Shown one piece after another: positions 1 to 64,000 of a stretch of 64,000 nucleotides of DNA. Each line of letters begins with the position of its first letter. Position 1 is the stretch's first letter. The notes below the pieces were generated by a model. It did not search any database. It was not told the origin of the DNA and worked only from the letters and a program-made list of their open reading frames with translations. The DNA is from an uncultured Candidatus Saccharibacteria bacterium. Its GTDB lineage: Bacteria; Patescibacteriota; Minisyncoccia; UBA6257; 2-01-FULL-56-20. Location: NCBI GenBank assembly GCA_964505005.1, contig CAZDFQ010000002.1:92310-156309 (forward strand). Reading direction: 5' to 3'. Made by a program: the position numbers and the translations under genes.

Positions 1-2400
1 TGCCAAGATTTCAATCCCTTTAGTTTTTGCTTCGTTCACGAGAAAAGCGATTCTTTCAATGTCTCCCAGTTCGGCGTTAAGAAGCGCGGCCATGAATTCT
101 TCCGGATAGTGGGCTTTGAGAAAAGCCGTGCGAAAGCCGATTAAGGCGTAGCAGACGCCGTGGCTGCGGTTGAAGCCGTAACGGGCAAACGGCTCGAACC
201 ACTTCCAAATTTCTTTCGCCTTTTTTTCTTCGACGCCATTTCTAACCATCCCTTTGACCATTTTGTCTTCCTGTTCAAGAAGGAGCGATTTTATTTTTTT
301 GCCCACGGCCTTTCTCAAAGTGTCAGCTTCGGAAAAAGTGAAACCAGCCAGCTCCCGGGCGATTTCCATCAATTGTTCCTGATAAAGCATTATTCCATAA
401 GTTCTTTTGAGAATCGGTTCGAGCTTCGGGTGGAGATAAGTTATTTTTTCCCTGCCGTGTTTGCGATTGATGTATTTTGGCACCATGCCGGTTTCCAAAG
501 TTCCCGGTCGGTAGAGCGAAATCATGGCCACGACGTCTTCGAATTCTGTGGGCACCAATTCTTTGAGATAATGCCGCATGCCTTCGCCTTCCAGCTGGAA
601 AACGCCGGTCGTGTCAGCTTTTTGGAGTAATTCGAAAGTCTTTTTGTCATCAAGGCTGAGCTCCGATACTTTTATTTCTTCGCCGCGCAGTTCTTTGATG
701 AGTCGAATCGTTTCTTCGATGATAGTCAGATTTTTCAAGCCCAAGAGGTCCATTTTAAGAAGCCCCAAGTCCTCGATGCTGTGCATTTCGAATTGAGTGA
801 TGACAATGTCTTTGCCCTGCGGGGCAAACTGGAGCGGCACATATTCGGTCAGCGGCTCTTTGGAAATCACCGTACCGCAGGCGTGGACCGAAGCGTGTCT
901 GGCCACGCCCTCTAAGTGTCTGGCTGCGTCAAGAAGTTTTTTGGCATCGTCGTTCGTCTCGTAAAACTCTTTCAATTCCGGCACCTTCTTCACGGCGTCT
1001 TCCAGTTTCAATTGAAAAGGAATGAGTTTGGCAATTTGGTCGCAAAAGCCGTAGCTCAAGCCCATGGCCCGGCCGGCGTCGCGCACCGCGGCCCGGGCCG
1101 CCATGGTTCCGAAAGTAATTATCTGAGCCACCCGATTTTCGCCATATTTTTCGCGGCTGTAAGCCAGCACCTCGTCGCGCCGGGTGTCCGCGAAGTCAAT
1201 GTCGATGTCCGGCATTTGCACCCTTTCCGGATTCAGGAATCGTTCAAAAAGAAGATTGTATTTGAGCGGGTCAACATCGGTGATGCCGAGAATATAGGAA
1301 ACCAAGCTGCCGGCTGAGGAGCCGCGGCCCGGGCCCACGGCAATGCCGTGCGTTTTCGCCCAGGACACCAAATCCTGCACAATGAGGAAATAATCGGCAA
1401 AACCGGTTTTGGTGATGACGCCCAGTTCGTATTCCAGCCGCTCCTTCAATTCCGGTGTTTGTTCATCCGGCGCAAAGCGCTGATTGATTTTTTGATTGAT
1501 TAATTCGCGGAGATATTCGTTGGCTGATTGATTGTTCGGCGTCGGGAAACTCGGCAGGTGGATTTTATTGAGTTCCAGTTCGACATTGCACTGGTCGGCA
1601 ATTTTCGCGGTATTGGCCGCGGCCTCGGGAATTTCTTTGAACACTTCAGCCATTTTCTCCGGGGAAGTCATCGAATAATCGTCGGCTTTCAGAGTCATTC
1701 GGTCATCGTCGCTCAGCCGGCTGCCGGTTTGGACTGCGAGGAGAATGTCATGGTATTCGGAGTCCTCGGCTTCAGCATAATGAATGTCCTGGGTCGCGAC
1801 CAAAGGAGTTTTTGTTGTCCGGCTTAATTCAATCAATCTCCTCCAAACCTTTTTGTGCCACTCCGGATTGAAATTCGGATGATGACCGATTTCCAGAAAG
1901 AAATTTTCCGGACCGAAAATTTCTTTGTATTCATCAATAATGGGTTCCGCTGGCTTGTCGTTCAAAATCGCCTGGACCAATTCGCCGGAATAGCACCCGG
2001 ACAGGGCGATGAGCCCGTCTTTGTACTGGCGCAAGAGGTCTTTATCAACCCGCGGCCGATAATAAAATCCTTCGAGATGCGCTTTGGTAACGAGCTGAAT
2101 CAGATTTTTCCAGCCCTCGTGATTTTTGGCGAGCAGTATCAGATGGTAATAACGTTCGTTCGGCTCGCGGCTGAACCGGTCGCGCGGCGCCACATAAGTT
2201 TCCACGCCTAAAATCGGCTTGAGGCCGGCCGCCTTGGCTTTTTTGTAAAATTCCACGGCACCGTAGAGCGCTCCGTGGTCAGTCAACGCCAGGGCCTCCA
2301 TCCCGAGCGCTTTGGCTTGGCTGATTAAATCGTCAATTTTAGCCAAGCCATCGAGCAGGGAATAGTGAGAATGAGTATGGAGATGAACGAATTTCGACAT
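1..2400 (-). CDS. dnaE: DNA polymerase III alpha subunit, N-terminal part (PHP domain onward). The gene runs off the window start; start codon at 2400-2398.
   Basis: Minus-strand translation begins MSKFVHLHTHSHYSLLDGLAKIDDLISQAKALGMEALALTDHGALYGAVEFYKKAKAAGLKPILGVE..., the classic PHP-domain N-terminus of DnaE. The + strand ORFs at 160-2211 are mirror-frame artefacts. Confidence 0.85.
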   Translation of the reverse strand, partial: MSKFVHLHTHSHYSLLDGLAKIDDLISQAKALGMEALALTDHGALYGAVEFYKKAKAAGLKPILGVETYVAPRDRFSREPNERYYHLILLAKNHEGWKNLIQLVTKAHLEGFYYRPRVDKDLLRQYKDGLIALSGCYSGELVQAILNDKPAEPIIDEYKEIFGPENFFLEIGHHPNFNPEWHKKVWRRLIELSRTTKTPLVATQDIHYAEAEDSEYHDILLAVQTGSRLSDDDRMTLKADDYSMTSPEKMAEVFKEIPEAAANTAKIADQCNVELELNKIHLPSFPTPNNQSANEYLRELINQKINQRFAPDEQTPELKERLEYELGVITKTGFADYFLIVQDLVSWAKTHGIAVGPGRGSSAGSLVSYILGITDVDPLKYNLLFERFLNPERVQMPDIDIDFADTRRDEVLAYSREKYGENRVAQIITFGTMAARAAVRDAGRAMGLSYGFCDQIAKLIPFQLKLEDAVKKVPELKEFYETNDDAKKLLDAARHLEGVARHASVHACGTVISKEPLTEYVPLQFAPQGKDIVITQFEMHSIEDLGLLKMDLLGLKNLTIIEETIRLIKELRGEEIKVSELSLDDKKTFELLQKADTTGVFQLEGEGMRHYLKELVPTEFEDVVAMISLYRPGTLETGMVPKYINRKHGREKITYLHPKLEPILKRTYGIMLYQEQLMEIARELAGFTFSEADTLRKAVGKKIKSLLLEQEDKMVKGMVRNGVEEKKAKEIWKWFEPFARYGFNRSHGVCYALIGFRTAFLKAHYPEEFMAALLNAELGDIERIAFLVNEAKTKGIEILA

Positions 2401-2501
2401 AGTAAAGAGAACGAAAATTCTTTTCAATTGTAATAGATTGTCCGCCGAAAAGGAAGCCTTTTTGCATTTTAGGCGGCTTTTAATAGAATAATAAAGCAAT
2501 T

Positions 2502-2574
2502 GCCACCTTAGCTCAGCTGGTAGAGCAGCACTTTTGTAAAGTGACGGTCCCCGGTTCGAGCCCGGGAGGTGGCT
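2502..2574 (+). tRNA. tRNA-Thr (anticodon TGT)
   Basis: Cloverleaf: acceptor gccacct/aggtggc, D-arm gctcagctggtagagc, anticodon loop tttgtaa, T-arm cccgg-ttcgagc-ccggg, short variable loop. No CCA encoded. Confidence 0.6.
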
Positions 2575-2583
2575 CAAAAAATT

Positions 2584-2994
2584 ATGCAGGACCAATTATT
2601 TTATGTCGGCCAAAAGGCCTTTATCGAGAAGAGTGGCGCAGTTTTGGTGATGTACGATAAAAGCGGTCGGCTTGATTTTCCCGGCGGCAAGATTCAAGAA
2701 AGCGAAGATGACCTCGTTGAATCGTTGAAACGTGAGGTTTTTGAAGAAACCGGTTTGGAGATTGAGGTCGGCGAGCCGTTTTATGTTTGGCATTTTACTT
2801 TACCGCCGGAGCATAAAAATGCCGGCAAAAAAGTTTTTCTCGTCGGGTTCAGGTGCCGTTATGTTGGCGGAGAGTTAAAAGAATCGGCCAGCCATCGCGA
2901 TTACGAGTGGGTGACTCGCGAAACATATGGTAAATTAAATTTCGGAAATTACATCCATTTCAAAGCGCTTGAAAAATATTTTGAGGCCAGGTAA
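2584..2994 (+). CDS. NUDIX hydrolase
   Basis: Nudix box GGKIQESEDDLVESLKREVFEETGLEI (GX5EX7REUXEEXGU). The start was moved to the ATG at 2584 to avoid overlapping the upstream tRNA. Confidence 0.75.
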   Translation: MQDQLFYVGQKAFIEKSGAVLVMYDKSGRLDFPGGKIQESEDDLVESLKREVFEETGLEIEVGEPFYVWHFTLPPEHKNAGKKVFLVGFRCRYVGGELKESASHRDYEWVTRETYGKLNFGNYIHFKALEKYFEAR

Positions 2995-3008
2995 GTTTAA
3001 TAGAGGCC

Positions 3009-3081
3009 GCCGATGTAGCTCAGCTGGTAGAGCAACTCCATGGTAAGGAGTAGGCCGCCGGTTCAAGTCCGGCCATCGGCT
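3009..3081 (+). tRNA. tRNA-Thr (anticodon GGT)
   Basis: Acceptor gccgatg/catcggc, anticodon stem actcc/ggagt with loop atggtaa, T-arm gccgg-ttcaagt-ccggc. Confidence 0.65.
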
Positions 3082-3122
3082 CAATTTACAAAATAGGCTT
3101 TATTTGTTAATATCCCGCCGCA

Positions 3123-3302
3123 ATGGCAAAATTGAAGTATTCAGAAAACTTAATCGCGCTCAAATGTTCGGCCTGCAACCGCCGGAATTATTACACGCGC
3201 AAAAACAAAAAAACTATTGAGCGGAAAATCGAGTTCAAGAAGTTTTGCAAATGGTGTCGAAAACATACATTACATAAAGAGGTTAAAATTACAGGGAAAT
3301 AG
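3123..3302 (+). CDS. rpmG: 50S ribosomal protein L33
   Basis: 59 aa: MAKLKYSENLIALKCSACNRRNYYTRKNKKTIERKIEFKKFCKWCRKHTLHKEVKITGK, with the L33 zinc-ribbon CxxC...CxxC. It is shorter than the ORF-track cutoff, so it was found by manual translation. Confidence 0.8.
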   Translation: MAKLKYSENLIALKCSACNRRNYYTRKNKKTIERKIEFKKFCKWCRKHTLHKEVKITGK

Positions 3303-3498
3303 TTTTCGCACCATTTGCGGGAAAGGGGTTCCGCCAGAGGCGGACAGGCGGGAAAACGGGAGTTTCCCCGTGGCGGAAGTCTTGAAACCGCTGGGTTTCA
3401 AAGAGCGCGAGCGAGTCCACCCAGTTGAGCGAGCGCGAGCAGATGGTGTCACGCACACTATTCACAAGGAGACGAAAATCAGCGGCAAATAGTTTTTT

Positions 3499-3574
3499 GG
3501 GGGCATAGTTTCAATCGGCAAAATATTTCTCTCCAAAAGAAAAGTTCCAGGTTCGAGCCCTGGTGCCCCCGCCA
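3499..3574 (+). tRNA. tRNA-Trp (anticodon CCA), with encoded 3' CCA
   Basis: Acceptor gggggca/tgccccc, anticodon stem tttct/agaaa with loop ctccaaa, T-arm ccagg-ttcgagc-cctgg, then gcca. rpmG followed by tRNA-Trp is a conserved gene order. Confidence 0.6.
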
Positions 3575-3576
3575 TA

Positions 3577-3822
3577 ATGAGGAAAATAACTTTCAACTCC
3601 GTAGCCCAGACTTGTCTCGTGGTTTTTACGATACTGGGATTTTTATTGACTTCGCTGAAATTGCCTCAATATGGTCTTATAGCGGCGCTGATTTCTCAAA
3701 TTTTTTGGCTCTATAGTTCTTACCGGGCCTGGCGTGAAGCCGATCAGATAGGCATATTTATAACGACTATTTTTATAATAATTACGATAGTGTACGGACT
3801 GATAAATTATTGGTTGTTGTAA
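3577..3822 (+). CDS. Small hypothetical membrane protein (81 aa, 2-3 TM). It sits where secE is usually found but does not look like SecE.
   Basis: ORF begins 2 nt after the tRNA-Trp CCA. Hydrophobic segments LVVFTILGFLLTSL, LIAALISQIFWLY and IFITTIFIIITIVYGLINYWLL. Confidence 0.35.
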   Translation: MRKITFNSVAQTCLVVFTILGFLLTSLKLPQYGLIAALISQIFWLYSSYRAWREADQIGIFITTIFIIITIVYGLINYWLL

Positions 3823-3869
3823 TTTGACAGATATTCTGATTTACTATCACCAGCGTTGATGTCTTTACA

Positions 3870-4598
3870 TTGCTTGATAAGGAGGATAAAGCCATGGACG
3901 AATGTCGCGAGGCGCCAGTCAGGCCCTGGAAGCGTCCTGAAACACTTTCCGCTTGGGTCGAAATGTTCGGCAGGATCTACGATGAGCACGACGAGGAGAC
4001 GTACCCCGCCGACAAGGAACTCCTAGCCCGCCTCTATGAAGAATGCCTTCGTCTCTTGGAGCCGCTGCGGAAGGAGCAGTTCGAGAAAATCCGAGCCAGG
4101 TTGCCATACCTCTTCGTATGGTTCGTTGCCTGTTTGAGCCGTGCGAAAGTCGGCCTCGCCCGGGCAGCCTGGCACAAGTATCCCGCGGTCTGCCCCTACA
4201 GGTTCGAAGAAGAGAACTGTACTTGCATCATCATTAGGGGCAGCACCTACCGGCCGGATGATCCGCGACTCATTTCGTATCGGGAGGATATCCGCAAGAT
4301 GCCGCAGTCGCTCTATGAGTGGCAGAGCATGTTCCGCCATCTTTTTGGGGCATGCAACGAGCGGGGGCAGACGACGATGGCGGTTCTCTGCCACTTGGGT
4401 GAAGAGGCACAGGAATTCGGCGAGCAATTCCGGTTCGGGAACAAGGGCAGGATGGAGGAGGCCGCCGATTTCTTCGCTTGGTGGTGCGGGGCCGCGACGA
4501 AACTCGGTATCCAAAATGCGGAGGATCTTCTCTGGCGGCATTACCCCGGAGTGTGCGATGTTTGCGCGCTCCCGCGATGCCGCTGTCCGAAGGTTTGA
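3870..4598 (+). CDS. Cys-rich hypothetical protein with a MazG-like NTP pyrophosphohydrolase-type helical motif, in a GC-rich foreign-looking patch
   Basis: LGEEAQEFGEQFRF...EEAADFFAWWCGAATKLGI resembles the MazG EExxE / EExxD motif pair. C-terminal CDVCALPRCRCP. Local GC is far above neighbouring genes, and overlapping shadow ORFs appear on both strands. Confidence 0.4.
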   Translation: MLDKEDKAMDECREAPVRPWKRPETLSAWVEMFGRIYDEHDEETYPADKELLARLYEECLRLLEPLRKEQFEKIRARLPYLFVWFVACLSRAKVGLARAAWHKYPAVCPYRFEEENCTCIIIRGSTYRPDDPRLISYREDIRKMPQSLYEWQSMFRHLFGACNERGQTTMAVLCHLGEEAQEFGEQFRFGNKGRMEEAADFFAWWCGAATKLGIQNAEDLLWRHYPGVCDVCALPRCRCPKV

Positions 4599-4726
4599 AT
4601 CGGAATGAACTAAGATTGCGGCCTGCTCGATTCTATCGGGTGGGCCGCAAATCATTTCAAAAGGATTTTCGGCAGACGAGCAGCAGTTATCTAACTAATA
4701 TGCTAAAAATGCTAATATAGTTCATT

Positions 4727-5968
4727 GTGTCCGCTTCACTTTCCAAAAAGCAGATTTTCCGGCTCTCCGCGGTTTTTGCTTTGATTTATTTTTTCTCGCC
4801 GAACGGCATGGCTTCTTTGCCCGGCCTGACCGTCAGTTTTCTTTTAAAAGATGTTTTGAAAATAACCGCCACAGCCGCTTCGTATTTCAGCGCGGTTACG
4901 ATTCTCGGCTGGGCAATCAAGCCGCTCTGGGGAATAATTTCCGACACTGTGCCGATTGCCGGTTATCGCCGCAAACCCTATCTCATCATTACGGCAATTT
5001 TGGCAGCCGTTATCTGGTTTTCCCTCGGCCAAATTGAGAATTACACTATCAAAATTTTACTGGTGCTTTTCACTTTATCGTCGTTCGCCTATGCGTTTAT
5101 GGATGTGATTGGTGACGGTTTGATGGTGGAAACCGGCAAGCCCCACAACCTCACTGGCCGGTTCCAGTCAATTCAGTGGACCGCGGTTTATACTGCCTCA
5201 ATCATCACCGGCGTTGCCGGCGGCTGGGTCGCCGAACATCTGAAACCCCAAATCGTCTTTTCTATCAATGCGATTTTCCCTCTTGTTGTTCTCTTAGGGG
5301 TCTTATTGCTTAAAGAAACAAAAGCGCTCGAATATAAAGAGCAGGTCAAAACGAGTTTACGGGCCTTGAAAGAATCATTCAGTAAGCCCACTCTCTGGCT
5401 CTTGGCGTTTTTCCTGTTTTTCTGGACTTTTAGCCCCTCGTTCGGTGCGCCGTTTTTTTATTACGCAGTTGATAATTTGAAATTCGGCAAATTATTTTTC
5501 GGCGTGGTCGGTTCAATCGGCGCGGCAGCGGCGGCTTTGGGTGCGGTGATTTACGGCAAATATCAGCCGAAATTCCGAACTCGTTCCTTGGTAAAATTCG
5601 CTATCATCATCGGCGTCATCGCCACGCTTTTCGATTTGGTTTACTTCACGCCGTTCATTACCCAGCATCTCGAGCGCGCGAGAATGATTTACATTTTGTC
5701 CGCGGCAATTCTCGGCGTCATCGGCAGCATCACTTTTTTGGTGATGCTCAATGCCGCGGCTTTGGCTTCGCCCAGATACAGCGAAGGCACGACTTTTGCC
5801 TTGCTGACCTCCTTCTGGAACATCGGTCTTATCGGTTCGGATATTTTAGGCGGCTATCTTTTCAGTAAAATCGGTTTGCAACCGTTAATCTGGATTTCCG
5901 CTGGGTTCACAGCCGCGGCCTGGCTGATTCTTCCTTATCTCAAATTCGGCGACGAGTCCCGCCCATAA
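4727..5968 (+). CDS. Folate-biopterin transporter (BT1) family MFS permease
   Basis: YFSAVTILGWAIKPLWGIISDTVPIAGYRRKPYLII matches the BT1 family signature. About 12 TM segments. GTG start at 4727; an alternative ATG lies near 4806. Confidence 0.7.
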   Translation: MSASLSKKQIFRLSAVFALIYFFSPNGMASLPGLTVSFLLKDVLKITATAASYFSAVTILGWAIKPLWGIISDTVPIAGYRRKPYLIITAILAAVIWFSLGQIENYTIKILLVLFTLSSFAYAFMDVIGDGLMVETGKPHNLTGRFQSIQWTAVYTASIITGVAGGWVAEHLKPQIVFSINAIFPLVVLLGVLLLKETKALEYKEQVKTSLRALKESFSKPTLWLLAFFLFFWTFSPSFGAPFFYYAVDNLKFGKLFFGVVGSIGAAAAALGAVIYGKYQPKFRTRSLVKFAIIIGVIATLFDLVYFTPFITQHLERARMIYILSAAILGVIGSITFLVMLNAAALASPRYSEGTTFALLTSFWNIGLIGSDILGGYLFSKIGLQPLIWISAGFTAAAWLILPYLKFGDESRP

Positions 5969-6073
5969 TAAAATTATGTGTCGATTTGCATTTTCTCAAT
6001 TATTTTTGTATAATTTAGCCGGTATTTCGGGAAAGTTAGCCGGCCTTACCCAGCCGGCAAGGAGGAGGAAATT

Positions 6074-6256
6074 ATGCGGATTGGGAGGTATTTGTTCAGC
6101 CGCCGGCGGATTTGTCCGTTCTGCGGCTCCGGCTCCGTCACCAAAGTCGGCGAGGAACGGCTGGTCGTCTGCTTGCAGCGGCTGTACTGTTGCAAGCGGT
6201 GCGACCGCACTTTCCGCGGCCGGCGATTTCTCCTCTTTCGGGCTTGCTGGGAATAA
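6074..6256 (+). pseudogene. Remnant of an IS1595-family-like transposase N-terminal zinc-ribbon (60 aa, standalone)
   Basis: Strong RBS aggaggagg 6 nt upstream of the ATG. RRRICPFCGSGSVTKVGEERLVVCLQRLYCCKRCDRTFR resembles the Zn_Tnp_IS1595 ribbon (CPxCG...YxCKxCxxxF). No DDE catalytic domain follows. The surrounding 5970-6410 is GC-rich. Confidence 0.4.
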
Positions 6257-6452
6257 GCCGGCCACAGGCAATCAGGCGTCTCGCCAGATGTTGTTTCAGA
6301 CGACTGGCGAGGCGCCATCTCTTTTATTGTTGCCAGAAAATAAAATTTGGTATAAGCTTCTAAACGCGATGCGAATGACGCGAATGCCATCCGAATGTCG
6401 CGAATAAAAATTTAATTCGTTCGCATTCGTAGTTATTTGTAGCATTTGTAGT

Positions 6453-6815
6453 ATGTTGACTATAAGATTACAGCGCATCGGCAAAAAACATCAGCCAAGC
6501 TACCGCCTGGTGGTGGCTGAAAAACGTTCCAAGCTCGGCGGTCCAGCCAAGGAAGATTTGGGTTTTTACAATCCTCTTCGGAAAGACGCCGGCTTTAAAG
6601 CCGAGCGGATTTTGTACTGGCTCGGCGTCGGCGCCAAGCCCTCGGCCATGGTCCACAATCTTTTGGTCAGACACAATATCCTTAAGGGACCGAAAATAAA
6701 AATTTCCATCAAGAAAAAATCGTCTTCAGAAGCAGCTCCGAAGCCGGCTGAAACCGCTGCCGAATCTTCGGTTGAAATGACGACCGAAATGTCGGCCGAC
6801 GCTTCAACTGCCTAA
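6453..6815 (+). CDS. rpsP: 30S ribosomal protein S16 with a C-terminal low-complexity extension
   Basis: MLTIRLQRIGKKHQPSYRLVVAEKRSKLGGPAKEDLGFYNP... Confidence 0.9.
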   Translation: MLTIRLQRIGKKHQPSYRLVVAEKRSKLGGPAKEDLGFYNPLRKDAGFKAERILYWLGVGAKPSAMVHNLLVRHNILKGPKIKISIKKKSSSEAAPKPAETAAESSVEMTTEMSADASTA

Positions 6816-7100
6816 TTCAATTTAATTTTTTGACAAATATTCTGCAATTTGTATAATCTTTTCATACTTTTCGGCTATTGATGCAAAGATATGCATAACT
6901 TAATTCGGATGGGCGCATTTGTAGTGCGCTATTTGGATGCATAGAAAGGTCGAAAGAAATTCAGCATCACTTGTACATTTGGCAGCGAGGCAACGCAAAA
7001 ATAACCAAACTTTTGTGATTGCCGAGCGAACCAAATGATGGAACGAAGTTCCATGATTTTTGTGGTGAGTTTGGACCACTAGAGTGAGCTTAGAGAATAA

Positions 7101-7397
7101 ATGGCACAAAGCGATCAGGAATTTCTGGAATTTCTCGTCAAGGCGTTGGTTGACCACCCGGACGATGTGAAAGTGGACAGGAAAGTGGACGAGATGGGCG
7201 TGCTTTTGTCTTTGAGGGTTAACCCTCAGGACATGGGACAGGTGGTTGGTCGGCAGGGAGCCACGGCTAAAGCCATCCGCTCGCTGCTTCGAATTGTGGG
7301 AGTGAAGAACAACGCCCGCGTCAATCTGAAAATTGAAGAGCCGGAAGGCAGCACTCGTTCGCCCCGGCCGGCGCCGACCGGAGAAAGCAGTTATTGA
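7101..7397 (+). CDS. KH-domain RNA-binding protein (YlqC/UPF0109 family)
   Basis: VGRQGATAKAIRSLLRIVGVKNNARVNLKI contains the KH GxxG core. Its position after rpsP is conserved. Confidence 0.8.
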   Translation: MAQSDQEFLEFLVKALVDHPDDVKVDRKVDEMGVLLSLRVNPQDMGQVVGRQGATAKAIRSLLRIVGVKNNARVNLKIEEPEGSTRSPRPAPTGESSY

Positions 7398-7458
7398 TTT
7401 TTAATTCGGATGGGCGCATTTGTAGTGCGCTATCCGGATGCCAATAATTGCCAATGCA

Positions 7459-7492
7459 AAAACCGCCCTGAGCTTGTCGAAGGGCGGTTTTT
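7459..7492 (+). terminator. Rho-independent terminator after the KH-protein gene
   Basis: aaaaccgccctgagcttgtcgaagggcggttttt: a GC stem followed by a U-run. Confidence 0.6.
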
Positions 7493-7700
7493 GTTGTGCC
7501 TAATTGACCCCGCACCTTTTGGTAAGAATTCACGCAGCACTTTCTTTCATCATAAAATATATGTAACTCGTGCGCCAAAAGGTGCGGGGTTGACTCTTTT
7601 CACTGTTCTGTGGTAGTTTGGCTTCAGCATAATCCAGCCGCACAGCAATGGGCTGTGAGGGCCGGCCGCTAATGACAATCGAATAGAGGAGGGAACTGCA

Positions 7701-8570
7701 ATGTCTAGAAACTTTCGTGAGTTACTCGAGGCGAAGTGGTCGGAAGGGAAGTTCGTTTGCGTCGGACTCGACAGCGAGTTCGGGAAGATTCCCGAATCTG
7801 CTCGCCGTCCCGGCAACGAGCGCGACATCGATGTCGCCAACACCATCGTCGAGTTCAACCGCGCCATCGTGGAAGCGACCAAGGACATCGTCTGCGCCTA
7901 CAAGCCGAACATCGCGTTTTACGAGGCGCACGGCAGCGAGGGGCTCGCGGCCTTGCACCGCACCATCGTGGACATCCACATTCTCGCGCCGGATGTGCCG
8001 GTGATTCTCGACGCCAAGCGCGCGGACATCGGCAACACCAACAATGGATATTGCCAGATGGCGTTCGAGTGGCTTGGGGCGGATGCGATCACGGTGCATC
8101 CGTACTTCGGAGCCGATGCGCTCCAGCCGTTCCTCGACCGAGCGGATAAGGGCGTTATCGTGCTCTGTCGCACGTCCAACCCGGGTGCAGGCGAGTTCCA
8201 GAATCTGTCCGTGGGCGGCGAGCCGCTCTATCGCTTCGTGGCTCGTTACGTCGCAAGCGAGTGGTGGAACAGGAACGGCAACTGCGCGGTGGTCGTCGGC
8301 GCGACTTATCCCGAGGAGCTTCGGGAAGTCCGCGGCATCGTCGGCGACCTGCCGATTCTCATTCCGGGGGTCGGCTTCCAGCAGAAGGATGTGCCTCTCG
8401 AAGAGCAGGTGCGGCAGGTCGTTTCCGCCGGCAAGGACAGCCGCGGCTGGGGGATGATTATCAATTCCTCGCGCGGCATCATCTTTGCCTCCAAGGGGCC
8501 GGACTTTGCCGAGGCAGCCCGGCGCGAGGCAGGCAAACTCCACGAGCTCATCATCCGCTGCCTTGGCTAG
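7701..8570 (+). CDS. pyrF: Orotidine 5'-phosphate decarboxylase, type 2 (long form)
   Basis: VCVGLDSEF... and DAKRADIGNT (the DxKxxDIxxT active-site motif). About 289 aa, as in type 2 ODCases. GC3 is very high compared with flanking genes. The minus-strand ORF 7722-8618 is a GC shadow ORF. Confidence 0.8.
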   Translation: MSRNFRELLEAKWSEGKFVCVGLDSEFGKIPESARRPGNERDIDVANTIVEFNRAIVEATKDIVCAYKPNIAFYEAHGSEGLAALHRTIVDIHILAPDVPVILDAKRADIGNTNNGYCQMAFEWLGADAITVHPYFGADALQPFLDRADKGVIVLCRTSNPGAGEFQNLSVGGEPLYRFVARYVASEWWNRNGNCAVVVGATYPEELREVRGIVGDLPILIPGVGFQQKDVPLEEQVRQVVSAGKDSRGWGMIINSSRGIIFASKGPDFAEAARREAGKLHELIIRCLG

Positions 8571-8603
8571 CCGGAGCCAAGGCATAGGATGGTAGAAAAG
8601 CGA

Positions 8604-8645
8604 GGGGTCGTTGCTCAAAAGGCAACGACCCCTTTGAAATTTTAT
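8604..8645 (+). terminator. Rho-independent terminator after pyrF
   Basis: ggggtcgttgc-tcaaaag-gcaacgacccc followed by tttgaaatttta. Confidence 0.5.
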
Positions 8646-8686
8646 TTACATTTATGTTATAAATCGTTCGTATTAGATATTCAAAT

Positions 8687-9259
8687 ATGTTGTCAATCAA
8701 CGACCTCAAAAATGGAATAATCGTCAAAATCGGCAGCGACCCCTTTGTCGTTTTGTCGGTTAAGCATCTTCATATGGGCCGGGGCGGTTCGAGCGTGCAA
8801 ACGCGAATCAAGAACCTTAAAACCGGCCAGGTTCTGGAGCGGAATTTCAAGCCCGCGGATGAATTTGAAGAAGCGGAAATCGAGAAAATATCGTGCGTTT
8901 TTATTTACGAGAGCCGCGGCGATTATTGGTTCAATGAAGCCGGGAATCCGAAAAACCGCTTCTCGCTTAAAGCCGACGATTTAGCCGAGTCGGCTCAATT
9001 CCTGAAGCCGAATTTAGAGGTTCAGGCGATAAAATACGATGACAAAATTATCAACATCGAGTTGCCGATAAAAGTTGACTATAAAGTCATTGAGGCGCCG
9101 CCTTCAGTGAAAGGAAATACTGCTCAAGGCGGCAGCAAAGTTGTCATTCTTGAAACCGGCGCCAAAATTTCCACACCCCTTTTTATAAATGCCGGCGACA
9201 TCATCCGGGTCAATACCCAGACCGGCGAATACACGGAACGGGTAGAGAAAGCCGCTTAA
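8687..9259 (+). CDS. efp: Elongation factor P
   Basis: MLSINDLKNGIIVKIGSDPFVVLSVKHLHMGRGGSSVQTRIKNLKTGQVLERNFK...; typical EF-P length. Confidence 0.9.
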   Translation: MLSINDLKNGIIVKIGSDPFVVLSVKHLHMGRGGSSVQTRIKNLKTGQVLERNFKPADEFEEAEIEKISCVFIYESRGDYWFNEAGNPKNRFSLKADDLAESAQFLKPNLEVQAIKYDDKIINIELPIKVDYKVIEAPPSVKGNTAQGGSKVVILETGAKISTPLFINAGDIIRVNTQTGEYTERVEKAA

Positions 9260-9354
9260 TATTCGCATGAGCGCATTCGCATTTTCCGCCAGAGGCGGAC
9301 CCGCCTCTGGCGGGCGCGTCACCTCTAAGGCGCGAGCGAGCGCTTTTCGCATGC

Positions 9355-9621
9355 CTAGAATTGGATTACATACAATCCTTTTTCTTCGATTTCTTTTTTC
9401 TGGCCGTAGTCGTCCAAATTGAATTTCATTACTAATTCAACTTTCTTTTCAAGCCGGCGACCAGTGTAATTTTTTATCTGCGGGTCCCATTCTTCAAGAA
9501 TCAGCATATCGCCTTCTTTGATGTCAAAGTCAGCCAGCCGCAGTTCAAATCTTTTTCGGCCGGAATTGACGGCTTCAAAATTGACCGGCCAGATTTTTTT
9601 CCTAACCCCTGTCATAATCAA
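9355..9621 (-). CDS. Hypothetical small protein (possible ASCH/PUA-like fold, DUF3850-like)
   Basis: 88 aa: MIMTGVRKKIWPVNFEAVNSGRKRFELRLADFDIKEGDMLILEEWD.... The family assignment is only by weak resemblance. Confidence 0.3.
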   Translation of the reverse strand: MIMTGVRKKIWPVNFEAVNSGRKRFELRLADFDIKEGDMLILEEWDPQIKNYTGRRLEKKVELVMKFNLDDYGQKKEIEEKGLYVIQF

Positions 9622-9865
9622 CGAAATTTTTATTTAACGCCTCTAAAATTCTCGCGCCCTTTTCCCCGTAGGAAATAAAGCGTAGGCCGTCAGAGGGTGC
9701 AGGAGTTGCAGAATAATTGCCGCCCCTCTTTATTTTCTCGGTTTATTATGGTTTCTGCTCGCATCACGCTTTTCCCCGTAGGAATTAATTCCTACGGGGT
9801 TTTCTGGCAATTTCCTACGGGGCTTGCGATTGAATTGCCTCTACTTACTGCTCACCACCTACTAC

Positions 9866-10213
9866 TTACTGAGTAGCAAATTTATTATATAGCCAGCCGA
9901 AGACCCAGCCGAGGATAAATCCGAGAATCAGATTTTCGATAACAACTATCACCAGCCCTGTCCAGGAATAACTGAAAAACGGGTGAAAGCCGCCGAGCGT
10001 AGAAATCGTAAGGTAACCGATGCCAGTCAGAAGCGAAAACCCCATCGCCAGTAGCCAGGAGCCGGCGGCCACAATCGCTGCCGTATAGCCCAGCGCCTTA
10101 GGATTGAATTGCATATAGTTTTCATTTTTTGCGACCTTTCTGCTTTGAATATTTAAAAAACTCAATCTACTTCCTGTTTCAGTCGTTTCTCGGCTTCTTC
10201 TTTGGTATCGCAT
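9866..10213 (-). CDS. Hypothetical membrane protein (3 TM). The true start may be the internal Met near 10114.
   Basis: MQFNPKALGYTAAIVAAGSWLLAMGFSLLTGIGYLTISTLGGFHPFFSYSWTGLVIVVIENLILGFILGWVFGWLY. Confidence 0.4.
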   Translation of the reverse strand: MRYQRRSRETTETGSRLSFLNIQSRKVAKNENYMQFNPKALGYTAAIVAAGSWLLAMGFSLLTGIGYLTISTLGGFHPFFSYSWTGLVIVVIENLILGFILGWVFGWLYNKFATQ

Positions 10214-10397
10214 CTTCCGAAAACCCGGCCGGTGGTTTCCGGAAGAATCACATACTTATCTTTGATTTTTTAATCATAACATTCCTGCAGGCTGGCAGAT
10301 AGACAAGGCGCCTGCCAATGTGAAGTCCGCCACGAATTCGTTATGCCTAAGTCGGCTGTTATGCTATAGCACAACACTCGGTTGTTTATTGCGCCCC

Positions 10398-11093
10398 TCA
10401 TAACTCCTCGAGTTTTTTGGCTTGCCCGATGTCAATGTTGCCGATTCTCGTCCGCCGCAATTCTTGAAGCATTGCCGGAACGCCGAGTCGCCGGCCGATT
10501 TCTTCAGCCACCGCCCGAGCATAAGTTCCTTTTTCCGCTTTCATTTCGATTCGGAGAATAATTTGCTTCGGCCACTGGATTATTTTTAGAAGTTTTAGAT
10601 AGAAAATTTTCGTTTGGCGGAATCTCTGTTCAATTGGCAGTCCTCGGCGCGCGTATTTATAAAGGGGAACACCTTTGTGTTTTACAGCTGAATAGTGGGG
10701 GATAGGCAATTCGAGTTCACCCTCCATCTCTTTAAGAATTTTTTTGAGAAACTGAATATCCACTTTTTTTGCCTTTTTGTTATTCTCTAATTCGTTCGAA
10801 TTAGAGAAGATAACTTTCTCTTCTTCGATAATTTTCCCTTCCGGGTCGCCAGTATCAGTGCATCTGCCGAGAAGAACAGCCAGCCGATAGGTTTTCGGCA
10901 AACTGGCATATTCTTTCAGTTTTTTCGTCCCCTTGCCGACGCCGATTATCAGAAGGCCGGTGGCGAACGGGTCCAGGGTGCCGCTGTGCCCCATTTTTTT
11001 GATGCCTAATTTCTTTCTCAATTGCCGGATGACATCAAAAGAGCTTAGGCCTTTCGGTTTATCAATGAAAATTATTTCCGGCGGCTGTTCCAT
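10398..11093 (-). CDS. truB: tRNA pseudouridine(55) synthase TruB. It contains a 26-bp palindrome in-frame.
   Basis: IDKPKGLSSFDVIRQLRKKLGIKKMGHSGTLDPFATGLLIIGVGKGTKKL (TruB catalytic Asp motif) and PHYSAVKHKGVPLYKYARRG. Confidence 0.85.
   Translation of the reverse strand: MEQPPEIIFIDKPKGLSSFDVIRQLRKKLGIKKMGHSGTLDPFATGLLIIGVGKGTKKLKEYASLPKTYRLAVLLGRCTDTGDPEGKIIEEEKVIFSNSNELENNKKAKKVDIQFLKKILKEMEGELELPIPHYSAVKHKGVPLYKYARRGLPIEQRFRQTKIFYLKLLKIIQWPKQIILRIEMKAEKGTYARAVAEEIGRRLGVPAMLQELRRTRIGNIDIGQAKKLEEL
10783..10808. repeat. 26-bp near-perfect palindrome ttctctaattcg-tt-cgaattagagaa lying inside the truB reading frame
   Basis: The left half is the reverse complement of the right half, separated by a 2-nt centre. 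It encodes part of the SNSNELENNK segment of TruB. Confidence 0.6.
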
Positions 11094-11489
11094 TTATCTT
11101 ACTCTGGTTTTCTTATCCAAACGTTTAGCTTGATGCCCCGCCGGCGCGTTATTCTCGTTTTGGTGGGCAGGCAGGGCCGCCAAGTCCGCTGGCGTTCGTA
11201 AATCGTTTTTTCGGCAATAAAACGCCTCGGCGTCCGGAAAGCAGTTTTGCCCCTTTTGGTTCGTCTGGAAGAATAGTTTTTCATCGTTAAAGTAATTTTA
11301 TCAATTCTTCAGGTGACTACAAAATTTAGGGGTAAATTATTTTACCTTTCTTTATTTTTAGAAAAGGCGTCGGTTTATCGAATGGGCGTTGCCGCAGTAG
11401 CGGCAACGCCCTTCTTGCTTTTCAAGTTGTCTAAATCCGCTTTTTTTGTTACATTACGAAAACAGAGTTTTTACAATCCGCCAGCTGAA

Positions 11490-12833
11490 ATGGTTCTCAG
11501 TAAAAGAAAAAATTTAGACAAAAAAGCTCGTGTATTCGTGGCAATGTCCGGCGGCGTGGATTCGTCGGTCGCGGCTTGGCTGTTGCAAAAGCAGGGTTAT
11601 GATGTTATCGGCGTTTTTATGAAATGTGTCGGCCCCTCGACGGGGTTCGGGGTAGACTGTGCCGAGAGCGATGCCGAGGATGCCCGCCGGGTTGCTGAAA
11701 AATTAAGTATTCCTTTTTATGTTTGGGATTTTGAAGAGGAATACAAGCGCCGGGTGATGGATTATATGATTGACGGCTACCGGCAAGGGCTGACGCCGAA
11801 TCCGGATGTGATGTGTAACCGCGAAATTAAATTTGGGCTTTTTTTGGAGAGAGCGCTCGAAATGGGGGCGGATTATGTGGCAACAGGGCACTATGTGCGG
11901 AAACTTTGTTTTGCGAGAACCGGCGTCGCTCCGACTCCGGCGGTCGGAGCGCGCCTGCATCTCGGTTCTGCGGCTCGCTTACGGCGAGACCAAGCCCGCA
12001 GAACCTCCGATAGCTTCTCGCAAAACAAAGTTTCCTTTGGATTGGGTATTGCAAGGGATTTGAATAAGGACCAATCCTACTTCCTCTGGACTCTGAATCA
12101 GGAGCAGTTGAAGCCCTGCCTTTTTCCAATTGGCGATTATCTTAAATCCGAAGTTCGGGAAATCGCCCGTCAAGCCGGTTTGCCGACCGCCGACAAAAAG
12201 GATTCCCAGGGTATTTGTTTTTTGGGTAAGGTAACGCTTGATGAGTTTCTGAAGCAATATATTCCGGCGCGGCGCGGGGCGGTTTTAACGACTACCGGCC
12301 AGGAAATCGGCGAACATCAGGGTGCCCAGTTTTATACAATCGGACAAAGGCATATTTCGATCGCGAATCGCCAAGGGCAAATCGCCAATAGTCAGCCGCT
12401 CTATGTTGCCGAAAAAGATGTTGCAGCTAATATGCTGGTAGTCGCCGAAGGCGAGGACAATCCGATGCTCTATAAAGAGGAAGTTGAATTAAAGGATGTC
12501 AATTTTATCAGCCCAGAACATTCTAACATTCTGCAGAATGTTAGAATGTCAGTATCGGCTCGAGTTCGTTATCGCCAACCGTTGGTACCGGCAATCCTCT
12601 ATAAGCTAAAAGCTAAAAGCTATAAACTCGTTTTTGACCAGCCGGTCAAATTCGTGGCCCCGGGTCAGTCCGCGGTGTTTTACAAAAAGGGACAAGGGAC
12701 AAGGGACCCCGCACCAAAGCCCCGAAGGAGAACAAGTTCCCTACGGGGCAGGCAAGCTTGGTACGGGGCAGGCAAGAGAGAGGGAGAGTTCGAGCTGCTG
12801 GGCGGCGGAATAATAAAAACTGTTATGCTATAG
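11490..12833 (+). CDS. mnmA: tRNA-specific 2-thiouridylase MnmA, enlarged by two in-frame repeat insertions
   Basis: VFVAMSGGVDSSVAAWLL (PP-loop), ATGHYVR, NKDQSYFLW, KKDSQGICFLG and ELLGGGII. About 447 aa from the ATG at 11490, versus about 360 aa for the canonical protein. Upstream hairpin gggcgttgccgc-agta-gcggcaacgccc plus a U-run at 11384-11420. Confidence 0.85.
   Translation: MVLSKRKNLDKKARVFVAMSGGVDSSVAAWLLQKQGYDVIGVFMKCVGPSTGFGVDCAESDAEDARRVAEKLSIPFYVWDFEEEYKRRVMDYMIDGYRQGLTPNPDVMCNREIKFGLFLERALEMGADYVATGHYVRKLCFARTGVAPTPAVGARLHLGSAARLRRDQARRTSDSFSQNKVSFGLGIARDLNKDQSYFLWTLNQEQLKPCLFPIGDYLKSEVREIARQAGLPTADKKDSQGICFLGKVTLDEFLKQYIPARRGAVLTTTGQEIGEHQGAQFYTIGQRHISIANRQGQIANSQPLYVAEKDVAANMLVVAEGEDNPMLYKEEVELKDVNFISPEHSNILQNVRMSVSARVRYRQPLVPAILYKLKAKSYKLVFDQPVKFVAPGQSAVFYKKGQGTRDPAPKPRRRTSSLRGRQAWYGAGKREGEFELLGGGIIKTVML
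11899..12035. repeat. 137-bp palindromic element with perfect 21-bp terminal inverted repeats, inserted in-frame in mnmA
   Basis: Left IR ggaaactttgttttgcgagaa (11899-11919) is the exact reverse complement of the right IR ttctcgcaaaacaaagtttcc (12015-12035). The interior carries nested palindromes such as cgctccgac...gtcggagcg. It encodes a ~45-aa extra block between ATGHYVRK and GLGIARDLNKDQSYFL. Confidence 0.7.
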
Positions 12834-12912
12834 CATAACACCTGCACTTCTTGTTTATACGATTGCCATTTTTCACCAATGGTACAGATTCAGTAATCTT
12901 AGCTTTACAACT

Positions 12913-13482
12913 ATGATTTTATTATTTACTGGGAACGGTAAAGGTAAGACGACCGCTTCGCTTGGGCAGATGGTCCGTGTTCTTGGCCGCGGCAAAAACG
13001 CTTTGATGATTCAATTTATCAAAGGGCTGTGGAAATCAGGAGAAGACGAGTTCGCCAATATGTTTAATGAGACAAGAGACAAGAAACAAGGTAAAAAATC
13101 CGTGTCCCGTGTCCCGTGTCCCATGTTTCAGATTCGCAAAATGGGGCTCGGTTTTGTCGGCATTCTCGGTGATAAACTGCCGCGGAAAGAGCATCAGAAA
13201 GCCGCGGAAAAAGCCCTGGAGTATTTCAAAGACCAGGTAAGAACCGGCCAATGGTATTTAATTGTCCTGGATGAGATTAATGTGGCTGTTTCCTTGGGGC
13301 TGCTTACTGTCAAAGCGGTTAGGGAAGCCATCGAAGATTTTCCCAAAGACCGGCTTTTGATTTTAACCGGCCGCCAGGCCGCGCCGGAACTTATTGAAAT
13401 TGCTGACCTGGTTACGGAAATGAAGGAAATAAAACATCCGTTTAAAGAAGGCAAGCTGGCAGAATACGGCATAGAATTCTGA
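12913..13482 (+). CDS. Cob(I)alamin / corrinoid adenosyltransferase family protein (CobO/BtuR-like P-loop)
   Basis: FTGNGKGKTTASLG P-loop, IQFIKG, LIVLDEI and LILTGRQAAPELIEIADLVTEMKEIKH. It contains an inserted heptamer-repeat block at 13069-13122. Confidence 0.65.
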   Translation: MILLFTGNGKGKTTASLGQMVRVLGRGKNALMIQFIKGLWKSGEDEFANMFNETRDKKQGKKSVSRVPCPMFQIRKMGLGFVGILGDKLPRKEHQKAAEKALEYFKDQVRTGQWYLIVLDEINVAVSLGLLTVKAVREAIEDFPKDRLLILTGRQAAPELIEIADLVTEMKEIKHPFKEGKLAEYGIEF

Positions 13483-13575
13483 ACTTTACATTTGTTTGCC
13501 TCTCTTTTATAATTGCCAATCGAGGGAGAAGTAAAGAATCCCTGTTTTTGTTTCGAAAAGAAAATAATTTTTTCT

Positions 13576-14418
13576 ATGCCTGAAACAACCAATAATAAAA
13601 TTAGTAGTCCTGACAATAATGTTGCAGCCGTTGACTTGTATCCTGATGAACGGTTCAAAGAATTGATTGAGGCCGGCGTCTTTTACGGCCGGAAAAAGAC
13701 CAAGACCAATCCACGGATGAGGCCGTTTATTTTGGCAACCAGAAATAACATTGAAATCATCAATCTCCAGAAAACTTTGGAAGGCCTGGAAAAAGCCCTG
13801 GTTTTTTTGAAAGAAAAATTCAGAAACAAAGAGACAATTCTTTTGGTTGGCACCCAGCCCCAGGCGAGCGACGACACAGCCAAACTCGCCGAAGAATTTA
13901 ATTTGCCTTTAGTGAACACCAGATGGCCCGGTGGACTCCTGACCAATTTCAAAATAATTTCCAAGCGCGTCGATTATTATAAAAAGTTGAAGAGCGAACT
14001 TCAGAGCGGCGCCCTGGAAAAATACACCAAAAAAGAGCGACTGGGCTTTGAGCGGGAAATCCGGCGCTTGAAAGAACTTTTTGCCGGCTTGGAGAATCTC
14101 GTTTCTTTGCCCGGGGCAGTCGTTGTCATTGACTCCAATGTCCATTCAACCGCGATTCGCGAGGCCCGACGCCTGAAAATTCCTATAGTTGCTTATGTTA
14201 ATACTGACGTTGACCCGGAATCAGTTGATTATCCGGTTATTGGCAACACCAAGGCGCGGAAGAGCATCGATTGGTTTTTAAGCAAAGTGGCTGAAGCTCT
14301 TAAAGAAGCAGCAGTAGCGCCAGTTCCAGTAGTCGAAGCTGAAGCGTCGGTCGGGTCAGCCAGCGAAAGTGAAAAAAACCGGCTGACCAAAATATCTGAG
14401 CATCAAGTCAATGGCTGA
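13576..14418 (+). CDS. rpsB: 30S ribosomal protein S2
   Basis: LIEAGVFYGRKKTKTNPRMRPFI...LLVGTQPQA...WPGGLLTNF...AVVVIDSNVHSTAIREARRLKIPIVAYVNTDVDP. Start moved to the ATG at 13576. Confidence 0.9.
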   Translation: MPETTNNKISSPDNNVAAVDLYPDERFKELIEAGVFYGRKKTKTNPRMRPFILATRNNIEIINLQKTLEGLEKALVFLKEKFRNKETILLVGTQPQASDDTAKLAEEFNLPLVNTRWPGGLLTNFKIISKRVDYYKKLKSELQSGALEKYTKKERLGFEREIRRLKELFAGLENLVSLPGAVVVIDSNVHSTAIREARRLKIPIVAYVNTDVDPESVDYPVIGNTKARKSIDWFLSKVAEALKEAAVAPVPVVEAEASVGSASESEKNRLTKISEHQVNG

Positions 14419-14860
14419 CGACGTTCAAATCATAAAAAAATTAAGAGAGATTACTGGCGCCGGCGTAATGGAATGCAAGGAAGCGCTTCGTGAAGCAGCA
14501 GGTGATTTTGACAAGGCAATTAAAATTATTCATGAACGCGGCTTGGCCAAAGTGGAGAAGCGGGCTGGCCGAGAAGCCGGGGCTGGCCTTATTGAATCCT
14601 ACATTCATAATGAGAGAATCGGCGTGTTGGTGGATGTCCGGGCCGAGACGGATTTCGTAGTGCGGAGCGAACCATTCCGCCAATTAGCCCATGAAATTGC
14701 CATGCAGATTGCCGCCCTGGCGCCAGTCGATGTTGAAGAACTTTTGAAACAACCATATATTAAAGATGAGTCGAAAACAATCGGCGATTTGATAAAAGAA
14801 ACCATTGCCAAAGTCGGCGAGAATATAAAAATCAGGGCCTTTTCGCGAATGGAAATATAG
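14411..14860 (+). CDS. tsf: Elongation factor Ts (short ~150 aa form)
   Basis: IKKLREITGAGVMECKEALREAAGDFDKAIKII (UBA-like N-terminus) plus the dimerisation core. An rpsB-tsf operon is the conserved arrangement. Confidence 0.85.
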   Translation: MADDVQIIKKLREITGAGVMECKEALREAAGDFDKAIKIIHERGLAKVEKRAGREAGAGLIESYIHNERIGVLVDVRAETDFVVRSEPFRQLAHEIAMQIAALAPVDVEELLKQPYIKDESKTIGDLIKETIAKVGENIKIRAFSRMEI

Positions 14861-14865
14861 TAGAA

Positions 14866-15012
14866 AAATCAAATATCAAATATCAAAATGCAAAATGACA
14901 GATAAAAATTCAAAAATTATTTACTTTAACCAATTTTAAATTTTACCTTGTCATTTTTCCGCCAAAGGCGGATCAGCCTCGGGCTTGAGATTTTTGAATT
15001 TTGCATTTTTAA
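14866..15012. repeat. Composite element: AT-rich inverted arms (caaaatgcaaaatg...cattttgcattttt) around a GC hairpin ccgccaaaggcgg-atcagcctcgggct. A second copy lies inverted at 38497-38575.
   Basis: The reverse complement of 38505-38575 matches 14951-15010 nearly base for base. Confidence 0.55.
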
Positions 15013-15015
15013 TTT

Positions 15016-15396
15016 ATGATACAGTTCATTCTCACCACCGTTTTAATGGTTTCGCTCGGCACGATTCTTTATCTCGTGGCGCGTTCTTTGCCGCGGATTG
15101 AAGAAGAGCAGCCGGCTGACGGCACGCTTCTTGAACGTTGGGCCGCTTCCGAGATACCGGAAAAAGTTGACGCGGCCTTCAACGGTTTTTTGATGAAATT
15201 CCTCCGTAAGCTTAAAGTGGTTCTTTTGAAAATTGACAACTATTTGACCGACCATCTCAAAAAAATCTCCTCATCCGCCAATGGCGGAGGCAACGACAAG
15301 CCGAAAATTGATTTCAAAGACATCAACGGTTCTGAACCAAACGTTGCCGACATCCCTGTCGGAGTTGAAAAAACGCCGGAATCGGGCGATAATTGA
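15016..15396 (+). CDS. Hypothetical membrane-anchored protein
   Basis: N-terminal TM FILTTVLMVSLGTILYLVA; no recognisable domain. Confidence 0.35.
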   Translation: MIQFILTTVLMVSLGTILYLVARSLPRIEEEQPADGTLLERWAASEIPEKVDAAFNGFLMKFLRKLKVVLLKIDNYLTDHLKKISSSANGGGNDKPKIDFKDINGSEPNVADIPVGVEKTPESGDN

Positions 15397-15513
15397 TTTA
15401 GAAAACTCCTTATCTGCTGAATATTATTGATAGTTGTTGCCTTTTCGTGCAGCGCGCAGGTGGCAGCCAGCCCAAGGCTGGTCGGCCTCGGGCCGAAGCG
15501 GTCAATCTTTTTC

Positions 15514-15765
15514 ATGTATTTTGTTTACATCTTGAAAAGCAATAGGAGCGGTAAGCTTTACAAAGGCTCAACTTCAGATTTAAGACGTCGCCTCAAAGAG
15601 CATAATAACAGAGAAGAATATTCTACAAAAAGTGGCATCCCATGGAAATTGGTCTATTATGAATGTTTTTTGAATAAATCAGACGCGCTTCGAGAAGAGA
15701 AATTTCTTAAATCCGGGAAGGGTAGAGAACGAATTAAATTTTTGTTAAAATATACTTTGAAATAA
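15514..15765 (+). CDS. GIY-YIG nuclease-domain protein (YhbQ/UPF0213-like), ending 3 nt before tRNA-Tyr
   Basis: MYFVYILKSNRSGKLYKGSTSDLRRRLKEHNN (GIY...YIG motifs). Start placed at the ATG 15514 by homology. Confidence 0.7.
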   Translation: MYFVYILKSNRSGKLYKGSTSDLRRRLKEHNNREEYSTKSGIPWKLVYYECFLNKSDALREEKFLKSGKGRERIKFLLKYTLK

Positions 15766-15768
15766 TTT

Positions 15769-15856
15769 GCGCAGGTGGCAGAGCGGTCAATTGCACTTGA
15801 CTGTAAATCAAGCGCCCTTTCGGGCTACGGGGGTTCGAATCCCTCCCTGCGCACCA
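15769..15856 (+). tRNA. tRNA-Tyr (anticodon GTA), long variable arm, encoded CCA
   Basis: Acceptor gcgcagg/cctgcgc, anticodon stem cttga/tcaag with loop ctgtaaa, long variable arm cgccctttcgggctac, T-arm ggggg-ttcgaat-ccctc. Confidence 0.7.
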
Positions 15857-16050
15857 ATCAGGAAAAGTCAATGCCTCGCGGCGGCTGTGCCGCCGCTCGG
15901 CTACCAAATCGTACGGATTTTTTGGGCTCAAAACGGAACTGGCGGTTTTCGGTGGGAAAAGAAAATTTTTTCATAAGGATGTTAAAGTATGAGCTTAGCT
16001 TTGAAAGGTCGACCTTTTTATAAATTATTATAAAAAAATAAAAGATAATT

Positions 16051-16551
16051 ATGGGATTTGAAACTCCTAAGATGCCGTCGCCGGAAGAAATGGCGAAACT
16101 GGAAAAAAGTAGGACATTATCTGATGCGGAATTATTAAAAAATGAGTCAGGATTTCCTGGCGAGGAAACGGCAGAATACAAGTTCGATAAACAAGGCAAT
16201 AAACAACTTGAGGTTCCAGAGGAGGACATAGAAGTTGCGAGGAGAGAAATGAATTCAGAAATAGCCATAAAGAATGCTGATTCTTTTGAAGAGTTAGGGA
16301 CCGCGCTCCTTAAAGATAAAAAATTCACTAGCGAATTAATCGGCCCTTTAGATCAATATGGGATAGAGGGTGTGGTTCGCCAAATCGAACGTTTAAGAAC
16401 AATAAAAAGAAATGGCTCATCAGAATATTTCTATAAAGATTGGATACCAGAAGGTGGAGGCTTAAGAGCAAAAGTTTTTGAATTGATGGAGAGAGAGTTT
16501 GGTAAAGATTGGTTCACAGATATTTCCTGGGGAAAGAAAAAAGAGAAATAG
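16051..16551 (+). CDS. Hypothetical protein (166 aa) in the AT-rich island
   Basis: No recognisable motif; acidic N-terminus. The local GC is well below the window average. Confidence 0.4.
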   Translation: MGFETPKMPSPEEMAKLEKSRTLSDAELLKNESGFPGEETAEYKFDKQGNKQLEVPEEDIEVARREMNSEIAIKNADSFEELGTALLKDKKFTSELIGPLDQYGIEGVVRQIERLRTIKRNGSSEYFYKDWIPEGGGLRAKVFELMEREFGKDWFTDISWGKKKEK

Positions 16552-16770
16552 AATAATCTTTGGTAAATCTTTTTAAGGTATTCTCTCCACAGACTCATTT
16601 TTATTTTCCGCCAAAGAAAAACTTGAAATTGTCAACGGTGTGGCTCCGCCGCAATTCGGATTTTTCGCGGGGGGCTTTCCTCGCCGCCGCAGGCGGCGAA
16701 ATGCGTTCGAACTATTTTAAGTATTCTGCACACTTCGATTTGCTACCGCTCGCTCAGTGTTACGCTAAAA

Positions 16771-17028
16771 ATGATAATTTTTACTAGACATGCTAGAAAT
16801 AAATTTGAAATTCTAAAAAGACATAAATTTTTAGTTCCTGAAAAACAAATTTTTAAAACTATAGAAGAACCAGATTTAATTGATAAATCCCGCTTGCCTA
16901 TTTTGATTGCTCAGCGAAAAATTGACAAAACTTATGTTTTAAGAGTAGTGTATAAAAAGGAAAATGGGATTATAAAAGTAATCACCTTCTACCCGGGGGG
17001 GCGGAAACAATATGAAAAACAAAAATAA
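16771..17028 (+). CDS. DUF4258 (BrnT-like, RelE/ParE superfamily) putative ribonuclease toxin
   Basis: RHARNKFEIL...YVLRVVYKKENGIIKVITFYPGG, the typical DUF4258 C-terminus. It overlaps the next ORF by 17 nt. Confidence 0.55.
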   Translation: MIIFTRHARNKFEILKRHKFLVPEKQIFKTIEEPDLIDKSRLPILIAQRKIDKTYVLRVVYKKENGIIKVITFYPGGRKQYEKQK

Positions 17029-17254
17029 AGCAAAAATTTCATACGAACCAGAGGCCGATGTTTTAATGTGGGAAATTACTGACAAGCCGATTGACTATGC
17101 CAGGGAAATTGGCAATGTTGTTGTTCACTTTACTAAAAACAATACACCGGTCTTAATTGAAATTTTAGAAGCCAGCAAATTTTTAGCCAGAACAAGACAT
17201 CTTGTAAAAGAAAGCAAAATTCCACTTAGAAAATCTGTTTTAGCGACTAGATAA
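17012..17254 (+). CDS. DUF2283 family protein, the usual partner (antitoxin-like) of DUF4258
   Basis: ISYEPEADVLMWEITDKPIDYAREIGNVVVHF matches DUF2283 (YDxExDxL). It is translationally coupled to the upstream ORF. Confidence 0.55.
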   Translation: MKNKNKAKISYEPEADVLMWEITDKPIDYAREIGNVVVHFTKNNTPVLIEILEASKFLARTRHLVKESKIPLRKSVLATR

Positions 17255-17345
17255 AAGCCGCCAAACCTGCCTGCGGCAGGCAGGGGGCCGGGAAAACATC
17301 GGCTCGCTTGCCCGCCGAAGCTTCAGCGGAGGAGGGAACCATATT

Positions 17346-17972
17346 TTGATTTTGGAGGAAAGAAAATTTTTAATCCTTATGATAACGGTTATTTTTGATA
17401 CCGATGGGATGGTTATCCGTCGGGAAATGTATTTTAGCCAGCGTTTTTCACAAGAATTCGGCGTACCAATGGAGAAGATACTTCCATTTTTCGAAAATGA
17501 GTTCCAATCGTGTCTTATTGGCAAAGCCGACTTAAAACAAGAGCTGGCGAAATACCTCAATCAATGGGGATGGAAGAAATTAGTTGACGACTTACTCTCA
17601 TATTGGTTTGCCAATGAAAGCGACATAAATAAAAAGATACTCGGAAGCATAAAATCTTTAAGAGATAGAGGCATACATTGTTATCTGGGCACTAATAATG
17701 AAAAATATAGAGTTCAATATCTTTTTGATAATCTCAGCTTGAAGAATTTTTTTGATGGCGTATTTTCTTCTGCTGAACTCGGATTTTTGAAATCGCAACC
17801 GGAATTTTGGCAGGCAGTTTACGACCGCCTGGGTAAACCGGCTAAATCCGAGGTATTGGTCTGGGACGACGATGAAAAGAATGTCGAGTCGGCAAAAAAT
17901 TTCGGTTTTCGCTCCGAGCTTTATTCCAGTTATAATTCCTATGAGAATCGTATGAAATCATTGGTTAGTTAA
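17346..17972 (+). CDS. HAD-superfamily hydrolase
   Basis: VIFDTDGMV (the DxDG motif I) and C-terminal LVWDDDEKNVESAKNFG (motif IV). The true start is probably the internal Met at about 17376. Confidence 0.65.
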   Translation: MILEERKFLILMITVIFDTDGMVIRREMYFSQRFSQEFGVPMEKILPFFENEFQSCLIGKADLKQELAKYLNQWGWKKLVDDLLSYWFANESDINKKILGSIKSLRDRGIHCYLGTNNEKYRVQYLFDNLSLKNFFDGVFSSAELGFLKSQPEFWQAVYDRLGKPAKSEVLVWDDDEKNVESAKNFGFRSELYSSYNSYENRMKSLVS

Positions 17973-18014
17973 TTATTTTTTACTAACGGAGAAATAAAAT
18001 AATTTCTTAATCAT

Positions 18015-18572
18015 ATGAAATTGAAATCTTTTAATGTCGCCATTTATCCTTCGCTGAGAATTTCTAAAAAAGCAATAAATATTAGTAAAAAATTGAAAAA
18101 GAAAGGCGGATTGTTTGTTTTGGATGGCAGAAATTATTTTCCGCACATAACGCTTTATATGACGGAATTTCCGCTAAAGAATGTGCCGAAAATTAGGAAG
18201 TTACTTCGCGAAATTGCTGGTAAAACAAAACCATTCCGCCTGAATTCTTTGAAATATCAGCAGAGCAGAGACGGTTATATTGAAGTTGCATATCGTAAAT
18301 CTAAACCAATCAGAGAATTTCAAAAGAAAATTATCGCTCTTCTGAATCCTTTGCGTGAAGGCCTGTTGCTCCCGAAAGACAAAGCGCAAATAAATAAATT
18401 AAGCAGAATCCGGCAACATAACATCAAGCGCTACGGCTATCGTAGCGTTGGAGCAGAATTTCCCCCTCATTTAACATTTACCAAGTTAGAAAAATTTAAT
18501 AAATCGGCTCTCACAAATATTCCCAAATCGATTTTTTCATTTAAAGTTGATAGAATCGGTCTTTTCTATTGA
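18015..18572 (+). CDS. 2H phosphoesterase superfamily protein (LigT-like 2'-5' RNA ligase / cyclic phosphodiesterase)
   Basis: Two H-x-T/S-x motifs: FPHITLYM and PPHLTFTKL. Confidence 0.6.
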   Translation: MKLKSFNVAIYPSLRISKKAINISKKLKKKGGLFVLDGRNYFPHITLYMTEFPLKNVPKIRKLLREIAGKTKPFRLNSLKYQQSRDGYIEVAYRKSKPIREFQKKIIALLNPLREGLLLPKDKAQINKLSRIRQHNIKRYGYRSVGAEFPPHLTFTKLEKFNKSALTNIPKSIFSFKVDRIGLFY

Positions 18573-18622
18573 GGCGATTATGGTACTTGCCGTAAATTGA
18601 TAGAAATTTTTGATTTGTCATA

Positions 18623-19126
18623 ATGGACATCCTCTCCCATTCTTTGCTCGGCGCCGCGGTGGTGGCTGACAAAAATCTTCTGTTGCCAGCTTTGGTTTTT
18701 GGCGCCGGGCCGGATTTGCTGAACGGCCTCCCGACTCATCTTTATATGATTCGGAAATTGCGCGCTGAAGGAAAGGAGTGGCCGGAGGTTTTTCGTTCTC
18801 TGGTTACGCCTTATGAGTGGCAAAAAGCGCCTTCTTGGACTCACACGCTTTATCTTAACTTGCATAGTTTGTTTTTCGCCTTTTTGCTGGCCGGCGCTCT
18901 TTATTTTTTCTATCCGGCCTGGCTCATTTTGATGAAGGCCTGGTTTCTTCACATCGGCCTCGATTTCTTTCTTCATCGCGGTTGGTTCGGCATCAAGCCC
19001 TTCTATCCCTTGAGCAACTATCAGTTCAATTTGGTCAACTGGTTCGAGACGCCGCTGAAATATCTGGCCCTGCCGCTTTCTTTAATTGTTTTCATAGCGG
19101 TCTATTTCAGCGGTTGGTTTCGATAG
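18623..19126 (+). CDS. Membrane-bound metal-dependent hydrolase-like protein (DUF457/YdjM family)
   Basis: MDILSHSLLGAAVV N-terminus and a multi-TM body. The antisense ORF 18578-18976 is rejected. Confidence 0.5.
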   Translation: MDILSHSLLGAAVVADKNLLLPALVFGAGPDLLNGLPTHLYMIRKLRAEGKEWPEVFRSLVTPYEWQKAPSWTHTLYLNLHSLFFAFLLAGALYFFYPAWLILMKAWFLHIGLDFFLHRGWFGIKPFYPLSNYQFNLVNWFETPLKYLALPLSLIVFIAVYFSGWFR

Positions 19127-19179
19127 CCCAATGTTCAGGACGATTGAGCGTTTTGTTCTAATTTGGTAGATTAGCCGTA

Positions 19180-19701
19180 ATGCAGGAATACTTTACCGAA
19201 GCCCTGGTTTTGGATAAAGAACCCAACGGCGATTTGGACAGCCGAATAATTATTTTAACCAAGAATTTCGGCAAGTTGATTGCCAAAGCCAAGAGCGCCA
19301 GGAGAATAACTTCTAAGTTGGCCGGGCATCTCGAACCGACTAATTTCATCAAAGTGCGTTTGGTTGAAAAAAACGGGCTTCAGATCGTCGATGCCCTGAA
19401 AACATCGCGGTCAAAAATTCCGCTGGCTGATTTATATTTTTTAAGCCAGCTTTTAGCCGAAGGGGAGCCGGAACCGGCAATCTGGGATTTGCTTTTCAAA
19501 AAAGAGTTTTCTTGGCCAAAAGCCCTGAAAATTTTGGGCTGGGACCCGGATTCGGCTTCTTGCGCGAGCTGTCCGGCTAAAGCCGCATCTTTTCATTTAA
19601 AAACTCAGGAATTTTTTTGCCAGAAGTGCCTGCCTGGCGTCTTCCGGCAGACAGGCTCTTCTAAAATTCCGGCAGCCGAGGTAATATATCTTAATAAATA
19701 A
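19180..19701 (+). CDS. recO: DNA repair protein RecO (short form with C4 zinc motif)
   Basis: TEALVLDKEPNGDLDSRIIILTKNFGKLIAKAKSARR (OB-fold N-terminus) plus CASCP...CQKC. Confidence 0.65.
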   Translation: MQEYFTEALVLDKEPNGDLDSRIIILTKNFGKLIAKAKSARRITSKLAGHLEPTNFIKVRLVEKNGLQIVDALKTSRSKIPLADLYFLSQLLAEGEPEPAIWDLLFKKEFSWPKALKILGWDPDSASCASCPAKAASFHLKTQEFFCQKCLPGVFRQTGSSKIPAAEVIYLNK

Positions 19702-19932
19702 GAGATGTGAACGTTGCTCATGTTTTCCCGCCAGCAGTTTGTCCGAAAATACGCTATCAATTTCCCCGGCGAGGAATTTGCGTTCGCTTCCCGCCCGCCT
19801 GAGTTGCTCTCCCTGCCCGCCCCGCGTTGCGGAGCAAGGCAGGCGGGAGGCAAGTCGGGCGCGGTCGGCCCGCGCGAGGGTTTTCTTAACAAGCCGTTGG
19901 CGACCGAGATAAAATCTATTAGGACTTCAAAA

Positions 19933-21648
19933 ATGAAGAGATTTCTCAAGGCTTTCATTCTGATTGTCTTAATCGCTGGCGCGGGCTGGGCTTATTATTA
20001 CTTTTTTATCAGAGTGCCCCGGCCGAATGTCGGTTTGGAATTTTCCAAACCAAGCCAAGTGCTGGTCGGTCAACCGTTCACCATCGGCGTTTCTTTTTCC
20101 AATTATTCCGACCAGATTCTCAAAAACGCCAGATTGTCGGTTATTCTGCCGGACGGTATTTCTTTTTTGAACGGCACGGCCGGCCAGCGGATTATGGAGC
20201 AGGCCATCGGCGACATCGGGCCGGGCAGCATTAATCAGCAGAGCTTTAACTTAATCGTTTTGAGCGGCAGTCAGACCCTTAAACATCTTGACGCCAAACT
20301 CAGCTACGAAACTGCCGGTTCCTCAGCCGAATTCGAAAGCCAGAGCGGCCTTGACATTCCGGTGGGTCAGTCGGCAATAACGCTCAGCTTCGACATTCCC
20401 CAAAATGTGTTTAGCGGCGCGGATTTCGACCTGACAGTCCGTTACGAAAATAATTCATCCCAGGATTTTAAGAACCTTCGTTTGCGGCTCGATTATCCGC
20501 CTCTTTTCAAATTCAAGAAAGCCGCTCCCGAGGTTTCAACCGCCAATAATCAATGGGATTTTGGAGGTGTTCCTGGGGGAGCGAGCAGCAGCGTCACCAT
20601 CAGCGGCAGCTTAACCGGCCCTGAAGGTTCCTATTACAATTTTCGCGGCATCGTAACCGCTGATTTTTTGGGGCAAAGCTATACGATTTCCGAACAAACC
20701 GCCAATATCTCTCTCTCGGCTTCACCGCTGTCAATAACACCCTCGGTCAATAATTCTTCTGATTATATTTCTCGTTTTGCCGATGATTTGAACTACAAAT
20801 TGCGCTACAGAAACAATTCCAACGCTGTTTTTGAAAATGTCACCATTAAAGCCACTCTTAGCGGAGAACTTTTCGATTTTTCGACGCTCAGGACCAATGG
20901 TTCGTTCGATCCAGCAACAAAAACTCTTACCTGGTTTACGGCTAACACGCCAGCGCTCGCGGCTCTACTGCCCGGCCAGGAAGGCGACGTAACTTTTGAA
21001 ATAAAGCTGAAAAATAATTTCCCCCTTCGGCGGTTGAGCGACAAAAATTATGTTCTGAAACTTCATAATGAGATTAATTCACCAACCGTCCCCCAAGGTA
21101 CGAAAGCCCAACAGACCATCTCCATTGCCGATTTGGAGACAAAAGTGGCTGGTCAACTGGGGCTGAATGCCAAAGCTTTTTGGCGCGACGCTTCTTCGGG
21201 CATTTTGAACAAAGGCCCTTATCCGCCGGTGGTTAATCAGCCGACCCAATACACGATTCACTGGCAGGTCGCCAATTACGCAACCGATGTCAGCGGCGCC
21301 GAGGTGAGCGCTTATCTTCAGTCCGGCAGCCGCTGGACCGGAGTGGTGAAATCGAACACTGACAGCCAGCCGACCTACAACCCTTCCAGCGGCAAGGTCA
21401 TCTGGAACATCGGGAACATTATGGCCACCAAGGGCGTTATCAATGCGCCCCTGGAAGCGATTTTCCAGATTGAATTGACGCCGGCGGCCAATCAAATCAA
21501 TCAGCTGATTACTTTTTTGGGCGAGACGGCGATTCAAGCCCAGGACACTTTTACCGGTTTGACTCTGAACGTTTCGACGCCGGCATTGACTACGGCTCTG
21601 CCTGATGATACAACGATTACCACGCAGAACCGGGGAGTAAAGCAGTAA
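19933..21648 (+). CDS. Large N-terminally anchored surface protein with repeated beta-sandwich-like segments (571 aa)
   Basis: The true start is probably MKRFLKAFILIVLIAGAGWAYYYFF (a TM anchor). The upstream part of the track ORF 19714-19932 overlaps a repeat element. Ser/Thr/Asn-rich extracellular body with recurring SGS/SxS motifs. Confidence 0.5.
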   Translation: MKRFLKAFILIVLIAGAGWAYYYFFIRVPRPNVGLEFSKPSQVLVGQPFTIGVSFSNYSDQILKNARLSVILPDGISFLNGTAGQRIMEQAIGDIGPGSINQQSFNLIVLSGSQTLKHLDAKLSYETAGSSAEFESQSGLDIPVGQSAITLSFDIPQNVFSGADFDLTVRYENNSSQDFKNLRLRLDYPPLFKFKKAAPEVSTANNQWDFGGVPGGASSSVTISGSLTGPEGSYYNFRGIVTADFLGQSYTISEQTANISLSASPLSITPSVNNSSDYISRFADDLNYKLRYRNNSNAVFENVTIKATLSGELFDFSTLRTNGSFDPATKTLTWFTANTPALAALLPGQEGDVTFEIKLKNNFPLRRLSDKNYVLKLHNEINSPTVPQGTKAQQTISIADLETKVAGQLGLNAKAFWRDASSGILNKGPYPPVVNQPTQYTIHWQVANYATDVSGAEVSAYLQSGSRWTGVVKSNTDSQPTYNPSSGKVIWNIGNIMATKGVINAPLEAIFQIELTPAANQINQLITFLGETAIQAQDTFTGLTLNVSTPALTTALPDDTTITTQNRGVKQ

Positions 21649-21687
21649 TATTAGAATGTAGAAAATAGAAAGTAGAATGTAGTGAAT

Positions 21688-23025
21688 ATGGCAGAGAAAT
21701 CAATGGAGAAAATAGTATCACTGGCGAAACGGCGGGGCTTTATTTTCCCAGGCTCAGAAATATACGGCGGCTTGGCCGGCACCTGGGACTACGGCCCTCT
21801 GGGGGTGGAATTGAAAAACAACATCAAAGCCGCCTGGTGGAAACATTTTGTTCAAAGCCGCGACGATATGTACGGCCTTGATTCGGCTATTTTGATGAAT
21901 CCCAAAGTTTGGGAATCTTCCGGCCATGTCGAAGGTTTTGTTGACCCGATGATTGATTGTAAGTCCTGCAAGTCGCGGTTTCGAGCCGACCATTTGGCCG
22001 AGGGGAAGTACGGTGAGGTAAAAACAATCAATGGCCAGCCGGCTTGCCCGGTCTGCGGTCAAACCGAACTGACCGAGGCGCGGAAATTCAACATGATGTT
22101 TAAAACCTTTATCGGGCCGATGGAAGAAACCGCCAGCCAGATTTATCTAAGGCCGGAAAACGCCCAGGGCATGTTCGTTGATTTCAAAAGCGTTTTAGAC
22201 ACGATGCATCCGAAACTGCCCTTTGGCATTGCCCAAATCGGCCGGGCTTTCCGGAACGAAATCACGCCCGGCGATTTCGTTTTCCGGGTGCGCGAATTCG
22301 ATTTGATGGAATTCGAATATTTCATCCATCCCCAAGATTGGGAGAAATTGTTTGAAATGTGGCTTGAAGAAATCAGAAAATGGGGGGATTTTTTGGGGCT
22401 GGACCGGAAAAAATTTTATTACCATGAGATTCCGGACAACGAGCGCGCTCACTATTCCAAACGGACCATTGACATTGAATATGAGTTTCCTTTTGGAATG
22501 AAAGAAGTGTGGGCCATTGCCTACCGGACGGATTACGACCTGAAGCGGCACGAAGAATATTCAGGCAAGGATTTGAGCTATTACGACGAAAAAACCGGCG
22601 AGAAATTCGTGCCGCATGTTCTGGAGCCGACTTTCGGCTTGGACCGCACGGTCCTGGCCGTCATAAGCGAGGGCTATACCGAGGAAAAAGACCGAATCGT
22701 TTTGAAATTATCGCCGAAAATCGCGCCTTACAAAGCAGCGGTTTTCCCGTTATTGGCCAATAAACCGGAACTGGTGAAACTGGCGCGGAAAATTTACGAC
22801 GAATTGCGCAAAGATCCGCCAGCCGGCGGAATGGTGGCCTGGGACGACCGCGGCAACATCGGCAAAAGATATTATTCCCAGGATGAAATCGGCACGCCAT
22901 TCTGTATCACCGTTGATTTTAAAAGTTTGGAGAAAGATGGTGTGACAGTCCGCGACCGCGACACTATGAAACAAGAAAGGATAAAAATCGAAAATATTAT
23001 TGAGTATCTTTCCGAAAAAATTTAG
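21688..23025 (+). CDS. glyQS: Glycyl-tRNA synthetase (dimeric class II GlyQS type)
   Basis: RRGFIFPGSEIYGGLAGTWDYGPLGVELKNNIKAAWWK and FRNEITPGDFVFRVREFDLMEFEYF. Confidence 0.9.
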   Translation: MAEKSMEKIVSLAKRRGFIFPGSEIYGGLAGTWDYGPLGVELKNNIKAAWWKHFVQSRDDMYGLDSAILMNPKVWESSGHVEGFVDPMIDCKSCKSRFRADHLAEGKYGEVKTINGQPACPVCGQTELTEARKFNMMFKTFIGPMEETASQIYLRPENAQGMFVDFKSVLDTMHPKLPFGIAQIGRAFRNEITPGDFVFRVREFDLMEFEYFIHPQDWEKLFEMWLEEIRKWGDFLGLDRKKFYYHEIPDNERAHYSKRTIDIEYEFPFGMKEVWAIAYRTDYDLKRHEEYSGKDLSYYDEKTGEKFVPHVLEPTFGLDRTVLAVISEGYTEEKDRIVLKLSPKIAPYKAAVFPLLANKPELVKLARKIYDELRKDPPAGGMVAWDDRGNIGKRYYSQDEIGTPFCITVDFKSLEKDGVTVRDRDTMKQERIKIENIIEYLSEKI

Positions 23026-23060
23026 ATGTCTAACGTGAACAAGTCGGTCTAGCGCGGATT

Positions 23061-24137
23061 TTGCCACCTCGGATTTACATGAAGAACACGATAGGAATAA
23101 AAAACCCCTTTGGCGCGCTAAGACGTGCAATCGTTGGGATTGTCGATGGCGCCGCCGTACCGACTCTTCATAAAGCGATGATTCCGACTTTACCCCAGAA
23201 ATATCTGTATTTTTTTAAGCAGAATGCAGGCAAGCCATTCCCCGAAAAATATGTTGAAGAAGCAAAAAAAGAACTCGAAAATTTTGTCGGGATTTTAGAG
23301 GGAGAGGACGTGATCGTAGATAGGCCTGACAAGATTGATTTCTCGAAACCCTTTATAACTCCGCATTGGTCGGAGCCAAGCGGGCTGTATGCCGCTATGC
23401 CTCGGGATATACTGCTTGTTGTAAAGAATAAAATTATCGTTGCGCCTATGTCTTGGAGGTGTCGCTACAGAGAAATCGAAGCATATCTCGATTTACTGAC
23501 GCGGTATAAAGAATTCGGGTACGAAATTGTTATCGCCCCCAGACCGGAATTAAAAGACGATTTATATGAACCGGTTGCGGGCGACATCGGAGATACATTT
23601 GAGCCGGTACTCAACGGAAGCGAACCGGTATTTGATGCGGCGGATTTTATTGTGTTAGATAAAATAATAATAGGCCAGAAAAGTCTTGTTACTAACGATG
23701 CTGGGATTAACTGGTTAAAGAGAGAAGTCAGCAATGATTTCAAAATATATATACTGAAATTTAACGACCCCCATCCAATGCATATCGATGCCACATTTCT
23801 GCCGTTGCGGGAAGGCCTTATTCTTATAAATCCTGAGCGAGTGGACGCCGAAACAGTACGTGCTCAACTGCCAACAGAAATAAAATCGTGGGAATTTGTA
23901 GAGGCTCCTTTTCCTGTCATGAAGAGTGATTCCCCGCCGAGGTTTTTTAGCAGCGACTGGTTAAATATGAACATTCTAATGCTGAATTTAAGCATGGCCA
24001 TAGTTGAGGAGAATCAAACGCCCCTGATTACGTTACTCGGGGAGCGCGGTATCAAAGCGATTAGTTGTCCTTTTCAATACTTTCAATGCTTTGGGGGGTC
24101 GTTTCACTGTGCTGTGGTTGAAACTAGCCGGCTATGA
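23061..24137 (+). CDS. Amidinotransferase/DDAH/arginine-deiminase superfamily enzyme (C-terminal GGxxHC catalytic motif)
   Basis: The C-terminus ...CFGGSFHCAVVETSR matches the GGGxHC catalytic-Cys motif of the GME/pentein fold. Confidence 0.45.
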   Translation: MPPRIYMKNTIGIKNPFGALRRAIVGIVDGAAVPTLHKAMIPTLPQKYLYFFKQNAGKPFPEKYVEEAKKELENFVGILEGEDVIVDRPDKIDFSKPFITPHWSEPSGLYAAMPRDILLVVKNKIIVAPMSWRCRYREIEAYLDLLTRYKEFGYEIVIAPRPELKDDLYEPVAGDIGDTFEPVLNGSEPVFDAADFIVLDKIIIGQKSLVTNDAGINWLKREVSNDFKIYILKFNDPHPMHIDATFLPLREGLILINPERVDAETVRAQLPTEIKSWEFVEAPFPVMKSDSPPRFFSSDWLNMNILMLNLSMAIVEENQTPLITLLGERGIKAISCPFQYFQCFGGSFHCAVVETSRL

Positions 24138-25468
24138 AGTTTCTAATCCGCGGCGGCCAGAAATTGAGCGGCGAAATCAACGTCAGCGGCGCCAAAAATT
24201 CCGTGCTCAAAGGAATGGCTGCCTCGGTTTTGTCAGCCAAGCCGGTTATCCTGGACAATGTGCCCTTAATTGAGGACGTTTTCCGGATGCGGGAATTACT
24301 GGAGCATCTCGGCGCTGAAGTGGCCATACCTGCCGGTAGACAGGGAGAAGGCGGCCCGCTTCGCCCGCCCGCTCCGACTCGGAATCGAGGCGAGCGAAGC
24401 GAGGCGAGCCGAACGCTTCGAATCAATCCCTCTTCAATCAAAAAAACCGAACTTAAAAACGAGATTGCTGAACGGCTCCGGGCTTCGATTGTTCTGGCTG
24501 GCCCGGTGCTCGCCCGTTTGGGAAAAGTAAGTTTTCCTCACCCGGGCGGCTGCGTTATCGGCAAAAGACCAATTGATGTTTTTTTGGCTGGCTGGCAGGC
24601 CATGGGCGCTAAGGTCCGGGAAAGCCAAGCTGGTTTTCTGGTTTCGGCCCGAAAATTAAAAGGCAAGGATTTTACTTTCCGCCTGGTCAGCGTTACCGGC
24701 ACGGAAACTTTGATGTTGACCGCGGCTTTGGCCTATGGCAAAACTGTTTTGCGGAATGCCGCGATGGAGCCCGAAATCCCTCACTTGGCGGAATTTCTTA
24801 ACGACTCCGGCGTGAAAATCTCCGGGGCCGGCACCCCGACCATTGAAATTATCGGCAGTAATGGCCGCCTGCTCCATCCCAAAAGTCCTTTTCAAGTCCT
24901 TAGTGACCGGATTGAAGCCGGCAGTTTTCTGATTCTGGGCGCGGCTTTGGGAAGAAAACTGAAAGTAGTTAACTGCATCCCGGAACATCTGACGGCTTTA
25001 ATCGCCGCGCTGCAGGAAGCTGGTGTCGGACTGGAGATTGGTCAGGACTGGATTTCTGTCAGTCAGCCGCGAAAATTAAAAGCCGTGGATGTCCGGACTC
25101 ATGAATACCCCGGCTTCCCAACTGACCTTCAGGCGCCTTGGGCGGTGCTGATGACTCAAGCCCAGGGAGACAGCTTGATTTTCGAAACGATTTTTGAAGG
25201 CCGATTTTCTTACATCGAAGAACTAAAGAGAATGGGCGCGAAAATTTTGACGCTTGACGAGCACCGCATTTTGGTCAAAGGCCCGGCTCATCTTCGCGGC
25301 CGGGAAATTGAAAGCCCGGACTTGCGGGCTGGCTTGGCTTTTGTCATTGCGGCTTTGCTCGCCAAAGGAGAATCAGTAATCAACAACATTTATCAAATCG
25401 ACCGCGGCTACGAAAAAATCGACGAGCGGCTGAAAAATTTAGGCGCGGACATTTCTCGTCTCAGCTGA
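24134..25468 (+). CDS. murA: UDP-N-acetylglucosamine 1-carboxyvinyltransferase MurA, carrying an in-frame ~28-aa repeat-derived insertion
   Basis: MKFLIRGGQKLSGEINVSGAKNSVLK...FPHPGGCVIGKRPIDVFL (catalytic Cys loop) ...LRAGLAFVIAAL. Confidence 0.85.
   Translation: MKFLIRGGQKLSGEINVSGAKNSVLKGMAASVLSAKPVILDNVPLIEDVFRMRELLEHLGAEVAIPAGRQGEGGPLRPPAPTRNRGERSEASRTLRINPSSIKKTELKNEIAERLRASIVLAGPVLARLGKVSFPHPGGCVIGKRPIDVFLAGWQAMGAKVRESQAGFLVSARKLKGKDFTFRLVSVTGTETLMLTAALAYGKTVLRNAAMEPEIPHLAEFLNDSGVKISGAGTPTIEIIGSNGRLLHPKSPFQVLSDRIEAGSFLILGAALGRKLKVVNCIPEHLTALIAALQEAGVGLEIGQDWISVSQPRKLKAVDVRTHEYPGFPTDLQAPWAVLMTQAQGDSLIFETIFEGRFSYIEELKRMGAKILTLDEHRILVKGPAHLRGREIESPDLRAGLAFVIAALLAKGESVINNIYQIDRGYEKIDERLKNLGADISRLS
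24341..24425. repeat. GC-rich palindromic insertion inside murA, encoding QGEGGPLRPPAPTRNRGERSEASRTLRI
   Basis: cgcttcgcccgcccgctccgactcggaatcgaggcgagcgaagcg forms a stem (cgcttcgc/gcgaagcg). It shares cgcccgcccgc with the 50613 element family and cgctccgactc with the mnmA insert. MurA homologs have about 20 residues here; this one has about 50. Confidence 0.55.
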
Positions 25469-25631
25469 AGTTTTTCTTTGCCTCTATTTTAGGTTTATAA
25501 GCGATTTTATTTACTATTATTATATCACATATGTGATTTAGTAATAGTAACTATTTTTAAGCAAACCCTTCCCCTTTTCAAAAATAAATTCAAACATTGT
25601 TTTTTAAAGGTGAGTCGTATTATACTTATTT

Positions 25632-26642
25632 TTGATGTTCACCAGACAAATCGGCATTGATTTAGGTACGGCTAATACCGTGGTTTTTGTGCCTGGCAAA
25701 GGGTTCATTATCAACGAGCCGACCATCGTGGCCTTGCGCAAGCCGGACAATTCTGTTCTGGCGGTCGGCGTTGAAGCCAAAGAGATGCTCGGTCGCACGC
25801 CCGAAGAAATTACGGCTTACAAACCTCTCAAAGACGGCGTCATTGCTGATTATTACATCACTAAGGCGCTCCTTACTTATTTCATTTCCAAAGCCATTGG
25901 TCGGCTGAATTTTTTCAAACCTGATGTGATTGTTTCTGTCCCAGCAGGTGTGACCCAAACTGAGCGCCGAGCCGTCATCAATGCGACTTTGGAAGCCGGC
26001 GCCCGGAATGCTTTCATTGTTCGCGAACCAGTTTTGGCGGCTTTGGGCGCGGGTATCCCCATCAATGCCCGGTCCGGCCATATGGTGGTCAACATCGGCG
26101 GCGGCACTTCTGAAGTAACGGTCATTGCCCTCGGCAGCATCGTTGCCTGGACCAGTTTGCGAGTGGCTGGCAATAAATTCGACCAGGCCATCGCCGATTA
26201 TGTAAAGAAAAAATATTCTTTAGCTATCGGCGAACAGACCGCCGAACAGATAAAAATCGAAATCGGCGCCGCCTTGCCGACCAAGGAAAGGATGGAATAT
26301 CAATTCCGCGGTCGCAACTTAATTACCGGCCTGCCCAAAGACATGATTATTAATGGCAATGAAATCGCCGAAGCCCTTAATCCTTTCTTAACGGAAATCG
26401 TCGGTTCAGTGCAGACGGTTTTTAATGTCACTCCGCCGGAACTGGTGGCTGACATTATGGAAAAGGGGATTATTCTTTCCGGCGGCAGCGCCCAACTCCA
26501 TTATTTGCCGGAATTTTTCGAAAGATACTTGGGGGTTTCCACCTATGTTGCCGAAGACCCGCTCTTCTGCGTGGCCAAAGGTACTGGCCTGATTCTCGAG
26601 CATCTGGATAAGTATAAGCAGACGCTTTTAAATAAAAGATAA
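25632..26642 (+). CDS. mreB: Rod shape-determining protein MreB
   Basis: IGIDLGTANTVVFVPGKGFIINEPTIVAL; actin-like ATPase. Confidence 0.9.
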   Translation: MMFTRQIGIDLGTANTVVFVPGKGFIINEPTIVALRKPDNSVLAVGVEAKEMLGRTPEEITAYKPLKDGVIADYYITKALLTYFISKAIGRLNFFKPDVIVSVPAGVTQTERRAVINATLEAGARNAFIVREPVLAALGAGIPINARSGHMVVNIGGGTSEVTVIALGSIVAWTSLRVAGNKFDQAIADYVKKKYSLAIGEQTAEQIKIEIGAALPTKERMEYQFRGRNLITGLPKDMIINGNEIAEALNPFLTEIVGSVQTVFNVTPPELVADIMEKGIILSGGSAQLHYLPEFFERYLGVSTYVAEDPLFCVAKGTGLILEHLDKYKQTLLNKR

Positions 26643-26757
26643 AATCTTAAATCCAAAGCTTAAATGTCAAATCAAATCCAAAATCCCAATGACAAAAAAT
26701 TTGGATTTTGGGCTTGAGGCTTGATTTGAAATTTGGATTTTGATATTCGGATTTTCA
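26643..26757. repeat. AT-rich nested-palindrome MITE-like element (aaatccaaa / tttggattt family), copy 1
   Basis: About 85% identical to 34322-34435. Internal dyads ccaaaatcccaa...tttggattttggg. Confidence 0.6.
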
Positions 26758-26773
26758 TTAGAAATTTAGTTTT

Positions 26774-27613
26774 ATGATTATTGGCCACCAAGAACTTATC
26801 GACGATTTCAAACGGCTCGCCAGCCAAAACGAGCTTTCTCATAGCTACTTATTTTACGGTTCGCCGCGGGTCGGCAAAAAACTTTTTGCGCTCTGTCTGG
26901 CGAATTTTCTGGAAACCGGAAATTTTTCCGACGAGCCAAGAGTATTGCAGGATGCCTTGCTTATATCGCCAAATGAAAGAGGGATTATCGGCATCGATGA
27001 AATCCGACGAATCAAGAATTTTCTTTCCCAAAAGCCAATCATCAGCCCGAAAAGGACTATGGTTGTCGATGAAGCCGAAAATATGACCGACGAGGCCCAA
27101 AATGCGCTTTTGAAAATTGCCGAAGAACCGCCAGCTTCATCGCTTTTAGTTATAATTAGCAGCGACTCAGAAAAGCTCTGGTTGACCTTGCGGTCTCGGC
27201 TCCAAAGAATATATTTCCCAGCGGTCCCCTTGGCGCTTGTCGAAAAATGGCTCAATCGGAATTTTAGTTTGGAAGAGGCCGAAGCTCATTCTTTAGCGCA
27301 TTTTTCGCGGGGGCAGCCGGGTTTGGCTTGGCGATTCCTTAAAGACGAAAAATTCCGGTCGCTCTATCAAATCGTTGGAACATTTCTGAAGTCGAATTTC
27401 TGGGCCAGACGCAATGTTATAAGAATGCTCTTGGAAGATGACAAGTTTAACATCAATGAATTTTTGGAAGTTCTTTCAATAGCGTTGGCTAACGGCAAAT
27501 TAACGCCTGATAAATTTAATCTTTGGCATGCTTTGCTCCGCTTGCGGTTACAAACTGACTACTTAAATCTTAACCCGCGGCTCCAACTGGAGAATTTAAT
27601 AACTAATAACTGA
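26774..27613 (+). CDS. holB: DNA polymerase III delta-prime subunit (AAA+ clamp-loader)
   Basis: HSYLFYGSPRVGKKLFALCLANFL (Walker A-like) and MVVDEAENMTDEAQNALLKIAEEPP. Confidence 0.7.
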   Translation: MIIGHQELIDDFKRLASQNELSHSYLFYGSPRVGKKLFALCLANFLETGNFSDEPRVLQDALLISPNERGIIGIDEIRRIKNFLSQKPIISPKRTMVVDEAENMTDEAQNALLKIAEEPPASSLLVIISSDSEKLWLTLRSRLQRIYFPAVPLALVEKWLNRNFSLEEAEAHSLAHFSRGQPGLAWRFLKDEKFRSLYQIVGTFLKSNFWARRNVIRMLLEDDKFNINEFLEVLSIALANGKLTPDKFNLWHALLRLRLQTDYLNLNPRLQLENLITNN

Positions 27614-28176
27614 TGACTATGAGTATTGACGCTATCATAAAAGAATTAGACATCTCATTAAATAATCTCTTCAAGCTCCTGAAAGACGAGTTGGCAGCAA
27701 TTAGAGGCAGTCGACCATCCGTCGCCTTGCTGGAAAATGTAAAAGTGAACTATTATGACCAAGTGGTTTCTCTCAAACAACTCGGTTCATTCGGCCTCAA
27801 GCCGCCCCGCGAAATTGAAATCCATGTTTGGGATAAAAACTCTGTCCAGCCGGTTATGAAAGCCGTTGAAGAAGCCAAAATCGGAATGACTATAACCAAT
27901 GATGGCAATGTCATCCGCGCCATCTTACCGGCACTTACCGAGGAACGCCGCCAGGAGTTAATCAAGCTTTCCAAAAAAACCACTGAAGAAATTCGCATCC
28001 AGCTCCGGGCCCATCGCGATGAAGCAGTCAAAAAACTGAAAACCTTAGAAGAAAAAAAAGAAATTACCCAAGATTATTTTTTTCAGGCCAAGGAAAAAAT
28101 CCAGAAAATAATCGATGAAACGAACAAAGGGATAGAGACCGCCCTTAATGATAAAATAAGGGAAATAGAAGGATAA
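27613..28176 (+). CDS. frr: Ribosome recycling factor
   Basis: Full-length RRF: KVNYYDQVVSLKQLGSFGL...RAILPALTEERRQELIKLSKKTTEEIRIQLR. Confidence 0.9.
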   Translation: MTMSIDAIIKELDISLNNLFKLLKDELAAIRGSRPSVALLENVKVNYYDQVVSLKQLGSFGLKPPREIEIHVWDKNSVQPVMKAVEEAKIGMTITNDGNVIRAILPALTEERRQELIKLSKKTTEEIRIQLRAHRDEAVKKLKTLEEKKEITQDYFFQAKEKIQKIIDETNKGIETALNDKIREIEG

Positions 28177-28180
28177 TGTT

Positions 28181-28297
28181 GAATCTCTAATTTCTAAATC
28201 CTAATTTCTAAACAATTTCAAATATCAAAATTCAAAATGGTTTGAGATTTGATATTTGGATTTGTTTAGGATTTAGAGATTAGGATTTAGGATTTTT
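28181..28297. repeat. AT-rich nested palindrome (taggattt/aaatccta family): outer arms aatctctaatttctaaatcctaatttctaaacaa / ttgtttaggatttagagattaggatttaggatt and an inner dyad caaatatcaaa/tttgatatttg
   Basis: Reverse complementarity of the arms seen directly. Related shorter copies at 32095-32160, 32525-32610 and 43715-43745. Confidence 0.55.
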
Positions 28298-28302
28298 AAA
28301 GT

Positions 28303-29358
28303 ATGGCTATCCTAACAATTATTCTCGTCATCATCGGACTTTCGCTTTTGATTTTGGGTCATGAAGCCGGGCATTTTCTCCTGGCCAGAATCTTTGGCTT
28401 GAAAGTCGATGAATTCGGTTTTGGTTTTCCGCCGCGAATCACGGCCAGAAAAAAGGGCGAGACCGAGTATAGTATCAATTGGCTGCCGTTCGGCGGCTTT
28501 GTAAAAATCGCCGGCGAAGAAGAAATTGCCAGCGGCGGACTGGAAGAACTGGAATCATTGCCTTTGGAAGAAAAAAGGCGTTATTTCTTTTTTCAGCCCA
28601 TTTGGAAACGATTTTCGGTTATTGCGAGCGGCGTCTTGGTTAATTTTCTCATCGGCTGGCTTTTGATTTCTTTCATATTTATGGTCGGCACCCCGCCTTT
28701 GTTGGTTGTCAGCAGCGTCCAAAAAAACTCGCCAGCTGAAAAAGCGGGGATAATGACCGGGGATGTGATAAAGAATTTCATTTTGGCAAGAGATTTCATT
28801 GATTTCGTTAATCAGCGCCGCGGCCAGCTCACCGCCATTGAAATCAGGCGAGGCAGCCAGGAATTGAGTTTTAAGGTAACGCCGCGGCTGAATACCGGGC
28901 CGACCGAGGGCCCGCTGGGCGTGTTTTTGGCCGAAGCCGGTGTGTCGCCTCGTGGTGTCTTCAGCGCCCTTCAAGAAGGGCTCAAACAGTCATTTTTTAT
29001 TGCCGGAATGACGGCGGTTGCCTTTTATAAGCTCCTCAAAAACTTGTTTCTTCATGGCTCGCTTTTGGAAGGAGTGGTTGGCCCGCTTGGAATTTTCGCG
29101 GTGGCCACCGAAACCGGCCGAGTCGGAACGCTTTATCTTCTTCAGCTTATCGGTGTTATTTCACTCAATCTGGCAGTTATTAATCTGATTCCTTTTCCAG
29201 CTTTGGATGGCGGCCGATTGTTTCTGCTCTTAGTCGAAAAAATCAAGGGTTCGCCGATTTCTTTAAAGTTTCAGATGTGGGTCAATCGTTTTGGGTTCAT
29301 CTTACTTATTCTTTTAATGGTCTTAATTACCATCCGCGACATCAGCCAGTGGTTCTAA
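28303..29358 (+). CDS. rseP: RIP zinc metalloprotease RseP (site-2 protease, M50) with PDZ domain
   Basis: HEAGHFLLAR (HExxH) and the C-terminal NLIPFPALDGGRLF (LDG motif). Confidence 0.85.
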   Translation: MAILTIILVIIGLSLLILGHEAGHFLLARIFGLKVDEFGFGFPPRITARKKGETEYSINWLPFGGFVKIAGEEEIASGGLEELESLPLEEKRRYFFFQPIWKRFSVIASGVLVNFLIGWLLISFIFMVGTPPLLVVSSVQKNSPAEKAGIMTGDVIKNFILARDFIDFVNQRRGQLTAIEIRRGSQELSFKVTPRLNTGPTEGPLGVFLAEAGVSPRGVFSALQEGLKQSFFIAGMTAVAFYKLLKNLFLHGSLLEGVVGPLGIFAVATETGRVGTLYLLQLIGVISLNLAVINLIPFPALDGGRLFLLLVEKIKGSPISLKFQMWVNRFGFILLILLMVLITIRDISQWF

Positions 29359-29477
29359 AGATATAATATGAATACTACGAATCTTTTTATGAATACTACG
29401 AATCTTTTAACGAATGATACTAATTAAACTTATTTGTAGCATTCGTATGTCATTCGCAGCATTCGCATTATGTTTTT

Positions 29478-30230
29478 ATGATTGAAGAGCCGAGAATTAT
29501 TTATGAAGACAAGAATTTCGTGGCCGCGGCCAAGCCGGCTGGCCTGCTTACCCACCCGCTAAAAGATAAAAACTATAAGCTAAAAGCCGAGGAGTACACC
29601 TTGACCGATTGGCTTGTTCGAAAATATCCGGAGATGAAGACCGTCGGCGATGCTCCGGAAACCTGCCCGACTTCGCATGGACGAAGTCCAGGCGGGCGGG
29701 TCCGCCCCGGCATTGTTCACCGCTTGGATAAAGATACTTCAGGTATTTTACTGGCCGCGAGAAACCAAAAATATTTTAAATATCTGAAGTCGCTTTTTAA
29801 GAATCGCCAGATTAAAAAAACTTATCTGGCGGTTGTTTTCGGCCGATTAAGAGATAAAGAGGGAACAATCGCCAAAGCAGTTAAAATCAAGAAAGGCACC
29901 GTCAAAAGAACGGTTTTCAGGGGCAAAATGGCCAAAGAAGCCCTGACGCATTACCGAGTGAAAAAGGTTTTCAAGATAGGAGGCGAAGAATTTTCTTTTT
30001 TGGAAATCGTTCCGGAAACCGGCCGGACGCATCAAATAAGAGTCCATCTTGCTTCAATCGGGCACCCGATTGTGGGCGACCGAATTTACGGCTTCAAAAA
30101 AACAGCCGCTACCCGATACCCGCTACCCGATACCCGATTGATGCTCCACGCCTATTCGCTGGAATTTTCCACCGAAGAGGGAAAGAGGATTAAACTGGAA
30201 GCCGAACCGCCTGACACAATGATGATATAA
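29478..30230 (+). CDS. RluA-family pseudouridine synthase, with a short tandem-repeat-encoded insertion
   Basis: GIVHRLDKDTSGILLAAR (the HRLD catalytic motif). Confidence 0.8.
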   Translation: MIEEPRIIYEDKNFVAAAKPAGLLTHPLKDKNYKLKAEEYTLTDWLVRKYPEMKTVGDAPETCPTSHGRSPGGRVRPGIVHRLDKDTSGILLAARNQKYFKYLKSLFKNRQIKKTYLAVVFGRLRDKEGTIAKAVKIKKGTVKRTVFRGKMAKEALTHYRVKKVFKIGGEEFSFLEIVPETGRTHQIRVHLASIGHPIVGDRIYGFKKTAATRYPLPDTRLMLHAYSLEFSTEEGKRIKLEAEPPDTMMI

Positions 30231-30293
30231 TGCGGATTGTGCGGATAGTGATGCGGATGATGCTGAAATATTATATTTTAGTGAATACTGATT

Positions 30294-30686
30294 ATGACAA
30301 AACATAAACTTATTTATTCTGAACTCACCTATAAAATCAACGGTATTCTATTTCGCGTTGCCAAAAAATTAGGCAGATATAGAAACGAAAAACAATATGG
30401 CGATGCAATAGAAGAAAGTCTCAAAGAAGAAAGAATCAGCTATGAGCGAGAAAAGTTTTTACCCGAGTCTTTTGCCGGCGAAGTTAAACATAGAAATAAA
30501 GTAGATTTTCTTATAGAAGACAGGGTTATCTTGGAAGTGAAAGCCAAACCGTTTATTACCAAAAGTGATTATTATCAGACAATGAGATACTTAAAATCTT
30601 TGAATAAAAAACTGGCAATCCTGGTTAATATGCGGCGCTATGTTATAGCACCTAAACGCATATTAAATAAGGATGCTAATGAGTGA
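30294..30686 (+). CDS. GxxExxY family protein
   Basis: YKINGILFRVAKKLGRYRNEKQYGDAIEESLKE...VDFLIEDRVILEVKAK; the GxxExxY-type (TIGR04256-like) architecture. Confidence 0.65.
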   Translation: MTKHKLIYSELTYKINGILFRVAKKLGRYRNEKQYGDAIEESLKEERISYEREKFLPESFAGEVKHRNKVDFLIEDRVILEVKAKPFITKSDYYQTMRYLKSLNKKLAILVNMRRYVIAPKRILNKDANE

Positions 30687-30891
30687 TAAATATAATATCG
30701 CCGGTAATAGGACTAGAGAATACCTTTCCGCATAATCCGCAAGTTATTTCGCGCCATCCGCATTATGTCGAAGTTATCCACAGCCCCCTATTTACCCCCC
30801 CCGCATTTGCTATTATTTATATTAAGCGGTGCTATTTAATACTTCCATTTTATTTAAGGTCGAAATTTAAAGGCAAAACAGACATTTTATT

Positions 30892-31482
30892 ATGCCTCAG
30901 GAACCAAAGGGCTTTACCCTTATTGAGCTTTTAATCGTGGTCGCCATTATCGCCATTTTGGCCGTGGTCGTGATTCTAACCTTGAACCCGGCGCAGCTGC
31001 TCGCTCAGGCCCGGGATGCCCAGAGAATATCTGATATGTCCACCTTAAAAAGCGCCATCTCCTTCTACTTAGCTGATGTGAGTTCGCCGGGCGGCAATGG
31101 TTCGAGCTGGACATCCAGCAAATGTTATAGTTCCAATAGCACCTCAACGCCATCAACTGCGGGCTGCGGAGGCCGAATGGCTGGCACTGACACTACCACC
31201 ACCAGCACCACGCCGACAAAAACCGACGGCACTGGCTGGATACCCATAAATTTCGGCGCCATCAGTTCTGGCTCGCCGTTGGGCACCGAACCGGTTGACC
31301 CCATTAACAACGCCACCTATTTTTACAGCTTTGCCACCAATGGTTCGTCCAACTGGCAGTTTGAGATTGACGCGGCTATGGAAAGTTCCAAGTACGGAGC
31401 CAGCGGCTCCAGCGATGTGGTGACCACTGATGGCGGCAACAGCAGTAGTACTTATGAAGTGGGGACTAAATTGGATTTGTAA
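30892..31482 (+). CDS. Type IV pilin (major pilin candidate) with class III signal peptide and Thr/Ser-rich C-terminal region
   Basis: MPQEPKG|FTLIELLIVVAIIAILAVVVIL: a G-F cleavage site with E at +5. C-terminal TTTTSTTPTKTDGTG. Confidence 0.8.
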   Translation: MPQEPKGFTLIELLIVVAIIAILAVVVILTLNPAQLLAQARDAQRISDMSTLKSAISFYLADVSSPGGNGSSWTSSKCYSSNSTSTPSTAGCGGRMAGTDTTTTSTTPTKTDGTGWIPINFGAISSGSPLGTEPVDPINNATYFYSFATNGSSNWQFEIDAAMESSKYGASGSSDVVTTDGGNSSSTYEVGTKLDL

Positions 31483-31510
31483 ATAAGCATCTTTTTACTA
31501 TTATCTTAGG

Positions 31511-32089
31511 ATGGCCGGGCTCTCTTTGACCGACAGATTCGGCGTGGTAATTTTGATTTTGGCGGAAGTCGCTCTTATCTTTCGGCGCCCGGTGCTCATC
31601 GGTTATCTTAAATCAGTTTGGTTGTTCAGCTTAATCGCTGTTTTCGGCTCTTCTTTTTACCTGGCTTGGCTCCAGTATCAGGCCTGGGCCAGCAGCGGCT
31701 CTTTCGGGAAATTTCTTCTGCCGCCCTATCAGAAGATTTATTTTTTTTATTATGTGGGCTGGCGGATTTTTACTCCTTGGTTAGTCGCTCTGGCCGCGGC
31801 TATTATCATCAGCCAGTTGGCTGGTTTTTTAAATAAACGATTTGGCGAAAAATTTTTAGAGCCGGAGGAAATTAAGCTATTAGCTCTTGGTATTTTTTTG
31901 ACCGGCTGGCCCGGTCTTCTCTTTTTTATTGCCGTCGCGTTATTCAGCGGTTTACTGTGGTCAGTCACTTATCATTTTCTGGGCAAAGGCCGGGCGCCGC
32001 TTTTTTATTTATGGCTGCCGGCGGCAATTTTTGCTATACTGATAGAAAGCATGTTGCCATCGGAGATATTAAATGTATTTATCCTTTAA
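31511..32089 (+). CDS. Polytopic membrane protein with a divergent prepilin-peptidase-like motif
   Basis: PEEIKLLALGIFLTGW aligns to the A24 peptidase GGDVKLLAALGAWLGW block, but with Glu where the catalytic Asp is expected. Only 192 aa and no N-terminal Cys cluster. Confidence 0.35.
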   Translation: MAGLSLTDRFGVVILILAEVALIFRRPVLIGYLKSVWLFSLIAVFGSSFYLAWLQYQAWASSGSFGKFLLPPYQKIYFFYYVGWRIFTPWLVALAAAIIISQLAGFLNKRFGEKFLEPEEIKLLALGIFLTGWPGLLFFIAVALFSGLLWSVTYHFLGKGRAPLFYLWLPAAIFAILIESMLPSEILNVFIL

Positions 32090-32160
32090 TTCGTTGCCGT
32101 TCTTATTCAATTTTCTTTTAAAATCCTAAATTCTAAATCCTAAACTCTAAATAAATTCCA

Positions 32161-32523
32161 ATGGCCGAAATTCAAAATTCTAAACAATACGACTTAGAAA
32201 AACGGACCTTAGAATTTGCAAGAAATGTAAGATTGTTTATTAAAAAATTACCGCGGACGTTATCAAATACAAAAGACACAAAACAAGCCATCAGGTCATC
32301 CGGTTCCATCGGCGCAAATTATATTGAAGCCAACGAATCTTTAAGCAAAAAAGATTTCTCTATGAGAATTAAGATTTGTCGTAAAGAGGCAAAAGAGACA
32401 GAATACTGGTTGCAGCTTTTGGATACCGGAGGAGAAGTCGGATTAGAAAACGAAAAGGAGAATCTTATAAAAGAGGCTATTGAACTAAGAAAGATTTTCG
32501 GCTCTATCTTGAAAAAATCATAA
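32161..32523 (+). CDS. Four-helix-bundle protein (23S rRNA intervening-sequence protein family)
   Basis: LEFARNVRLFIKKLP...SIGANYIEANESLSKKDF...EYWLQLL matches TIGR02436. It is flanked by AT-rich inverted repeats. Confidence 0.75.
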   Translation: MAEIQNSKQYDLEKRTLEFARNVRLFIKKLPRTLSNTKDTKQAIRSSGSIGANYIEANESLSKKDFSMRIKICRKEAKETEYWLQLLDTGGEVGLENEKENLIKEAIELRKIFGSILKKS

Positions 32524-32608
32524 TAGGTTTGCTAAAAGTTTTGGTCATTTGAATTTAGGATTTTGAATTTATTTAGGATTTAGATATTAGGATTTAGGAT
32601 TTATTTTT

Positions 32609-34321
32609 ATGCGCCTCCCCGTACCTATCCCCCAGCTTAAAGACAAATTGCTTCAGGAGAATCTTATTTCTCCAGAACGTTTCGACGCCCTGCTCGCCGA
32701 AGTTGAAAGGAAGAAAGAAAACATTCTCGATGTTTTGGTTTCAGAAAACATCGTTGAAAGAAATTACATAAATGAATTCGTCGCTTCCGCGCTGGGAGTT
32801 GAGCTGGCTAATTTGTCAGCAAAAAAAATTGATGAAAATGTCGTCAAGCTGTTGCCCGAAGACCTGGCCCGGCAACGCCGCGTTATTTTATTCGGCAAAG
32901 AGCCGGATGGCGCGCTTGAGGTGGCGATGGCTGAGCCGAGCGACCTTGAAACCATTGAATTTTTGGAAGAACGCCTGAAAGCAAAAGTTAAACCGTATTT
33001 AGCAACCCCAGAAGATTTAAACCGCAGCTTTTCGATTTACGGCTTGGAATTAACTCAAAATTTCAAAAAAATTATTGAAGAGAATATCCAGGAATCGCTC
33101 CGCAGCCGCACTAAGACCATTGAAGAAGCGGCGGCCCAGTTGCCGATTGTTGCTATCGTTGACAATCTTTTATCTTACGCTACTTCCTTGCGCGCTTCTG
33201 ACATTCATCTGGAAATTTTGGAAGAAGATACGCTCGTCAGATACCGCATTGATGGCATCCTTTATGAGATTTTAAGAATTCCCAAAGAAGTTCATCCGGC
33301 TTTGGTAGCGCGGATTAAAATTTTAAGCGGTCTTAAAATCGACGAACATTATAAACCTCAGGACGGTCGATTCCGTCACAGTGTTGCTAATCAGGTTGTC
33401 GATGTCCGGGTCTCGGTGATGCCGACTTTTTACGGCGAGAAAATAGAGATGCGGCTGCTGGAATCAACCGAGAGACCTTTGTCGCTTGAAGAATTGGGGA
33501 TGCTTGAGGAAGTTGAAAAAATTGTTTCGGAAAATTTGAAAAAGGCCTATGGGATGATTTTAGTTTGCGGGCCGACCGGTTCCGGAAAGACAACGACTCT
33601 TTACGCTATGATGAATATTTTGAATAAACCGACGGTGAACATCGTGACCATCGAAGACCCGATTGAGTACAACATCCGCTATGTCAATCAGACGCAGATT
33701 AATCCGGCGGCCGGCATTACTTTTGCTTCGGGGTTGCGCTCTATTTTACGACAAGACCCCAATATAATTATGGTCGGTGAAGTCAGGGACAGCGAGACGG
33801 CCGGCATAGCGGTGCAGTCGGCACTGACCGGGCACCTGATTCTTTCTTCGCTCCATACTAATGACGCGCCAACGGCCGTACCTCGGCTTTTTGACTTGGA
33901 GGTGCCGCCGTTTTTGGTGGCGGCCACTCTTAACTTAGTGGTGGCTCAGCGTTTGGTCAGAAAAATCTGCACTCAATGCATTTACTCATACAAGATAACG
34001 CCGGCCATCAAAGAGTCAGTCGAAGAACAGCTTGGAGTTTTAGGCATAAAAGGCGGAGAAACCATCCCCACCATTCTTTTTAAAGGTAAAGGATGTCCGG
34101 CTTGCAATTTTGCCGGCTATCGGGGCCGACTCGGCATCTTCGAAATTTTAGAGATTAATGAATCAATCAAAAAAACGATAATTGACCCGCGCTTTAGCTT
34201 AGAAACCGTCCGCCAGGCCGTCAGAGAAAACAGCTTCAAAACGATGTTCGAAGACGGTTTATTGAAGGTTCAACTGGGATTGACTACAATTGAAGAAGTA
34301 CTGAGAGTGATAAGAGAATAA
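32609..34321 (+). CDS. pilB: Type IV pilus assembly ATPase PilB (GspE family)
   Basis: N-terminal T2SSE_N domain. LVCGPTGSGKTTTLYAMM Walker A; Asp/His boxes; C-terminal tetracysteine CPACNFAGYRGRLG. Confidence 0.9.
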   Translation: MRLPVPIPQLKDKLLQENLISPERFDALLAEVERKKENILDVLVSENIVERNYINEFVASALGVELANLSAKKIDENVVKLLPEDLARQRRVILFGKEPDGALEVAMAEPSDLETIEFLEERLKAKVKPYLATPEDLNRSFSIYGLELTQNFKKIIEENIQESLRSRTKTIEEAAAQLPIVAIVDNLLSYATSLRASDIHLEILEEDTLVRYRIDGILYEILRIPKEVHPALVARIKILSGLKIDEHYKPQDGRFRHSVANQVVDVRVSVMPTFYGEKIEMRLLESTERPLSLEELGMLEEVEKIVSENLKKAYGMILVCGPTGSGKTTTLYAMMNILNKPTVNIVTIEDPIEYNIRYVNQTQINPAAGITFASGLRSILRQDPNIIMVGEVRDSETAGIAVQSALTGHLILSSLHTNDAPTAVPRLFDLEVPPFLVAATLNLVVAQRLVRKICTQCIYSYKITPAIKESVEEQLGVLGIKGGETIPTILFKGKGCPACNFAGYRGRLGIFEILEINESIKKTIIDPRFSLETVRQAVRENSFKTMFEDGLLKVQLGLTTIEEVLRVIRE

Positions 34322-34435
34322 AAATCCAAATGTCAAAATCCAAATTCCAAATCAAATCCAAAATCCCAATGGCAAAAATTTGGATTTTGAACTTCGAGCT
34401 TGATTTGACATTTGAGTTTTAGATTTAGGATTTTA
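34322..34435. repeat. AT-rich nested-palindrome MITE-like element, copy 2
   Basis: See 26643-26757. Confidence 0.6.
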
Positions 34436-34443
34436 ATATATTC

Positions 34444-35649
34444 ATGCTTTATCGCTACACCGCTTCGGATAAAACAGGCAAAATCGTCGAAGATGAATTG
34501 GAAGCCGATGATTTAAACCAGGCGCTTCACTACCTGGCCTCCAGAGAGCTTCGGCCGATTTCCGTCAAGCCGTTGCGCACTGAACGCGCCGGCTTATTAG
34601 GAGCGTTCCGCGGCATCACCACCGCTGATAAAATTTTCCTGACGAAATATTTAGCTTTGATGCTTAAAGTCGGAACCGACCTTCTTTCCGCCATTAATAT
34701 TTTAATCGCCGATTTCGACAAACCCGCAATGAGGAATTTTCTTCTTGAAATTCGGGAGAATCTCAGCCGGGGGAGACCGTTCTATCAGGCCTTTGCCGAA
34801 CATCCCAAAGATTTTTCCGTTGTTTTTATAAATCTTATCAAAGCTTCTGAAGTTTCCGGCAATCTCCAGCAGACCTTTGAAAGCTTGAGTGTTTCTTTGC
34901 AGCGGGAAGCCGAGCTCAGGTCGAACATCCGTTCGGCCTTCGTCTATCCGATTATTCTTTCGATTATGGCCATTGTCATCATCGCTTTTCTAGTTACTTT
35001 CGCTCTGCCGAGAATTGCCACCGCTTTTTCTCAAACCGGAATAAGACCGCCATTTTTTTCAAGAATCGTTTTTGGCGTCGGTCTTTTCATTGGTCAGAAT
35101 ATTTATCTTCTGACAATTATTTTTTTGGCAATTGTCATTCCGGCTGTTTATTTCTTTTGGCAAAATCCAGTAGGCCGAAAAATCATGAGTCAATTATTGA
35201 TGCGCTTACCGGTTATCAGAGGGATTTACCGGGACCTGGCCATTCAAAGATTCGCTTCAACTTTCAGCGCCTTGATGGAAGCCGGTCTGCCGATAATTCA
35301 GGCGACTACTGTTACGGCCGAAGTCGTTGGTCATGAAGATTTCCGATTCAGCTTGATGAGAATCGCCGACGAAGGACTGACCAAGGGACTGACCATTGGA
35401 GAGGCGTTCCGGCGCGAAGAAGTCTTTCCTAAAGTTGTTACCAACCTCGTTGCTATTTCGGAGAAGGCGGGTCACCTTGGAGAAGTCCTGAAGACCTTGG
35501 CTGATTTTTATCAATCGAATGTCGAAGCCGGCATCCGCACGCTGGTTTCTTTTCTTGAACCGGCCCTGCTCCTCATTATGGGACTATTGGTGGCCACCAT
35601 TGCTTTGGCTATTATCGTGCCAATTTATCAGTTAACCGCCCAATTCTAA
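34444..35649 (+). CDS. pilC: Type IV pilus platform protein PilC (GspF family)
   Basis: Two T2SSF repeats: LSRGRPFYQAFAEHPKDFSVVFINLIKASEVSGNL and the second GxxL repeat. Confidence 0.9.
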   Translation: MLYRYTASDKTGKIVEDELEADDLNQALHYLASRELRPISVKPLRTERAGLLGAFRGITTADKIFLTKYLALMLKVGTDLLSAINILIADFDKPAMRNFLLEIRENLSRGRPFYQAFAEHPKDFSVVFINLIKASEVSGNLQQTFESLSVSLQREAELRSNIRSAFVYPIILSIMAIVIIAFLVTFALPRIATAFSQTGIRPPFFSRIVFGVGLFIGQNIYLLTIIFLAIVIPAVYFFWQNPVGRKIMSQLLMRLPVIRGIYRDLAIQRFASTFSALMEAGLPIIQATTVTAEVVGHEDFRFSLMRIADEGLTKGLTIGEAFRREEVFPKVVTNLVAISEKAGHLGEVLKTLADFYQSNVEAGIRTLVSFLEPALLLIMGLLVATIALAIIVPIYQLTAQF

Positions 35650-35698
35650 GACCTATAGGGCCATAAGTCCTATAGGTCCTATAAGTCCTATATGTTTA

Positions 35699-36166
35699 AT
35701 GTTTAATAAAGGCACAACTTTAGTCGAGCTTATCATCGTCGTTGCCTTAATCAGCATTCTCGCGGTTTTCTCTTTTTTTACTCTTCTGCAGAGAAAAGGT
35801 CAGAATGATTTTGATAATGCGGGCCAGAGTATGGCGGCAATGCTTCGCGAAGCGAGAAGCCGCTCGGTCAGCCAAAGCTCGAGCACCAGCTGGGGCGTCC
35901 ATTTCGAAAATAGTACAACCACAACTCCTTTCTACGCTCTTTTCCCCGGAAGCTATGCGACCGCCACTATCATCGGTTATTATCGTCTGCCGACAACCGT
36001 CGGCTATGTTACTTCAAGCCTTGCTTCAGGCGCCTCTAAAGAAATAACTTTTTCTCAGATAACCGGCTTGGCCTCTCAATCAACCTCGATTGCCATTTAC
36101 AGCTTAAGCAATTCGGCAAATTCTTCGACTATCAATGTGGCTTCTTCAGGCGCCGTCAGCTACTAA
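35699..36166 (+). CDS. Pilin-like protein with prepilin N-terminal cleavage/methylation domain
   Basis: MFNKG|TTLVELIIVVALISILAVF, with E at +5. Confidence 0.7.
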   Translation: MFNKGTTLVELIIVVALISILAVFSFFTLLQRKGQNDFDNAGQSMAAMLREARSRSVSQSSSTSWGVHFENSTTTTPFYALFPGSYATATIIGYYRLPTTVGYVTSSLASGASKEITFSQITGLASQSTSIAIYSLSNSANSSTINVASSGAVSY

Positions 36167-36336
36167 CCGAAGAATCTAGAATCTAGAATTTAGAAAATAT
36201 GAAACTTCGTTTCATCAATTGGTTCGCTCGGCGAAAATAAATGTATAATTCATTTACTTTCTCCTCGCTGCCAATTGTAGAATCTAGAATTTGAAAATTG
36301 GTAAAATATGTAAGACGGTAGCAGTGGCGATAAAAA

Positions 36337-36984
<648 letters not shown>

Positions 36985-37118
36985 ATGATTCGTATTTAAA
37001 GACCACATAATCCGAATATACGAATGCACCCGAATAACCCGAATTATAATCGCTTTATTCGGAACATTCGGATATATTCGGGTATTCGGATTATGCGATA
37101 CATCCTAATTTAACATAA

Positions 37119-37994
37119 ATGCCTAAAACTTTCTCAAAAAATTTTTTCGGCCTACTTGTTTTCTTAGCGCTCATTTTTTTAAACATTTTTATTCTTTCAA
37201 ACATTGCCGAATCAGCCACTAACATCAGCGCCTCAACTACTGCTCACTGGGCCTGGAATGATATTATCGGCTGGATAGATTTTTACAATACGAATACGAT
37301 AACCGTCAGCTCCTACAATTTGACTGGCTATGCCAGTTCTTCGGCCGGCGACATTTCTCTTGACTGCCATACGACGAGAAACGGGAACATTTGTTCTCAA
37401 AGCAATTATCAGGTGACGAACGACGGCAGCGGTAATCTTTCCGGTTTCGGCTGGAACGACCAGTACGGCTGGGTAAGTTTTGACTGCAATAATAACGGCG
37501 GCTGTGGCCAGTCCAATTATCGGGTTTATATTGATGGCAGCGGCAATTTCTGGAATTACGCCTGGAATGACACCATCGGCTGGATAAGCTTCAATTGCGC
37601 CGACCCCGGCGTTTGCGGAACATCCAATTACAAAGTAGTAACGAGCTGGGCGGCTACTTCGGCCATCGGTTATCTTGATTCCAGTACCTACGACACCGGC
37701 TCGGCAAGCGGCGCCCAGTTGAATTCTGTTTTGTGGCATGGCAATCTGCCATCTGGCACGGCCGTGCGCTTCCAGTTTGCGGTAAGTAATTCCTCGAGCG
37801 GGCCCTGGACTTTTGTCGGCACGGATGGCACGAGCAATACTTATTACAACACCGGCCCAGATGCCTCGCTGAAGCTCGATTATACTTTTTTCAACAATTT
37901 CCGTTATTTCCGCTACCGGGGGTATCTGGTCTCGGATTTGGCGCAGCGCTTGACCCCCCGCGTGGACGAAGTGCTTGTGAACTGGAGCCCTTAG
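37119..37994 (+). CDS. Secreted protein with three internal ~45-aa Cys-containing repeats (W-N-D-x-x-G-W-[IV]-[DS]-F-x-C...C-[GS]-x-S-N-Y); candidate pilus-associated adhesin
   Basis: Signal peptide MPKTFSKNFFGLLVFLALIFLNIFILSNIAES. Repeats AWNDIIGWIDF...C...ICSQSNYQV, GWNDQYGWVSFDCNNNGGCGQSNYRV and AWNDTIGWISFNCADPGVCGTSNYKV. Confidence 0.5.
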   Translation: MPKTFSKNFFGLLVFLALIFLNIFILSNIAESATNISASTTAHWAWNDIIGWIDFYNTNTITVSSYNLTGYASSSAGDISLDCHTTRNGNICSQSNYQVTNDGSGNLSGFGWNDQYGWVSFDCNNNGGCGQSNYRVYIDGSGNFWNYAWNDTIGWISFNCADPGVCGTSNYKVVTSWAATSAIGYLDSSTYDTGSASGAQLNSVLWHGNLPSGTAVRFQFAVSNSSSGPWTFVGTDGTSNTYYNTGPDASLKLDYTFFNNFRYFRYRGYLVSDLAQRLTPRVDEVLVNWSP

Positions 37995-38057
37995 TTTAGA
38001 ATCTAGAATTTAGAAAGTAGAATTTAGGAGCAATTTTGTTATTATTTAGGATAGGGT

Positions 38058-38495
38058 ATGAATATTCTACTTTCTACTTTCTATTTTCTACCTTCTCGTA
38101 AGGGGCAGACCGCTCTTTCCCTGGTTTTCCTGATAGGCATAGTTATAGTTTCTATAGGAGCGACAATCGCATTTTTATCCTCGAGTTTTTTGAGTTCGGG
38201 CTACGGATTTCAGGCGGCCAACCGGGCCTTAGCCATTGCGACCGCCGGAGTCGAGGACGGCTTGGTAAAATTAATTCGGAACAAAGATTTTTCAGCCGGA
38301 ACGCCTTATTCCGTTCCCGTTGACAATGATTCAGCGACCGTTACAGTCACTCAGAACTCTCCCGTTGCCGGCCAAGCAACCATTATTTCTTCCGGGACAG
38401 CCCTCTTCCGTCAGAGAAAAATTCAGGTTATTGTGGCGATAAACAGCACCACCAGCGAAGTCAGCGTTATTTCCTGGCAGCTTCTGACCCTATAA
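38058..38495 (+). CDS. Pseudopilin-like protein; its 5' end carries the same heptamer repeat as 36337
   Basis: MNILLSTFYFLPSRKG|QTALSLVFLIGIVIVSIGATIAF. Confidence 0.45.
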   Translation: MNILLSTFYFLPSRKGQTALSLVFLIGIVIVSIGATIAFLSSSFLSSGYGFQAANRALAIATAGVEDGLVKLIRNKDFSAGTPYSVPVDNDSATVTVTQNSPVAGQATIISSGTALFRQRKIQVIVAINSTTSEVSVISWQLLTL

Positions 38496-38586
38496 TAAAA
38501 ATGCAAAATGCAAGGTTCAAAAATCTCAGCCCGAGGCTGATCCGCCTTGGGCGGAGAGATTTGATTTTTGAATTCATATAGAATAT

Positions 38587-40185
38587 ATGGACATGAATGA
38601 TTTAGCCAACAATCTCGACTCCATAAAAAGTGAGCGGGCCGCGACAACTGGAAAAAGCGCGGCAGTTCTTCCGTTCCTGTTGGACAAATTTTTGTCGTTT
38701 TTGCGGGCGAAAGCCAGGGTTGCTGGTCTAGAAATTTCCGACACGGCCTTACGCTTTGTTTATTTTAAGGATGGTCTGCCGGAAGCAATTAGCTTGCGTC
38801 TGCCGCCAGGAATCATTGAAAACGGAGAAATAAAAAATCCAGGAGATTTTGTTGATGCCTTGAAGGAGCTGCGCCAGCGAATTCCAAGTGAATTCGTTGG
38901 CGGCCCATTATCGTCCAGAAAAAATCCCGTTAACGTCGTTGTGACTTTGAGCTCAGTTCGTATCTACATTCAAGTTTTTAGCCTGCCTTTAGTAAAAGAA
39001 GAAAATTTGGAAGAAGCGATTCAGCTTAACATTCGGATGATTTCTCCGGTGGACCTTTCTCAAGCTTATGCTGGCTGGCAACTTGTAAATCAGAATCAGA
39101 ATGAGCTTCGGATAGAAATTTTGACGGCTTTTGCCAGCAAGTCGTTCATCGACCAGTTAAGCGCCTTTTTGAAAGAGGGAGGATTTTCTCCATTAGCTAT
39201 AGAATCCGGCGCTCTATCTTTGACTCGCTTGGTTCGCGAGAAAGGCGCGGGCTTTGAGAGAAACAAATTCTATCTTATTTTGAATATCGATAACCAAGGT
39301 CTTCAATTTTTGATTATAAAGCGAGGCCAGCTTAATTTTGAATATTTTACCTCTTGGGAAGACATTCGAGGTGAAGCCAAGGAAATTTCTTGGCGCGATT
39401 TCGAAGCCGCTATTAAAAAAAATCTTCACCAAGTGCTCAATTTTTACAGCAGTCATTGGTCTGAGCCGCTTACCGACATCTTCTTTGTCACCCCAAGTTT
39501 TGTCGAAGAAATAGAAAAAATCATCAGAGAAAATTTTTCTTTGAATGTCAACCAATTAAAATTGAGATTTGGAGAACCAGTCCCGAAAGAGTGGTTTGGA
39601 GCAATCGGTGCCGCCCTTCGCGGTGAGCTATCCCGTTTTCAAGACCACGACATAAATCTTTTGGGGATACCAGTTCAGGAAGAATTCCGCCGGCAGGAAA
39701 TAATCTATTTCTTGCGATTCTGGGAACTTTTGATACCCGCGTCTCTCGGTTTGCTTCTGGTGGCCTTCAGTTTGGCTTACTATTTTACCGCTAATCTTAG
39801 TCGTTCTCTTGAATCGCAAGCGGCTTTTCTGACTGTTGGCGAGCAAGTTAAAGAAATCAATTCTCTTCAATCTCAGATTAATGATTTTAATCAATCCGTT
39901 TCCTTAATTGCTTCTTTACAGAATTCCTTGAAGCCAAAAATGACTATTTTAAATAAGATTGATTCTTTGGTGGTTGCCAAAGGATTGATTCTCGACCGCC
40001 TGTATCTTCAGCCCGGCGGCTTGCCGGCGGTCCTGAGCGGTGAAGCGCCGTCGCAGGACCAGATTCTTGACTTCAAAAATTCTTTAGCAGCGGATCAGGC
40101 ATTTCAAAATATCAACCTGCCGCTCGCTGATATTCAGCCAAGAGGGGACGGATTTTCGTTCACCATAAACTTCACTTTGAAATAG
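38587..40185 (+). CDS. pilM: Type IV pilus assembly protein PilM (actin-like) fused to a PilN/PilO-like TM plus coiled-coil C-terminal region
   Basis: N-terminal actin-like fold (ALRFVYFKDG...NVVVTLSSVRIYIQVFSLP...). A TM segment follows (LIPASLGLLLVAFSLAYYF), then a coiled coil (LESQAAFLTVGEQVKEINSLQSQINDFN) and a periplasmic domain. Confidence 0.7.
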   Translation: MDMNDLANNLDSIKSERAATTGKSAAVLPFLLDKFLSFLRAKARVAGLEISDTALRFVYFKDGLPEAISLRLPPGIIENGEIKNPGDFVDALKELRQRIPSEFVGGPLSSRKNPVNVVVTLSSVRIYIQVFSLPLVKEENLEEAIQLNIRMISPVDLSQAYAGWQLVNQNQNELRIEILTAFASKSFIDQLSAFLKEGGFSPLAIESGALSLTRLVREKGAGFERNKFYLILNIDNQGLQFLIIKRGQLNFEYFTSWEDIRGEAKEISWRDFEAAIKKNLHQVLNFYSSHWSEPLTDIFFVTPSFVEEIEKIIRENFSLNVNQLKLRFGEPVPKEWFGAIGAALRGELSRFQDHDINLLGIPVQEEFRRQEIIYFLRFWELLIPASLGLLLVAFSLAYYFTANLSRSLESQAAFLTVGEQVKEINSLQSQINDFNQSVSLIASLQNSLKPKMTILNKIDSLVVAKGLILDRLYLQPGGLPAVLSGEAPSQDQILDFKNSLAADQAFQNINLPLADIQPRGDGFSFTINFTLK

Positions 40186-40277
40186 CAATTCGAATCTACG
40201 AATGCATCAGAATGCCCTGAATAAATCCAGAAAAAATATTAAATTTATCTGGCTGAATTCGGAATATTCGGATGAAA

Positions 40278-40970
40278 TTAGGATTGTTTGGGTTGCTTAT
40301 AAAATTTCTTCCCAATCTCTTCAAACGCCTGAGCAAGAGTCTTTTTATCCCGACTGTTGATTTTTTTAAGCACAAATTCGCCCGCTTTCATTCTGAAAGC
40401 CGCTGATTCACGCAGATTTTTACGCTGATTTATGCTGATATTATCCGCGTTTATCTGCGTTTCTAATCCGCGTTTATCGGCGTTCCGGCGGATACCTATC
40501 CGCAGTCGCCAGAAATTTTTCGTTTTAAGTTTCCGAATGACCGATTCTACTCCTTGATGTCCTGCCGAGCTCCGGCCGAAGGAAATCTTATATTTGCCTA
40601 ATTCGATATCTGAGTCGTCATGAACTATTAAAACTTCTTGCGGCTGGAGGTGATATTTTTTTAAAGTTTTGTCAACAAAATTTCCCGATTCATTCATATG
40701 GGTTCCGGCTTTTAGCAGTTTAAATTTATGAAATTTCGTTTCCTCAATTAGTTCGCCCCGCCCGCCTGAGTTGCTCAGGCAAGTCGGGCGGGTCGTCGAA
40801 AACAAACTGGTGTTTGCTTTCTTCTCGCTGCCGATTGGAAAATTTAAGAGAGGATTTTTACTTAGATAATCGACAGCCAAAAACCCAACATTATGGTAGG
40901 TGCCTTCGTACCTTTTTCCAGGATTGCCCAGGCCAATGATGATTTTAATTTTAGAAAGCTCCTTAAACAT
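40278..40970 (-). CDS. pth: Peptidyl-tRNA hydrolase, carrying an in-frame repeat-element insertion
   Basis: IIIGLGNPGKRYEGTYHNVGFLAVDYL...KFKLLKAGTHMNESGNFV...LIVHDDSDIELGKYKISFGRSSAGHQGVESVI. 230 aa versus about 190 aa for the canonical protein. Confidence 0.8.
   Translation of the reverse strand: MFKELSKIKIIIGLGNPGKRYEGTYHNVGFLAVDYLSKNPLLNFPIGSEKKANTSLFSTTRPTCLSNSGGRGELIEETKFHKFKLLKAGTHMNESGNFVDKTLKKYHLQPQEVLIVHDDSDIELGKYKISFGRSSAGHQGVESVIRKLKTKNFWRLRIGIRRNADKRGLETQINADNISINQRKNLRESAAFRMKAGEFVLKKINSRDKKTLAQAFEEIGKKFYKQPKQS
40745..40840. repeat. Copy of the cccgcccgcctgagttgctcaggcaagtcgggcggg-core element, inserted in-frame in pth
   Basis: About 85% identical over ~95 bp to the intergenic copy at 50613-50730, including the ...tttgctttcttctcgctgccgattgg right arm. 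Confidence 0.7.
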
Positions 40971-41189
40971 GATGTCAATCTGCGGATGAAATGCGAATTA
41001 GGCGAATCAGGAGGCTAAGTGAACATAATTTACATTCGCAGTATTCGCACAAAGATTCGCATCATTCGCATTATGTCAAGCGGCTCGACCGATGCGAATG
41101 ACCCGAATTATACACGAATGACACGAATAGATTAAAAATGTGATACAGCCCTTGAATTCTCTATTTCTATACTATACAATACCCCATTA

Positions 41190-41738
41190 ATGAAGCAATT
41201 CTTAGCGTCGTTTCTTGAAGTTGTTGAGATAGTCATTGTTGCCTTTGGGGCAGTTTTTTTAATCCGGAGTTTTCTTGTTCAGCCGTTTTTAGTGAGCGGT
41301 TCGAGTATGGTCCCCAACTTTTCAAATGGCGACTATCTTTTGGTGGATGAAGTTACCTATCGTTTTCGGCCGCCCGAACGGGGCGAGGTGGTTGTTTTTC
41401 GCTACCCCAAAGATGACTCGGTTTATTTCATTAAAAGAATAATCGGACTTCCCGGCGAGCGAGTCCAAATTAAAGACGGTCAATTGATTGTCTTCAATAA
41501 GGAGTATCCTTCAGGACTAAGATTAAATGAAAAATATCTTCCGCTCGGCCTGACAACAGCAGGAAATCTAATCTTTCAGGTTCCGGAAAATGATTATTTT
41601 GTTTTGGGGGATAATCGGTCTTACAGTCTTGATTCGAGAACTTGGGGGATGTTGCCAGTCAATGATATTGTCGGCTTGGTCCAGTTGCGACTGTGGCCCC
41701 CGACTTCTTTCAAGGTTTTTGCGGCGCCGCCATATTAA
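41190..41738 (+). CDS. lepB: Signal peptidase I (S26)
   Basis: VSGSSMVPNF (catalytic Ser box), FIKRIIGLPGERV (Lys box) and GDNRSYSLDSRTWG. Confidence 0.85.
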   Translation: MKQFLASFLEVVEIVIVAFGAVFLIRSFLVQPFLVSGSSMVPNFSNGDYLLVDEVTYRFRPPERGEVVVFRYPKDDSVYFIKRIIGLPGERVQIKDGQLIVFNKEYPSGLRLNEKYLPLGLTTAGNLIFQVPENDYFVLGDNRSYSLDSRTWGMLPVNDIVGLVQLRLWPPTSFKVFAAPPY

Positions 41739-41781
41739 TAATAAGTCCTATTAGTCCTATAAGTCCTATTGGTCCTATATT

Positions 41782-43110
41782 ATGAGAATAAAGAAAACAA
41801 GCGAGAAAAAAAATAAAAAAAATGTAGAAGTTATTTTGCGGGCGCCGCGAGGTATGCACGATGTACTGCCGGCTGAAATGGGTTGGTGGGATAAAATTTG
41901 GAAAGCCGTCGATAAACTGGCTGATTTTTATAATTTTCAACAAATTGAGACCCCGATTTTAGAATATGCCGCCCTGTTCCAAAGGGGCGTCGGCGAGGAA
42001 ACCGACCTGGTTGCTAAAGAAATGTATTATGTAAAAACAAAAGGCGAAGATGCTTTAGTGCTTCGACCGGAGGGCACGGCGCCAATGGCCCGAGCTTATC
42101 TTGAACACCACCTCGGCCGAACCTCTTCTCTTCAGAAATTGTTCTATAAAGGGCCGATGTTCCGTCACGAACGTCCCCAAGCCGGCCGTTTCCGCCAGAG
42201 CACCCAGGCCGGTTTTGAGATAATCGGCGGCCCCAATGATTCAATCTACGATGCCCAGATTATTTTGGTATTCGAACGACTATTAGAAGAACTCAAAATT
42301 AAAAATCCGGTTCTTAAAATAAATTCCATCGGTTGCCGGGTCTGCCGGCCGCTGTACAAACGCCAGCTCCAGAGTTATTACAAGGACAAAGAAAAGAAGC
42401 TTTGTCTTGATTGTCAGCGCCGGCTTAAAACCAATCCGCTGCGACTTCTCGATTGCAAAAACGAATCCTGCCAGCCGTTTAAAAGCAGCGCGCCCAATCT
42501 TCTTGATAAACTCTGCACGGCTTGCAACTCTCATTTCAAAAGCGTTCTCGAATATCTTGAGGAATTGAATTTGCCGTATCTGGTGGATAACACTCTGGTT
42601 CGCGGCCTTGATTATTACAATCGGACGGTTTTCGAATTTTTCGTTGAGGGTTCGGGTTCGGAAGTCGGCGCTTTGGCCGGCGGCGGCCGGTATGATTACC
42701 TTGTCGAGATGCTCGGCGGCCGGCTGACGCCGGCGGTCGGCGGCGCTGTGGGCATCGAGCGTCTAATTGCGGTTATGAAAGCCCGGGGGATTGAAGCGTC
42801 GAAACAACCAGCCAAAAAAGTTTTCATCATCCATGTCGGAGAGCTGGCTAAGAAAAAATCGTTGAATCTTTTGGAAGCTTTGCGGAACGCCGGAATTTCG
42901 GCCAGCGAAGCCCTGAGCCGCGATTCGCTCAAAACCCAGTTACGGCTGGCTGACCGCGAAGGCGTCAAGATCGCTTTGATTTTCGGCCAAAAGGAAATTT
43001 TTGAAAATAGCATTATCATTCGAGATTTTGAAACCCACTTGCAGGAAACGGTGCCAATGGATAAAATCGTCGAGGAAGTAAAAGTCCGGCTGAAGAATAA
43101 AAAAGATTAG
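41782..43110 (+). CDS. hisS: Histidyl-tRNA synthetase
   Basis: LRAPRGMHDVLP, class II motifs (...LRPEGTAPMARAY..., FRHERPQAGRFRQSTQAGFEIIG, GGGRYD) and a C-terminal anticodon-binding domain. Confidence 0.9.
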   Translation: MRIKKTSEKKNKKNVEVILRAPRGMHDVLPAEMGWWDKIWKAVDKLADFYNFQQIETPILEYAALFQRGVGEETDLVAKEMYYVKTKGEDALVLRPEGTAPMARAYLEHHLGRTSSLQKLFYKGPMFRHERPQAGRFRQSTQAGFEIIGGPNDSIYDAQIILVFERLLEELKIKNPVLKINSIGCRVCRPLYKRQLQSYYKDKEKKLCLDCQRRLKTNPLRLLDCKNESCQPFKSSAPNLLDKLCTACNSHFKSVLEYLEELNLPYLVDNTLVRGLDYYNRTVFEFFVEGSGSEVGALAGGGRYDYLVEMLGGRLTPAVGGAVGIERLIAVMKARGIEASKQPAKKVFIIHVGELAKKKSLNLLEALRNAGISASEALSRDSLKTQLRLADREGVKIALIFGQKEIFENSIIIRDFETHLQETVPMDKIVEEVKVRLKNKKD

Positions 43111-43289
43111 AAATAGCCCCCTAAATCAATTTATATTCGCAGCATTCGCATCTATTCGCCCGCCCGCCTGAGTTGCTCAGGCAAGTCGGGCAGGTAGATT
43201 CGCATTATATTCAAGCCGCTTGACATAATGCGAATGATGCGAATCATATGCGAATGTCGCGAAAAACCGGATTATGATAGATTAAAATT

Positions 43290-43709
43290 ATGGACTGCCT
43301 TTTTTGTAAAATCGGGGGAAAGGAAATTCCTTCGGAAATGATTTATGAAGATGAGGCCACTTTCGCGGTACTCGACATCCACCCGCGGGCGCCAGGACAT
43401 ACGATGGTGATGCCGAAAGTTCACCGCGAGACAATCCTTGATTTGAAAGAAAATGAATTCCAGCCGCTTTTTTCAGCCGTCAAGAATACCGCTGAGCTTC
43501 TCAAAAAGGCATTGGCGCCAGCTGGTTTCACCATCGGCATAAATCAGGGTAAAGCCAGCGGCCAAACCATCGACCATCTTCACATTCACATTATTCCCCG
43601 TTTTAATAATGACGGCGGTGGTTCAATCCATTCAGTAGTGGATAATCCGCCGGATAAAGATATTGCTGAAATCGCCAAAATGATAATGATAAAGAAAGGT
43701 CAAAATTAA
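43290..43709 (+). CDS. HIT-family (histidine triad) hydrolase
   Basis: HLHIHIIPR, the HxHxHxx triad. Confidence 0.85.
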   Translation: MDCLFCKIGGKEIPSEMIYEDEATFAVLDIHPRAPGHTMVMPKVHRETILDLKENEFQPLFSAVKNTAELLKKALAPAGFTIGINQGKASGQTIDHLHIHIIPRFNNDGGGSIHSVVDNPPDKDIAEIAKMIMIKKGQN

Positions 43710-43747
43710 GGGGAGGATTTGTTTAGGATTTAGGATTTTATTTTAAT

Positions 43748-43966
43748 ATGCCAACCATTGAAACAAAAAAACGCCAAGGAGAATCAACCAGTTCGTTTCT
43801 TCACCGGTTCTCTAAAAGAGTTAAACAAAGCGGCCTAATTAAGGAGTTCAGAAAGCGAAAATTCCGGGAGCGACCAATAAGTCGACAGAAAAGAAAACTC
43901 TCGGCACTTCATCGTGAAAATAAAAAAGCGGAACTGAAAAGGCTCAAAAAATTAGGCCTCCTCTAA
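43748..43966 (+). CDS. rpsU: 30S ribosomal protein S21
   Basis: MPTIETKKRQGESTSSFLHRFSKRVKQSGLIKEFRKRKFRERPISRQKRK. Confidence 0.8.
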   Translation: MPTIETKKRQGESTSSFLHRFSKRVKQSGLIKEFRKRKFRERPISRQKRKLSALHRENKKAELKRLKKLGLL

Positions 43967-44132
43967 GCATCCGAATAGCGCGCCTCCGCCCCTGGCTTCA
44001 GCAATCCGAATGTGCCCACCCGGATGAAATAAGCATAATGCGAAAATTGCGAATAATATTATATACAAATATTGCGAAATTTTCCGCATCATTCGCATAA
44101 TTAATTCGTAGATCTGCATTATGTTCAATTAA

Positions 44133-44585
44133 ATGGAAAACCTCAAAGACAAAATAGAAAACGACCTGAAGAACGCCCTGAAGAGCGGCCGGACAGATAA
44201 TGCTAATATTTTGCGTTTTTTACTGGCCCAGCTTCATAATCGCGAAATTGAAAAAAGAAGCACTGGTCAGGCGCCGACTCTGGCCGACGAAGAAGTTACC
44301 GAAGTTCTTCAAAAAGAAGTGAAAAAAAGAAAGGAAGCCATCGAGCTTTTTCAGAAAGGCGGCCGCTTAGAACTTGCCGGCAAAGAAGAAAAAGAACTCG
44401 CCTTGATAAACGAATATCTGCCGGCTCAGCTGAGCCGCGAAGAGCTGGAAAAAATTATTGATGAGCTGAAAAACAGCGGCTTGACCGACTTTAATTCTTT
44501 GATGAAGGAAGCAATGAAAAAAGTTAAGGGCCGGGCCAACGGCAAACTGGTGAGCGAAGTCGTGAAAGAAAAACTGAGGGGTTGA
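44133..44585 (+). CDS. GatB/YqeY domain protein
   Basis: LKNALKSGRTDNANILRFLLAQL...EIEL...; conserved rpsU-yqeY linkage. Confidence 0.8.
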   Translation: MENLKDKIENDLKNALKSGRTDNANILRFLLAQLHNREIEKRSTGQAPTLADEEVTEVLQKEVKKRKEAIELFQKGGRLELAGKEEKELALINEYLPAQLSREELEKIIDELKNSGLTDFNSLMKEAMKKVKGRANGKLVSEVVKEKLRG

Positions 44586-44586
44586 G

Positions 44587-45003
44587 ATGACAAAGAAATT
44601 CGGGGTCCGCGCAAAAAATATCCATTTGGAGCGCAAATTAAAGATAATTTCCAAGAATCTATTGAAAACTATCGGCAAAAATGGCTCCAAACAAGTGGAT
44701 ATTTTTTTATTAAGCCACCGGGAAATGACGATTTTAAAGAAGAAATTCCTGCCCAAAGAGAGGGGATCGGCCAATGTTTTGTCTTTTGCCGAGCCGAAAA
44801 ACTGGCCGGTTTTGAACAAAAAGACGAGGAAGCTCGGCGAGGTTTATCTCAACCGGGATTTGGCAAAAGGGGATGCCAAAGAACTGAGCCGGCTCCTTAT
44901 CCACGGAGTTCTCCATCTTTTGGGCTATGACCACCAGAAAAAAAATGATAGGATAAAAATGGAACGAATGGAAAAGAAAGTAATTGAGCAATTGGATAAT
45001 TAA
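44587..45003 (+). CDS. ybeY: Endoribonuclease YbeY (rRNA maturation factor)
   Basis: LLIHGVLHLLGYDH (H3xH5xH zinc motif). Confidence 0.8.
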   Translation: MTKKFGVRAKNIHLERKLKIISKNLLKTIGKNGSKQVDIFLLSHREMTILKKKFLPKERGSANVLSFAEPKNWPVLNKKTRKLGEVYLNRDLAKGDAKELSRLLIHGVLHLLGYDHQKKNDRIKMERMEKKVIEQLDN

Positions 45004-45057
45004 GTAATTTTTCGGTTAACCCAATAACTCACTTACTCAATAACTTATTATCATATT

Positions 45058-46275
45058 ATGAATTATATCGTCGGCCTTGACATCGGCACCTCCATGCTCA
45101 AAGCGGCCGTGGCCGAAATTAAAAACAACCGGCCGGTCCTCCGGGCCGTTTTTAAAGAACCGGCCGTCGGCTTAAGGCACGGCGCGGTCATTGAAATCGG
45201 TGAAGTTTCGCCGGCCGTGGGCCGGCTTTTCAGCGAGGTGAAAAAAAATTACAAGCCGGCCCTGAAAAATGTCTATATCAACATCGGCACCCCGCAGATA
45301 AAAGTTCAGGCCTCCCGCGGGATTGTGCCGGTCTCCCGGGCCGACAGCGAGATTTACCGCGACGACATCGAAAAAGCCGTCAAAGCCAGCCAGGCGATAA
45401 ACCTCCCCCAGAACCGGCTGATTATCCACAATGTCACCCGGGAATTCATCGTTGACGGCGTGGGAGACATCATCGACCCCCTGGGATTGAGCGGCAGCCG
45501 TTTGGAGGTCAATTGTTTCGTCATCGATGCTTTCAGTCCTCATGTGAAAAATTTGATGAGGGCCGTGGAAATCGCCGGCGCCAGAATTTCCGGACTGGTT
45601 TTCAATTCTTTAATATCGAGCCGGGCGGCTTTAAGTAAATCTCAGAAAGATTTGGGGACGGTTCTAATTGACATCGGTTCCGGCGTGACGAGCTTCGCCG
45701 TTTTTGAAGAAAATAAATTGGTCGGCGCCGGCATCATTCCTTTGGGTGCCGGCAATATAACCAACGATTTGGCCGTCGGCCTGAAGATTCCGGTGGCTGC
45801 CGCGGAAAATCTGAAGCTCCACTACGGTTATGCTTTGGCGAAAGAAGTAAGTTCAAAAGAAACGATTGAGCTTAAAAAATTTTCTCCGAATGATAAGGGT
45901 ATGGCTTCGCGGCGTTTTATGGCCGAGATAATCGAGTCGCGGCTTGCCGAAATTCTGGAATTCGTCGATAATGAACTGAAATCGTTCGGGAAATCGGGCA
46001 AGCTGGCTGGCGGTGTGGTCCTGGTCGGCGGCGGCGCGAAAATGCCCGGCCTGACCGAACTCGCCAAACAAGAGCTGAAACTTTCCGCTCAAATCGGCCT
46101 GACCCTGCGCGAGGAATGGGGAAACGAAGGCAATGACTTCCTCGATGTTTTCGAGGACCCGGAATTCGTCAATGCCTTGGGCTTGGTTCTCTGGGCTTTT
46201 GACAACGAACGCCGCCAGTCGTCAGCAGTTTCCATTTCCAAATTCAAGGATTTCTGGAAATATTTTATGCCCTAA
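45058..46275 (+). CDS. ftsA: Cell division protein FtsA
   Basis: MNYIVGLDIGTSMLKAAVAE; actin-like with the SHS2 insert. Confidence 0.85.
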   Translation: MNYIVGLDIGTSMLKAAVAEIKNNRPVLRAVFKEPAVGLRHGAVIEIGEVSPAVGRLFSEVKKNYKPALKNVYINIGTPQIKVQASRGIVPVSRADSEIYRDDIEKAVKASQAINLPQNRLIIHNVTREFIVDGVGDIIDPLGLSGSRLEVNCFVIDAFSPHVKNLMRAVEIAGARISGLVFNSLISSRAALSKSQKDLGTVLIDIGSGVTSFAVFEENKLVGAGIIPLGAGNITNDLAVGLKIPVAAAENLKLHYGYALAKEVSSKETIELKKFSPNDKGMASRRFMAEIIESRLAEILEFVDNELKSFGKSGKLAGGVVLVGGGAKMPGLTELAKQELKLSAQIGLTLREEWGNEGNDFLDVFEDPEFVNALGLVLWAFDNERRQSSAVSISKFKDFWKYFMP

Positions 46276-46417
46276 ATGAAATCCTGAAATGGGGTATATA
46301 AATTCGTAGCATTCGCATCCATTCGCAGATTAGCATTATATTCAAGCCGCTTAACCATAATGCGAATGACCCGAATTATATATGCGAATGATGCGAAAAA
46401 TAATTAAGATTAAGATT

Positions 46418-47635
46418 ATGAAGATGAAAAGGGTCCATCCGAGAATCAAAAAGGAGAAAACGAGCAATGCTTCGATAAACATCAAGGTTGTCGGCATTGG
46501 CGGCGGTGGCGGCAATGCGGTATCCCGAATGAGCAGGAATTTCATCCGCGGCGTGGAATTCATCGCCATTAACACCGACCATCAGGATTTGGACCACACC
46601 TCGGTCCGCCGGAAAATTTACATCGGCCGAAATCTGACCAGGGGCCTGGGCACGGGCATGAACCCCGAGCTCGGCCGCCAGGCCGCTGAAGAGAACCGGA
46701 GTGAAATCGCCGAGACCCTGAAAGGCGCGGATTTGATTTTTATCGCCGCGGGCCTGGGCGGCGGCACCGGCAGTGGGGCCGCGCCAGTGGTCGCGGAGAT
46801 CGCCAAACAATCCGGCGCCCTGACCCTGGCTTTCGTGACCAGACCATTTGCTTTCGAAGGCGTGCAGCGCGAGCGCATTGCTCAGGAAGGCATTGTCAAG
46901 CTCCGCGACAAAGTGGACGCTTTAGTTGTCGTGCCCAATGACCGAATCTTCAGCATTATCTCCAAAGACACGCCGCTTCTGAAGGCCTTTGAAGCCATCG
47001 ACGATGTTCTGCGGAACGCGCTTCAGGGCATTGTCGAGCTGATTGTGGTGCCGGGCATTATCAATCTCGATTTCGCCGATGTGAAATCGATTATGGAAGG
47101 CACCGGCGCGGCGATTGTGGGCTTGGGCGTGGCGGCCGGACCGGAGCGGGCCGTGGAAGCGGTGCGCCAGGCGATAAATTCGCCGCTTCTCGAAATCAGC
47201 GCCGAAGGCGCCAAGGGCATTTTGCTCGGCGTGGCCGGCGGCCGGGACTTGAAAATGAATGAAGTTAACGAAGCAGCGCGGCTGGTGGCCCAGGCCGCGG
47301 ACCCGGCAGCGAGAATCATTTTCGGCGCCTACCGCGACCGGAACATCAGGCCGAACCAGCTGAAAATAATTCTCATTGCCACCGGTCTCAACGGCCTGAC
47401 GCACGCCAATTCTCTTTTCGGGACTTTTCAGGCCAAGCGGGAAAATTTGCTCAAAGAGGAAAAAGAGCCACCGTCGAGGTTAGACGAATCGCCGATTGCC
47501 GGCTCCAAAGAAAAAATTTCTCCCTTAGCTGCTGATAAAACTGCTTACCCCGAATCAAAAAAGAAACCTCCTAAAGCCGACAAGGACAGCGAAATCTGGG
47601 ACATTCCTACTTTCCTGCGTAAAAAGAGAAAGTAG
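46418..47635 (+). CDS. ftsZ: Cell division protein FtsZ. Start chosen at the ATG 46418; the track ORF begins at 46382, inside the promoter repeat.
   Basis: IKVVGIGGGGGNAVSRM...GGGTGSGAAPVVAEIAK (tubulin signature) and a C-terminal DIPTFLRKKR tail. Confidence 0.9.
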   Translation: MKMKRVHPRIKKEKTSNASINIKVVGIGGGGGNAVSRMSRNFIRGVEFIAINTDHQDLDHTSVRRKIYIGRNLTRGLGTGMNPELGRQAAEENRSEIAETLKGADLIFIAAGLGGGTGSGAAPVVAEIAKQSGALTLAFVTRPFAFEGVQRERIAQEGIVKLRDKVDALVVVPNDRIFSIISKDTPLLKAFEAIDDVLRNALQGIVELIVVPGIINLDFADVKSIMEGTGAAIVGLGVAAGPERAVEAVRQAINSPLLEISAEGAKGILLGVAGGRDLKMNEVNEAARLVAQAADPAARIIFGAYRDRNIRPNQLKIILIATGLNGLTHANSLFGTFQAKRENLLKEEKEPPSRLDESPIAGSKEKISPLAADKTAYPESKKKPPKADKDSEIWDIPTFLRKKRK

Positions 47636-47699
47636 GAATGTCCCAAGGGAAGGGGGTCGGTCAATCCACTCACCCCGACCCCCGGCTTAAGAAACCTCC

Positions 47700-48000
47700 G
47701 GTTTCTTACGTCGCTCGCTACGCTTGCTCCTATTTTTCCACCACGGGGTGAGCGGTGCGCTTCTCCCGCATCGGAAGGCAAGGAGCGAAGCGACTGTCGG
47801 AAACCGAGGGTGTCCGAGATAGTGGGGGCGGGAGAAGCGCGAAGAACGGCAGTTTCCCGTGTAGGAAATTACTCAAAACCGAGAGGTTGTGAGGGAGCTC
47901 CGACGAATGTCGGAGCGACGGGGAATTCCCGACCTTTTTGAGAAGGAAGAAAAGGTAGAGTAAATTCCATACCCCTTTAACATAAAATAGAGGCTCTCTC
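47700..48000 (+). ncRNA. Candidate structured non-coding RNA of unknown class. Strand uncertain.
   Basis: About 300 bp without a credible ORF, GC-rich. It has long-range complementarity gcgcttctcccgc (47757-47769) / gcgggagaagcgc (47833-47845) and local hairpins (gctccgac-gaat-gtcggagc). A promoter-like ttgaaa...tataat lies at 48035-48075, just before the next gene. Confidence 0.25.
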
Positions 48001-48091
48001 CACTCGATGCTCTATCGTCTACCCCAAAATGACTTGAAATTGCTTGCGTTCCATAAGTATAATAGTATAATTTACTCGAAGAATTAAAAAT

Positions 48092-48478
48092 ATGGCAGCA
48101 CGAGAAAACGAAGTGGTCAAAAAAGTAATCACATTTATTCAGAAACAACAATCGGAACGCTTCCGCGTGCTTAACAATACTGCTGGGTCGGATAAAAAGA
48201 TTATAAACGGACAGTTTCCAGACATTATCTTCTTACAGAAAGAACCGCCTCCGAACAATAACATATTGTTTGTGATGAGGGTGGAGAATGGAGGTAATAT
48301 GGTTGATAGCATCCCGGTATGGAGAGCGCTTGGAAGTGCGCCGAGTGCTTTTTATATCGTTGTCCCCAAAAATAAGGTGGATGAAGCGAAAAAACTTGCT
48401 ATTGCTACGGGTGTTCGAGCGCGATTTGCATGGTTCGAAATGGAGGGAGATAAAGTAAAACAAGTTAACTATGAGTAA
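48092..48478 (+). CDS. Hypothetical protein (128 aa), first gene of an overlapping pair
   Basis: No recognised motif. GC is lower than in flanking housekeeping genes. Its stop overlaps the next ATG by 8 nt (atgagtaa). Confidence 0.4.
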   Translation: MAARENEVVKKVITFIQKQQSERFRVLNNTAGSDKKIINGQFPDIIFLQKEPPPNNNILFVMRVENGGNMVDSIPVWRALGSAPSAFYIVVPKNKVDEAKKLAIATGVRARFAWFEMEGDKVKQVNYE

Positions 48479-48923
48479 TCTTATTATCGGTGCGTTACTT
48501 GCAGTTTTCGGCGGCTACATCGGCGACGAGATTCGTTCTTGGCGACAACGTTGCAACGAACGAAAGGCAATTAAGATTTCTCTTTGCGACGAACTTAGTA
48601 TAATAGAATCAACGATAAACAATATGCATCAAGTTTGGGAAAATGCCAAAGTTTTTCCACAAAACTTCGTTGCCGATTTATTATCCAATACCATTGCTTA
48701 CGACGGCCTTCGGACAAGGCTGTTTCTTATAAAGGATGCTACACTTCGGAAGAAAATAGTTGCTTTTTACAAGAAACTTAGGGACACAGTAAAGAAAACC
48801 GAAGGGAAAATTGGTACCCTTGCTCAAACACCAGAAGCGGCTGCGGAACAAAATGCTTTTGACACTTCATTTCAAACGCTCGGAACAGAAGCCAAAGATA
48901 TTAAAGAGGCTCTCGAAAAATAA
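48471..48923 (+). CDS. Hypothetical N-terminally membrane-anchored protein (150 aa), translationally coupled to 48092
   Basis: MSNLIIGALLAVFGGYIGDEI (TM), then a helical soluble domain. Confidence 0.4.
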   Translation: MSNLIIGALLAVFGGYIGDEIRSWRQRCNERKAIKISLCDELSIIESTINNMHQVWENAKVFPQNFVADLLSNTIAYDGLRTRLFLIKDATLRKKIVAFYKKLRDTVKKTEGKIGTLAQTPEAAAEQNAFDTSFQTLGTEAKDIKEALEK

Positions 48924-49059
48924 TTGTTTTAGAATGTCCTATTCTGTAAATTATGTTTCTACGAGATAGATTCGAAGTTGTTCATAATTTGTCTATCCTT
49001 CTATCGATTTATTGAGTGTCAGCGGTTCCGTTTCCATTGACTCGCCGGTGATTTTTGAT

Positions 49060-49187
49060 TAACCGGCCGCCGATAATTGCCCGATTTGTTTTTTAATACG
49101 GACAGGTCTTCCTTCTGTATATTTTTCAATCTTGGCAATGGAGTCCGCTATATCCTTGATGTAGAGCTCGGGTTTTCTTTTAGACAT
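49060..49187 (-). pseudogene. Truncated HepT (DUF86) toxin remnant overlapping the MNT stop (42 codons, then a stop)
   Basis: Minus-strand translation MSKRKPELYIKDIADSIAKIEKYTEGRPVRIKKQIGQLSAAG*. The N-terminus matches HepT (LxDIxxxIxxIExY). Its ATG overlaps the MNT stop in the atgtctaa arrangement. It is far shorter than the ~110-140 aa of intact HepT. Confidence 0.45.
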
Positions 49188-49512
49188 AAATTGTTTCCTG
49201 AAGAATATCTGCCTTAATGGCGTCTTTCAGCGCTTTTTTGGAAATCAAATCAACCTTTCTCCCCAGAACCTCGCTTAAAAAATTTTCCAAGCGTATAAAA
49301 TCGAAGAATCCGATGGGCGCGTCGAATTCAACGAGAATATCGACGTCACTCCCGTTTTTTTGTTCTTCGCGGGCGAAAGAGCCGAAAATACCCAGTTTTT
49401 TTATATGAAATCTGGACTTCAATAACGGCAGCTGGGCGCTTATTTTCTTTCTTATCTCTTCTTTTTCCGTTTCCATAAATTCAACTATAGGTGATATTTT
49501 GCGGCCCCGCAA
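49180..49512 (-). CDS. Nucleotidyltransferase-domain protein (MNT/MntA-type antitoxin)
   Basis: GIFGSFAREEQKNGSDVDILVEF, the GSxxRGxxxxxSDxD polymerase-beta-like NTase motif. Confidence 0.75.
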   Translation of the reverse strand: MRGRKISPIVEFMETEKEEIRKKISAQLPLLKSRFHIKKLGIFGSFAREEQKNGSDVDILVEFDAPIGFFDFIRLENFLSEVLGRKVDLISKKALKDAIKADILQETIYV

Positions 49513-49544
49513 GACGGCAGACGATTATGCGACCGCTAAAATTT

Positions 49545-50594
49545 TTATTCCTCGTTTTCCTGCGGCCGCTCCAGCGTTAGCGGCTCCGCGCCGATGGCTT
49601 CGCCGGTGATTTTCAAAATGTCCTTATCGATTTTGGAAAATTCTTTGTAGGCCGTGTTGTAGCTGGAAACGGTTTGACCGAGATTTTTGCCGACTTTGAG
49701 CAGAAAGTCGTCGAATTTCGAAAGATGGGTGGTCAGTTTTTCGATTTCTTTTTTTATCTCTTCGGTTGATTCCTGAATTTTGAACGCTCGCAAGGCCTGG
49801 AAAAGAACCTGTAGGTAAGCGGCAAAGGTCGTCGGCGAAACGATAATCACATGTTTTTCATTATAGGCGTAATCAACTAGGTCGCGGGTACTGGATTTGA
49901 CCGCGCCGACTTGATTGACGAGTAGGTCGTAATAAATCGCTTCCGAGGGAATGAACATAAAAGCGAGGTTCACGGTCCCTTCCTCGGGCTTGATGTATTT
50001 GGCGGTTTCGTCGATTCTTGATTTTAAGTCAGCCACGAATTGTTTTTCCAACCGCTCGCGGACTCCGGCATCTGCTTCGTTTATCAAGCGGTTGTAATTT
50101 TCCAAACTGAATTTGGAGTCAATCGGCACGATTTGGTTGCCGATGAAAATCACCGCATCCACCACCGTGCCGTCTTTGAAAGGATATTGCATTTGATAAC
50201 TCGATGGCGGGAGAACATTTCGGAGAATCGTTTCCAGATAATATTCGCCAAGTACACCTCGCTGTTTCGGGTTTTTCAGAATGTCCTGAAGCGTACGCAA
50301 CTGCTCGGTGATGTTCATTACCTGTTTCTGACCTTCGCCGACCTTAGTCAACTCCTGGGTAATTTCTTTGATGATTTTCGCACTCTCGCCGAATTGCTCG
50401 CGGAAAGCCCGGGTCGATTCGCCGAGTTTATTATCCATCGTGCGGGCCAATTCATTCAACTGGTTTTGAATGAGAAGAAGCGACTGGTCGGCCTCTTTTC
50501 TTCTGCTTTGGCTCTGGAGAATATAGAAAAGAATGCCGAAACCGGCCAAAAGTAAGAAAATTAGGATGAAAAGAAGCGTTGATTCCATATTCAT
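49545..50594 (-). CDS. rmuC: DNA recombination protein RmuC
   Basis: N-terminal TM and coiled coil, then RGVLGEYYLETIL...PIDSKFSLENY...FIPSEAIYYDL. Confidence 0.85.
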   Translation of the reverse strand: MNMESTLLFILIFLLLAGFGILFYILQSQSRRKEADQSLLLIQNQLNELARTMDNKLGESTRAFREQFGESAKIIKEITQELTKVGEGQKQVMNITEQLRTLQDILKNPKQRGVLGEYYLETILRNVLPPSSYQMQYPFKDGTVVDAVIFIGNQIVPIDSKFSLENYNRLINEADAGVRERLEKQFVADLKSRIDETAKYIKPEEGTVNLAFMFIPSEAIYYDLLVNQVGAVKSSTRDLVDYAYNEKHVIIVSPTTFAAYLQVLFQALRAFKIQESTEEIKKEIEKLTTHLSKFDDFLLKVGKNLGQTVSSYNTAYKEFSKIDKDILKITGEAIGAEPLTLERPQENEE

Positions 50595-50612
50595 TCGGAT
50601 GTGCCTATTCGT

Positions 50613-50730
50613 ATGAAGCTCCGCTTCATCAATCGGTTCGGCCCGCCCGCCTGAGTTGTTCAGGCAAGTCGGGCGGGTCGGCGAAAATAAATGCTTCGCA
50701 TTTACTTTCTCCTCGCTGCCGATTGTAAGG
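50613..50730. repeat. Full-length intergenic copy of the GC-core palindromic element (left arm atgaagctccgcttcat hairpin, core cccgcccgcctgagttgttcaggcaagtcgggcggg, right arm ...tttactttctcctcgctgccgattgtag)
   Basis: Related copies: 40745-40840 (in pth), 43160-43200 (core only), 19787-19870 (core with a nested insertion), 36199-36290 and 56233-56314 (arms without the core). Confidence 0.7.
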
Positions 50731-50942
50731 CCTTTCGGATACTTAATTTTAACACAATTCTTGACAAATTAGAATCAGAGCCTCTCAAAATCCTGAGATG
50801 GGGATAACTCCGTTTTCCCTAAATCACTTTATCTGTTAATATTGAAAATTATTCTTGTTGCGTTCCGGCGCAGAGACTATTTGCATACTAAACTCGTAAT
50901 TTATAATTCGCATATGCCGATTCGCTAAGGCATTCGCATACT

Positions 50943-51092
50943 ATGAAAAGCCATTATTACTGCAAAAAGTGCGACATTTATTTTTACGAAGAAGATAAAT
51001 TTCCGAACATCAACCGGATTCATTTTGAATGCGGTTCCCGGGCAAAACTTCTTAAATATTTCCCGGAACTTGAGAAAAAAGAGGAGGAGTAA
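50943..51092 (+). CDS. Small zinc-ribbon protein candidate (49 aa)
   Basis: MKSHYYCKKCDIYFYEEDKFPNINRIHFECGSRAKLLKYFPELEKKEEE (CxxC...C). Below the ORF-track size cutoff; no clear RBS. Confidence 0.25.
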   Translation: MKSHYYCKKCDIYFYEEDKFPNINRIHFECGSRAKLLKYFPELEKKEEE

Positions 51093-51186
51093 TCACTAAT
51101 AATGCGAATAACAGCAAATAACGCTAATACATTTTATTCGCGTTATTGAAAATAAATTAGCGTTATTCGCGATTACTACTTATTAG

Positions 51187-51786
51187 ATGGAATCGTTCAT
51201 CTCTCATTATCTTCTGGCTTGGCAGCCGCTCGGCTATCTGCTCGCTTTTTTGGGAATGATTTTGGAAGGCGAAGTTCTCCTGATACTGGCCGGTTTTTTG
51301 ACCAGCCAGGGTTATTTTAATTTTTTTTATATGTTTGCCGCTCTTTTACTGGGAGCGCTGTTTGGCGATTTTTTCTGGTATCGGTTCGGCCACTATCTTT
51401 TCAACACCTCCGGCCTGAAATTTCCAGAATGGCTTCACCGGCTGTCCCATCCTCTGGACATTCATTTGCGGGACCGGCCGAGAAAAACAATTTTCATTTC
51501 CAAATTCGTTTATGGCGCAAACCGCGCGACCTTGATGCGGGCCGGCGCCTCGGGTGTCAGCTTAAAAGATTTTTTTGAAAGCAATGTCTATGCCAATATC
51601 GTCTGGATTATCGTGATCGGCGGCCTGGGCTATTTATTCGGTGCTTCCTTAGCGCTCCTTAAAAAATACATCCGCTTAGCCGAGCTGGTGATTTTGATAA
51701 GCGTAATTATATTTTTGTTCGCCAGCCATTTCCTTGTCCTCAGATACAAGGATAAGCACGAAGAAGATGAATTAGAAAATGGTTAA
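51187..51786 (+). CDS. DedA-family (SNARE-associated/TVP38) membrane protein
   Basis: ISKFVYGANRATLMRAGASGVSLKDFF core motif; 4-5 TM. Confidence 0.75.
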   Translation: MESFISHYLLAWQPLGYLLAFLGMILEGEVLLILAGFLTSQGYFNFFYMFAALLLGALFGDFFWYRFGHYLFNTSGLKFPEWLHRLSHPLDIHLRDRPRKTIFISKFVYGANRATLMRAGASGVSLKDFFESNVYANIVWIIVIGGLGYLFGASLALLKKYIRLAELVILISVIIFLFASHFLVLRYKDKHEEDELENG

Positions 51787-53050
51787 AACGAAGCATCCTG
51801 GGAACTTTTGGCGAGCACTCGGCCCGGGCCTGATTACCGGCGCTTCGGATGACGACCCCTCGGGGATTCTGACCTATCTTCAGGGAGGCGCGGTGCTCGG
51901 CTTCGGCGCGCTCTGGACCGCTTTGGTTACTTTGCCGATGATGTACGCGGTTCAGGAAATGGCTGGCCGCATCGGTTTGGTGACTCAAAAAGGCCTGCTC
52001 AGAATCATTAAAGAAAATTATTCGAGAAAAATTCTTTTCCTCATCGCTTTTATTTCGATTGTTGTCATCACCATCAACATCGGCGCGGACCTCTTGGCTA
52101 TCGGCGTGGCGGTCCAGGGGCTGGCGCCGGTCAGCAATTTAATCCTTTTGCCGCTGGCCGCTACCATCATTCTTCTCGCGGTGATATTTTTTTCCTATCA
52201 GCGTTTTGCCGGCATTCTCAAATGGCTGACTTTAACTCTTTTTTTCTATGTTTTAGCAGTTATTTACTTGAAAATCGATTGGTCGGTGGCTCTTAAAGCC
52301 ACGCTTATTCCGAGAGTGTCGTTTTCTTTGGAGAATGCTTTTCTGCTCGCGGCGATTTTCGGCACCACTGTTTCCCCCTATCTTTTTTTCTGGCAGGCCA
52401 ACGAGGAGATAGAAGAGAAAGAGGAAAAAAGGCGCGACAAGCCAATTCGCCGGCTGCTCATCACCAAGAATGAACTTAAAAATTTAAAGGAAGACACTTT
52501 TATCGGCATGCTTTTTTCCAATGTTGTTACCTGGTTTATCTTTGCCGGCGCGACCAAGCTTTTTCAAACAACTAACTCAACTGCCGGCCTGGCGACTTTC
52601 CAACAGGCCTCGCTGGTTTTGAAACCGCTTCTCGGCGATTTCGCCTATCTGGCTTTTACTTTGGGAATAATCGGCACTGGATTTCTCGCGATTCCGGTGT
52701 TAGCCGGCAATATCGGCTATATGTTCGCCGAAATTTTCGATTGGCCCGAGGGCATAAATAAAAAATTCCACGAAGCCAGAGGATTTTACATCGCCATCGT
52801 CTCAGCCACGATTTTGGGAATGTTCATTAACTTCTTCCGCTTTGACCCGATAACCCTTCTCATTTACACCGCGGTCCTTTATACTTTCATAACTCCGCCG
52901 ATAATTTACATAATTCTTAAAATTTCCAATAACAACGAACTTATGAGGGGCCGCATCAATTCGGCCGCTTCCAACATTTTGGGAGCGATAACCCTGGCGA
53001 TTTCTTTATTGCTGGCCGTATTTTATCTGATACTCGCTTTTCGGAAGTAA
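51779..53050 (+). CDS. NRAMP-family divalent metal (Mn2+/Fe2+) transporter
   Basis: ALGPGLITGASDDDPSGILTYLQGGAVLGFGALWTALVTLPMMYAVQEMAGRIGLVTQKGL matches the Nramp consensus (GPG...DPGN...Q.GA..GY.LLW...MxxxxQxxxxRLG.VTG). Confidence 0.8.
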   Translation: MVKTKHPGNFWRALGPGLITGASDDDPSGILTYLQGGAVLGFGALWTALVTLPMMYAVQEMAGRIGLVTQKGLLRIIKENYSRKILFLIAFISIVVITINIGADLLAIGVAVQGLAPVSNLILLPLAATIILLAVIFFSYQRFAGILKWLTLTLFFYVLAVIYLKIDWSVALKATLIPRVSFSLENAFLLAAIFGTTVSPYLFFWQANEEIEEKEEKRRDKPIRRLLITKNELKNLKEDTFIGMLFSNVVTWFIFAGATKLFQTTNSTAGLATFQQASLVLKPLLGDFAYLAFTLGIIGTGFLAIPVLAGNIGYMFAEIFDWPEGINKKFHEARGFYIAIVSATILGMFINFFRFDPITLLIYTAVLYTFITPPIIYIILKISNNNELMRGRINSAASNILGAITLAISLLLAVFYLILAFRK

Positions 53051-53129
53051 CCCCGGCTTTTCCTCTTAAATTTAAGTATGTTAGAATTAAAGGCAATATT
53101 AAAGGTCGTTAAGACAATAAATTGAACGA

Positions 53130-53438
53130 ATGGATAAAAAAATTTTGTGGGCGTTGATTGCAATAGTGATTATTGCTGCAGCCGTTTATTATTTGACGCT
53201 TGGCCGCCGAGGCGCCGTTCCTAATCAAGCACAAGCTCCCTCGGTTGTGCCGCCGACAGCAGGAGAAACGGCTACGCAGATGCAGCCGACCAGCGACCCC
53301 GATGCCATTGTTTCCGGTCTTCTTCAGGATACCTCGGCGCTGCCGTCAACTCCGGCTGAGTCAGACCCGACGCTCTTGAACGCTAATGACCAGACAATAA
53401 GTAACTTCGATCAATCCCTGAATACTAGCCAGTTTTAG
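53130..53438 (+). CDS. Hypothetical membrane-anchored Pro/Thr/Ser-rich protein
   Basis: TM ILWALIAIVIIAAAVYYL, then a low-complexity tail. Confidence 0.3.
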   Translation: MDKKILWALIAIVIIAAAVYYLTLGRRGAVPNQAQAPSVVPPTAGETATQMQPTSDPDAIVSGLLQDTSALPSTPAESDPTLLNANDQTISNFDQSLNTSQF

Positions 53439-53449
53439 AGATTAGAAAC

Positions 53450-54250
53450 ATGAAAAAATCAATAAACATTATATTTGCTCTAACTGTAATCACCGGTCTT
53501 GTTCCAGTATTAGTTTCAGCTCAAGTTGCGACAACCTCTGCTCCGGCTAATCGGTCTGGAGCAGCTAAAGGCGGATTTTGCGAAAGATTATCGTCGCAGT
53601 TTCCCGGCTTGTCCCAGCGATTGACGAATGAGGCCTCGAACTTCCAGAATAGAAATAACAGTCGCCAGCAGGACATTGATAACCGCTGGATCGGATTTTT
53701 GTCGAGCGAAAAGGAGCGGCGCCAGGCGCGGAATAATGTGCTTTCAGAGAGTTTTTCGCGGCTTGAAGCTCAAGAAAAAAATGACGCCCAGAAACAGGCA
53801 ATCGCCGTTTTTGAAGCAGCAGTCCGTTCAGCCATCGAAACGAGAAACAAGGCCTTTGACGCGGCGCTCGAAGTTTTCCATCAGGGCGTAAAAGACGCGC
53901 TTCAGAAAAGAGAGCAGTCAACGGAAAACGCCTTGAAAGCAATGGCCGAATCGGTAAAAGCCAGCCAACAGAAAGCGGAACAGGATTGCAGCGCCGGCGT
54001 CAGCCCCCAGACCGTGCGTCAAACTTTCGTGGCGGCCGTCACCGCAGCCAGAAAAAATTTGCAGCCGGCGCGTTCTTCGAACGACGCTTTCAGGACGACA
54101 ATGCAGAATTTGACGCAGATCAAGAATGCGGCTTTGAAAAAAGCTCAGGATGATTTCCGAACAGCCCTGGAAGCCGCCCGTTCGGTTTTGAAAGCGGCCC
54201 TGGGAACTGCTACTTCTACGCCGGCAGCTTCAACATCAAGCGGGCAATAA
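53450..54250 (+). CDS. Secreted alpha-helical hypothetical protein (signal peptide, Ala/Gln/Lys-rich)
   Basis: Signal peptide MKKSINIIFALTVITGLVPVLVSAQVA. Terminator ccgtctg-attctaatcgga-gacgg plus a T-run at 54278-54318. Confidence 0.4.
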   Translation: MKKSINIIFALTVITGLVPVLVSAQVATTSAPANRSGAAKGGFCERLSSQFPGLSQRLTNEASNFQNRNNSRQQDIDNRWIGFLSSEKERRQARNNVLSESFSRLEAQEKNDAQKQAIAVFEAAVRSAIETRNKAFDAALEVFHQGVKDALQKREQSTENALKAMAESVKASQQKAEQDCSAGVSPQTVRQTFVAAVTAARKNLQPARSSNDAFRTTMQNLTQIKNAALKKAQDDFRTALEAARSVLKAALGTATSTPAASTSSGQ

Positions 54251-54376
54251 GGTCAGTCAGATTTCAATTTTTTAAGCTGCTTAAAACCGTCTGATTCTAA
54301 TCGGAGACGGCAGATTTTTTGTTGATAAATAGAATTTGCCTGTAAAAATTCAACTTGATATACTTTTATACAATAT

Positions 54377-54778
54377 ATGGTTAAATCCTGGACATCAATC
54401 ATTTTATTTATAAGTTTTGCGGGAATCGCGGTACTTGGCGCTCTGGCTATGAATCATGTGGGGAATGCCTATCATGGCTGCCTGGCGGCCACGGCTGGCG
54501 TGACCTCCTGCGCCAATGAAAACAATCCCTTCGCCTCCGCTATTTTTCACCTCGATGTCTTTAAAAGTTTTTCCACGGCAGCCGTTGTCAGTTCAATTAC
54601 GCTTCTTCTGGCAGCCGCTCTTCTGTTTGCTTTCTGGTTGATTTTTGACGTAAATCTTCCGGTGGCCGCCGGACAATCTTTTTCGCTGCTCCTAAAACCC
54701 GAGCCGGACAATCCTCCTTTCAAGAAACATTTCATCCAGTGGCTGGCTTTCCACGAGAACAGTCCGACGACTAAATAG
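54377..54778 (+). CDS. Hypothetical membrane protein (2 TM, Cys/His-containing loop)
   Basis: SIILFISFAGIAVLGALAMNHVGNAYHGCLAATAGVTSC... Confidence 0.35.
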   Translation: MVKSWTSIILFISFAGIAVLGALAMNHVGNAYHGCLAATAGVTSCANENNPFASAIFHLDVFKSFSTAAVVSSITLLLAAALLFAFWLIFDVNLPVAAGQSFSLLLKPEPDNPPFKKHFIQWLAFHENSPTTK

Positions 54779-54936
54779 GGGCGCCTTACTTCAGAGCGAC
54801 ATTCGTCGAGTTCTCTCTTGGAGGCGCCTTTCCATCCCCATTGAAAGGGGATTTTTGTTGTTTCAAATCAAGTCAACTTAAAATAATTAATTCGGATGGG
54901 CGTATCCGTAGCGCGCTATTCGAATGCCAATCAATC

Positions 54937-55440
54937 ATGAAAAACAATATAATTATACTTATACTTGTCATCACGGCAGCCGTTGTCGGATTCATTCTCT
55001 GGAATGGAAAGTCGTCTAGACCGGCAGAAACCGTCAACCTTATAACCGGCCTTACTTCGGCTAATTTAAACGAAGCGATTCCGGTTTATGATTTCGGTTC
55101 GGTGTCAATGTTCAAAGGCAATGTCGAACACGACTTCGCCGTCAAAAACACGACCGACAGCGAGCTTCTCGTAACCGGCGCGGAAACATCCTGCATGTGC
55201 ACGCGGGCGGTCTTGAAACTGCCGGACGGTCGGGAGATGGGCCCCTTCGGGATGCCGGGCCACGGCTTCAATCCCTCGCTCAATGTTAACATCAAGCCAG
55301 GAGAGTCATTAGTAGTCAGAGCTATTTTCGACCCGGCGGCTCACGGCCCGGCCGGCGTCGGCTTAGTGGAACGGCAGATTCTTCTTTCGACTAACAAAGG
55401 TCAGCTCATGATGCAATTCCGCGCCCAAGTAACACCATGA
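54937..55440 (+). CDS. DUF1573 domain protein (membrane-anchored beta-sandwich with SCxCT motif)
   Basis: YDFGSVSMFKGNVEHDFAVKNTTDSELLVTGAETSCMCTRAVLKLPDG...IKPGESLVVRAIFD matches DUF1573 (FDFG...SCGCT...PGE). Start at the ATG 54937. Confidence 0.6.
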   Translation: MKNNIIILILVITAAVVGFILWNGKSSRPAETVNLITGLTSANLNEAIPVYDFGSVSMFKGNVEHDFAVKNTTDSELLVTGAETSCMCTRAVLKLPDGREMGPFGMPGHGFNPSLNVNIKPGESLVVRAIFDPAAHGPAGVGLVERQILLSTNKGQLMMQFRAQVTP

Positions 55441-56231
55441 CGAACAATCTATTTCGAAGCAAGCTTTTTTGGCTTGGCTTGGCAGTAGTCCTTTTAATCG
55501 GCGCCGGCTTGTTTTTGGGCTCAATGGCCAGCGCGCCGCTCCTCTATAAATTCTCCAATTCCGGTACCTGGTTTATACCGCTTTTAGTGGCCGCGGCGGT
55601 TACTGACAGCATTAACATCTGCGCTTTCTCGGTCTTGCTGCTGACCGTGGCTTTCCTCATCAGTCTCGGCCGAGTCCGGACCAGCATTATGAAAATCGGC
55701 TTCAGCTACATCGCCGGCATCTTCATTGTCTATCTGCTTATCGGCTTAGGCATTCTCCAGGCGCTTCACCTCTTCAACACCCCGCACTTTATGGCTAAAG
55801 TCGGCGCGACGCTTCTTATCGTTCTGGGAGCCATTAACATCATCAATGAATTTTTCCCGGCCTTTCCTCTAAAATTGCGCCTTCCCCAGGCGGCCCACGG
55901 CAAAATGGCCGAGCTCATGGAAAAAGGGTCAATGCCAACGGCCTTTCTTTTGGGAGGTCTGGTCGGTCTTTGCGAGTTTCCTTGCACCGGCGGTCCTTAT
56001 CTGATGGTCTTAGGGCTTCTTCACGATAAAGCCACCTACTTCAAGGGAGTTGCTTATCTCTTCCTTTATAATCTCATCTTCATTCTGCCGTTAGTGGCCA
56101 TCCTGATTCTGGCGAGCAACAAGGATTTGCTCGGCAAGGTGCAGGAATGGAGAAAGGTCGAAGCCAAAAATATGCGGTTCTGGATAGGCATCGCAATGAT
56201 TGTCTTGGGCCTGCTTATTTTTGCGCTGTGA
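55437..56231 (+). CDS. ccdA: Cytochrome c biogenesis protein CcdA-like (DsbD-family transmembrane thiol-disulfide transporter)
   Basis: DSINICAFSVLL and GLCEFPCTGGPYL (the two conserved Cys in TM segments); 6+ TM. Confidence 0.75.
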   Translation: MTNNLFRSKLFWLGLAVVLLIGAGLFLGSMASAPLLYKFSNSGTWFIPLLVAAAVTDSINICAFSVLLLTVAFLISLGRVRTSIMKIGFSYIAGIFIVYLLIGLGILQALHLFNTPHFMAKVGATLLIVLGAINIINEFFPAFPLKLRLPQAAHGKMAELMEKGSMPTAFLLGGLVGLCEFPCTGGPYLMVLGLLHDKATYFKGVAYLFLYNLIFILPLVAILILASNKDLLGKVQEWRKVEAKNMRFWIGIAMIVLGLLIFAL

Positions 56232-56423
56232 TATGAAGCTTCGCTTCATCATTTGGTTCACCCGGCAATCACAAGAATCTTTTTGTTCTTGAGTTGCCTC
56301 GTTGCCAAATGTAGAATTAAATATAATGCGAATGGCGCGAATTCTTATGCGAATGTTGCGAATATTTTAATAAACCCCTCTGCGGTTATTCGTATCATTC
56401 GCACACATTCGTAAATTGGCATT

Positions 56424-56945
56424 ATGTTAATTATGGACGCCAATTCACAAAAATACCAAGAGCTGATTAAAAAAATCGAGGCGCTTAAAAAATCGGACAA
56501 GGTCGATTTGTCCACGGACGAGGACTTGAGCTTGGCGGTGATGAACCTGATTAGCCTGGAAGAACATTTTTTCTTCACCGCCGAAAAGACCGGTAAAGGA
56601 GAGTATCTTGATTTGCTCAATGAGGTACGGGCGCTGCGGAAATCATTGCTGGCTCGTTTGATTGACAAGCACGAAGGCGAAACCTGGTGCGCGAGCAAAC
56701 ATTTGCTGGCCGCGACCATGCGGTTGCTCGAAGTCGGCACCAAACTGCATTCGGACAATAAAAAGAAAGAAGCTAAAGAAATATTCGATTATGCCCATCG
56801 TTTGTATTCCATTTTCTGGGGGTTGCGCTTGAAACTTCTTGATACCAAAGGATTAAGAGAAGCAGCTGCCGAATCGGCGAAGGCGGACAAACCCTGGACT
56901 CTCGAAGATATCGTCAATAAACTGGTTGACTGTTGCGATGAGTGA
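56424..56945 (+). CDS. Hypothetical cytoplasmic helical protein
   Basis: No motif recognised. Confidence 0.35.
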   Translation: MLIMDANSQKYQELIKKIEALKKSDKVDLSTDEDLSLAVMNLISLEEHFFFTAEKTGKGEYLDLLNEVRALRKSLLARLIDKHEGETWCASKHLLAATMRLLEVGTKLHSDNKKKEAKEIFDYAHRLYSIFWGLRLKLLDTKGLREAAAESAKADKPWTLEDIVNKLVDCCDE

Positions 56946-57034
56946 TAAAAAATCAAAAATCCCCGCCTGCGCCGACCCGCACTTCGCCGTTGACTTCAGC
57001 AGGGAGAGGGCTTCGGCGGGCAGGAAAAATCAAA

Positions 57035-57412
57035 ATGCAAAATTACAATTCAAAATTTAAAATTTTAATATTTTTAATTGTCATTTTAATCTTTGCATTT
57101 TTATTTTTGATTTGGCAGCGAGGTAGCGGCACGGCACCGCAGAATTTACTCGACTCTCTTGCTAAATGTCTGGCCTCGAAGGGTATAACAATGTACGGCG
57201 CCTATTGGTGCCCGCATTGCCAGAACGAGAAAGCAGCTTTCGGCAGTTCGTTCAGATATATTCCCTATGTGGAGTGCGCGGAAAATCCGCAAAAATGTCT
57301 GGAGGTCGGCATCAAGGGTTATCCAACCTGGATTTTCTCGGATGGCCGGCGCTTTGAAGGCGAGCAAGGGCTTCAGCGGCTGGCGCAGGAAAGCGGCTGC
57401 CCATTGCCGTAA
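57035..57412 (+). CDS. Membrane-anchored thioredoxin-fold protein (WCPHC active site)
   Basis: TM ILIFLIVILIFAFLFLIW, then MYGAYWCPHCQNEKAAFG (CxxC). Confidence 0.7.
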   Translation: MQNYNSKFKILIFLIVILIFAFLFLIWQRGSGTAPQNLLDSLAKCLASKGITMYGAYWCPHCQNEKAAFGSSFRYIPYVECAENPQKCLEVGIKGYPTWIFSDGRRFEGEQGLQRLAQESGCPLP

Positions 57413-57442
57413 AATCACGAATCACAAATCATAAATCACGAA

Positions 57443-58447
57443 TTGAGAATTATGGAAAACGATATTCAAAAACCTGAAGAAAAGAGAAAAAATGGCTTCT
57501 TGCTGCCGCTAAGCATTCTGCTTTCAACGTTTATCCTTGCCGGTGCCTGGATTTACACGACTGGTTTGAAAACAGCCAAAGTCGGGCAGCGGCCTTTGGC
57601 GGCGGCCAATGTCCAGCAATCTCTGCTGGAAGGGAAATTATTGCCTTCTCAAGGAATTGTTCTACCGGTTCGCTGGGGCGATTCGGGTGCGAAGCTCGTA
57701 AAAGCCGGCGTAATTGATGGTGGGAAATTCGAATCGCTCTACAATCGGCAGGGAGAAGAAAGCAAACGAAGTTTGTTTTCGGCGAGCGAACCGATTGATG
57801 AAGCGGAAGCTTCATACGCGAATCGTTCGGTTTCTCTCAATGAGCTCAGGCGATTGCTCTACGGAGAGGATAATGGCAATTTAAAAATTACCCGGGAAAA
57901 TTCCGGAATCATCGTCAATCTTCTGTGGGCTTTAGGTCTGGGTAACAAAAACGCGATTTTGGAGAGGGGGCCGATGGCTGACCCGCGTTATATTACTGCT
58001 AATTTCGCTTCCACCGGCGGCTGGACAATTGCCAAAGGCAGCGCGATGGAACATTACAGCAAACATGAGTTTGTTACTTTAACGCCAGAACAGCAGGCAT
58101 TGGTAGAAAGAGTCAGTCAAAATATCTATCGGCCGTGTTGCGACAATGCCACTTATTTTCCGGACTGCAACCACGGGATGGCCATGCTCGGCCTGCTCGA
58201 GCTGATGGCTTCGCAAGGCGTTTCCGAGGAGGAAATGTACCGGGCAGCGCTTAAAGTAAATTCGTTTTGGTTTCCGGATGTTTACCTGACGATTGCCAAA
58301 TATTTTGAGTCAAAGGGGATTGATTGGAGCCAGACGGATTCCAAAGAGGTCTTGAGCTATAATTTTTCGAGTGCCAGCGGCTACCAGCGGATTTTGAGCC
58401 AGGTCGCGCCGCCGGAAATCAATTCTAGCAGCGGTTGCGGCGTCTAA
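57443..58447 (+). CDS. Membrane-anchored Cys-rich extracytoplasmic protein of unknown family, paralog A (YRPCCDN...DCNHG...C-terminal GCGV)
   Basis: TM LLPLSILLSTFILAGAWIY. Homologous over about 250 aa to the C-terminal half of 60946-62436. Confidence 0.5.
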   Translation: MRIMENDIQKPEEKRKNGFLLPLSILLSTFILAGAWIYTTGLKTAKVGQRPLAAANVQQSLLEGKLLPSQGIVLPVRWGDSGAKLVKAGVIDGGKFESLYNRQGEESKRSLFSASEPIDEAEASYANRSVSLNELRRLLYGEDNGNLKITRENSGIIVNLLWALGLGNKNAILERGPMADPRYITANFASTGGWTIAKGSAMEHYSKHEFVTLTPEQQALVERVSQNIYRPCCDNATYFPDCNHGMAMLGLLELMASQGVSEEEMYRAALKVNSFWFPDVYLTIAKYFESKGIDWSQTDSKEVLSYNFSSASGYQRILSQVAPPEINSSSGCGV

Positions 58448-58528
58448 GCGGTTTCTAAATTATCCCCACCTCTCTTGCATAAATACCCCGTAGGGGTATA
58501 ATTAGAATTATAGGCGAGCGATAATAAA

Positions 58529-58912
58529 ATGGATTTCGATTATACAGTTAAAACTTCAAAAGCTTTTGATTCAGTCGTGAAAGCGGTGGAAGAAGAAACC
58601 GCCAAAGCCGGCTTCCGGGTTTTGTATATCCACGATGTCCAGAATGCTTTGGCGGAAAAGGGTTTTGAAATCGAGCCGTTCAAAATCATCGAAATCTGCA
58701 ACGCCAAATCCGCTTATGCCGTTTTGAAAGCCGATATTAAAATCGGGCTCTGCCTGCCCTGCAAAATCAATGTCTATGTCAAAAACGGCGAAACTTACAT
58801 TTCCGGAATGCGGCCGCTTGTCCTCAAGCAGTTTTTCCCGGCTGCCGATTTGGGTGACCTGCCGGAAGAAGTGGACCGCCTTATCAGGTCAATAGTAGAT
58901 AATTCAAAATAA
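58529..58912 (+). CDS. DUF302 domain protein
   Basis: FDSVVKAVEEETAKAGFRVLYIHDVQNALAEKGFEIEPFKIIEICN matches DUF302. Confidence 0.7.
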   Translation: MDFDYTVKTSKAFDSVVKAVEEETAKAGFRVLYIHDVQNALAEKGFEIEPFKIIEICNAKSAYAVLKADIKIGLCLPCKINVYVKNGETYISGMRPLVLKQFFPAADLGDLPEEVDRLIRSIVDNSK

Positions 58913-58975
58913 TATATACTATGAAAAATACCTGCGGCATTTTTAAAGGTCGAATCAAAAACATTCGATTGTCTT

Positions 58976-59251
58976 ATGGAGCTTGACAAGAATAAATTCG
59001 CCTTGGCAGCCAGCGCAGCGCTGGGAATAGTCTATGTCGTCTGCGCCGTGTTCGTGACGCTCTGGCCGGATTTTTCTTTGAAGCTTTTCGGCTGGCTGGT
59101 TCATCTGGTCAATGTCGACAAGTTCGCCGGTGGCGTGGCGGTAACCGCTTCCGGATTGATTATCGGCTTGGTTCAGGTGTTGGTTTACTCCTATATTATC
59201 GGTTATCTTTTCGCCTGGCTGCATAACCGGTTTCTGAAACCGCGCCCCTAA
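58976..59251 (+). CDS. Small 2-TM membrane protein (hypothetical)
   Basis: LAASAALGIVYVVCAVFVTLW and ASGLIIGLVQVLVYSYIIGYLF. Confidence 0.4.
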   Translation: MELDKNKFALAASAALGIVYVVCAVFVTLWPDFSLKLFGWLVHLVNVDKFAGGVAVTASGLIIGLVQVLVYSYIIGYLFAWLHNRFLKPRP

Positions 59252-59267
59252 GCAGAAAACAACTTAG

Positions 59268-60131
59268 ATGGAACTACTTTTAAGCGCATCGCTCGTGGCG
59301 GCTTTCGTGGCGGGGGTGGCGGCTCTTTTCGCGCCCTGCTGCATCACGGTTCTTCTGCCAGCTTATCTCGCTTCCATTTTCCGGGAACGGTACAAAGTGT
59401 TTTTGATGACCTTTATATTTTCTCTCGGGATACTGGCGGTGTTCCTGCCGATCGGCCTGGGAGCAGCGGCGCTGGGACAATTCTTCAGTCAATATCACAA
59501 CGTCATTTTCGGTGCTGGCGCGGTTTTCCTGATTTTGCTGGGGTTTATTCTCCTAACCGGCAGTCACTTTTCACTGCCGTTCCGGGCCAACCCCTCTCTT
59601 AAAAAGCACAATGCCCTTTCTGTTTTTGTTCTGGGCGCCTTTTCCGGAGTGGCGACCGCTTGTTGCGCTCCGGTTTTGGCAGGGGTGTTGGCTCTGGCGG
59701 TTTTGCCCGGCTCTATATTGTGGGGCGGGCTTTACACTTTGAGTTATGTTTTCGGTCTGGTCGCGCCCCTCTTCTTCCTGTCTCTTGTTCTGGATAAGAC
59801 AAATTTTACCCAGAAGTTCAGCAGCGTCTTCCGGAAGCCGCTGGAATATTCGGTTGGTGGAAGGAAGTTCAGTATCGCAGTTTCCGAAGCAATCTCTGGT
59901 ATCACTTTTTTGGGAATGGGGACATTGATTCTTTATCTGGCCTTGACAAACAAACTTTTCGTTCATTCTGAATATCAGGTAAGCATCAATATATTTCTTA
60001 CAAAAATTTTGAATTCGGTGAATGGTTTTATAAAGGTCGTACCCGAATTTGTTTGGGCGGTTCTCTTGGTCGCAGCAATCGCCCTCCTCATCAGCCGCGT
60101 CAGGTCCCTGCTTCGGAAGGAAAAACTTTAA
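59268..60131 (+). CDS. DsbD_2/CcdA-like transmembrane protein with paired Cys motifs (second paralog in the island)
   Basis: LFAPCCITVLLPAYL and GVATACCAPVLAGVLALA. Confidence 0.6.
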   Translation: MELLLSASLVAAFVAGVAALFAPCCITVLLPAYLASIFRERYKVFLMTFIFSLGILAVFLPIGLGAAALGQFFSQYHNVIFGAGAVFLILLGFILLTGSHFSLPFRANPSLKKHNALSVFVLGAFSGVATACCAPVLAGVLALAVLPGSILWGGLYTLSYVFGLVAPLFFLSLVLDKTNFTQKFSSVFRKPLEYSVGGRKFSIAVSEAISGITFLGMGTLILYLALTNKLFVHSEYQVSINIFLTKILNSVNGFIKVVPEFVWAVLLVAAIALLISRVRSLLRKEKL

Positions 60132-60266
60132 TTTAATCTCAATGACTTCTGCTCTTTATTCCTGCGCCTTTAAATTGTTGATATTGCCGATCTGATGTGG
60201 TAAAATTAATCATAAATCAATTAAAATCCTCCTCAACCCAAGAGTTTCGGGGGATAAAGAACAATT

Positions 60267-60893
60267 ATGAAAAAGAACGCAACAACAATAGCCTCCGTCA
60301 TAGTAGTCATTCTGGTTGCGGGAGCGTTGCTTTATATTGGTGGCGGAAATAAATCATCCACCACTGCCCAGCCCTCCGCCCTCGACTCCAGGTATAGCGG
60401 AACAGCGAATGTTCCCTACGCGTCATTGAATAACCTCGTTGGGAAACCGGTGCCGGCCTTCTCGCTGGCGGACGGCAGCGGTAAGATTTACTTGTCAGAC
60501 AGCTTGCGCGGTAAGAAGACCGTTCTTTTTTTCACGGAAGGGCTGATGTGTTACCCGGCCTGCTGGAATCAGATTGTCGCCTTTACCAAGGACGTGCGCT
60601 TCAGGGATAGCAACACCCTGGTGCTTTCAGTGGTCGTTGAGTCAAAAGAAGATTGGCAGAAAGCAATCAACCAGATGCCGGAGCTGGCTCAGGCGGCGGT
60701 ACTCTTTGATAGCGACTCGACCGTATCAAAGCAGTTAGGTATGCTCACGGCGCCCTCTTCAATGCACCCGGGATCGCTGCCGGGCCACACCTATCTGCTC
60801 GTGGATAAAAACGGAATCATCAGATACGTCTTGGACGATCCAACGATGAGTATCCGCAATGATCAGCTGATATCAGAGATAGCGAAATTATAG
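60267..60893 (+). CDS. SCO1/SenC-like copper chaperone (thioredoxin fold, CxxxC + His)
   Basis: TM anchor, then KTVLFFTEGLMCYPACWNQ (CxxxC as in Sco CPDVCP) and ...GHTYLLVDKNGIIRYV (the conserved His / LxDxxG block). Confidence 0.55.
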   Translation: MKKNATTIASVIVVILVAGALLYIGGGNKSSTTAQPSALDSRYSGTANVPYASLNNLVGKPVPAFSLADGSGKIYLSDSLRGKKTVLFFTEGLMCYPACWNQIVAFTKDVRFRDSNTLVLSVVVESKEDWQKAINQMPELAQAAVLFDSDSTVSKQLGMLTAPSSMHPGSLPGHTYLLVDKNGIIRYVLDDPTMSIRNDQLISEIAKL

Positions 60894-60945
60894 AGATGAT
60901 AAAAGTAAAAGCTGGACGCTCTCTTTAATTGGACGCCGGTCAAGC

Positions 60946-62436
60946 CTATACTCCGCAGCCGGCGCCGCCCTGCTTTTGCGGCAAAAGACCGGGGTTTTTG
61001 GCAATAATCTCTTGAAACGGCTGGCCGATATTTTTTGCCCAGCCGGGGCCACTCGAATAGTTAAAGCCCATAATTTCTTTGGAATTGATATCTTCCCAGG
61101 CGGTGTTTTTGGCGAGTTTGTAGTAAAGCGCGGTCTCAAGGTAGATTTGCGGAAACCAGAAGGAATTGAACCGCAATGCGACTCGGTAGAGTTCTTCTTT
61201 GGAAAGCCCTTGCGAGGCGCCGAGTTCGATTAAACCTAAAAGAGCTGAGCCGTGGTTGCAGTCTTGAAAGAAAGTTGAGTTGCCGCAGCAGGGTCGGTAA
61301 GTGTTTTGCGCGACCTCTAAGGCAAGCGCTTCCTCGCTCGGCGTGAGCTTTACGATATTGAATTTGTTGAAATATTTGCCGCCGTTGTCTTCTTTGCCGA
61401 GCGTCCAGCCGCCGGTGGAGGCGAAATTGAAAAGGGAGTCGCCGTTGACCGGACTTTTTTCGTTAAATTGGGTTTTATTGGCAAGCCCCATGGGCCAGAG
61501 GAGGTTGACCAAAAGGCCGGCATTGGCGGCATCTATTTTTAGCGGTTCGCCTGAGGGTTGGCTGAGAATCAGAAGTTCCTTTTCGTTTATACCGCGGCCG
61601 GCGTAAATCTTCCGGAATTTTTCAGGGTCAATGACGCCGTTTTCTACCAGTTTGACGATGGCGTCGCCGAAAACAATTCTCGTCTGAAATCCAGCCGGCG
61701 GCAGCACCTTGGCGACGACTTCGTCGTAGAGAGTGCTGCCGGTTTTGGCGTTTTGAGTATTCTGGATTCGGTTCATAAGAAGCGTGCCGTTTTTTGCCGC
61801 TGCGCTGGCTGCAACCTGTTCTTGATTCCAAAGCGGCATTGCCAAAAAAAGAATCAAAAATAGAACCGCCAGAAGCGTCGGATAAGATAACAATGAGTCG
61901 GCTTTCGCGGGAGCAGTCGCTGCCGCCTCAGGTTTTACTTCGCAGGTTTCGCAATTTGCCGCGCCAGACAATTTTTTTGCGGATAGTGCCAGTGCGACTC
62001 CGAAAAATGCCGCGCTCAAAAATTTCAGCTCCAGTCCTTTGAGAGGCAGAATGGCAACGCCGCCGGCAATACCGATTACCGAAAAAAGAAACGAACCGCA
62101 AATAGGGCAAGCCGCGGCAAAGGCTCCGAAGGTAGCGCCAAAGACATTGCCTCCCTGGGCTTTAATGCTCTTAAGTTTGGAATGTTGCCACGAATACACC
62201 GCGATCGCCAGGCTCATTCCGAAGAGCGCCACACTCAAAAGCGTTAAGATAACATACGGCCAGAAGTAGAGCGGAACGCCTCTATACATTGAATAGAAAT
62301 TCACCCAGGTGGTGGTTTTGGAGAGCAGCCACCAGTAAAGAAGGCCGAGACCAAACGCTCCGTCAATCGCAACCAGTAGATAGAGCGGCTTCCGGAAGAT
62401 GATTTTTACAACTGACGAAAATGTTTCATGCGCCAT
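60946..62436 (-). CDS. Polytopic membrane domain (CPICG motif) fused to a Cys-rich extracytoplasmic domain, paralog B of 57443
   Basis: N-terminal ~200 aa with multiple TM segments and CPICGSF. The C-terminal half carries YRPCCGNSTFFQDCNHGSALLGLIELGASQG...GCGV, aligning with paralog A. Confidence 0.5.
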   Translation of the reverse strand: MAHETFSSVVKIIFRKPLYLLVAIDGAFGLGLLYWWLLSKTTTWVNFYSMYRGVPLYFWPYVILTLLSVALFGMSLAIAVYSWQHSKLKSIKAQGGNVFGATFGAFAAACPICGSFLFSVIGIAGGVAILPLKGLELKFLSAAFFGVALALSAKKLSGAANCETCEVKPEAAATAPAKADSLLSYPTLLAVLFLILFLAMPLWNQEQVAASAAAKNGTLLMNRIQNTQNAKTGSTLYDEVVAKVLPPAGFQTRIVFGDAIVKLVENGVIDPEKFRKIYAGRGINEKELLILSQPSGEPLKIDAANAGLLVNLLWPMGLANKTQFNEKSPVNGDSLFNFASTGGWTLGKEDNGGKYFNKFNIVKLTPSEEALALEVAQNTYRPCCGNSTFFQDCNHGSALLGLIELGASQGLSKEELYRVALRFNSFWFPQIYLETALYYKLAKNTAWEDINSKEIMGFNYSSGPGWAKNIGQPFQEIIAKNPGLLPQKQGGAGCGV

Positions 62437-62577
62437 TTGTTTCTATTATATTATAGCAAGAAAAAGCTTTCCATCAACCCCCAGTCAGTTTGATGGTCTG
62501 TTGGTTTTTGAAATCAGGGAAACTTATCCACAGCAGGAATAATTGACAAGTAGGAGGTAGGGGTATAAGGTATAAAT

Positions 62578-62850
62578 ATGCTGGACAAGAAATTGAAGAA
62601 AAGGTCTATTCACCGCGCGAAAATCATTCGTGGCCAGGTGGACGGCCTCATTAAGGCCGTCGAAAAAGAAGTGTACTGCCCCGAGCTTTTGGCCCAGTCG
62701 CTGGCCATTCAAAGGTCGCTCAAAAGTCTTGACGCCTTTCTTCTGGAGAATCATCTCCGAACCCATGTGAAGCGCCAATTGGGCCGCCGCGGCGGAGAAG
62801 AAAAGGCCGTCAGAGAATTAATCAGGATTTATACGTTGTCAAACAAATAA
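62578..62850 (+). CDS. csoR: CsoR/RcnR/FrmR-family metal-sensing transcriptional repressor
   Basis: RAKIIRGQVDGLIKAVEKEVYCPELLAQSLAIQRSLKSLDAFLLENHLRTHV: the conserved Cys in the alpha2 helix and His in the alpha3 helix, typical of CsoR. Confidence 0.7.
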   Translation: MLDKKLKKRSIHRAKIIRGQVDGLIKAVEKEVYCPELLAQSLAIQRSLKSLDAFLLENHLRTHVKRQLGRRGGEEKAVRELIRIYTLSNK

Positions 62851-63008
62851 TCAAAATCAAGATGTTAAATTTCAACTTACTGGCCGAATTATAATCTCAT
62901 TGGATTCCCCAAAGAATACGGCGATGCTTATAAAATCTGGCGCCTGGAAAAGGTAGAAATAACCAAGGCCCAAACAAAAGAAACTACTATCAGCTTAGTT
63001 CAAAGCCA

Positions 63009-63899
63009 GTGAAAAAAATTATTGTAGTCATTTTGGCCATCGGCGTTTTAATCGCAGGTTTTTTGTTTGTTAAAAATGTATTTTTCAATCACCCCTATTA
63101 TAAAGTTGATTTTTCAAAACAATATCTCGCGGCTGCATCGGACGTTCCCGGTTTTGAGATTAAAAAAAGCAGTTCGGTTTTTATCGCCTATTATCATCCG
63201 AGGAGCGAAACAAGAGCCAATAGCGCCTTAGCGACATTAGAACAGGCCGGCTTGCCTTTGTATAAAAAATATTTGGGGATTGTTCCAAAAGAAATTTCTA
63301 TTTATTTAGCGGATAAAGTTGATGAATATATTAGAATTTCCGACTTCCCGGGCGGTAAAGAAGGCGTTAAAGTTGGCGACGGCTCATCGCCTAACGGCCG
63401 AATTTACTTGTACAAACCATTTGATTTTTTGACCTTAGCCCAGGAAGCGATGGTCATTCACGAAGGAACGCATGCGGTGATATATCAATTTTTAGGCAAT
63501 ATGCGCTACTTGCCGAGTTTTTTAAATGAGGGCTTGGCTCATTTTATTGAATACATTTTTAAATCCGGACCGGATTTTGAGCCTCTCCGCGAAATTAATC
63601 CGATTTTGATAAAAGCAGCAAAAACCGGTGGTCCCAAGATTCTGACTATTTCCGAGCTTGACCAAAAATGCGAGGGGTTTATCAGCGACGAAACTCAGAG
63701 CGGCCTCTGTCGCGCAGAAGGAACTTTTATTGTTTGGTATATCAACAAAAATTACGGCGACGGTGTTTGGGGGAAATTTTTAACCGAGCTCAAACAAACC
63801 CAAAATTGGCAGAAATCTTTGCGCGCTGTAACCGGTAGAACAACCGAAGAATTAGAACGGGAAGCCAGAGAGCAATTAAAATTAATGGCCAGCAAATGA
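63009..63899 (+). CDS. Membrane-anchored gluzincin-type zinc metallopeptidase-like protein (HExxH-x18-E)
   Basis: HEGTHAVIYQFLGNMRYLPSFLNEGLAHF: HExxH followed 18 residues later by the Glu of an LNEG block, as in M1-type gluzincins. N-terminal TM. Confidence 0.5.
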   Translation: MKKIIVVILAIGVLIAGFLFVKNVFFNHPYYKVDFSKQYLAAASDVPGFEIKKSSSVFIAYYHPRSETRANSALATLEQAGLPLYKKYLGIVPKEISIYLADKVDEYIRISDFPGGKEGVKVGDGSSPNGRIYLYKPFDFLTLAQEAMVIHEGTHAVIYQFLGNMRYLPSFLNEGLAHFIEYIFKSGPDFEPLREINPILIKAAKTGGPKILTISELDQKCEGFISDETQSGLCRAEGTFIVWYINKNYGDGVWGKFLTELKQTQNWQKSLRAVTGRTTEELEREAREQLKLMASK

Positions 63900-63910
63900 A
63901 TTTTAAAATA

Positions 63911-64000
63911 TGACCTTTCTGGAAAAACCCGAGCTTATCATTGCGGTGGGCGCGATAGCGGTTATCTCATTTCTTTTAGTTATAATTCTTTCACTGATTA
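63911..64000 (+). CDS. 5' end of a membrane-protein ORF continuing beyond the window
   Basis: MTFLEKPELIIAVGAIAVISFLLVIILSL... Confidence 0.2.

Follow-up and report, generated by a model that had tools for sequence, protein, structure and literature searches.

Bacteriophage 21 and the element e14 in icd, as well as the islands found in tRNA genes, supply the gene they enter with a surrogate end and displace the native one, and in tRNA genes the T-loop (G53) is a classical site of the integrase crossover. Recombination can also use a folded strand, as at the attC sites of integrons and the folded attP of CTX, where a tyrosine recombinase acting in trans carries out a one-strand exchange between the hairpin and its duplex target, the product of which is resolved by replication. 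Moreover, CRISPR, TnpB and bridge-RNA systems owe their usefulness to the recognition of targets by base pairing or homology instead of by a protein that reads a fixed sequence. The locus considered here lies at the 3' end of ftsZ, the gene for a protein whose C-terminal peptide anchors the division ring to FtsA, in a stretch of 64,000 nucleotides referred to as the window. We consider it likely that the segment behind this gene is a mobile element, small, non-autonomous and cassette-like, which integrated into ftsZ just within the 3' end of the gene and brought a surrogate gene end with it.

Judged by its closest FtsZ homologues, the window belongs to a genome of the Patescibacteria (Liptonbacteria-like). 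The GC content is 46% in the window and 58% in the segment. An earlier note on this DNA had described the segment as GC-rich, structured and non-coding, and this observation is confirmed, the features being present where it had placed them. No credible open reading frame lies between ftsZ and the next gene at 48092. The hairpin GGGGGTCGG/CCGACCCCC (47652-60/47675-83), taken to be a terminator of ftsZ, is present and lacks a T-run. The perfect 13-bp pair GCGCTTCTCCCGC/GCGGGAGAAGCGC (47757-69/47828-40) is present as well, and so is the pair CACGGG/CCCGTG, which belongs to a 13-nt repeat of 85% complementarity (47735-47/47856-68). The promoter-like site also exists, with a corrected spacing and position (TTGAAA-N18-TATAAT at 48034-48063 instead of a 17-nt spacer); this site and an islet of low GC content (~48000-49540) are separate from the element. 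The structure goes beyond chance. When 47500-48150 was put through 300 dinucleotide shuffles, each scored for its longest perfect inverted repeat, none gave more than 12 bp, compared with the 18 and 13 bp observed, and folding yields z-scores of -4.8 (+ strand) and -4.0 (- strand).

The identities proposed on the basis of this structure fared differently. A scan of 47500-48150 on both strands gave no match to any Rfam family even at E<=10, and across all families of Rfam 15 the window region returned chance-level hairpin matches only. ARAGORN reported no tmRNA, and neither ARAGORN nor the Rfam tRNA model placed a tRNA or tmRNA gene in 47500-48100 or on the cores described below. The covariance model of RNase P, of which fragments had seemed recognisable, matched neither strand of 47500-48150 at E<=10, and this likeness is therefore unsupported. 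A riboswitch or leader of the operon that starts at 48092, or one of the known housekeeping RNAs (RNase P, for example), would suit a GC-rich, structured and non-coding segment that lies 5' of an operon with a promoter-like site. However, we assign almost no probability to this reading: the promoter-like site is located 3' of the segment, neither an Rfam family nor tmRNA accounts for it, and the same core recurs beside unrelated genes that are followed by different downstream genes, including a related ftsZ locus (L004) in which the convergent gene rmuC directly abuts the element. What remains of the earlier interpretation is a non-coding element that is structured beyond chance and partly conserved with covariation, while the riboswitch or leader and the RNase P are not supported.

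Two features had been overlooked. The strongest hairpin is a perfect stem of 18 bp (47597-47614/47628-47645) which encloses the stop codon of ftsZ, and a second copy of the sequence encoding the FtsZ C-terminal peptide is found at 47921-47958. Deletion of 47598-47920 (323 nt) yields an in-frame ftsZ that ends in DSEIWEFPTFLRRKKR followed by a stop codon. Between the two copies of the gene end, the segment can be divided into the parts listed in the table, in which a denotes the left arm of the stem, a' its antisense arm, J1 and J2 joining regions, P2, P3 and P4 the hairpins of a core, and X' the displaced second copy.

Table. Coordinates of features at ftsZ and rpmG in the window
Feature	Position	Strand	Remarks
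ftsA	45058-46275		
ftsZ	46382-47635		stop codon 47633-35
a, left arm TGGGACATTCCTACTTTC	47597-47614	+	codons W-D-I-P-T-F of the frame in use; 18/18 complementary to 47628-47645
Surrogate (element-borne) FtsZ tail DIPTFLRKKRK and stop	47598-47635	+	tail in 0/17 closest FtsZ homologues
a', antisense arm GAAAGTAGGAATGTCCCA	47628-47645	+	overlaps the ftsZ stop codon; pairs with a or, less well, with the start of X'
J1, joining region AGGGAAGGGGGTCGG	47646-47660	+	agrees with the family consensus (alignments, covariance-model alignment)
Extra ~170 nt	47661-47828	+	missing from every other family member
Hairpin inside the insert	47683-47713	+	predicted fold
P2-like hairpin inside the insert	47744-68	+	predicted fold; includes the 13-nt arm 47757-69
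GGAGCGAAGCGAC inside the insert	47782-94	+	
P3-like hairpin inside the insert	47797-47817	+	predicted fold
P2 of the core, CGGGAGA ... TTTCCCG, 17-nt loop	47829-47859	+	covariance-model alignment, 70 bits, E 6e-21
J2 TGTAGGAAATTA and P3 CTCAAAACC-GAGA-GGTTGTGAG	47860-47893	+	best-conserved core block; identical in L004 and 11 metagenome loci
P4, variable hairpin GCTCCGAC-GAAT-GTCGGAGC, and core 3' end GCGAC	47897-47919	+	
Terminator-like hairpin CGGGGAATTCCCG, then T-run	47919-47940	+	built from the start of X'; consensus match only; sole terminator-like site found in the region
X', displaced native FtsZ tail (W)EFPTFLRRKKR and stop	47920-47958	+	frame +2 relative to ftsZ
Diverged second element at the 3' end of rpmG (L33, 3123-3302)	3247-3492	+	covariance model
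Parts of the rpmG copy	a 3247-3263; a' 3303-3318; core 3319-3440; X' ~3441-3492	+	core with an extra J1 hairpin

The same arrangement recurs elsewhere. A 23-mer from the conserved block was searched as an exact match in one metagenome scan, which retrieved 11 loci, and 15 copies are known in total; since the loci were retrieved with an exact 23-mer, the invariance of the core is partly a matter of ascertainment. A second FtsZ tail was seen in only one of 80 related ftsZ loci, namely L004 (67% FtsZ identity), in which the two tails are merely ~125 nt apart, a distance that includes a block of 42 nt identical to window positions 47856-47897. A common layout is present in 10 of the 11 metagenome loci, in L004 and at both sites in the window; the eleventh locus (L092), which is cut at a contig end, was set aside from this count. 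On one strand, the gene end (a followed by b) is succeeded by the antisense a', a core of ~85 nt, and X', a diverged copy of the gene end made up of the counterparts of a and b, here called native a and native b. The segment b reaches as far as the stop codon or, in tRNA genes, the 3' end and often includes a terminator-like hairpin, and an antisense segment equivalent to a' is found 5' of the core in most other copies. The core itself consists of J1 GGGAAGGGGGT, P2, J2 TGTAGGAAATTA, P3, P4, whose sequence and length vary among copies, and usually GCGAC, which directly precedes X' in 9 of 13 family-1 copies and is replaced by CCGAC in L095. Other copies have a P2 of 9 bp with a GNNA loop. With a covariance model of the core, the ftsZ copy is located at 47817-47897 (68-70 bits).

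The targets are unrelated to each other. They comprise the genes for tRNA-Arg, tRNA-Leu, tRNA-Gly and tRNA-Ile and two more tRNA-like 3' ends, ftsZ (twice), rpmG, and, identified by eye, alaS-like, rplK-like and pyrG-like genes; one target has the opposite orientation and is the 5' end of a translational GTPase gene. At all targets the gene body is on the side of a and b. In the tRNA cases the duplication begins at G53 of the T-arm, and all four tRNA-linked copies with intact upstream sequence hold a terminator-like hairpin and a T-run between gene and core. Several copies share an assembly of origin, which counts among the signs of mobility. No further copies were found in ~560 kb of other Patescibacteria ftsZ loci (80 loci, with L004 as the only positive one) or in 10 rpmG loci, and Rfam applied to the 11 other loci gave no match to the core at E<=1, the only hits being tRNAs and chance-level hairpin matches. 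A phage or plasmid origin was also considered and found no support, as no core was present in INPHARED phages or PLSDB plasmids and as three patterns searched in IMG/VR gave one chance match inside a coding region.

The second element in the window, at rpmG, is more diverged (covariance-model match at 3337-3405, E 5e-9, with 36.6 bits for model R1 and 61.7 bits for model R2). Its X' encodes a peptide ending in HTIHKETKISGK before the stop, compared with HTLHKEVKITGK before the stop in the gene, and is 2 nt out of frame within its native a part. Relatives of rpmG give no clear sign as to which of the two L33 tails is native. When all 64 kb were scanned for duplicated C-termini, ftsZ and rpmG were the only cases.

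Which copy of the ftsZ end is the native one can be read from the homologues. Among the 17 closest FtsZ homologues, nearly all have W[DE]IPTFLRRKK[KR] as their C-terminus, exactly EIPTFLRRKKR in 11, and X' with its EFPTFLRRKKR is therefore the tail of the lineage itself. The tail in use (..FLRKKRK) is atypical and, by this comparison, foreign, and the switch from clade-typical to atypical sequence occurs at the Trp codon, which places the junction between native and surrogate sequence at or just 3' of T47597. Because the deletion of 47598-47920 restores ftsZ and X' is the tail of the clade, the arriving unit would be the one composed of a, b, a' and the core, with the 5' edge of the native a as its point of insertion. 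The third-position GC content (GC3) of the gene-attached end departs from that of body and X' in the ftsZ copy (body 0.67, gene-attached end 0.54, X' 0.69, a weak signal with n=13 codons), in L095 (0.55, 0.32 and 0.70, respectively) and in rpmG (0.57, 0.24 and 0.65). Moreover, the two copies of a gene end differ from each other as orthologues do, mostly at synonymous sites: third codon positions hold 27 of 39 differences in L095, with 20 synonymous and 8 non-synonymous codon differences, and 10 of 11 in L004, where the protein is unchanged. A diversity-generating retroelement was tried as an explanation for the diverged repeats and rejected, the differences being spread over all four bases in both copies and not specific for adenine; furthermore, none of the 10 nearest neighbouring ORFs scanned has a reverse transcriptase, recombinase or transposase domain.

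Further signs of mobility come from the relatives, some of which have the element while closer ones lack it. In two closer relatives without it (L082 and L088), rmuC abuts ftsZ. It is also absent from L087, whose FtsZ is 94.6% identical to that of L004 and which shares the gene-attached tail of L004 and not its X'. This is a poor fit to the model and requires either that L087 lost an insertion of older date or that the donor resembled L087. In L091, a stretch of ~65 nt with the tRNA terminator in it is duplicated almost without change, which points to a recent event, and an older copy in decay can be recognised next to it by eye.

The core is conserved as a structure. Single-sequence folds of seven copies have z-scores between -2.5 and -5.1 and predict the same four-way junction in most of them, with a stem P1, formed by a' and the native a, that closes P2, P3 and P4. 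Compensatory changes, which the note had proposed to look for in homologous loci, are found in P2, where both sides have changed in 4 of 9 pairs and where 99% of the cells in the alignment are paired compared with ~50% for a slid partner. Within the main family P3 does not vary, although it lies partly within the search pattern, and it covaries in the rpmG copy with two compensatory pairs. P2 contains 4-5 G-U pairs, on the + strand only, and 0 A-C pairs; it is therefore the + strand that is folded, as opposed to a double-stranded cruciform, and the element would act as a folded single strand. The pairing of a' with the start of X' is better than that of shuffled sequence in 10 of 13 copies (<=6 of 300 shuffles as good), and in most copies a' fits the gene-attached a better than X', with 18/18 in the window and 12/12 in both L090 and L091. 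Perfect stems between a and a' may partly stem from quasipalindrome correction, a known mutational process, rather than from the origin of the element. An additional pairing of GUCG in J1 with CGAC at the 3' side was discarded, as by eye it is not conserved in the L091/L096 subfamily.

The frame across the core is open. A small protein was weighed, an idea that L004 made attractive: it would carry the FtsZ C-terminal peptide, compete for FtsA and be translationally coupled to ftsZ by the hairpin at the stop codon. In L004 an ORF of 45 codons starts 2 nt past the ftsZ stop and ends in DIPTFLRKRRK, and conservation of the tail peptide is seen at the level of the protein. However, the ORF is intact in L004 only, the frame in the window being broken by the insert of ~170 nt and by indels of 1 and 2 nt, and the corresponding region follows tRNA genes without any start codon. 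The compensatory changes in P2 exchange K for E and S for P, which is not conservative, X' and the core share a frame in 3 of the 5 copies linked to protein genes, which is near the chance expectation of one in three, and no homologue was found in a set of 5.8 billion proteins. The core is thus not protein-coding, as is evident from the K/E and S/P exchanges in P2 and from the tRNA-linked copies without start codons, and the small protein has very little probability.

A second alternative keeps the conserved fold and changes its role. The core would be a functional non-coding RNA acting on the transcript of the neighbouring gene, either an sRNA or a 3'-UTR module for stabilisation or processing with a' as antisense guide, and the duplicated ends would be by-products of its spread. 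The RNA-like covariation in P2 and P3, the restriction of G-U pairs to the + strand and the GNRA-like loops speak for it, as does the complementarity of a' to the transcript of the target gene itself, and in ftsZ, rpmG and the alaS-like gene no terminator separates gene and core. At the four tRNA-linked copies, by contrast, such a terminator-like hairpin stands before the core, and by eye the copies share no promoter; the foreign, orthologue-like gene end is left without a reason, and the absence of the element from closer relatives argues that it is not a needed regulator. We therefore regard this reading as unlikely, albeit with an appreciable residual probability. The independent sRNA of the earlier note is a possibility, but it would leave the duplicated gene ends unaccounted for.

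The duplicated ends are the strength of another explanation, in which the copies are remnants or miniatures of integrase elements, the two gene-end copies being attL and attR and the core the region of the attP arms, mobilised in trans like cis-mobilisable elements. The direct repeats found do consist of the target's own gene end, and a surrogate end lies beside the gene, arranged as in phage 21, e14 and the tRNA-gene islands; the start of the tRNA duplications at the T-loop (G53) and the apparent tandem accretion in L091 fit as well. Against this, the unit is only 140-320 nt long and without ORF, the ten neighbouring ORFs scanned are free of an integrase domain, and there is no single fixed target. 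A near-identical core is found at more than 10 unrelated targets, which a sequence-specific integrase should not recognise, each copy has an antisense a' matched to its own target, and the compensatory changes with strand-specific G-U pairs fit a folded single strand and not double-stranded arm sites. In addition, all copies have identical boundaries, unlike the outcome of random deletion. An origin from integrase elements is thus improbable.

Since the removal of 47598-47920 leaves an intact ORF, the segment might also be an intron, removed by self-splicing or in some other way; X' would then be the true 3' exon, and the gene-attached tail would serve as a back-up in frame. In this case a' would pair with the start of X' like a P10-type guide, and group I introns are plentiful in Patescibacteria (PMC13011429). 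The core, however, comprises only ~85 nt and matches no intron or ribozyme family of Rfam, the would-be intron contains a terminator-like hairpin at tRNA genes, and the X' copies are not fit to serve as exons, being damaged at tRNA genes (T-loop changes, a 1-nt deletion) and out of frame at rpmG. An intron is hence very improbable.

The ftsZ copy differs from all others by the extra sequence in J1, which was recognised by comparison of this copy with L004 and the 11 other loci. The insert makes up about half of the segment flagged at the outset. It is flanked by GGGGGTCGG (47652-60) and GGGGGCGG (47824-31) and starts with a loop of 14 nt, after which CCGACCCCC (47675-83) is complementary to the left repeat; this is the hairpin formerly taken to be a terminator, whose left arm coincides with the last 9 nt of J1. 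Similarly, the 13-bp pair consists of an arm of the P2-like hairpin in the insert and the 5' arm of the true P2, its right-hand 13-mer (47828-40) being this 5' arm together with part of the loop. Comparison of 47661-47828 with ~670 kb of sequence by blastn and nhmmer gave no homologue. Probably a second insertion or an expansion of ~170 nt took place inside the ftsZ element. It may be a nested insertion, as the arrangement repeats the logic of a, a' and native a in miniature, or an expansion segment of J1, as the rpmG copy has an extra hairpin of 15 nt at the same point.

Taken as a mobile element, the segment suggests the following mechanism, which is deduced from anatomy. In the mobile unit, a and b would be the imported end of the target including the stop codon, or the terminator in the case of tRNA genes, a' the reverse complement of a, and the core a three-hairpin module (P2, P3 and P4). 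Insertion would occur at the 5' edge of the native a and leave X' stranded 3' of the core, such that the gene body reads into the imported end. The gene would remain intact, which would explain how the element can reside in ftsZ, rpmG, tRNA genes, and alaS-, rplK- and pyrG-like genes. In the mobile form, perhaps a small circle, a' would pair with a and close the core into a four-way junction whose closing stem is a copy of the target, and the folded + strand would be recognised by an enzyme supplied in trans, which would carry out a strand exchange with the homologous target, comparable to the process at integron attC sites or at the folded attachment site of CTX phage. The same product could arise from a guide-based single-strand transposase of the IS200/IS605 or RAYT type, or from copy-choice on a small circular template. 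The combination of one core for more than 10 unrelated targets, a target-matched a' and strand-specific pairing argues against a sequence-specific integrase acting on double-stranded DNA and for a folded single strand with which the target is recognised, be it through base pairing or through homology. The terminator-like hairpin between tRNA gene and core favours a DNA intermediate over RNA, and a genome survey of Patescibacteria in which group II introns were not found (PMC13011429) speaks weakly against a mechanism driven by an intron-encoded reverse transcriptase. More tentatively, and with less than even confidence, the cloverleaf could be the attachment site of a programmable single-strand recombination, in which core and trans-acting enzyme would be retargeted to any gene end by changing a and a' and in which the replacement gene end would let the element escape the selection that acts against insertions in essential genes.

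No description of such an element was found in the searchable literature on mobile elements, tRNA, structured RNA and surrogate 3' ends, and a paper on group I introns in tRNA genes of Patescibacteria makes no mention of one; the family is probably undescribed. If the interpretation as a mobile element is true, the FtsZ C-terminal peptide of this organism is encoded by sequence imported with the element, while the original tail lies unused 320 nt downstream, and an element of ~150 nt without any gene can inhabit essential genes and tRNA genes of streamlined genomes by means of a target-matched stem and a spare end. That many targets share one core implies recognition by base pairing or by homology, in place of a protein that reads a fixed sequence. 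If also the programmable reading holds, this would be a new class of mobile elements guided by homology and a possible template for programmable DNA insertion. For annotation, chimeric gene ends, tRNA fragments and apparent structured intergenic RNAs of this kind can mislead gene callers and screens for non-coding RNAs in Patescibacteria.

Finally, the element can be compared with the described systems. It resembles miniature non-autonomous transposons such as MITEs in being small and non-coding, in its copy number and in its patchy distribution, but differs in lacking terminal inverted repeats and in a duplicated segment of 20-110 nt with orthologue-like divergence; an assignment to MITEs was rejected on these grounds, no terminal inverted repeats being seen by eye and the long, diverged duplications not being short target-site duplications of fixed length. 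With the bridge (seek) RNAs of IS110/IS1111 it has in common a structured non-coding module with variable parts complementary to both target strands, which would make the choice of target programmable; bridge RNAs, however, lie beside a recombinase gene in an element of 1.2-1.5 kb, have guides of 4-7 nt and a core repeat of 2 nt, and come without a surrogate gene end. IS200/IS605 and REP/RAYT elements (REPINs) are likewise small, hairpin-rich, strand-specific and free of terminal inverted repeats, a short sequence 5' of their hairpin pairs with the cleavage or target site such that a change of the guide resets the target, and their non-autonomous copies are mobilised in trans. Hairpins and a guide-like a' are present in the element (64 kb of genome examined). 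Guides in IS200/IS605 and REP/RAYT have 4 nt and these elements make no duplication, while the present element pairs over 9-26 nt and brings a copy of its target as far as the gene end; it has no linked Y1 transposase and matches none of the HEARO and IS605 RNA families in Rfam.

In phage 21 and e14 in icd and in the islands of tRNA and tmRNA genes, as in the element, the target is kept intact by an orthologue-like replacement end, the native end is left as a displaced fragment, and tandem accretion occurs at the same site. These integrative elements are kilobases long and use a sequence-specific integrase for one target, whereas the present element of ~140-320 nt is gene-less and combines one core for more than 10 targets with a target-matched antisense segment in each copy. 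From integrons it is set apart by a core site that is a target-specific segment of 9-26 nt and not a fixed GTTRRRY or dif, by targets that are the ends of housekeeping and tRNA genes and not attI or dif, and by a structured part that is a three-hairpin junction of conserved sequence, unlike attC, with no intI/attI platform or Xer dependence shown. The repeats (GGGACAT.., GTTCGA.., AAATGGT.. and TTTTGCG..) do not conform to the attC boxes R'' (RYYYAAC) and R' (GTTRRRY), and they form no array. Nevertheless, integron cassettes with attC, as well as attP(+) of CTX, have the same order as the element, namely a copy of the core site, cargo, inverse core, a structured spacer and the target's copy of the core site. 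In all of them the site exists only as a fold of one strand, and its closing stem copies the target, being formed here by the crossover site in its inverse and its direct version; like integron cassettes, the element has no recombinase of its own and, as far as can be judged from its layout, inserts at the 5' edge of the repeated segment.

The displaced, diverged second copy of the FtsZ tail (X'), which lies 3' of the three-hairpin core of the element, begins with a perfect palindrome, GGGAATTCCC, that is followed by a T-run. Compared with the clade consensus, one codon differs (I to F), and this difference makes a terminator-like hairpin of the dead FtsZ tail. The element copy at rpmG carries its own antisense segment and one extra hairpin within the joining region J1. 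Next to it comes a displaced L33 C-terminus, with tRNA-Trp immediately after that.

Positions of the element copy at rpmG and of further features in the window and in relatives
Feature	Locus	Positions	Setting
Second, diverged element copy	window	3247-3492	3' end of rpmG (L33)
Palindrome with T-run	window	47919-47931	start of displaced FtsZ tail
Low-GC islet (~40% GC)	window	48000-49540	between displaced ftsZ tail and rmuC
GC-rich, hairpin-rich stretch without genes, 680 nt	L083/L084 (relative, 72% FtsZ identity)	3863-4544	after ftsZ
Broken reading frame of ftsZ (called at 373 aa)	L089 (relative)	1500-1810
GC-rich hairpins, ~150 nt	L105 (Liptonbacteria genome)	1550-1730	after tRNA-Trp

Further element sites were found in metagenome loci. 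On the reverse strand of L091, a decayed older copy (..AAAAGGTCGGCTGCAAGCTTCCCGCGTTTGGACTACTCACCCGAAACC..) was recognized by eye directly right of X', after the new one, and old and new copies side by side suggest repeated insertion at one tRNA-Leu gene. On the reverse strand of L100, the upstream target of the element resembles a 72-nt tRNA-like gene (GCGGGAGG...TCCGATTCCACATCCCGCA); ARAGORN does not call it, nor does the tRNA model of Rfam.

The stretch following ftsZ in L083/L084 has no sequence relationship with the element; it contains a long terminator-like stem, and a hairpin spanning the ftsZ stop (TGGGACATC / GATGTCTCA) is present there as well. In L089, the ftsZ frame is broken ~160 nt 5' of a normal C-terminal peptide (..IWEIPTFLRRKKR*); the break is due to a frameshift or else to an error in the assembly. 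The hairpins of L105 (GCTCCGATCGAAGCATCGGAGC, GAGCGAAGCGAGC) may represent another small repeat or element family. L105, L107, and L108 each encode a GIY-YIG protein of 80 aa immediately upstream of rpmG.

The islet adjoining the displaced ftsZ tail is not present in the relatives L082 and L088. It contains its own promoter-like site with a tandem AGTATAAT AGTATAAT, two overlapping ORFs of 128 and 150 aa without a match in Pfam or PADLOC, and a gene for an MNT-type nucleotidyltransferase (PADLOC candidate PDC-S09), which is adjoined by a 42-aa ORF.

Follow-up and report, generated by a model that had tools for sequence, protein, structure and literature searches.

What do two small overlapping genes do that lie between two core genes, those for FtsZ in cell division and RmuC in recombination, of an uncultured Candidatus Saccharibacteria bacterium? 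The Patescibacteria, also known as the candidate phyla radiation, have small genomes and are largely episymbiotic. The stretch of DNA that was analysed, here called the window, is 64,000 nt long. The two genes, A and B, had been described in a first-pass annotation as a coupled pair of a soluble protein of 128 aa and a membrane-anchored protein of 150 aa that overlap by 8 nt. Sizes, coordinates and overlap are as given there. The pair and the elements in front of it are the following:

47919–47931: terminator-like hairpin that closes the GC-rich intergenic region preceding the pair

48034–48063, plus strand: sigma-70-like promoter, TTGAAA, 18-nt spacer, TATAAT, 11 of 12 consensus matches

48092–48478, plus strand: ORF A, ATG start, 128 aa, predicted cytosolic protein with a PD-(D/E)xK restriction-endonuclease-like fold

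48471–48478, plus strand: 8-nt overlap of A and B, ATGAGTAA, with the ATG of B within the last two sense codons of A, followed by the stop codon of A

48471–48923, plus strand: ORF B, ATG start, 150 aa, predicted N-terminal hydrophobic helix followed by a four-helix bundle

The promoter-like site, called by a consensus scan only (5 sites in the region versus 3.1 expected), ends 29 nt 5′ of the ATG of A. The near-consensus promoter together with the terminator-like hairpin closing the preceding region suggests a separate transcription unit, and the A–B pair probably has a transcription start of its own. The pair has a GC content of 0.412, which places it at the 12th percentile of 832-nt windows; the mean of the window is 0.463. 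Upstream, on the FtsZ side, values of 0.55–0.61 were found, whereas the downstream side, which carries an MNT gene, has 0.42–0.45 and is close to the pair itself. A lower GC content than that of the neighbours, as claimed before, thus holds with respect to FtsZ and the window mean, but not with respect to the MNT side. The compositional contrast of the pair is real but modest.

In the searched collections A has 41 homologous clusters (∼122 aa, 51–76% identity) and B has 29 (∼153 aa, 54–70% identity), all of them without annotation or labelled ‘hypothetical’. Alignment columns are on average 64% identical in A and 66% in B, and many positions of both proteins are invariant. A relative of B lies immediately 3′ of a relative of A in 10 of 10 distinct close loci. 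The junction TATGA(A/G)T(G/A)A is kept in 10 of 10 distinct related loci, and the 8-nt overlap is constant although the sequences are only 42–68% identical. The homologous clusters and the constant adjacency with the same junction show that A and B are genuine genes and not chance ORFs. The conserved overlap would fix the ratio in which the two proteins are expressed, and from this we infer a complex of A and B. No family was found for either protein in Pfam (E-values up to 1), PADLOC, PHROGs or NCBIfam; within PADLOC-DB v2, which holds 5027 defence models, the number of families for A or B at E-values up to 1 was zero. A–B is a previously unannotated two-gene family that is absent from Pfam, NCBIfam, PHROGs and PADLOC annotation.

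In the window the slot between FtsZ and RmuC contains a structured GC-rich region, the A–B cassette and an MNT gene with a short HepT-like remnant. We fetched 80 metagenomic loci with a relative of RmuC (57–76% identity). In 10 of them FtsZ is present too and convergent with RmuC, which is the arrangement of the window, and the two genes of these 10 contigs are separated by 25 to ∼1200 nt. A, B and MNT were present in none of the 10 FtsZ|RmuC junctions and in none of the 80 RmuC loci. The closest relative (L023), with 78–79% amino-acid identity in RmuC, FtsZ and FtsA, carries an unrelated 319-aa gene in the slot, which has no DNA similarity to the 1.9-kb gap of the window. Since the slot is empty or filled differently in relatives, the FtsZ|RmuC junction is a variable slot.

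The genes around the pair had previously been read as a candidate non-coding RNA upstream and a toxin–antitoxin remnant downstream. The MNT half of the latter is well founded (NTP_transf_2, E-value 6.5e-16), but Pfam finds no family for the ‘HepT remnant’ of 42 codons. We considered the pair as part of an MNT/HepT unit and rejected this: MNT is encoded on the opposite strand, and the downstream flank has no blastn match in other loci of the pair. A link of the pair to the upstream structured region or to the downstream flank was likewise dropped, as neither matches other pair loci by blastn or the slot of the closest relative. Judged by these comparisons, the structured region upstream and the MNT and HepT-like genes are neighbours and not parts of the module. 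A HepT gene split by insertion of the cassette was also discarded as an explanation, there being no HepT-like frame beyond the cassette or in other frames. Flanking repeats that could be insertion scars came down to one imperfect 20-nt pair (16 of 20 positions), compatible with chance. Rfam yielded only four distant tRNAs for the region and the whole window.

Close relatives of the pair occur in 4 of 185,579 species-representative genomes. All four are Patescibacteria, with the labels Saccharimonadales, Paceibacterota, Yanofskybacteria and Saccharibacteria. The loci carrying the pair represent at least 10 different neighbourhoods. Next to close relatives we found:

polysaccharide-synthesis genes

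DUF3800 and a caspase-helicase protein

RhuM, ClpP and an IS1595 transposase

another IS1595 transposase

unannotated genes only

GT2, an M16 peptidase and ArgRS

a pilin-like gene nearby

a serine recombinase and a Panacea toxin–antitoxin pair directly upstream

in an IMG/VR contig of a temperate phage (L013), a tyrosine integrase on one side and holin, endolysin and tail genes on the other, with the pair between them on the opposite strand

Distant relatives were located at the following sites:

directly after a type I restriction–modification system

next to PIN_12

between FRG/Ymh and a Schlafen-AlbA_2 ATPase

The flanks of the phage-borne copy are assigned by matches to integrase phrog_1 (E-value 5.6e-31) and endolysin phrog_291 (E-value 4.5e-57). 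We take the slot between integrase and lysis genes to be a typical site of prophage-carried accessory and exclusion genes. Several of the copies in Patescibacteria lie among housekeeping genes and not in defence islands, and many copies have no recombinase nearby. The neighbourhood sample is too small for statistics and offers examples of defence or mobile neighbours as well as of housekeeping neighbours. With A as the query, tblastn produced no match in GenBank phages or PLSDB plasmids; the same was true for scans of viral contigs with the B alignment and with the alignment of the distant A clade (A4). The accessory context proposed for the coupled pair in the first-pass annotation is borne out by the variable neighbourhoods, the patchy distribution and the absence from the FtsZ|RmuC junction of relatives. 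The surroundings change from locus to locus, up to the copy in a temperate phage, and neither homology to housekeeping families nor conserved core synteny was found. The pair is a translationally coupled, self-contained, rare and mobile accessory cassette.

What kind of proteins does this cassette encode? The AlphaFold model of A, computed from the family alignment, is confident, with a pLDDT of 89.4 and a pTM of 0.82. It consists of a helix (residues 2–20), strands 25–28, 45–48 and 58–64, a helix 70–81 and a strand 86–92, followed in the C-terminal part by a helix 93–106 and strands 111–118 and 121–127. The core is alpha-beta-beta-beta-alpha-beta, which is the core of PD-(D/E)xK proteins, and carries an alpha-beta-beta extension. 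Lower in the list of fold comparisons are SfsA, YaeQ, BsaWI, LlaBIII, Cfr10I, Cap4, HamA and Can2. On the basis of the model A is assigned to the restriction-endonuclease (PD-(D/E)xK) fold, and its nuclease activity is only predicted. A had been listed as an unknown soluble protein, and both proteins as having no recognisable domains. This holds for profiles (Pfam, PADLOC, PHROGs, NCBIfam) but no longer for structure, where the model gives A a PD-(D/E)xK fold. Two motifs can be placed on it:

48218–48223, plus strand: ‘PD’ motif, P43-D44, directly before strand 2 (residues 45–48)

48278–48286, plus strand: R63-V64-E65, located where strand 3 ends, at the site of the canonical (D/E)xK

At the N-terminus of strand 2, where the acidic residue of the PD motif is located in this fold, P43 is invariant and D44 is found in 56 of 57 members of the wider A family. 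The third motif is more variable. Of the 57 members of the wider family, 50 have E at position 63; at position 65, 39 have E, 6 have K and 5 have R. The motif reads E-x-E in 39/57 and E-x-K/R in 11/57, so that the wider family shows PD...ExE or PD...ExK at the canonical positions. E-x-E is a variant of (D/E)xK known from BamHI. This catalysis-type signature across the wider family argues against a purely structural role for A. The clade of the window differs: 38 of its 39 members have K or R at position 63, the window protein having R, and at position 65 there are 37 with E and 2 with D, giving a K/R-x-E motif. Strand 3 thus keeps an acid and a base on the same face with their order swapped, and the canonical lysine is absent. 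This clade has also lost the ‘HD’ that the wider family carries in helix 1. With the canonical lysine missing, K or R at position 63 and ‘HD’ lost, A may bind DNA without cutting it.

A profile search of 1.84 billion proteins, which was exhaustive, retrieved 65 representatives of the A family, and the family is therefore small. Distant members gave repeated sub-threshold Pfam matches to HSDR_N_2, TnsA-like, Uma2, AHJR-like, Hjc, MmcB-like and VRR_NUC; these recurrent nuclease-related matches all belong to one clan. The best score of a distant relative was 21.9 bits for MmcB-like, with a cut-off of 22. No member of the A family exceeded the gathering threshold of any Pfam family, including XisH, Uma2, HSDR_N_2, Hjc, MmcB-like and NERD. 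Sequence-based profile searches of the PDB with two A alignments (A1, A3) returned nothing significant; a weak alignment with the restriction-endonuclease-like 3ijm_A covered the ‘PD...iiEV’ stretch (E-value 0.44). A shares the strand-2 ‘PD’ and the acidic strand-3 residue with known proteins of the superfamily such as NgoMIV/Cfr10I, the C-terminal domain of NucS, Hjc/AHJR, the MmcB-like 3dnx and the Uma2/DUF820 protein 3ijm. In contrast to these, A is a minimal domain of ∼125 aa without DNA-recognition or partner domains, and the protein encoded beside it is predicted to be membrane-anchored (one distant relative lacks it) and is never a methyltransferase.

The model of B (pLDDT 85.5) contains one long N-terminal helix and a four-helix bundle. 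Structure comparison of B produced generic helical-bundle matches only, and no significant viral structural match. The helix includes a single hydrophobic stretch:

48477–48524, plus strand: predicted membrane-anchor helix of B, residues 3–18, NLIIGALLAVFGGYIG

Residues 4–18 have a mean Kyte–Doolittle value of 2.17, and the remainder of B is hydrophilic. The hydrophobic stretch comprises 16 aa in the B protein of the window and 18–19 aa in most homologues. It is followed by a basic stretch of six residues (R22, R25, R27, R31, K32 and K35). Hydropathy, hydrophilic remainder and basic stretch together back the earlier description of B as membrane-anchored, which is itself a prediction: B is predicted to be a single-pass membrane anchor with a conserved cytoplasmic bundle. 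Small residues are conserved in the helix (G7, A8, A11, G14, G15 and G18), and among them the small-xxx-small spacings G7/A11, A11/G15 and G14/G18 are conserved. Such spacing is known from oligomerising membrane helices.

Four contexts of distant A relatives (L014, L016, L017/L019 and L020) also have the gene of an anchored partner directly 3′, with gaps of 1–18 nt. These partners are 172–183 aa long, and their N-terminus is a hydrophobic helix rich in Gly, with a basic juxtamembrane ‘R..LQK’ stretch. Their soluble domain is unrelated to B and, as far as the sequence tells, looks beta-rich; no Pfam domain was found in the distant partner proteins. In one distant A relative such a partner is missing. 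One of the distant partner proteins is labelled ‘Rikenellaceae bacterium’ by its source, and one other family member carries the label candidate division WOR-3. As the anchor recurs and the soluble domain differs, the constant part is the nuclease-fold protein plus a predicted anchor, and the exchangeable part the cytoplasmic domain of the partner. A swappable partner domain is as expected of a sensor or regulator. We take the architecture of nuclease fold and single-helix anchor to be older than the clade of the window.

We consider it quite probable that the pair is a conflict module of some kind. A role in defence or abortive infection, raised in the first-pass annotation, is proposed here from the architecture of the pair and its context. 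The reading that we prefer, a membrane-tethered nuclease module directed against phage or other foreign DNA, has a probability of roughly 0.4 in its specific mechanism. B would insert into the membrane via its N-terminal Gly-rich helix, leaving the four-helix bundle in the cytoplasm. A, a small protein of the PD-(D/E)xK nuclease type, would be produced at a constant ratio to B owing to the 8-nt overlap and would be held and regulated by B at the inner face of the membrane. Upon sensing a signal linked to infection or entry, B would let A act on the invading DNA at its point of entry. The bundle of B matches only generic helical bundles, and the sensing role of B is therefore a guess. In favour of the defence reading we count the fold of A with P43-D44 at strand 2, the acidic strand-3 residue and the Pfam matches within one clan; the constant pairing and overlap of A and B and the recurrent anchored partner in distant contexts; and the rarity of the pair, its mobile or conflict-related neighbours, the phage slot, the MNT gene beside the pair in the window and the promoter-like site of its own. 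Against it we count the lack of a PADLOC match, the missing canonical lysine, the short helix of B (16 residues), the housekeeping neighbours, the distant A relative without a partner and the lack of a match in GenBank phages or PLSDB.

A membrane component coupled to a soluble DNA-targeting component is the arrangement of Kiwa (KwaA and KwaB). Zorya (ZorAB and ZorC/D) is built in the same manner, as outlined in PMC11946911. The logic proposed for A–B, a membrane part and a soluble effector acting on DNA, would be analogous. However, A–B has no homology to either system in PADLOC or Pfam, it has one helix instead of a motor or a multi-pass protein, and the whole system comprises <280 aa. A more specific version of the preferred reading, which we put forward tentatively and hold to be doubtful, is that of an undescribed compact (<280 aa) immune module: a minimal PD-(D/E)xK nuclease and a single-pass partner with an exchangeable domain would form a minimal counterpart of Zorya and Kiwa, and K/R-x-E would be a functional, charge-swapped ExK. 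In this version Patescibacteria would have the helical bundle as the exchangeable domain, and the distant loci outside the Patescibacteria a domain that looks beta-rich, judging by sequence only.

Patescibacteria have very few known defence systems (10.1101/2025.02.28.640651). Functional metagenomic selections have yielded ldgA and ddgA (‘Dallas’), which are almost entirely restricted to Patescibacteria, have no annotated domains and protect E. coli from phage; both are described as single necessary genes that lack structural resemblance to known proteins (10.1101/2025.02.28.640651). A–B, compared with them by description only, differs in being an obligate pair in which A has a clear nuclease fold. 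Our literature search found no small PD-(D/E)xK protein paired with a partner anchored by a single helix. Should A–B act in defence, its two proteins with 278 aa in total would be among the smallest candidate nuclease-based units known to us. A constant nuclease and anchor with an exchangeable domain would then be a simple model of how a signal at the membrane is passed on to a DNA-cutting enzyme, and the swapped K/R-x-E would extend the known active-site variation of PD-(D/E)xK proteins. Even as a toxin–antitoxin or maintenance module, A–B would remain a new family without current annotation.

The two proteins could also act in abortive infection with reversed roles. A would be an inactive or weak nuclease-fold sensor of a phage DNA structure or protein, and the Gly-rich helix of B would oligomerise and render the membrane leaky, which stops the infected cell. 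This would explain the conserved small-xxx-small spacing in the helix of B and the fact that distant partners keep a Gly-rich helix while the remainder changes, and it would fit the remodelled catalytic motif of A in the clade of the window. The prophage position resembles that of exclusion genes of the RexAB type, and A–B has in common with RexAB that it is a two-gene operon for a cytosolic and a predicted membrane protein with a copy in a prophage accessory slot. RexB is a multi-pass protein, and RexA is not a PD-(D/E)xK protein. A–B thus differs from RexAB by the fold of A and has no PADLOC sequence match to it. Moreover, a lone short helix is poorly suited to form a pore, a simple pore would have no need for a bundle as conserved as that of B (66% mean column identity), and the PD...ExE/K signature kept in the wider A family indicates that catalysis matters. 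We regard reversed roles as unlikely.

A toxin–antitoxin or addiction module that stabilises its carrier element, with A or B toxic and the other protein neutralising it, appears distinctly unlikely. A–B resembles type II toxin–antitoxin systems, including those of the MNT/HepT type, in its small overlapping genes, its own promoter-like site and its patchy mobile spread, with scattered single copies on mobile DNA that lie beside MNT in the window and beside Panacea elsewhere. However, Pfam, NCBIfam and PADLOC connect neither protein to a known family of toxins or antitoxins, and no HTH, RHH or AbrB fold of DNA-binding antitoxins was found. A membrane-anchored partner of 150 aa with a conserved helical bundle would also be unusual. 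We note that toxin–antitoxin and defence functions are not mutually exclusive.

Equally hard to favour is a role outside of conflict, in membrane-associated DNA processing such as the handling of imported DNA, or as a repair or recombination nuclease held at the membrane. Patescibacteria rely on the import of nucleic-acid precursors, a need that such a role would suit. They can also take up DNA, for which Wang et al. 2023 is cited within 10.1101/2025.02.28.640651. Some copies of the pair lie among housekeeping genes, one is found near a pilin-like gene, and the copy of the window adjoins rmuC. These positions have to be weighed against the extreme rarity of the pair (4/185,579 species genomes) and its absence from all 80 related RmuC loci, including the 10 with the same FtsZ|RmuC synteny. 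The phage-borne copy and the distant relatives in defence-type neighbourhoods of other phyla speak against a physiological role as well.

The small genes xisH and xisI lie side by side and encode the excision-controlling factors of the fdxN element of cyanobacteria. A selfish nuclease, or an excision-control or homing pair of the mobile element itself on this pattern, would agree with the size of A (∼130 aa, a stand-alone protein of PD-(D/E)xK fold beside a small partner gene) and with recombinases or transposases near several copies, but is highly improbable given that no Pfam profile, and hence neither XisH nor XisI, is matched, that B is a predicted membrane-anchored, all-helical single-pass protein with a four-helix bundle in contrast to the soluble XisI-type excision factor, and that many copies have no recombinase and the repeats in the window are limited to one weak 20-nt pair.

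For the preferred reading, that of a membrane-tethered nuclease module, a minor observation concerns the substrate: some proteins with an A domain have long tails rich in Lys, Ala and Pro, resembling those of histone H1, as would fit a DNA substrate of A.

In this lineage the convergent junction of ftsZ and rmuC is a variable slot; in the window it holds the A-B pair (ORF A, with a PD-(D/E)xK fold, and ORF B, with a predicted membrane anchor) together with an MNT gene. We found a gap between the two genes of 25-65 nt in five relatives and of 400-1200 nt in five others, and in the closest relative, locus L023, the slot is occupied by an unrelated 319-aa gene to which no function is assigned. 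The features at this junction are the following:

47636-49544 (window) and 7018-8048 (L023): FtsZ|RmuC slot
47600-47642: inverted repeat across the ftsZ stop codon (perfect, 15 nt, 13-nt loop)
47636-47960, + strand: GC-rich structured intergenic region after ftsZ, from folding against shuffled sequence
47979-47998 and 48895-48914: two copies of an imperfect 20-nt direct repeat, 16/20 positions identical
49059-49512, − strand: MNT-type nucleotidyltransferase (NTP_transf_2, E 6.5e-16) and a 42-codon ORF

The inverted repeat at the ftsZ stop codon may act as a terminator or regulatory hairpin. The structured region folds with an MFE of -140.8 kcal/mol, far more stable than shuffled sequence (z = -4.5), and its end is formed by a hairpin plus T-run at 47919-47931 that looks like a terminator. 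A search of Rfam yielded no matching family, and the region is missing both from the other loci carrying A-B and from the slot of L023. Most likely it represents an element of its own that has yet to be classified. The copies of the direct repeat, which have the 3′ half AGAGGCTCTC in common, roughly enclose the promoter and both ORFs of the pair; the second copy falls within the 3′ end of B. This imperfect repeat may be due to chance.

The first-pass annotation had placed a truncated HepT beside the MNT. The NTP_transf_2 match bears out the MNT assignment. The 42-codon ORF, which overlaps the MNT gene by 8 nt, is without a Pfam match and shows no continuation in other reading frames. If this ORF is what is left of a HepT gene, the MNT would be an orphaned antitoxin.

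In one distant lineage the gene order around the A-like gene and the membrane-anchored protein paired with it is the same on three contigs (L017-L019): a gene of 114-115 aa comes first, then the pair and Peptidase_C10, followed by Obg in the two longer loci. The module may have been inherited vertically within a genus there rather than by mobility.

Alignments of the A family (A1/A3) place the third nuclease motif at window codons 48278-48286. The wider family carries E63-x-(E/K/R)65 whereas the Patescibacteria clade has (K/R)63-x-E65, an apparent charge swap accompanied by loss of the helix-1 'HD'. The swap could represent a compensated active-site rearrangement or an inactivation. Three distant family members from outside the window (P0160, P0190 and P0192) carry, fused to their A-type domain, long low-complexity tails rich in Lys/Ala/Pro that resemble histone-H1-like DNA-binding tails; their Ala/Pro/Arg-rich composition makes these sequences look GC-rich.

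A small ORF was observed beyond rmuC:

50943-51092, + strand: 49-aa ORF (MKSHYYCKKCDIYF...HFECGS...), in the AT-rich stretch that separates rmuC from a DedA-like gene

Its product contains a CxxC and a later Cys, and resembles a zinc-ribbon mini-protein.

Follow-up and report, generated by a model that had tools for sequence, protein, structure and literature searches.

Two new families of short repeats, in kind like the small palindromic repeats already known, lie in the spacers and genes of a 64,000-nt stretch of CPR (Patescibacteria) DNA (hereafter, the window). The repeats picked out in an earlier sequence-only reading are two separable families, an "arm" and a 36-nt GC hairpin, the "core"; the fold is conserved, insertion is nested and recurs at one site, and the insertions inside genes are in frame and absent from homologues. 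The reading we favor, with a probability of roughly 70%, takes arm and core to be non-autonomous, selfish hairpin repeats, which proteins tolerate in their loops. The tiny genomes of CPR/Patescibacteria are thought to be poor in mobile DNA. Structured mini-repeats of at least two families, and probably of five or more, occur in the window, where they fill spacers and nest at a defined position. The proteins of the window find their best matches in Patescibacteria, nearest to Liptonbacteria-like Parcubacteria.

All five loci of the sequence-only reading (50613-50730, 36199-36290, 56233-56314, 43160-43200, and 19787-19870) were inspected, and the sequences there match its description. The P1 hairpin pattern of the arm (ATGAARCTYCGYTTCATCA, up to 3 mismatches) occurs five times in the window against 0.14 expected, the left half of the core six times against 0.39, and the right half ten times against 1.8; none of 100 shuffles reached the respective count, and the motifs are far more frequent than chance allows. 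A covariance model, as proposed in that reading, was built from the arm copies and scores those of the window at 43-100 bits (E 6e-8 to 6e-22).

Six arm copies (A-F) were found in the window. Three of them, one with a core and two arm-only, had been described before and are all present; D, E, and F had been missed, with D and E emerging from motif searches and F only later, with the covariance model. Copy A (50613-50727, + strand; 79 + 36 nt with its core; 49 bits) lies between divergent genes, 18 nt upstream of the rmuC start codon and antisense to rmuC. Its antisense frame is open, and we considered whether it forms part of rmuC; this was rejected, as there is no upstream start codon and RmuC starts at its transmembrane helix. 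Copy B (36199-36279, +; 100.5 bits) carries no core and sits between two pilin-like genes, embedded in an AGAATCT micro-array, and copy C (56233-56313, +; 93.6 bits), also without a core, adjoins the stop codon of a CcdA-like membrane protein. The placement of both directly after stop codons, as earlier claimed, thus holds for C, whereas B starts 33 nt past the pilin-like stop. Copy D (40728-40839, +; 43 bits) has a core and lies inside the pth gene (40278-40970, -). The last two are core-less copies on the minus strand: E (6974-7054; 97 bits) is antisense between rpsP and a KH-domain gene, and F (57740-57815; 70 bits) lies inside the gene of a conserved CPR protein (57452-58447, +). Solo halves (P1 or P2) that might flank a transposase were also sought, which returned only a short remnant (57109-57123) and a tandem copy on a metagenome contig (L030).

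The arm measures ~76-81 nt in the core-less copies of the window and up to ~84 nt elsewhere. It begins with P1, a 7-bp hairpin (ATGAARC-YYC-GYTTCAT) that abuts the long hairpin P2/P3 without a spacer, so that the left-arm hairpin and right arm of the earlier description, whose sequences are indeed present, are one structured unit. P2, the base of the long hairpin, is conserved in sequence (CAWTYGGT / GCCRAWTG), and its strands are the "caatcgg" and "ccgattg" noted previously. Above it, around a GC/GC step, lie two small, conserved, pyrimidine-rich internal loops (5' side, TTCGCTC; 3' side, CCTCGCT), followed by the distal stem P3, which varies in sequence and always keeps its pairing. At least two unrelated P3 subfamilies exist, one with GGCGAAAATAAATG.. 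in A, B, D, and F and one with GGCAATCACAAGAA.. in C and E; they coexist in one genome and recur across genomes. The 3' end of the arm, GTAG/GTAA, overlaps P2 (the sequence runs on as GTAGRAT..), and in the folded element its two ends come together. The ATG of P1 opens a short reading frame (MKLRFINRFARRK*). A leader peptide was rejected as an explanation: a ribosome-binding site is missing, the peptide is not preserved from one subfamily to the next, and the changes in P1 of copy E are compensatory, not synonymous.

Among 30 distinct copies, pairing is kept in 94.1% of cells (shuffled, 84.7 +/- 0.7; 0/500 shuffles reach the observed value), and two-sided changes occur at 13 of 23 pairs, in 64 cells where 18.8 are expected. 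The covariation score is 0.278 against 0.117, and sliding the 3' partner by 1-3 columns as a control lowers pairing to 29-47%. Of the 30 copies, 27 retain a U.G wobble at the top of P2, and the G.U pairs fall on the ATGAAG strand. Folded as DNA, the arm lies at z = -5.0 to -5.9 relative to shuffles on both strands (copy B, z = -5.0), and the arm+core composite of copy A reaches z = -8.4. The arm fold is under selection. Both strands are transcribed in different copies, so no single RNA would be under selection; with the fold so strongly conserved, selection most likely acts on the DNA hairpin and not on one RNA.

The core is a GC-rich hairpin of exactly 36 nt (CCCGCCCGCCTGAGTTGYTCAGGCAAGTCGGGCGGG), separate from the arm, with a DNA fold at z = -2.7 to -3.8; the window holds four near-identical copies and two divergent relatives. 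One core interrupts arm A (50642-50677, +) at GGTTCGG^TCGGCG and differs by one substitution from the core of arm D (40757-40792, +), a precise 36-nt insertion at GTTCGC^TCGTCG. A solo core occupies the hisS-HIT spacer (43159-43194, +), where a core-only copy had been reported. The fourth is split (19790-19864, +; halves 19790-19809 and 19848-19864) and lies between recO and the gene of a DUF11 surface protein. Its loop is broken, as the sequence-only reading had seen upstream of the large surface protein, by a nested 38-nt GC hairpin (19810-19847, +), itself a divergent core relative that keeps ..GCAAG.. and the GC outer stem around a different inner hairpin (CCGC-GTT-GCGG). The other relative is a reversed, 39-nt version with a different inner stem (CCCGCCCGCCTG...AAGTCGGGCAGG; 29662-29700, -) in an RluA-type pseudouridine synthase gene (29478-30230). 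The modular architecture with nested insertion proposed earlier is therefore borne out, since the core occurs alone, inside arms A and D, and with another GC hairpin inserted into it.

In the arms, the core enters at GGTTCG(C/G)^TCG, on the 5' strand of the internal loop. Each of the four canonical cores is preceded by TTCG at a distance of 0-3 nt and followed by T, and three of the four insertion sites read (G)TTCG(C/G)^TCG(G/T)C; the flanks are TTCG(C/G) at the 5' end and TCG/TAG at the 3' end, with TCGGC or TAGAT as the following sequence. The cores of A and D are 35/36 identical whereas their host arms share only 75% identity, which indicates that the core entered the two arms separately. 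The nearest relatives of both hosts are empty (B and F for A, at 83-84%; F for D, at 82%). Judging from these alignments, the simplest reading would be that cores inserted at this position twice, recently and independently, or else were precisely lost. On L030, an unrelated metagenome contig, two arm copies adjoin each other; the second has a different hairpin in place of P1 and carries a different 20-nt GC palindrome (CCTGCCTGCCGGCAGGCAGG) at the identical internal-loop position; a similar palindrome occurs at 17267-17286 of the window.

Three genes of the window carry insertions that are read in frame. The pth product, a peptidyl-tRNA hydrolase (Pfam E 2e-40), has 230 aa compared with 160-200 aa in homologues, and a block of ~35-37 aa (PIGSEKKANTSLFSTTRPTCLSNSGGRGELIEETKFH) is absent from 11 of 11 aligned CPR homologues. 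Arm+core D lies here in frame and is read antisense, with 111 nt = 37 codons = 75 + 36. AlphaFold gives pLDDT >90 in the conserved fold and <50 at residues 43-72, with 10-residue block means of <=50 through residue 80; in the predicted model, the insert is a disordered loop between helix 25-38 and strand 84-87. Copy F contributes 25 in-frame codons, also read antisense (YNRQGEESKRSLFSASEPIDEAEAS), to the conserved CPR protein, and exactly those 25 residues are missing in 11 homologues (60-66% identity), with the native sequence ..FESL|YANRSVSLNE.. intact around the insert. D and F are read in the same antisense frame of the arm, which is open in A, D, and F and has a stop in B. In the RluA-type synthase, the reversed core relative encodes TCPTSHGRSPGGR, 12-13 residues directly before the catalytic RPGIVHRLD motif; most homologues are without them, and in some the same loop holds another short GC repeat (..GCTCAGGGCAAGC.., "STSSGQA"). 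Protein homologues at 50-66% identity served to infer the empty sites. That the lengths can be divided by three and the frames are open speaks for translation of these segments and against splicing. A peptide such as GSEKKANTSLFSTTRPTCLSNSGGR is the predicted product of a translated insert.

Beyond the window, we found 25 further distinct arm copies in Patescibacteria/CPR genomes and groundwater metagenomes. The exact degenerate P1+P2 27-mer occurs at four loci among 185,579 species genomes, all of them CPR/Patescibacteria MAGs (Liptonbacteria twice, Harrisonbacteria, and Saccharibacteria). A 23-mer returned 26 metagenome loci, mostly from groundwater and also from soil; 22 carry the full element, and the other four, about the number expected by chance, are high-GC coding sequence without the fold. 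A de-duplicated search with covariance model R1 yielded 31 matches, 30 of them distinct, with E from 6e-8 to 5e-22. Most other genomes hold 1-2 arm copies per contig compared with six in 64 kb here, which suggests a burst in this lineage. We found no arm element in viral contigs, phage records, or plasmids, and neither the sequences nor palindromic elements of CPR bacteria turned up in literature searches. At locus L024, two inverted copies flank a gene; a composite transposon was rejected, since that gene encodes ribosomal protein L25/CTC. The neighbors of the L008 arm are rpoA and rplQ, and the L024 and L008 copies are simply separate spacer insertions.

If arm and core are selfish repeats, both families, together with further GC hairpins, would spread as selfish DNA, and the core would insert with site preference just 3' of TTCG(C/G), including on the 5' strand of the arm internal loop. 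Copies would persist in spacers and in protein surface loops, in proteins where they amount to whole codons and no stop closes the antisense frame, as with Rickettsia palindromic elements. The folded single-stranded DNA would be recognized by an enzyme supplied in trans, whether a transposase or nuclease of the HUH/Y1 kind or another. By analogy with REP/RAYT and IS200/IS605, we tentatively propose a hairpin-specific enzyme acting in trans on the folded single strand; the proposal draws on the conservation of the fold with both strands transcribed, on the lack of terminal inverted repeats (TIRs) and target-site duplications, and on insertion beside a short fixed motif. No transposase or other mobilizing gene was seen in the 64-kb window (translations read by eye; Pfam on the neighbors of the elements), nor did we find consistent TIRs or target-site duplications. 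Direct repeats of 6-8 bp or more flank B, D, F, and both L024 copies (L024a/b); these flanks are periodic micro-arrays, most copies are without a duplication, and target-site duplication is probably not a general feature, since micro-arrays of 7-10 nt, which fill almost every spacer, would account for the flanking repeats. A shared TA or GTA overlap at both arm ends is possible. A bolder and rather doubtful extension would make arm P2 and the pyrimidine loops the recognition structure of a DNA mobilization system, specific for hairpins, widespread among CPR bacteria, and as yet undescribed, into which the 36-nt GC hairpins home as "hyperparasites".

The preservation of P1, P2, the loops, and the near-invariant U.G across deep CPR lineages counts against mobility in that it could equally reflect a host function. 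The arm would then be a host-maintained DNA site at which a conserved CPR protein binds or recombines (nucleoid, replication, repair, or a site-specific recombinase), preserved by selection and not by transposition, and the GC cores would be parasites in their own right with the arm as their target. Across Saccharibacteria, Harrisonbacteria, Liptonbacteria, and the genome of the window, P2 and the internal loops are near invariant while P3 drifts, which agrees with such a site, as does the small number of copies in most genomes; in two genomes, one and the same internal-loop position was hit by different GC palindromes, as would suit a site that is structured and exposed. The burst-like abundance of the arm in the window, however, speaks for the selfish reading, as do the presence of two recurring P3 subfamilies in one genome and the lack of synteny of the copies between loci, and a functional site hardly explains the copies in pth and a second gene, which all homologues lack. 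On balance, we regard a host-maintained site as unlikely.

Structured RNA signals in the 3' or 5' untranslated regions of neighboring genes, that is, terminators, mRNA stabilizers, or processing sites, would also account for a strongly conserved fold with its G.U pairs on one strand. B and C lie downstream of stop codons in sense orientation, several metagenomic copies are 8-30 nt from gene ends or starts, and the 3' end of one P3 subfamily resembles an outward promoter (TTGCGT-17-TAGRAT, 56289-56317). Against this, no T-run follows arm or core in the window copies, and a scan for the terminator consensus gave 36 sites where 29.6 +/- 6.4 are expected, flagging no core and, among the elements, only P1 of copy C, marginally; ordinary terminators with a GC stem and T-run occur elsewhere in the genome (for example, 7460-7495). 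The orientation of ~28 copies relative to their neighbors is mixed: ~12 are co-oriented with the two flanking genes and ~8 antisense to them, and the remainder sit between genes that diverge or converge. Three insertions are intragenic and in frame, with two arm and two core-type copies lying antisense in coding sequence. The neighbors share no function (pilins, CcdA-like, rpsP, KH-domain, rmuC, rplY, rpoA, GNAT, YvcK-like, tRNAs). In Rfam, only four tRNAs match at the gathering threshold, and a permissive scan of copy B reached at best E 0.2-0.6, to unrelated families and below 30% of gathering scores. A terminator or one-strand RNA signal is thus not supported for arm or core, and we consider the wider class of RNA signals quite unlikely. 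Of the roles offered by the sequence-only reading, that of terminator lacks support, and that of a structured-RNA motif keeps the conserved fold but not the single strand, both strands occurring in transcribed orientation. A ribozyme was also rejected: the reverse strand contains a hammerhead-like UUGAUGA, but no other part of the ribozyme core accompanies it.

Excision of the arm from RNA, in the manner of a tiny intron, would explain its presence in an essential gene and, at the anticodon loop, in the tRNA-like gene of locus L003, where it lies near canonical 37/38 between CTCC..CTCTTG and (T)A GGAG with flanks that pair and a fold that joins its two ends, but is highly improbable, given that the coding copies (75 and 111 nt) are multiples of three and open in the frame read, neither of which splicing needs, that intergenic copies of other lengths carry stops in that frame, that the L003 tRNA is otherwise broken (its D stem is without the 3' strand, and a whole tRNA-Lys is nested inside), and that no ribozyme family matches. 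We know of no splicing endonuclease in CPR bacteria. As a still bolder variant of the hyperparasite reading, the arm may be tolerated in RNA genes, as in the L003 tRNA copy, via excision from the transcript.

Among known systems, arm and core are closest in behavior to the Rickettsia palindromic elements (RPEs), palindromes that interrupt unrelated housekeeping genes in frame in a reduced genome (Ogata et al. 2000/2002; PMC10969869). In each case, a reduced genome contains several families of small palindromic repeats, which occupy spacers and, unusually often, in-frame positions in unrelated housekeeping genes with a peptide compatible with the protein fold, and no associated transposase is known for either. 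Insertions of this type, in frame and absent from orthologues, were found here in pth (37 aa), the CPR protein (25 aa), and the RluA-type synthase (12-13 aa). An end tag, CGTC, has been reported for RPEs (PMC3733652). This tag is absent at the ends of arm and core, the host belongs to the CPR, not the Alphaproteobacteria, and the sequences are probably unrelated; in addition, RPEs measure ~100-150 nt, versus ~76-84 (arm) and 36 nt (core), and the arm differs in its two-hairpin architecture with a conserved internal loop.

REPs are dispersed, GC-rich imperfect palindromes of 20-40 nt with G.T pairs and occasional intragenic copies (PMC3733652). REPs and REPINs are mobilized by RAYTs (TnpA-REP), Y1 transposases of IS200/IS605-like type. 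The core, a dispersed, GC-rich imperfect palindrome of 36 nt that likewise has G.T pairs and an occasional copy within a gene, resembles REPs and REPINs, whereas the arm, at ~76-84 nt and with two hairpins, does not fit. The arm does end in GTAG/GTAA, a point of likeness to REP/RAYT systems, and recognition of single-stranded DNA hairpins, as in those systems, would explain conservation of the fold without an RNA role. Work by Nunvar in 2010 and Ton-Hoang in 2012 is said to place the GT[AG]G tag of REPs 5' of the palindrome on the tagged strand; in the arm, by contrast, GTAR is 3' and overlaps the P2 stem, and the core has no such tag. We saw no head-to-head dimers of the REP type and, in the 64-kb window, no RAYT (Y1 transposase) gene (translations read by eye; partial Pfam scans).

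The small dispersed repeats (SDRs) of cyanobacteria, reportedly described by Elhai and colleagues in 2008, are very short palindromes that nest in each other and in larger MITE-like repeats, and to our knowledge no enzyme has been linked to them. Very short palindromic units, nested insertion, and the lack of a known enzyme are common to SDRs and our families. SDRs differ in being <= ~26-30 nt long and cyanobacterial and are unrelated in sequence; more specific in our families is that one position in a host hairpin is used repeatedly.

MITEs (Correia, ERIC, BOX, and Nezha) have TIRs and target-site duplications that match those of a parent IS. Like our repeats, they are non-autonomous and structured, sometimes intragenic and in frame, and sometimes furnished with outward promoters. 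The arm differs in that P1 lies outside the P2 inverted repeat, its termini (ATGAAG.. and ..ATTGTA) are not complementary, and there is no consistent duplication. A separate, MITE-like element with 21-nt perfect TIRs lies inside mnmA (11899-12035). Integron attC sites were rejected as a match, since CAWTYGG/CCRAWTG of P2 is not the R-box consensus (RYYYAAC ... GTTRRRY) and the copies are dispersed among housekeeping genes.

In the window, mini-repeats add 12-46 residues to essential enzymes (Pth, RluA, MnmA, and MurA), a second, independent case of Rickettsia-type "coding palindromes" in a reduced genome. Such insertions would explain many puzzling low-complexity inserts in CPR proteins. The arm structure, conserved across the CPR, offers an unusually clean recognition structure for finding its mover. 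If the hyperparasite reading were true, genomes of ~1 Mb with almost no classical transposases would harbor two tiers of structured selfish DNA that remodel essential proteins. In practical terms, repeats of this kind inflate apparent protein divergence and break metagenome assemblies: a Logan contig of 2.1 kb from the same organism, corresponding to 41054-43188 of the window, starts in a repeat array and ends inside the solo core, as assemblers stop at multi-copy sequence.

In nearly all intergenic spacers of the window there are micro-arrays that repeat every 7 nt or every 9–10 nt; their units are TTTAGAA, AAATCCT, AGAATCT, TATTCGCAGC and AGTCCTATT. Examples are found at window positions 21652–21682, 28182–28295, 32121–32152, 34321–34370 and 36171–36195, as well as at 37995–38027, 41744–41778, 43134–43159 and 57412–57443. 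At other CPR loci the motifs differ, each locus having its own. Period-10 arrays (CGCTGATTTA / TTATCCGCGT) also lie within the coding sequence of the peptidyl-tRNA hydrolase gene pth (window 40401–40484), where they encode the peptide NADKRGLETQINADNISINQRKNL, which has low pLDDT. Similar peptides (ADKRG / ISxNQRKSA) occur in several CPR homologues, from which we conclude that array DNA colonises genes as well as spacers. On another CPR contig, a LepA/EF4 homologue of 820 aa (locus L028, 1518–3980) is enlarged by an entire domain of ~150 aa that has been inserted and by several peptides that derive from arrays (TQINAD.., SPRESA..).

Two further protein genes of the window carry inserts. Within mnmA (11313–12833), a palindromic element of 137 nt (11899–12035) has perfect terminal inverted repeats of 21 nt (GGAAACTTTGTTTTGCGAGAA) and two internal GC hairpins; at this element, MnmA is longer by ~38 residues than the solved MnmA structures, and a second insert of ~30 residues lies near its C-terminus (around 12687–12707). 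In murA (24134–25468), ~24 residues (PAGRQGEGGPLRPPAPTRNRGERSEASR) that are not in solved MurA structures come from a GC-rich segment (~24329–24412) containing the unit GAAGCGAGGCGAGC. On the minus strand within a thioredoxin-like gene (57109–57123), 15 nt match the arm element's 3' end (CCTCGCTGCCAAAT) with one mismatch. This match adjoins a palindromic, AT-rich stretch and may represent an in-frame arm copy that has decayed.

Several other repeats and hairpins were observed in the window. The sequence TTAATTCGGATGGGCGCATTTGTAGTGCGCTATYCGGATGC, which includes a small hairpin (GCGCA..TGCGC) with GTAG inside, occurs in three copies (window 6900–6932, 7401–7445 and 54887–54931), one of which adjoins the arm copy between rpsP and the KH-domain gene. 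A repeated module of ~70 nt, found at 41054–41112, 43196–43266 and 46327–46400, precedes lepB, the HIT gene and ftsZ; it contains many GCGAAT motifs and a promoter-like site, TTGACA-16-AATCAT. There are also two more GC-rich intergenic hairpins (9284–9331 and 17255–17340), one being a perfect 13-bp stem (CCGCCAGAGGCGG/CCGCCTCTGGCGG) and the other a palindrome (CCTGCCTGCGGCAGGCAGG) similar to a unit found inserted in an arm element at another locus, L030.

A perfect 16-bp inverted repeat, ACCCCGCACCTTTTGG ... CCAAAAGGTGCGGGGT, encloses 52 nt at window 7507–7590. In a Harrisonbacteria MAG (locus L003, 320–419), arms that are the same but for a compensatory change of T/A to C/G flank an entire tRNA-Lys(CTT). 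The repeat looks like either a processing stem or, after arm and core, a third family of structured repeats. The same locus holds a split tRNA-like gene on the minus strand (186–445; 5' part GCACCCATAGCTCAACTGG, 3' part ..GGTTCGATTCCTGGTGGGTGCA), the two parts of which have matching acceptor strands. They are separated by an arm element, near anticodon-loop position 37/38, and by the entire tRNA-Lys, which is nested in the gene. This split gene may be a pseudogene, or it may be something less ordinary. Inspection of the window by eye yielded a single nuclease-like candidate, a gene for a small GIY-YIG-type protein (ORF of ~112 aa, 15427–15765), the end of which lies 4 nt before tRNA-Tyr (15769).
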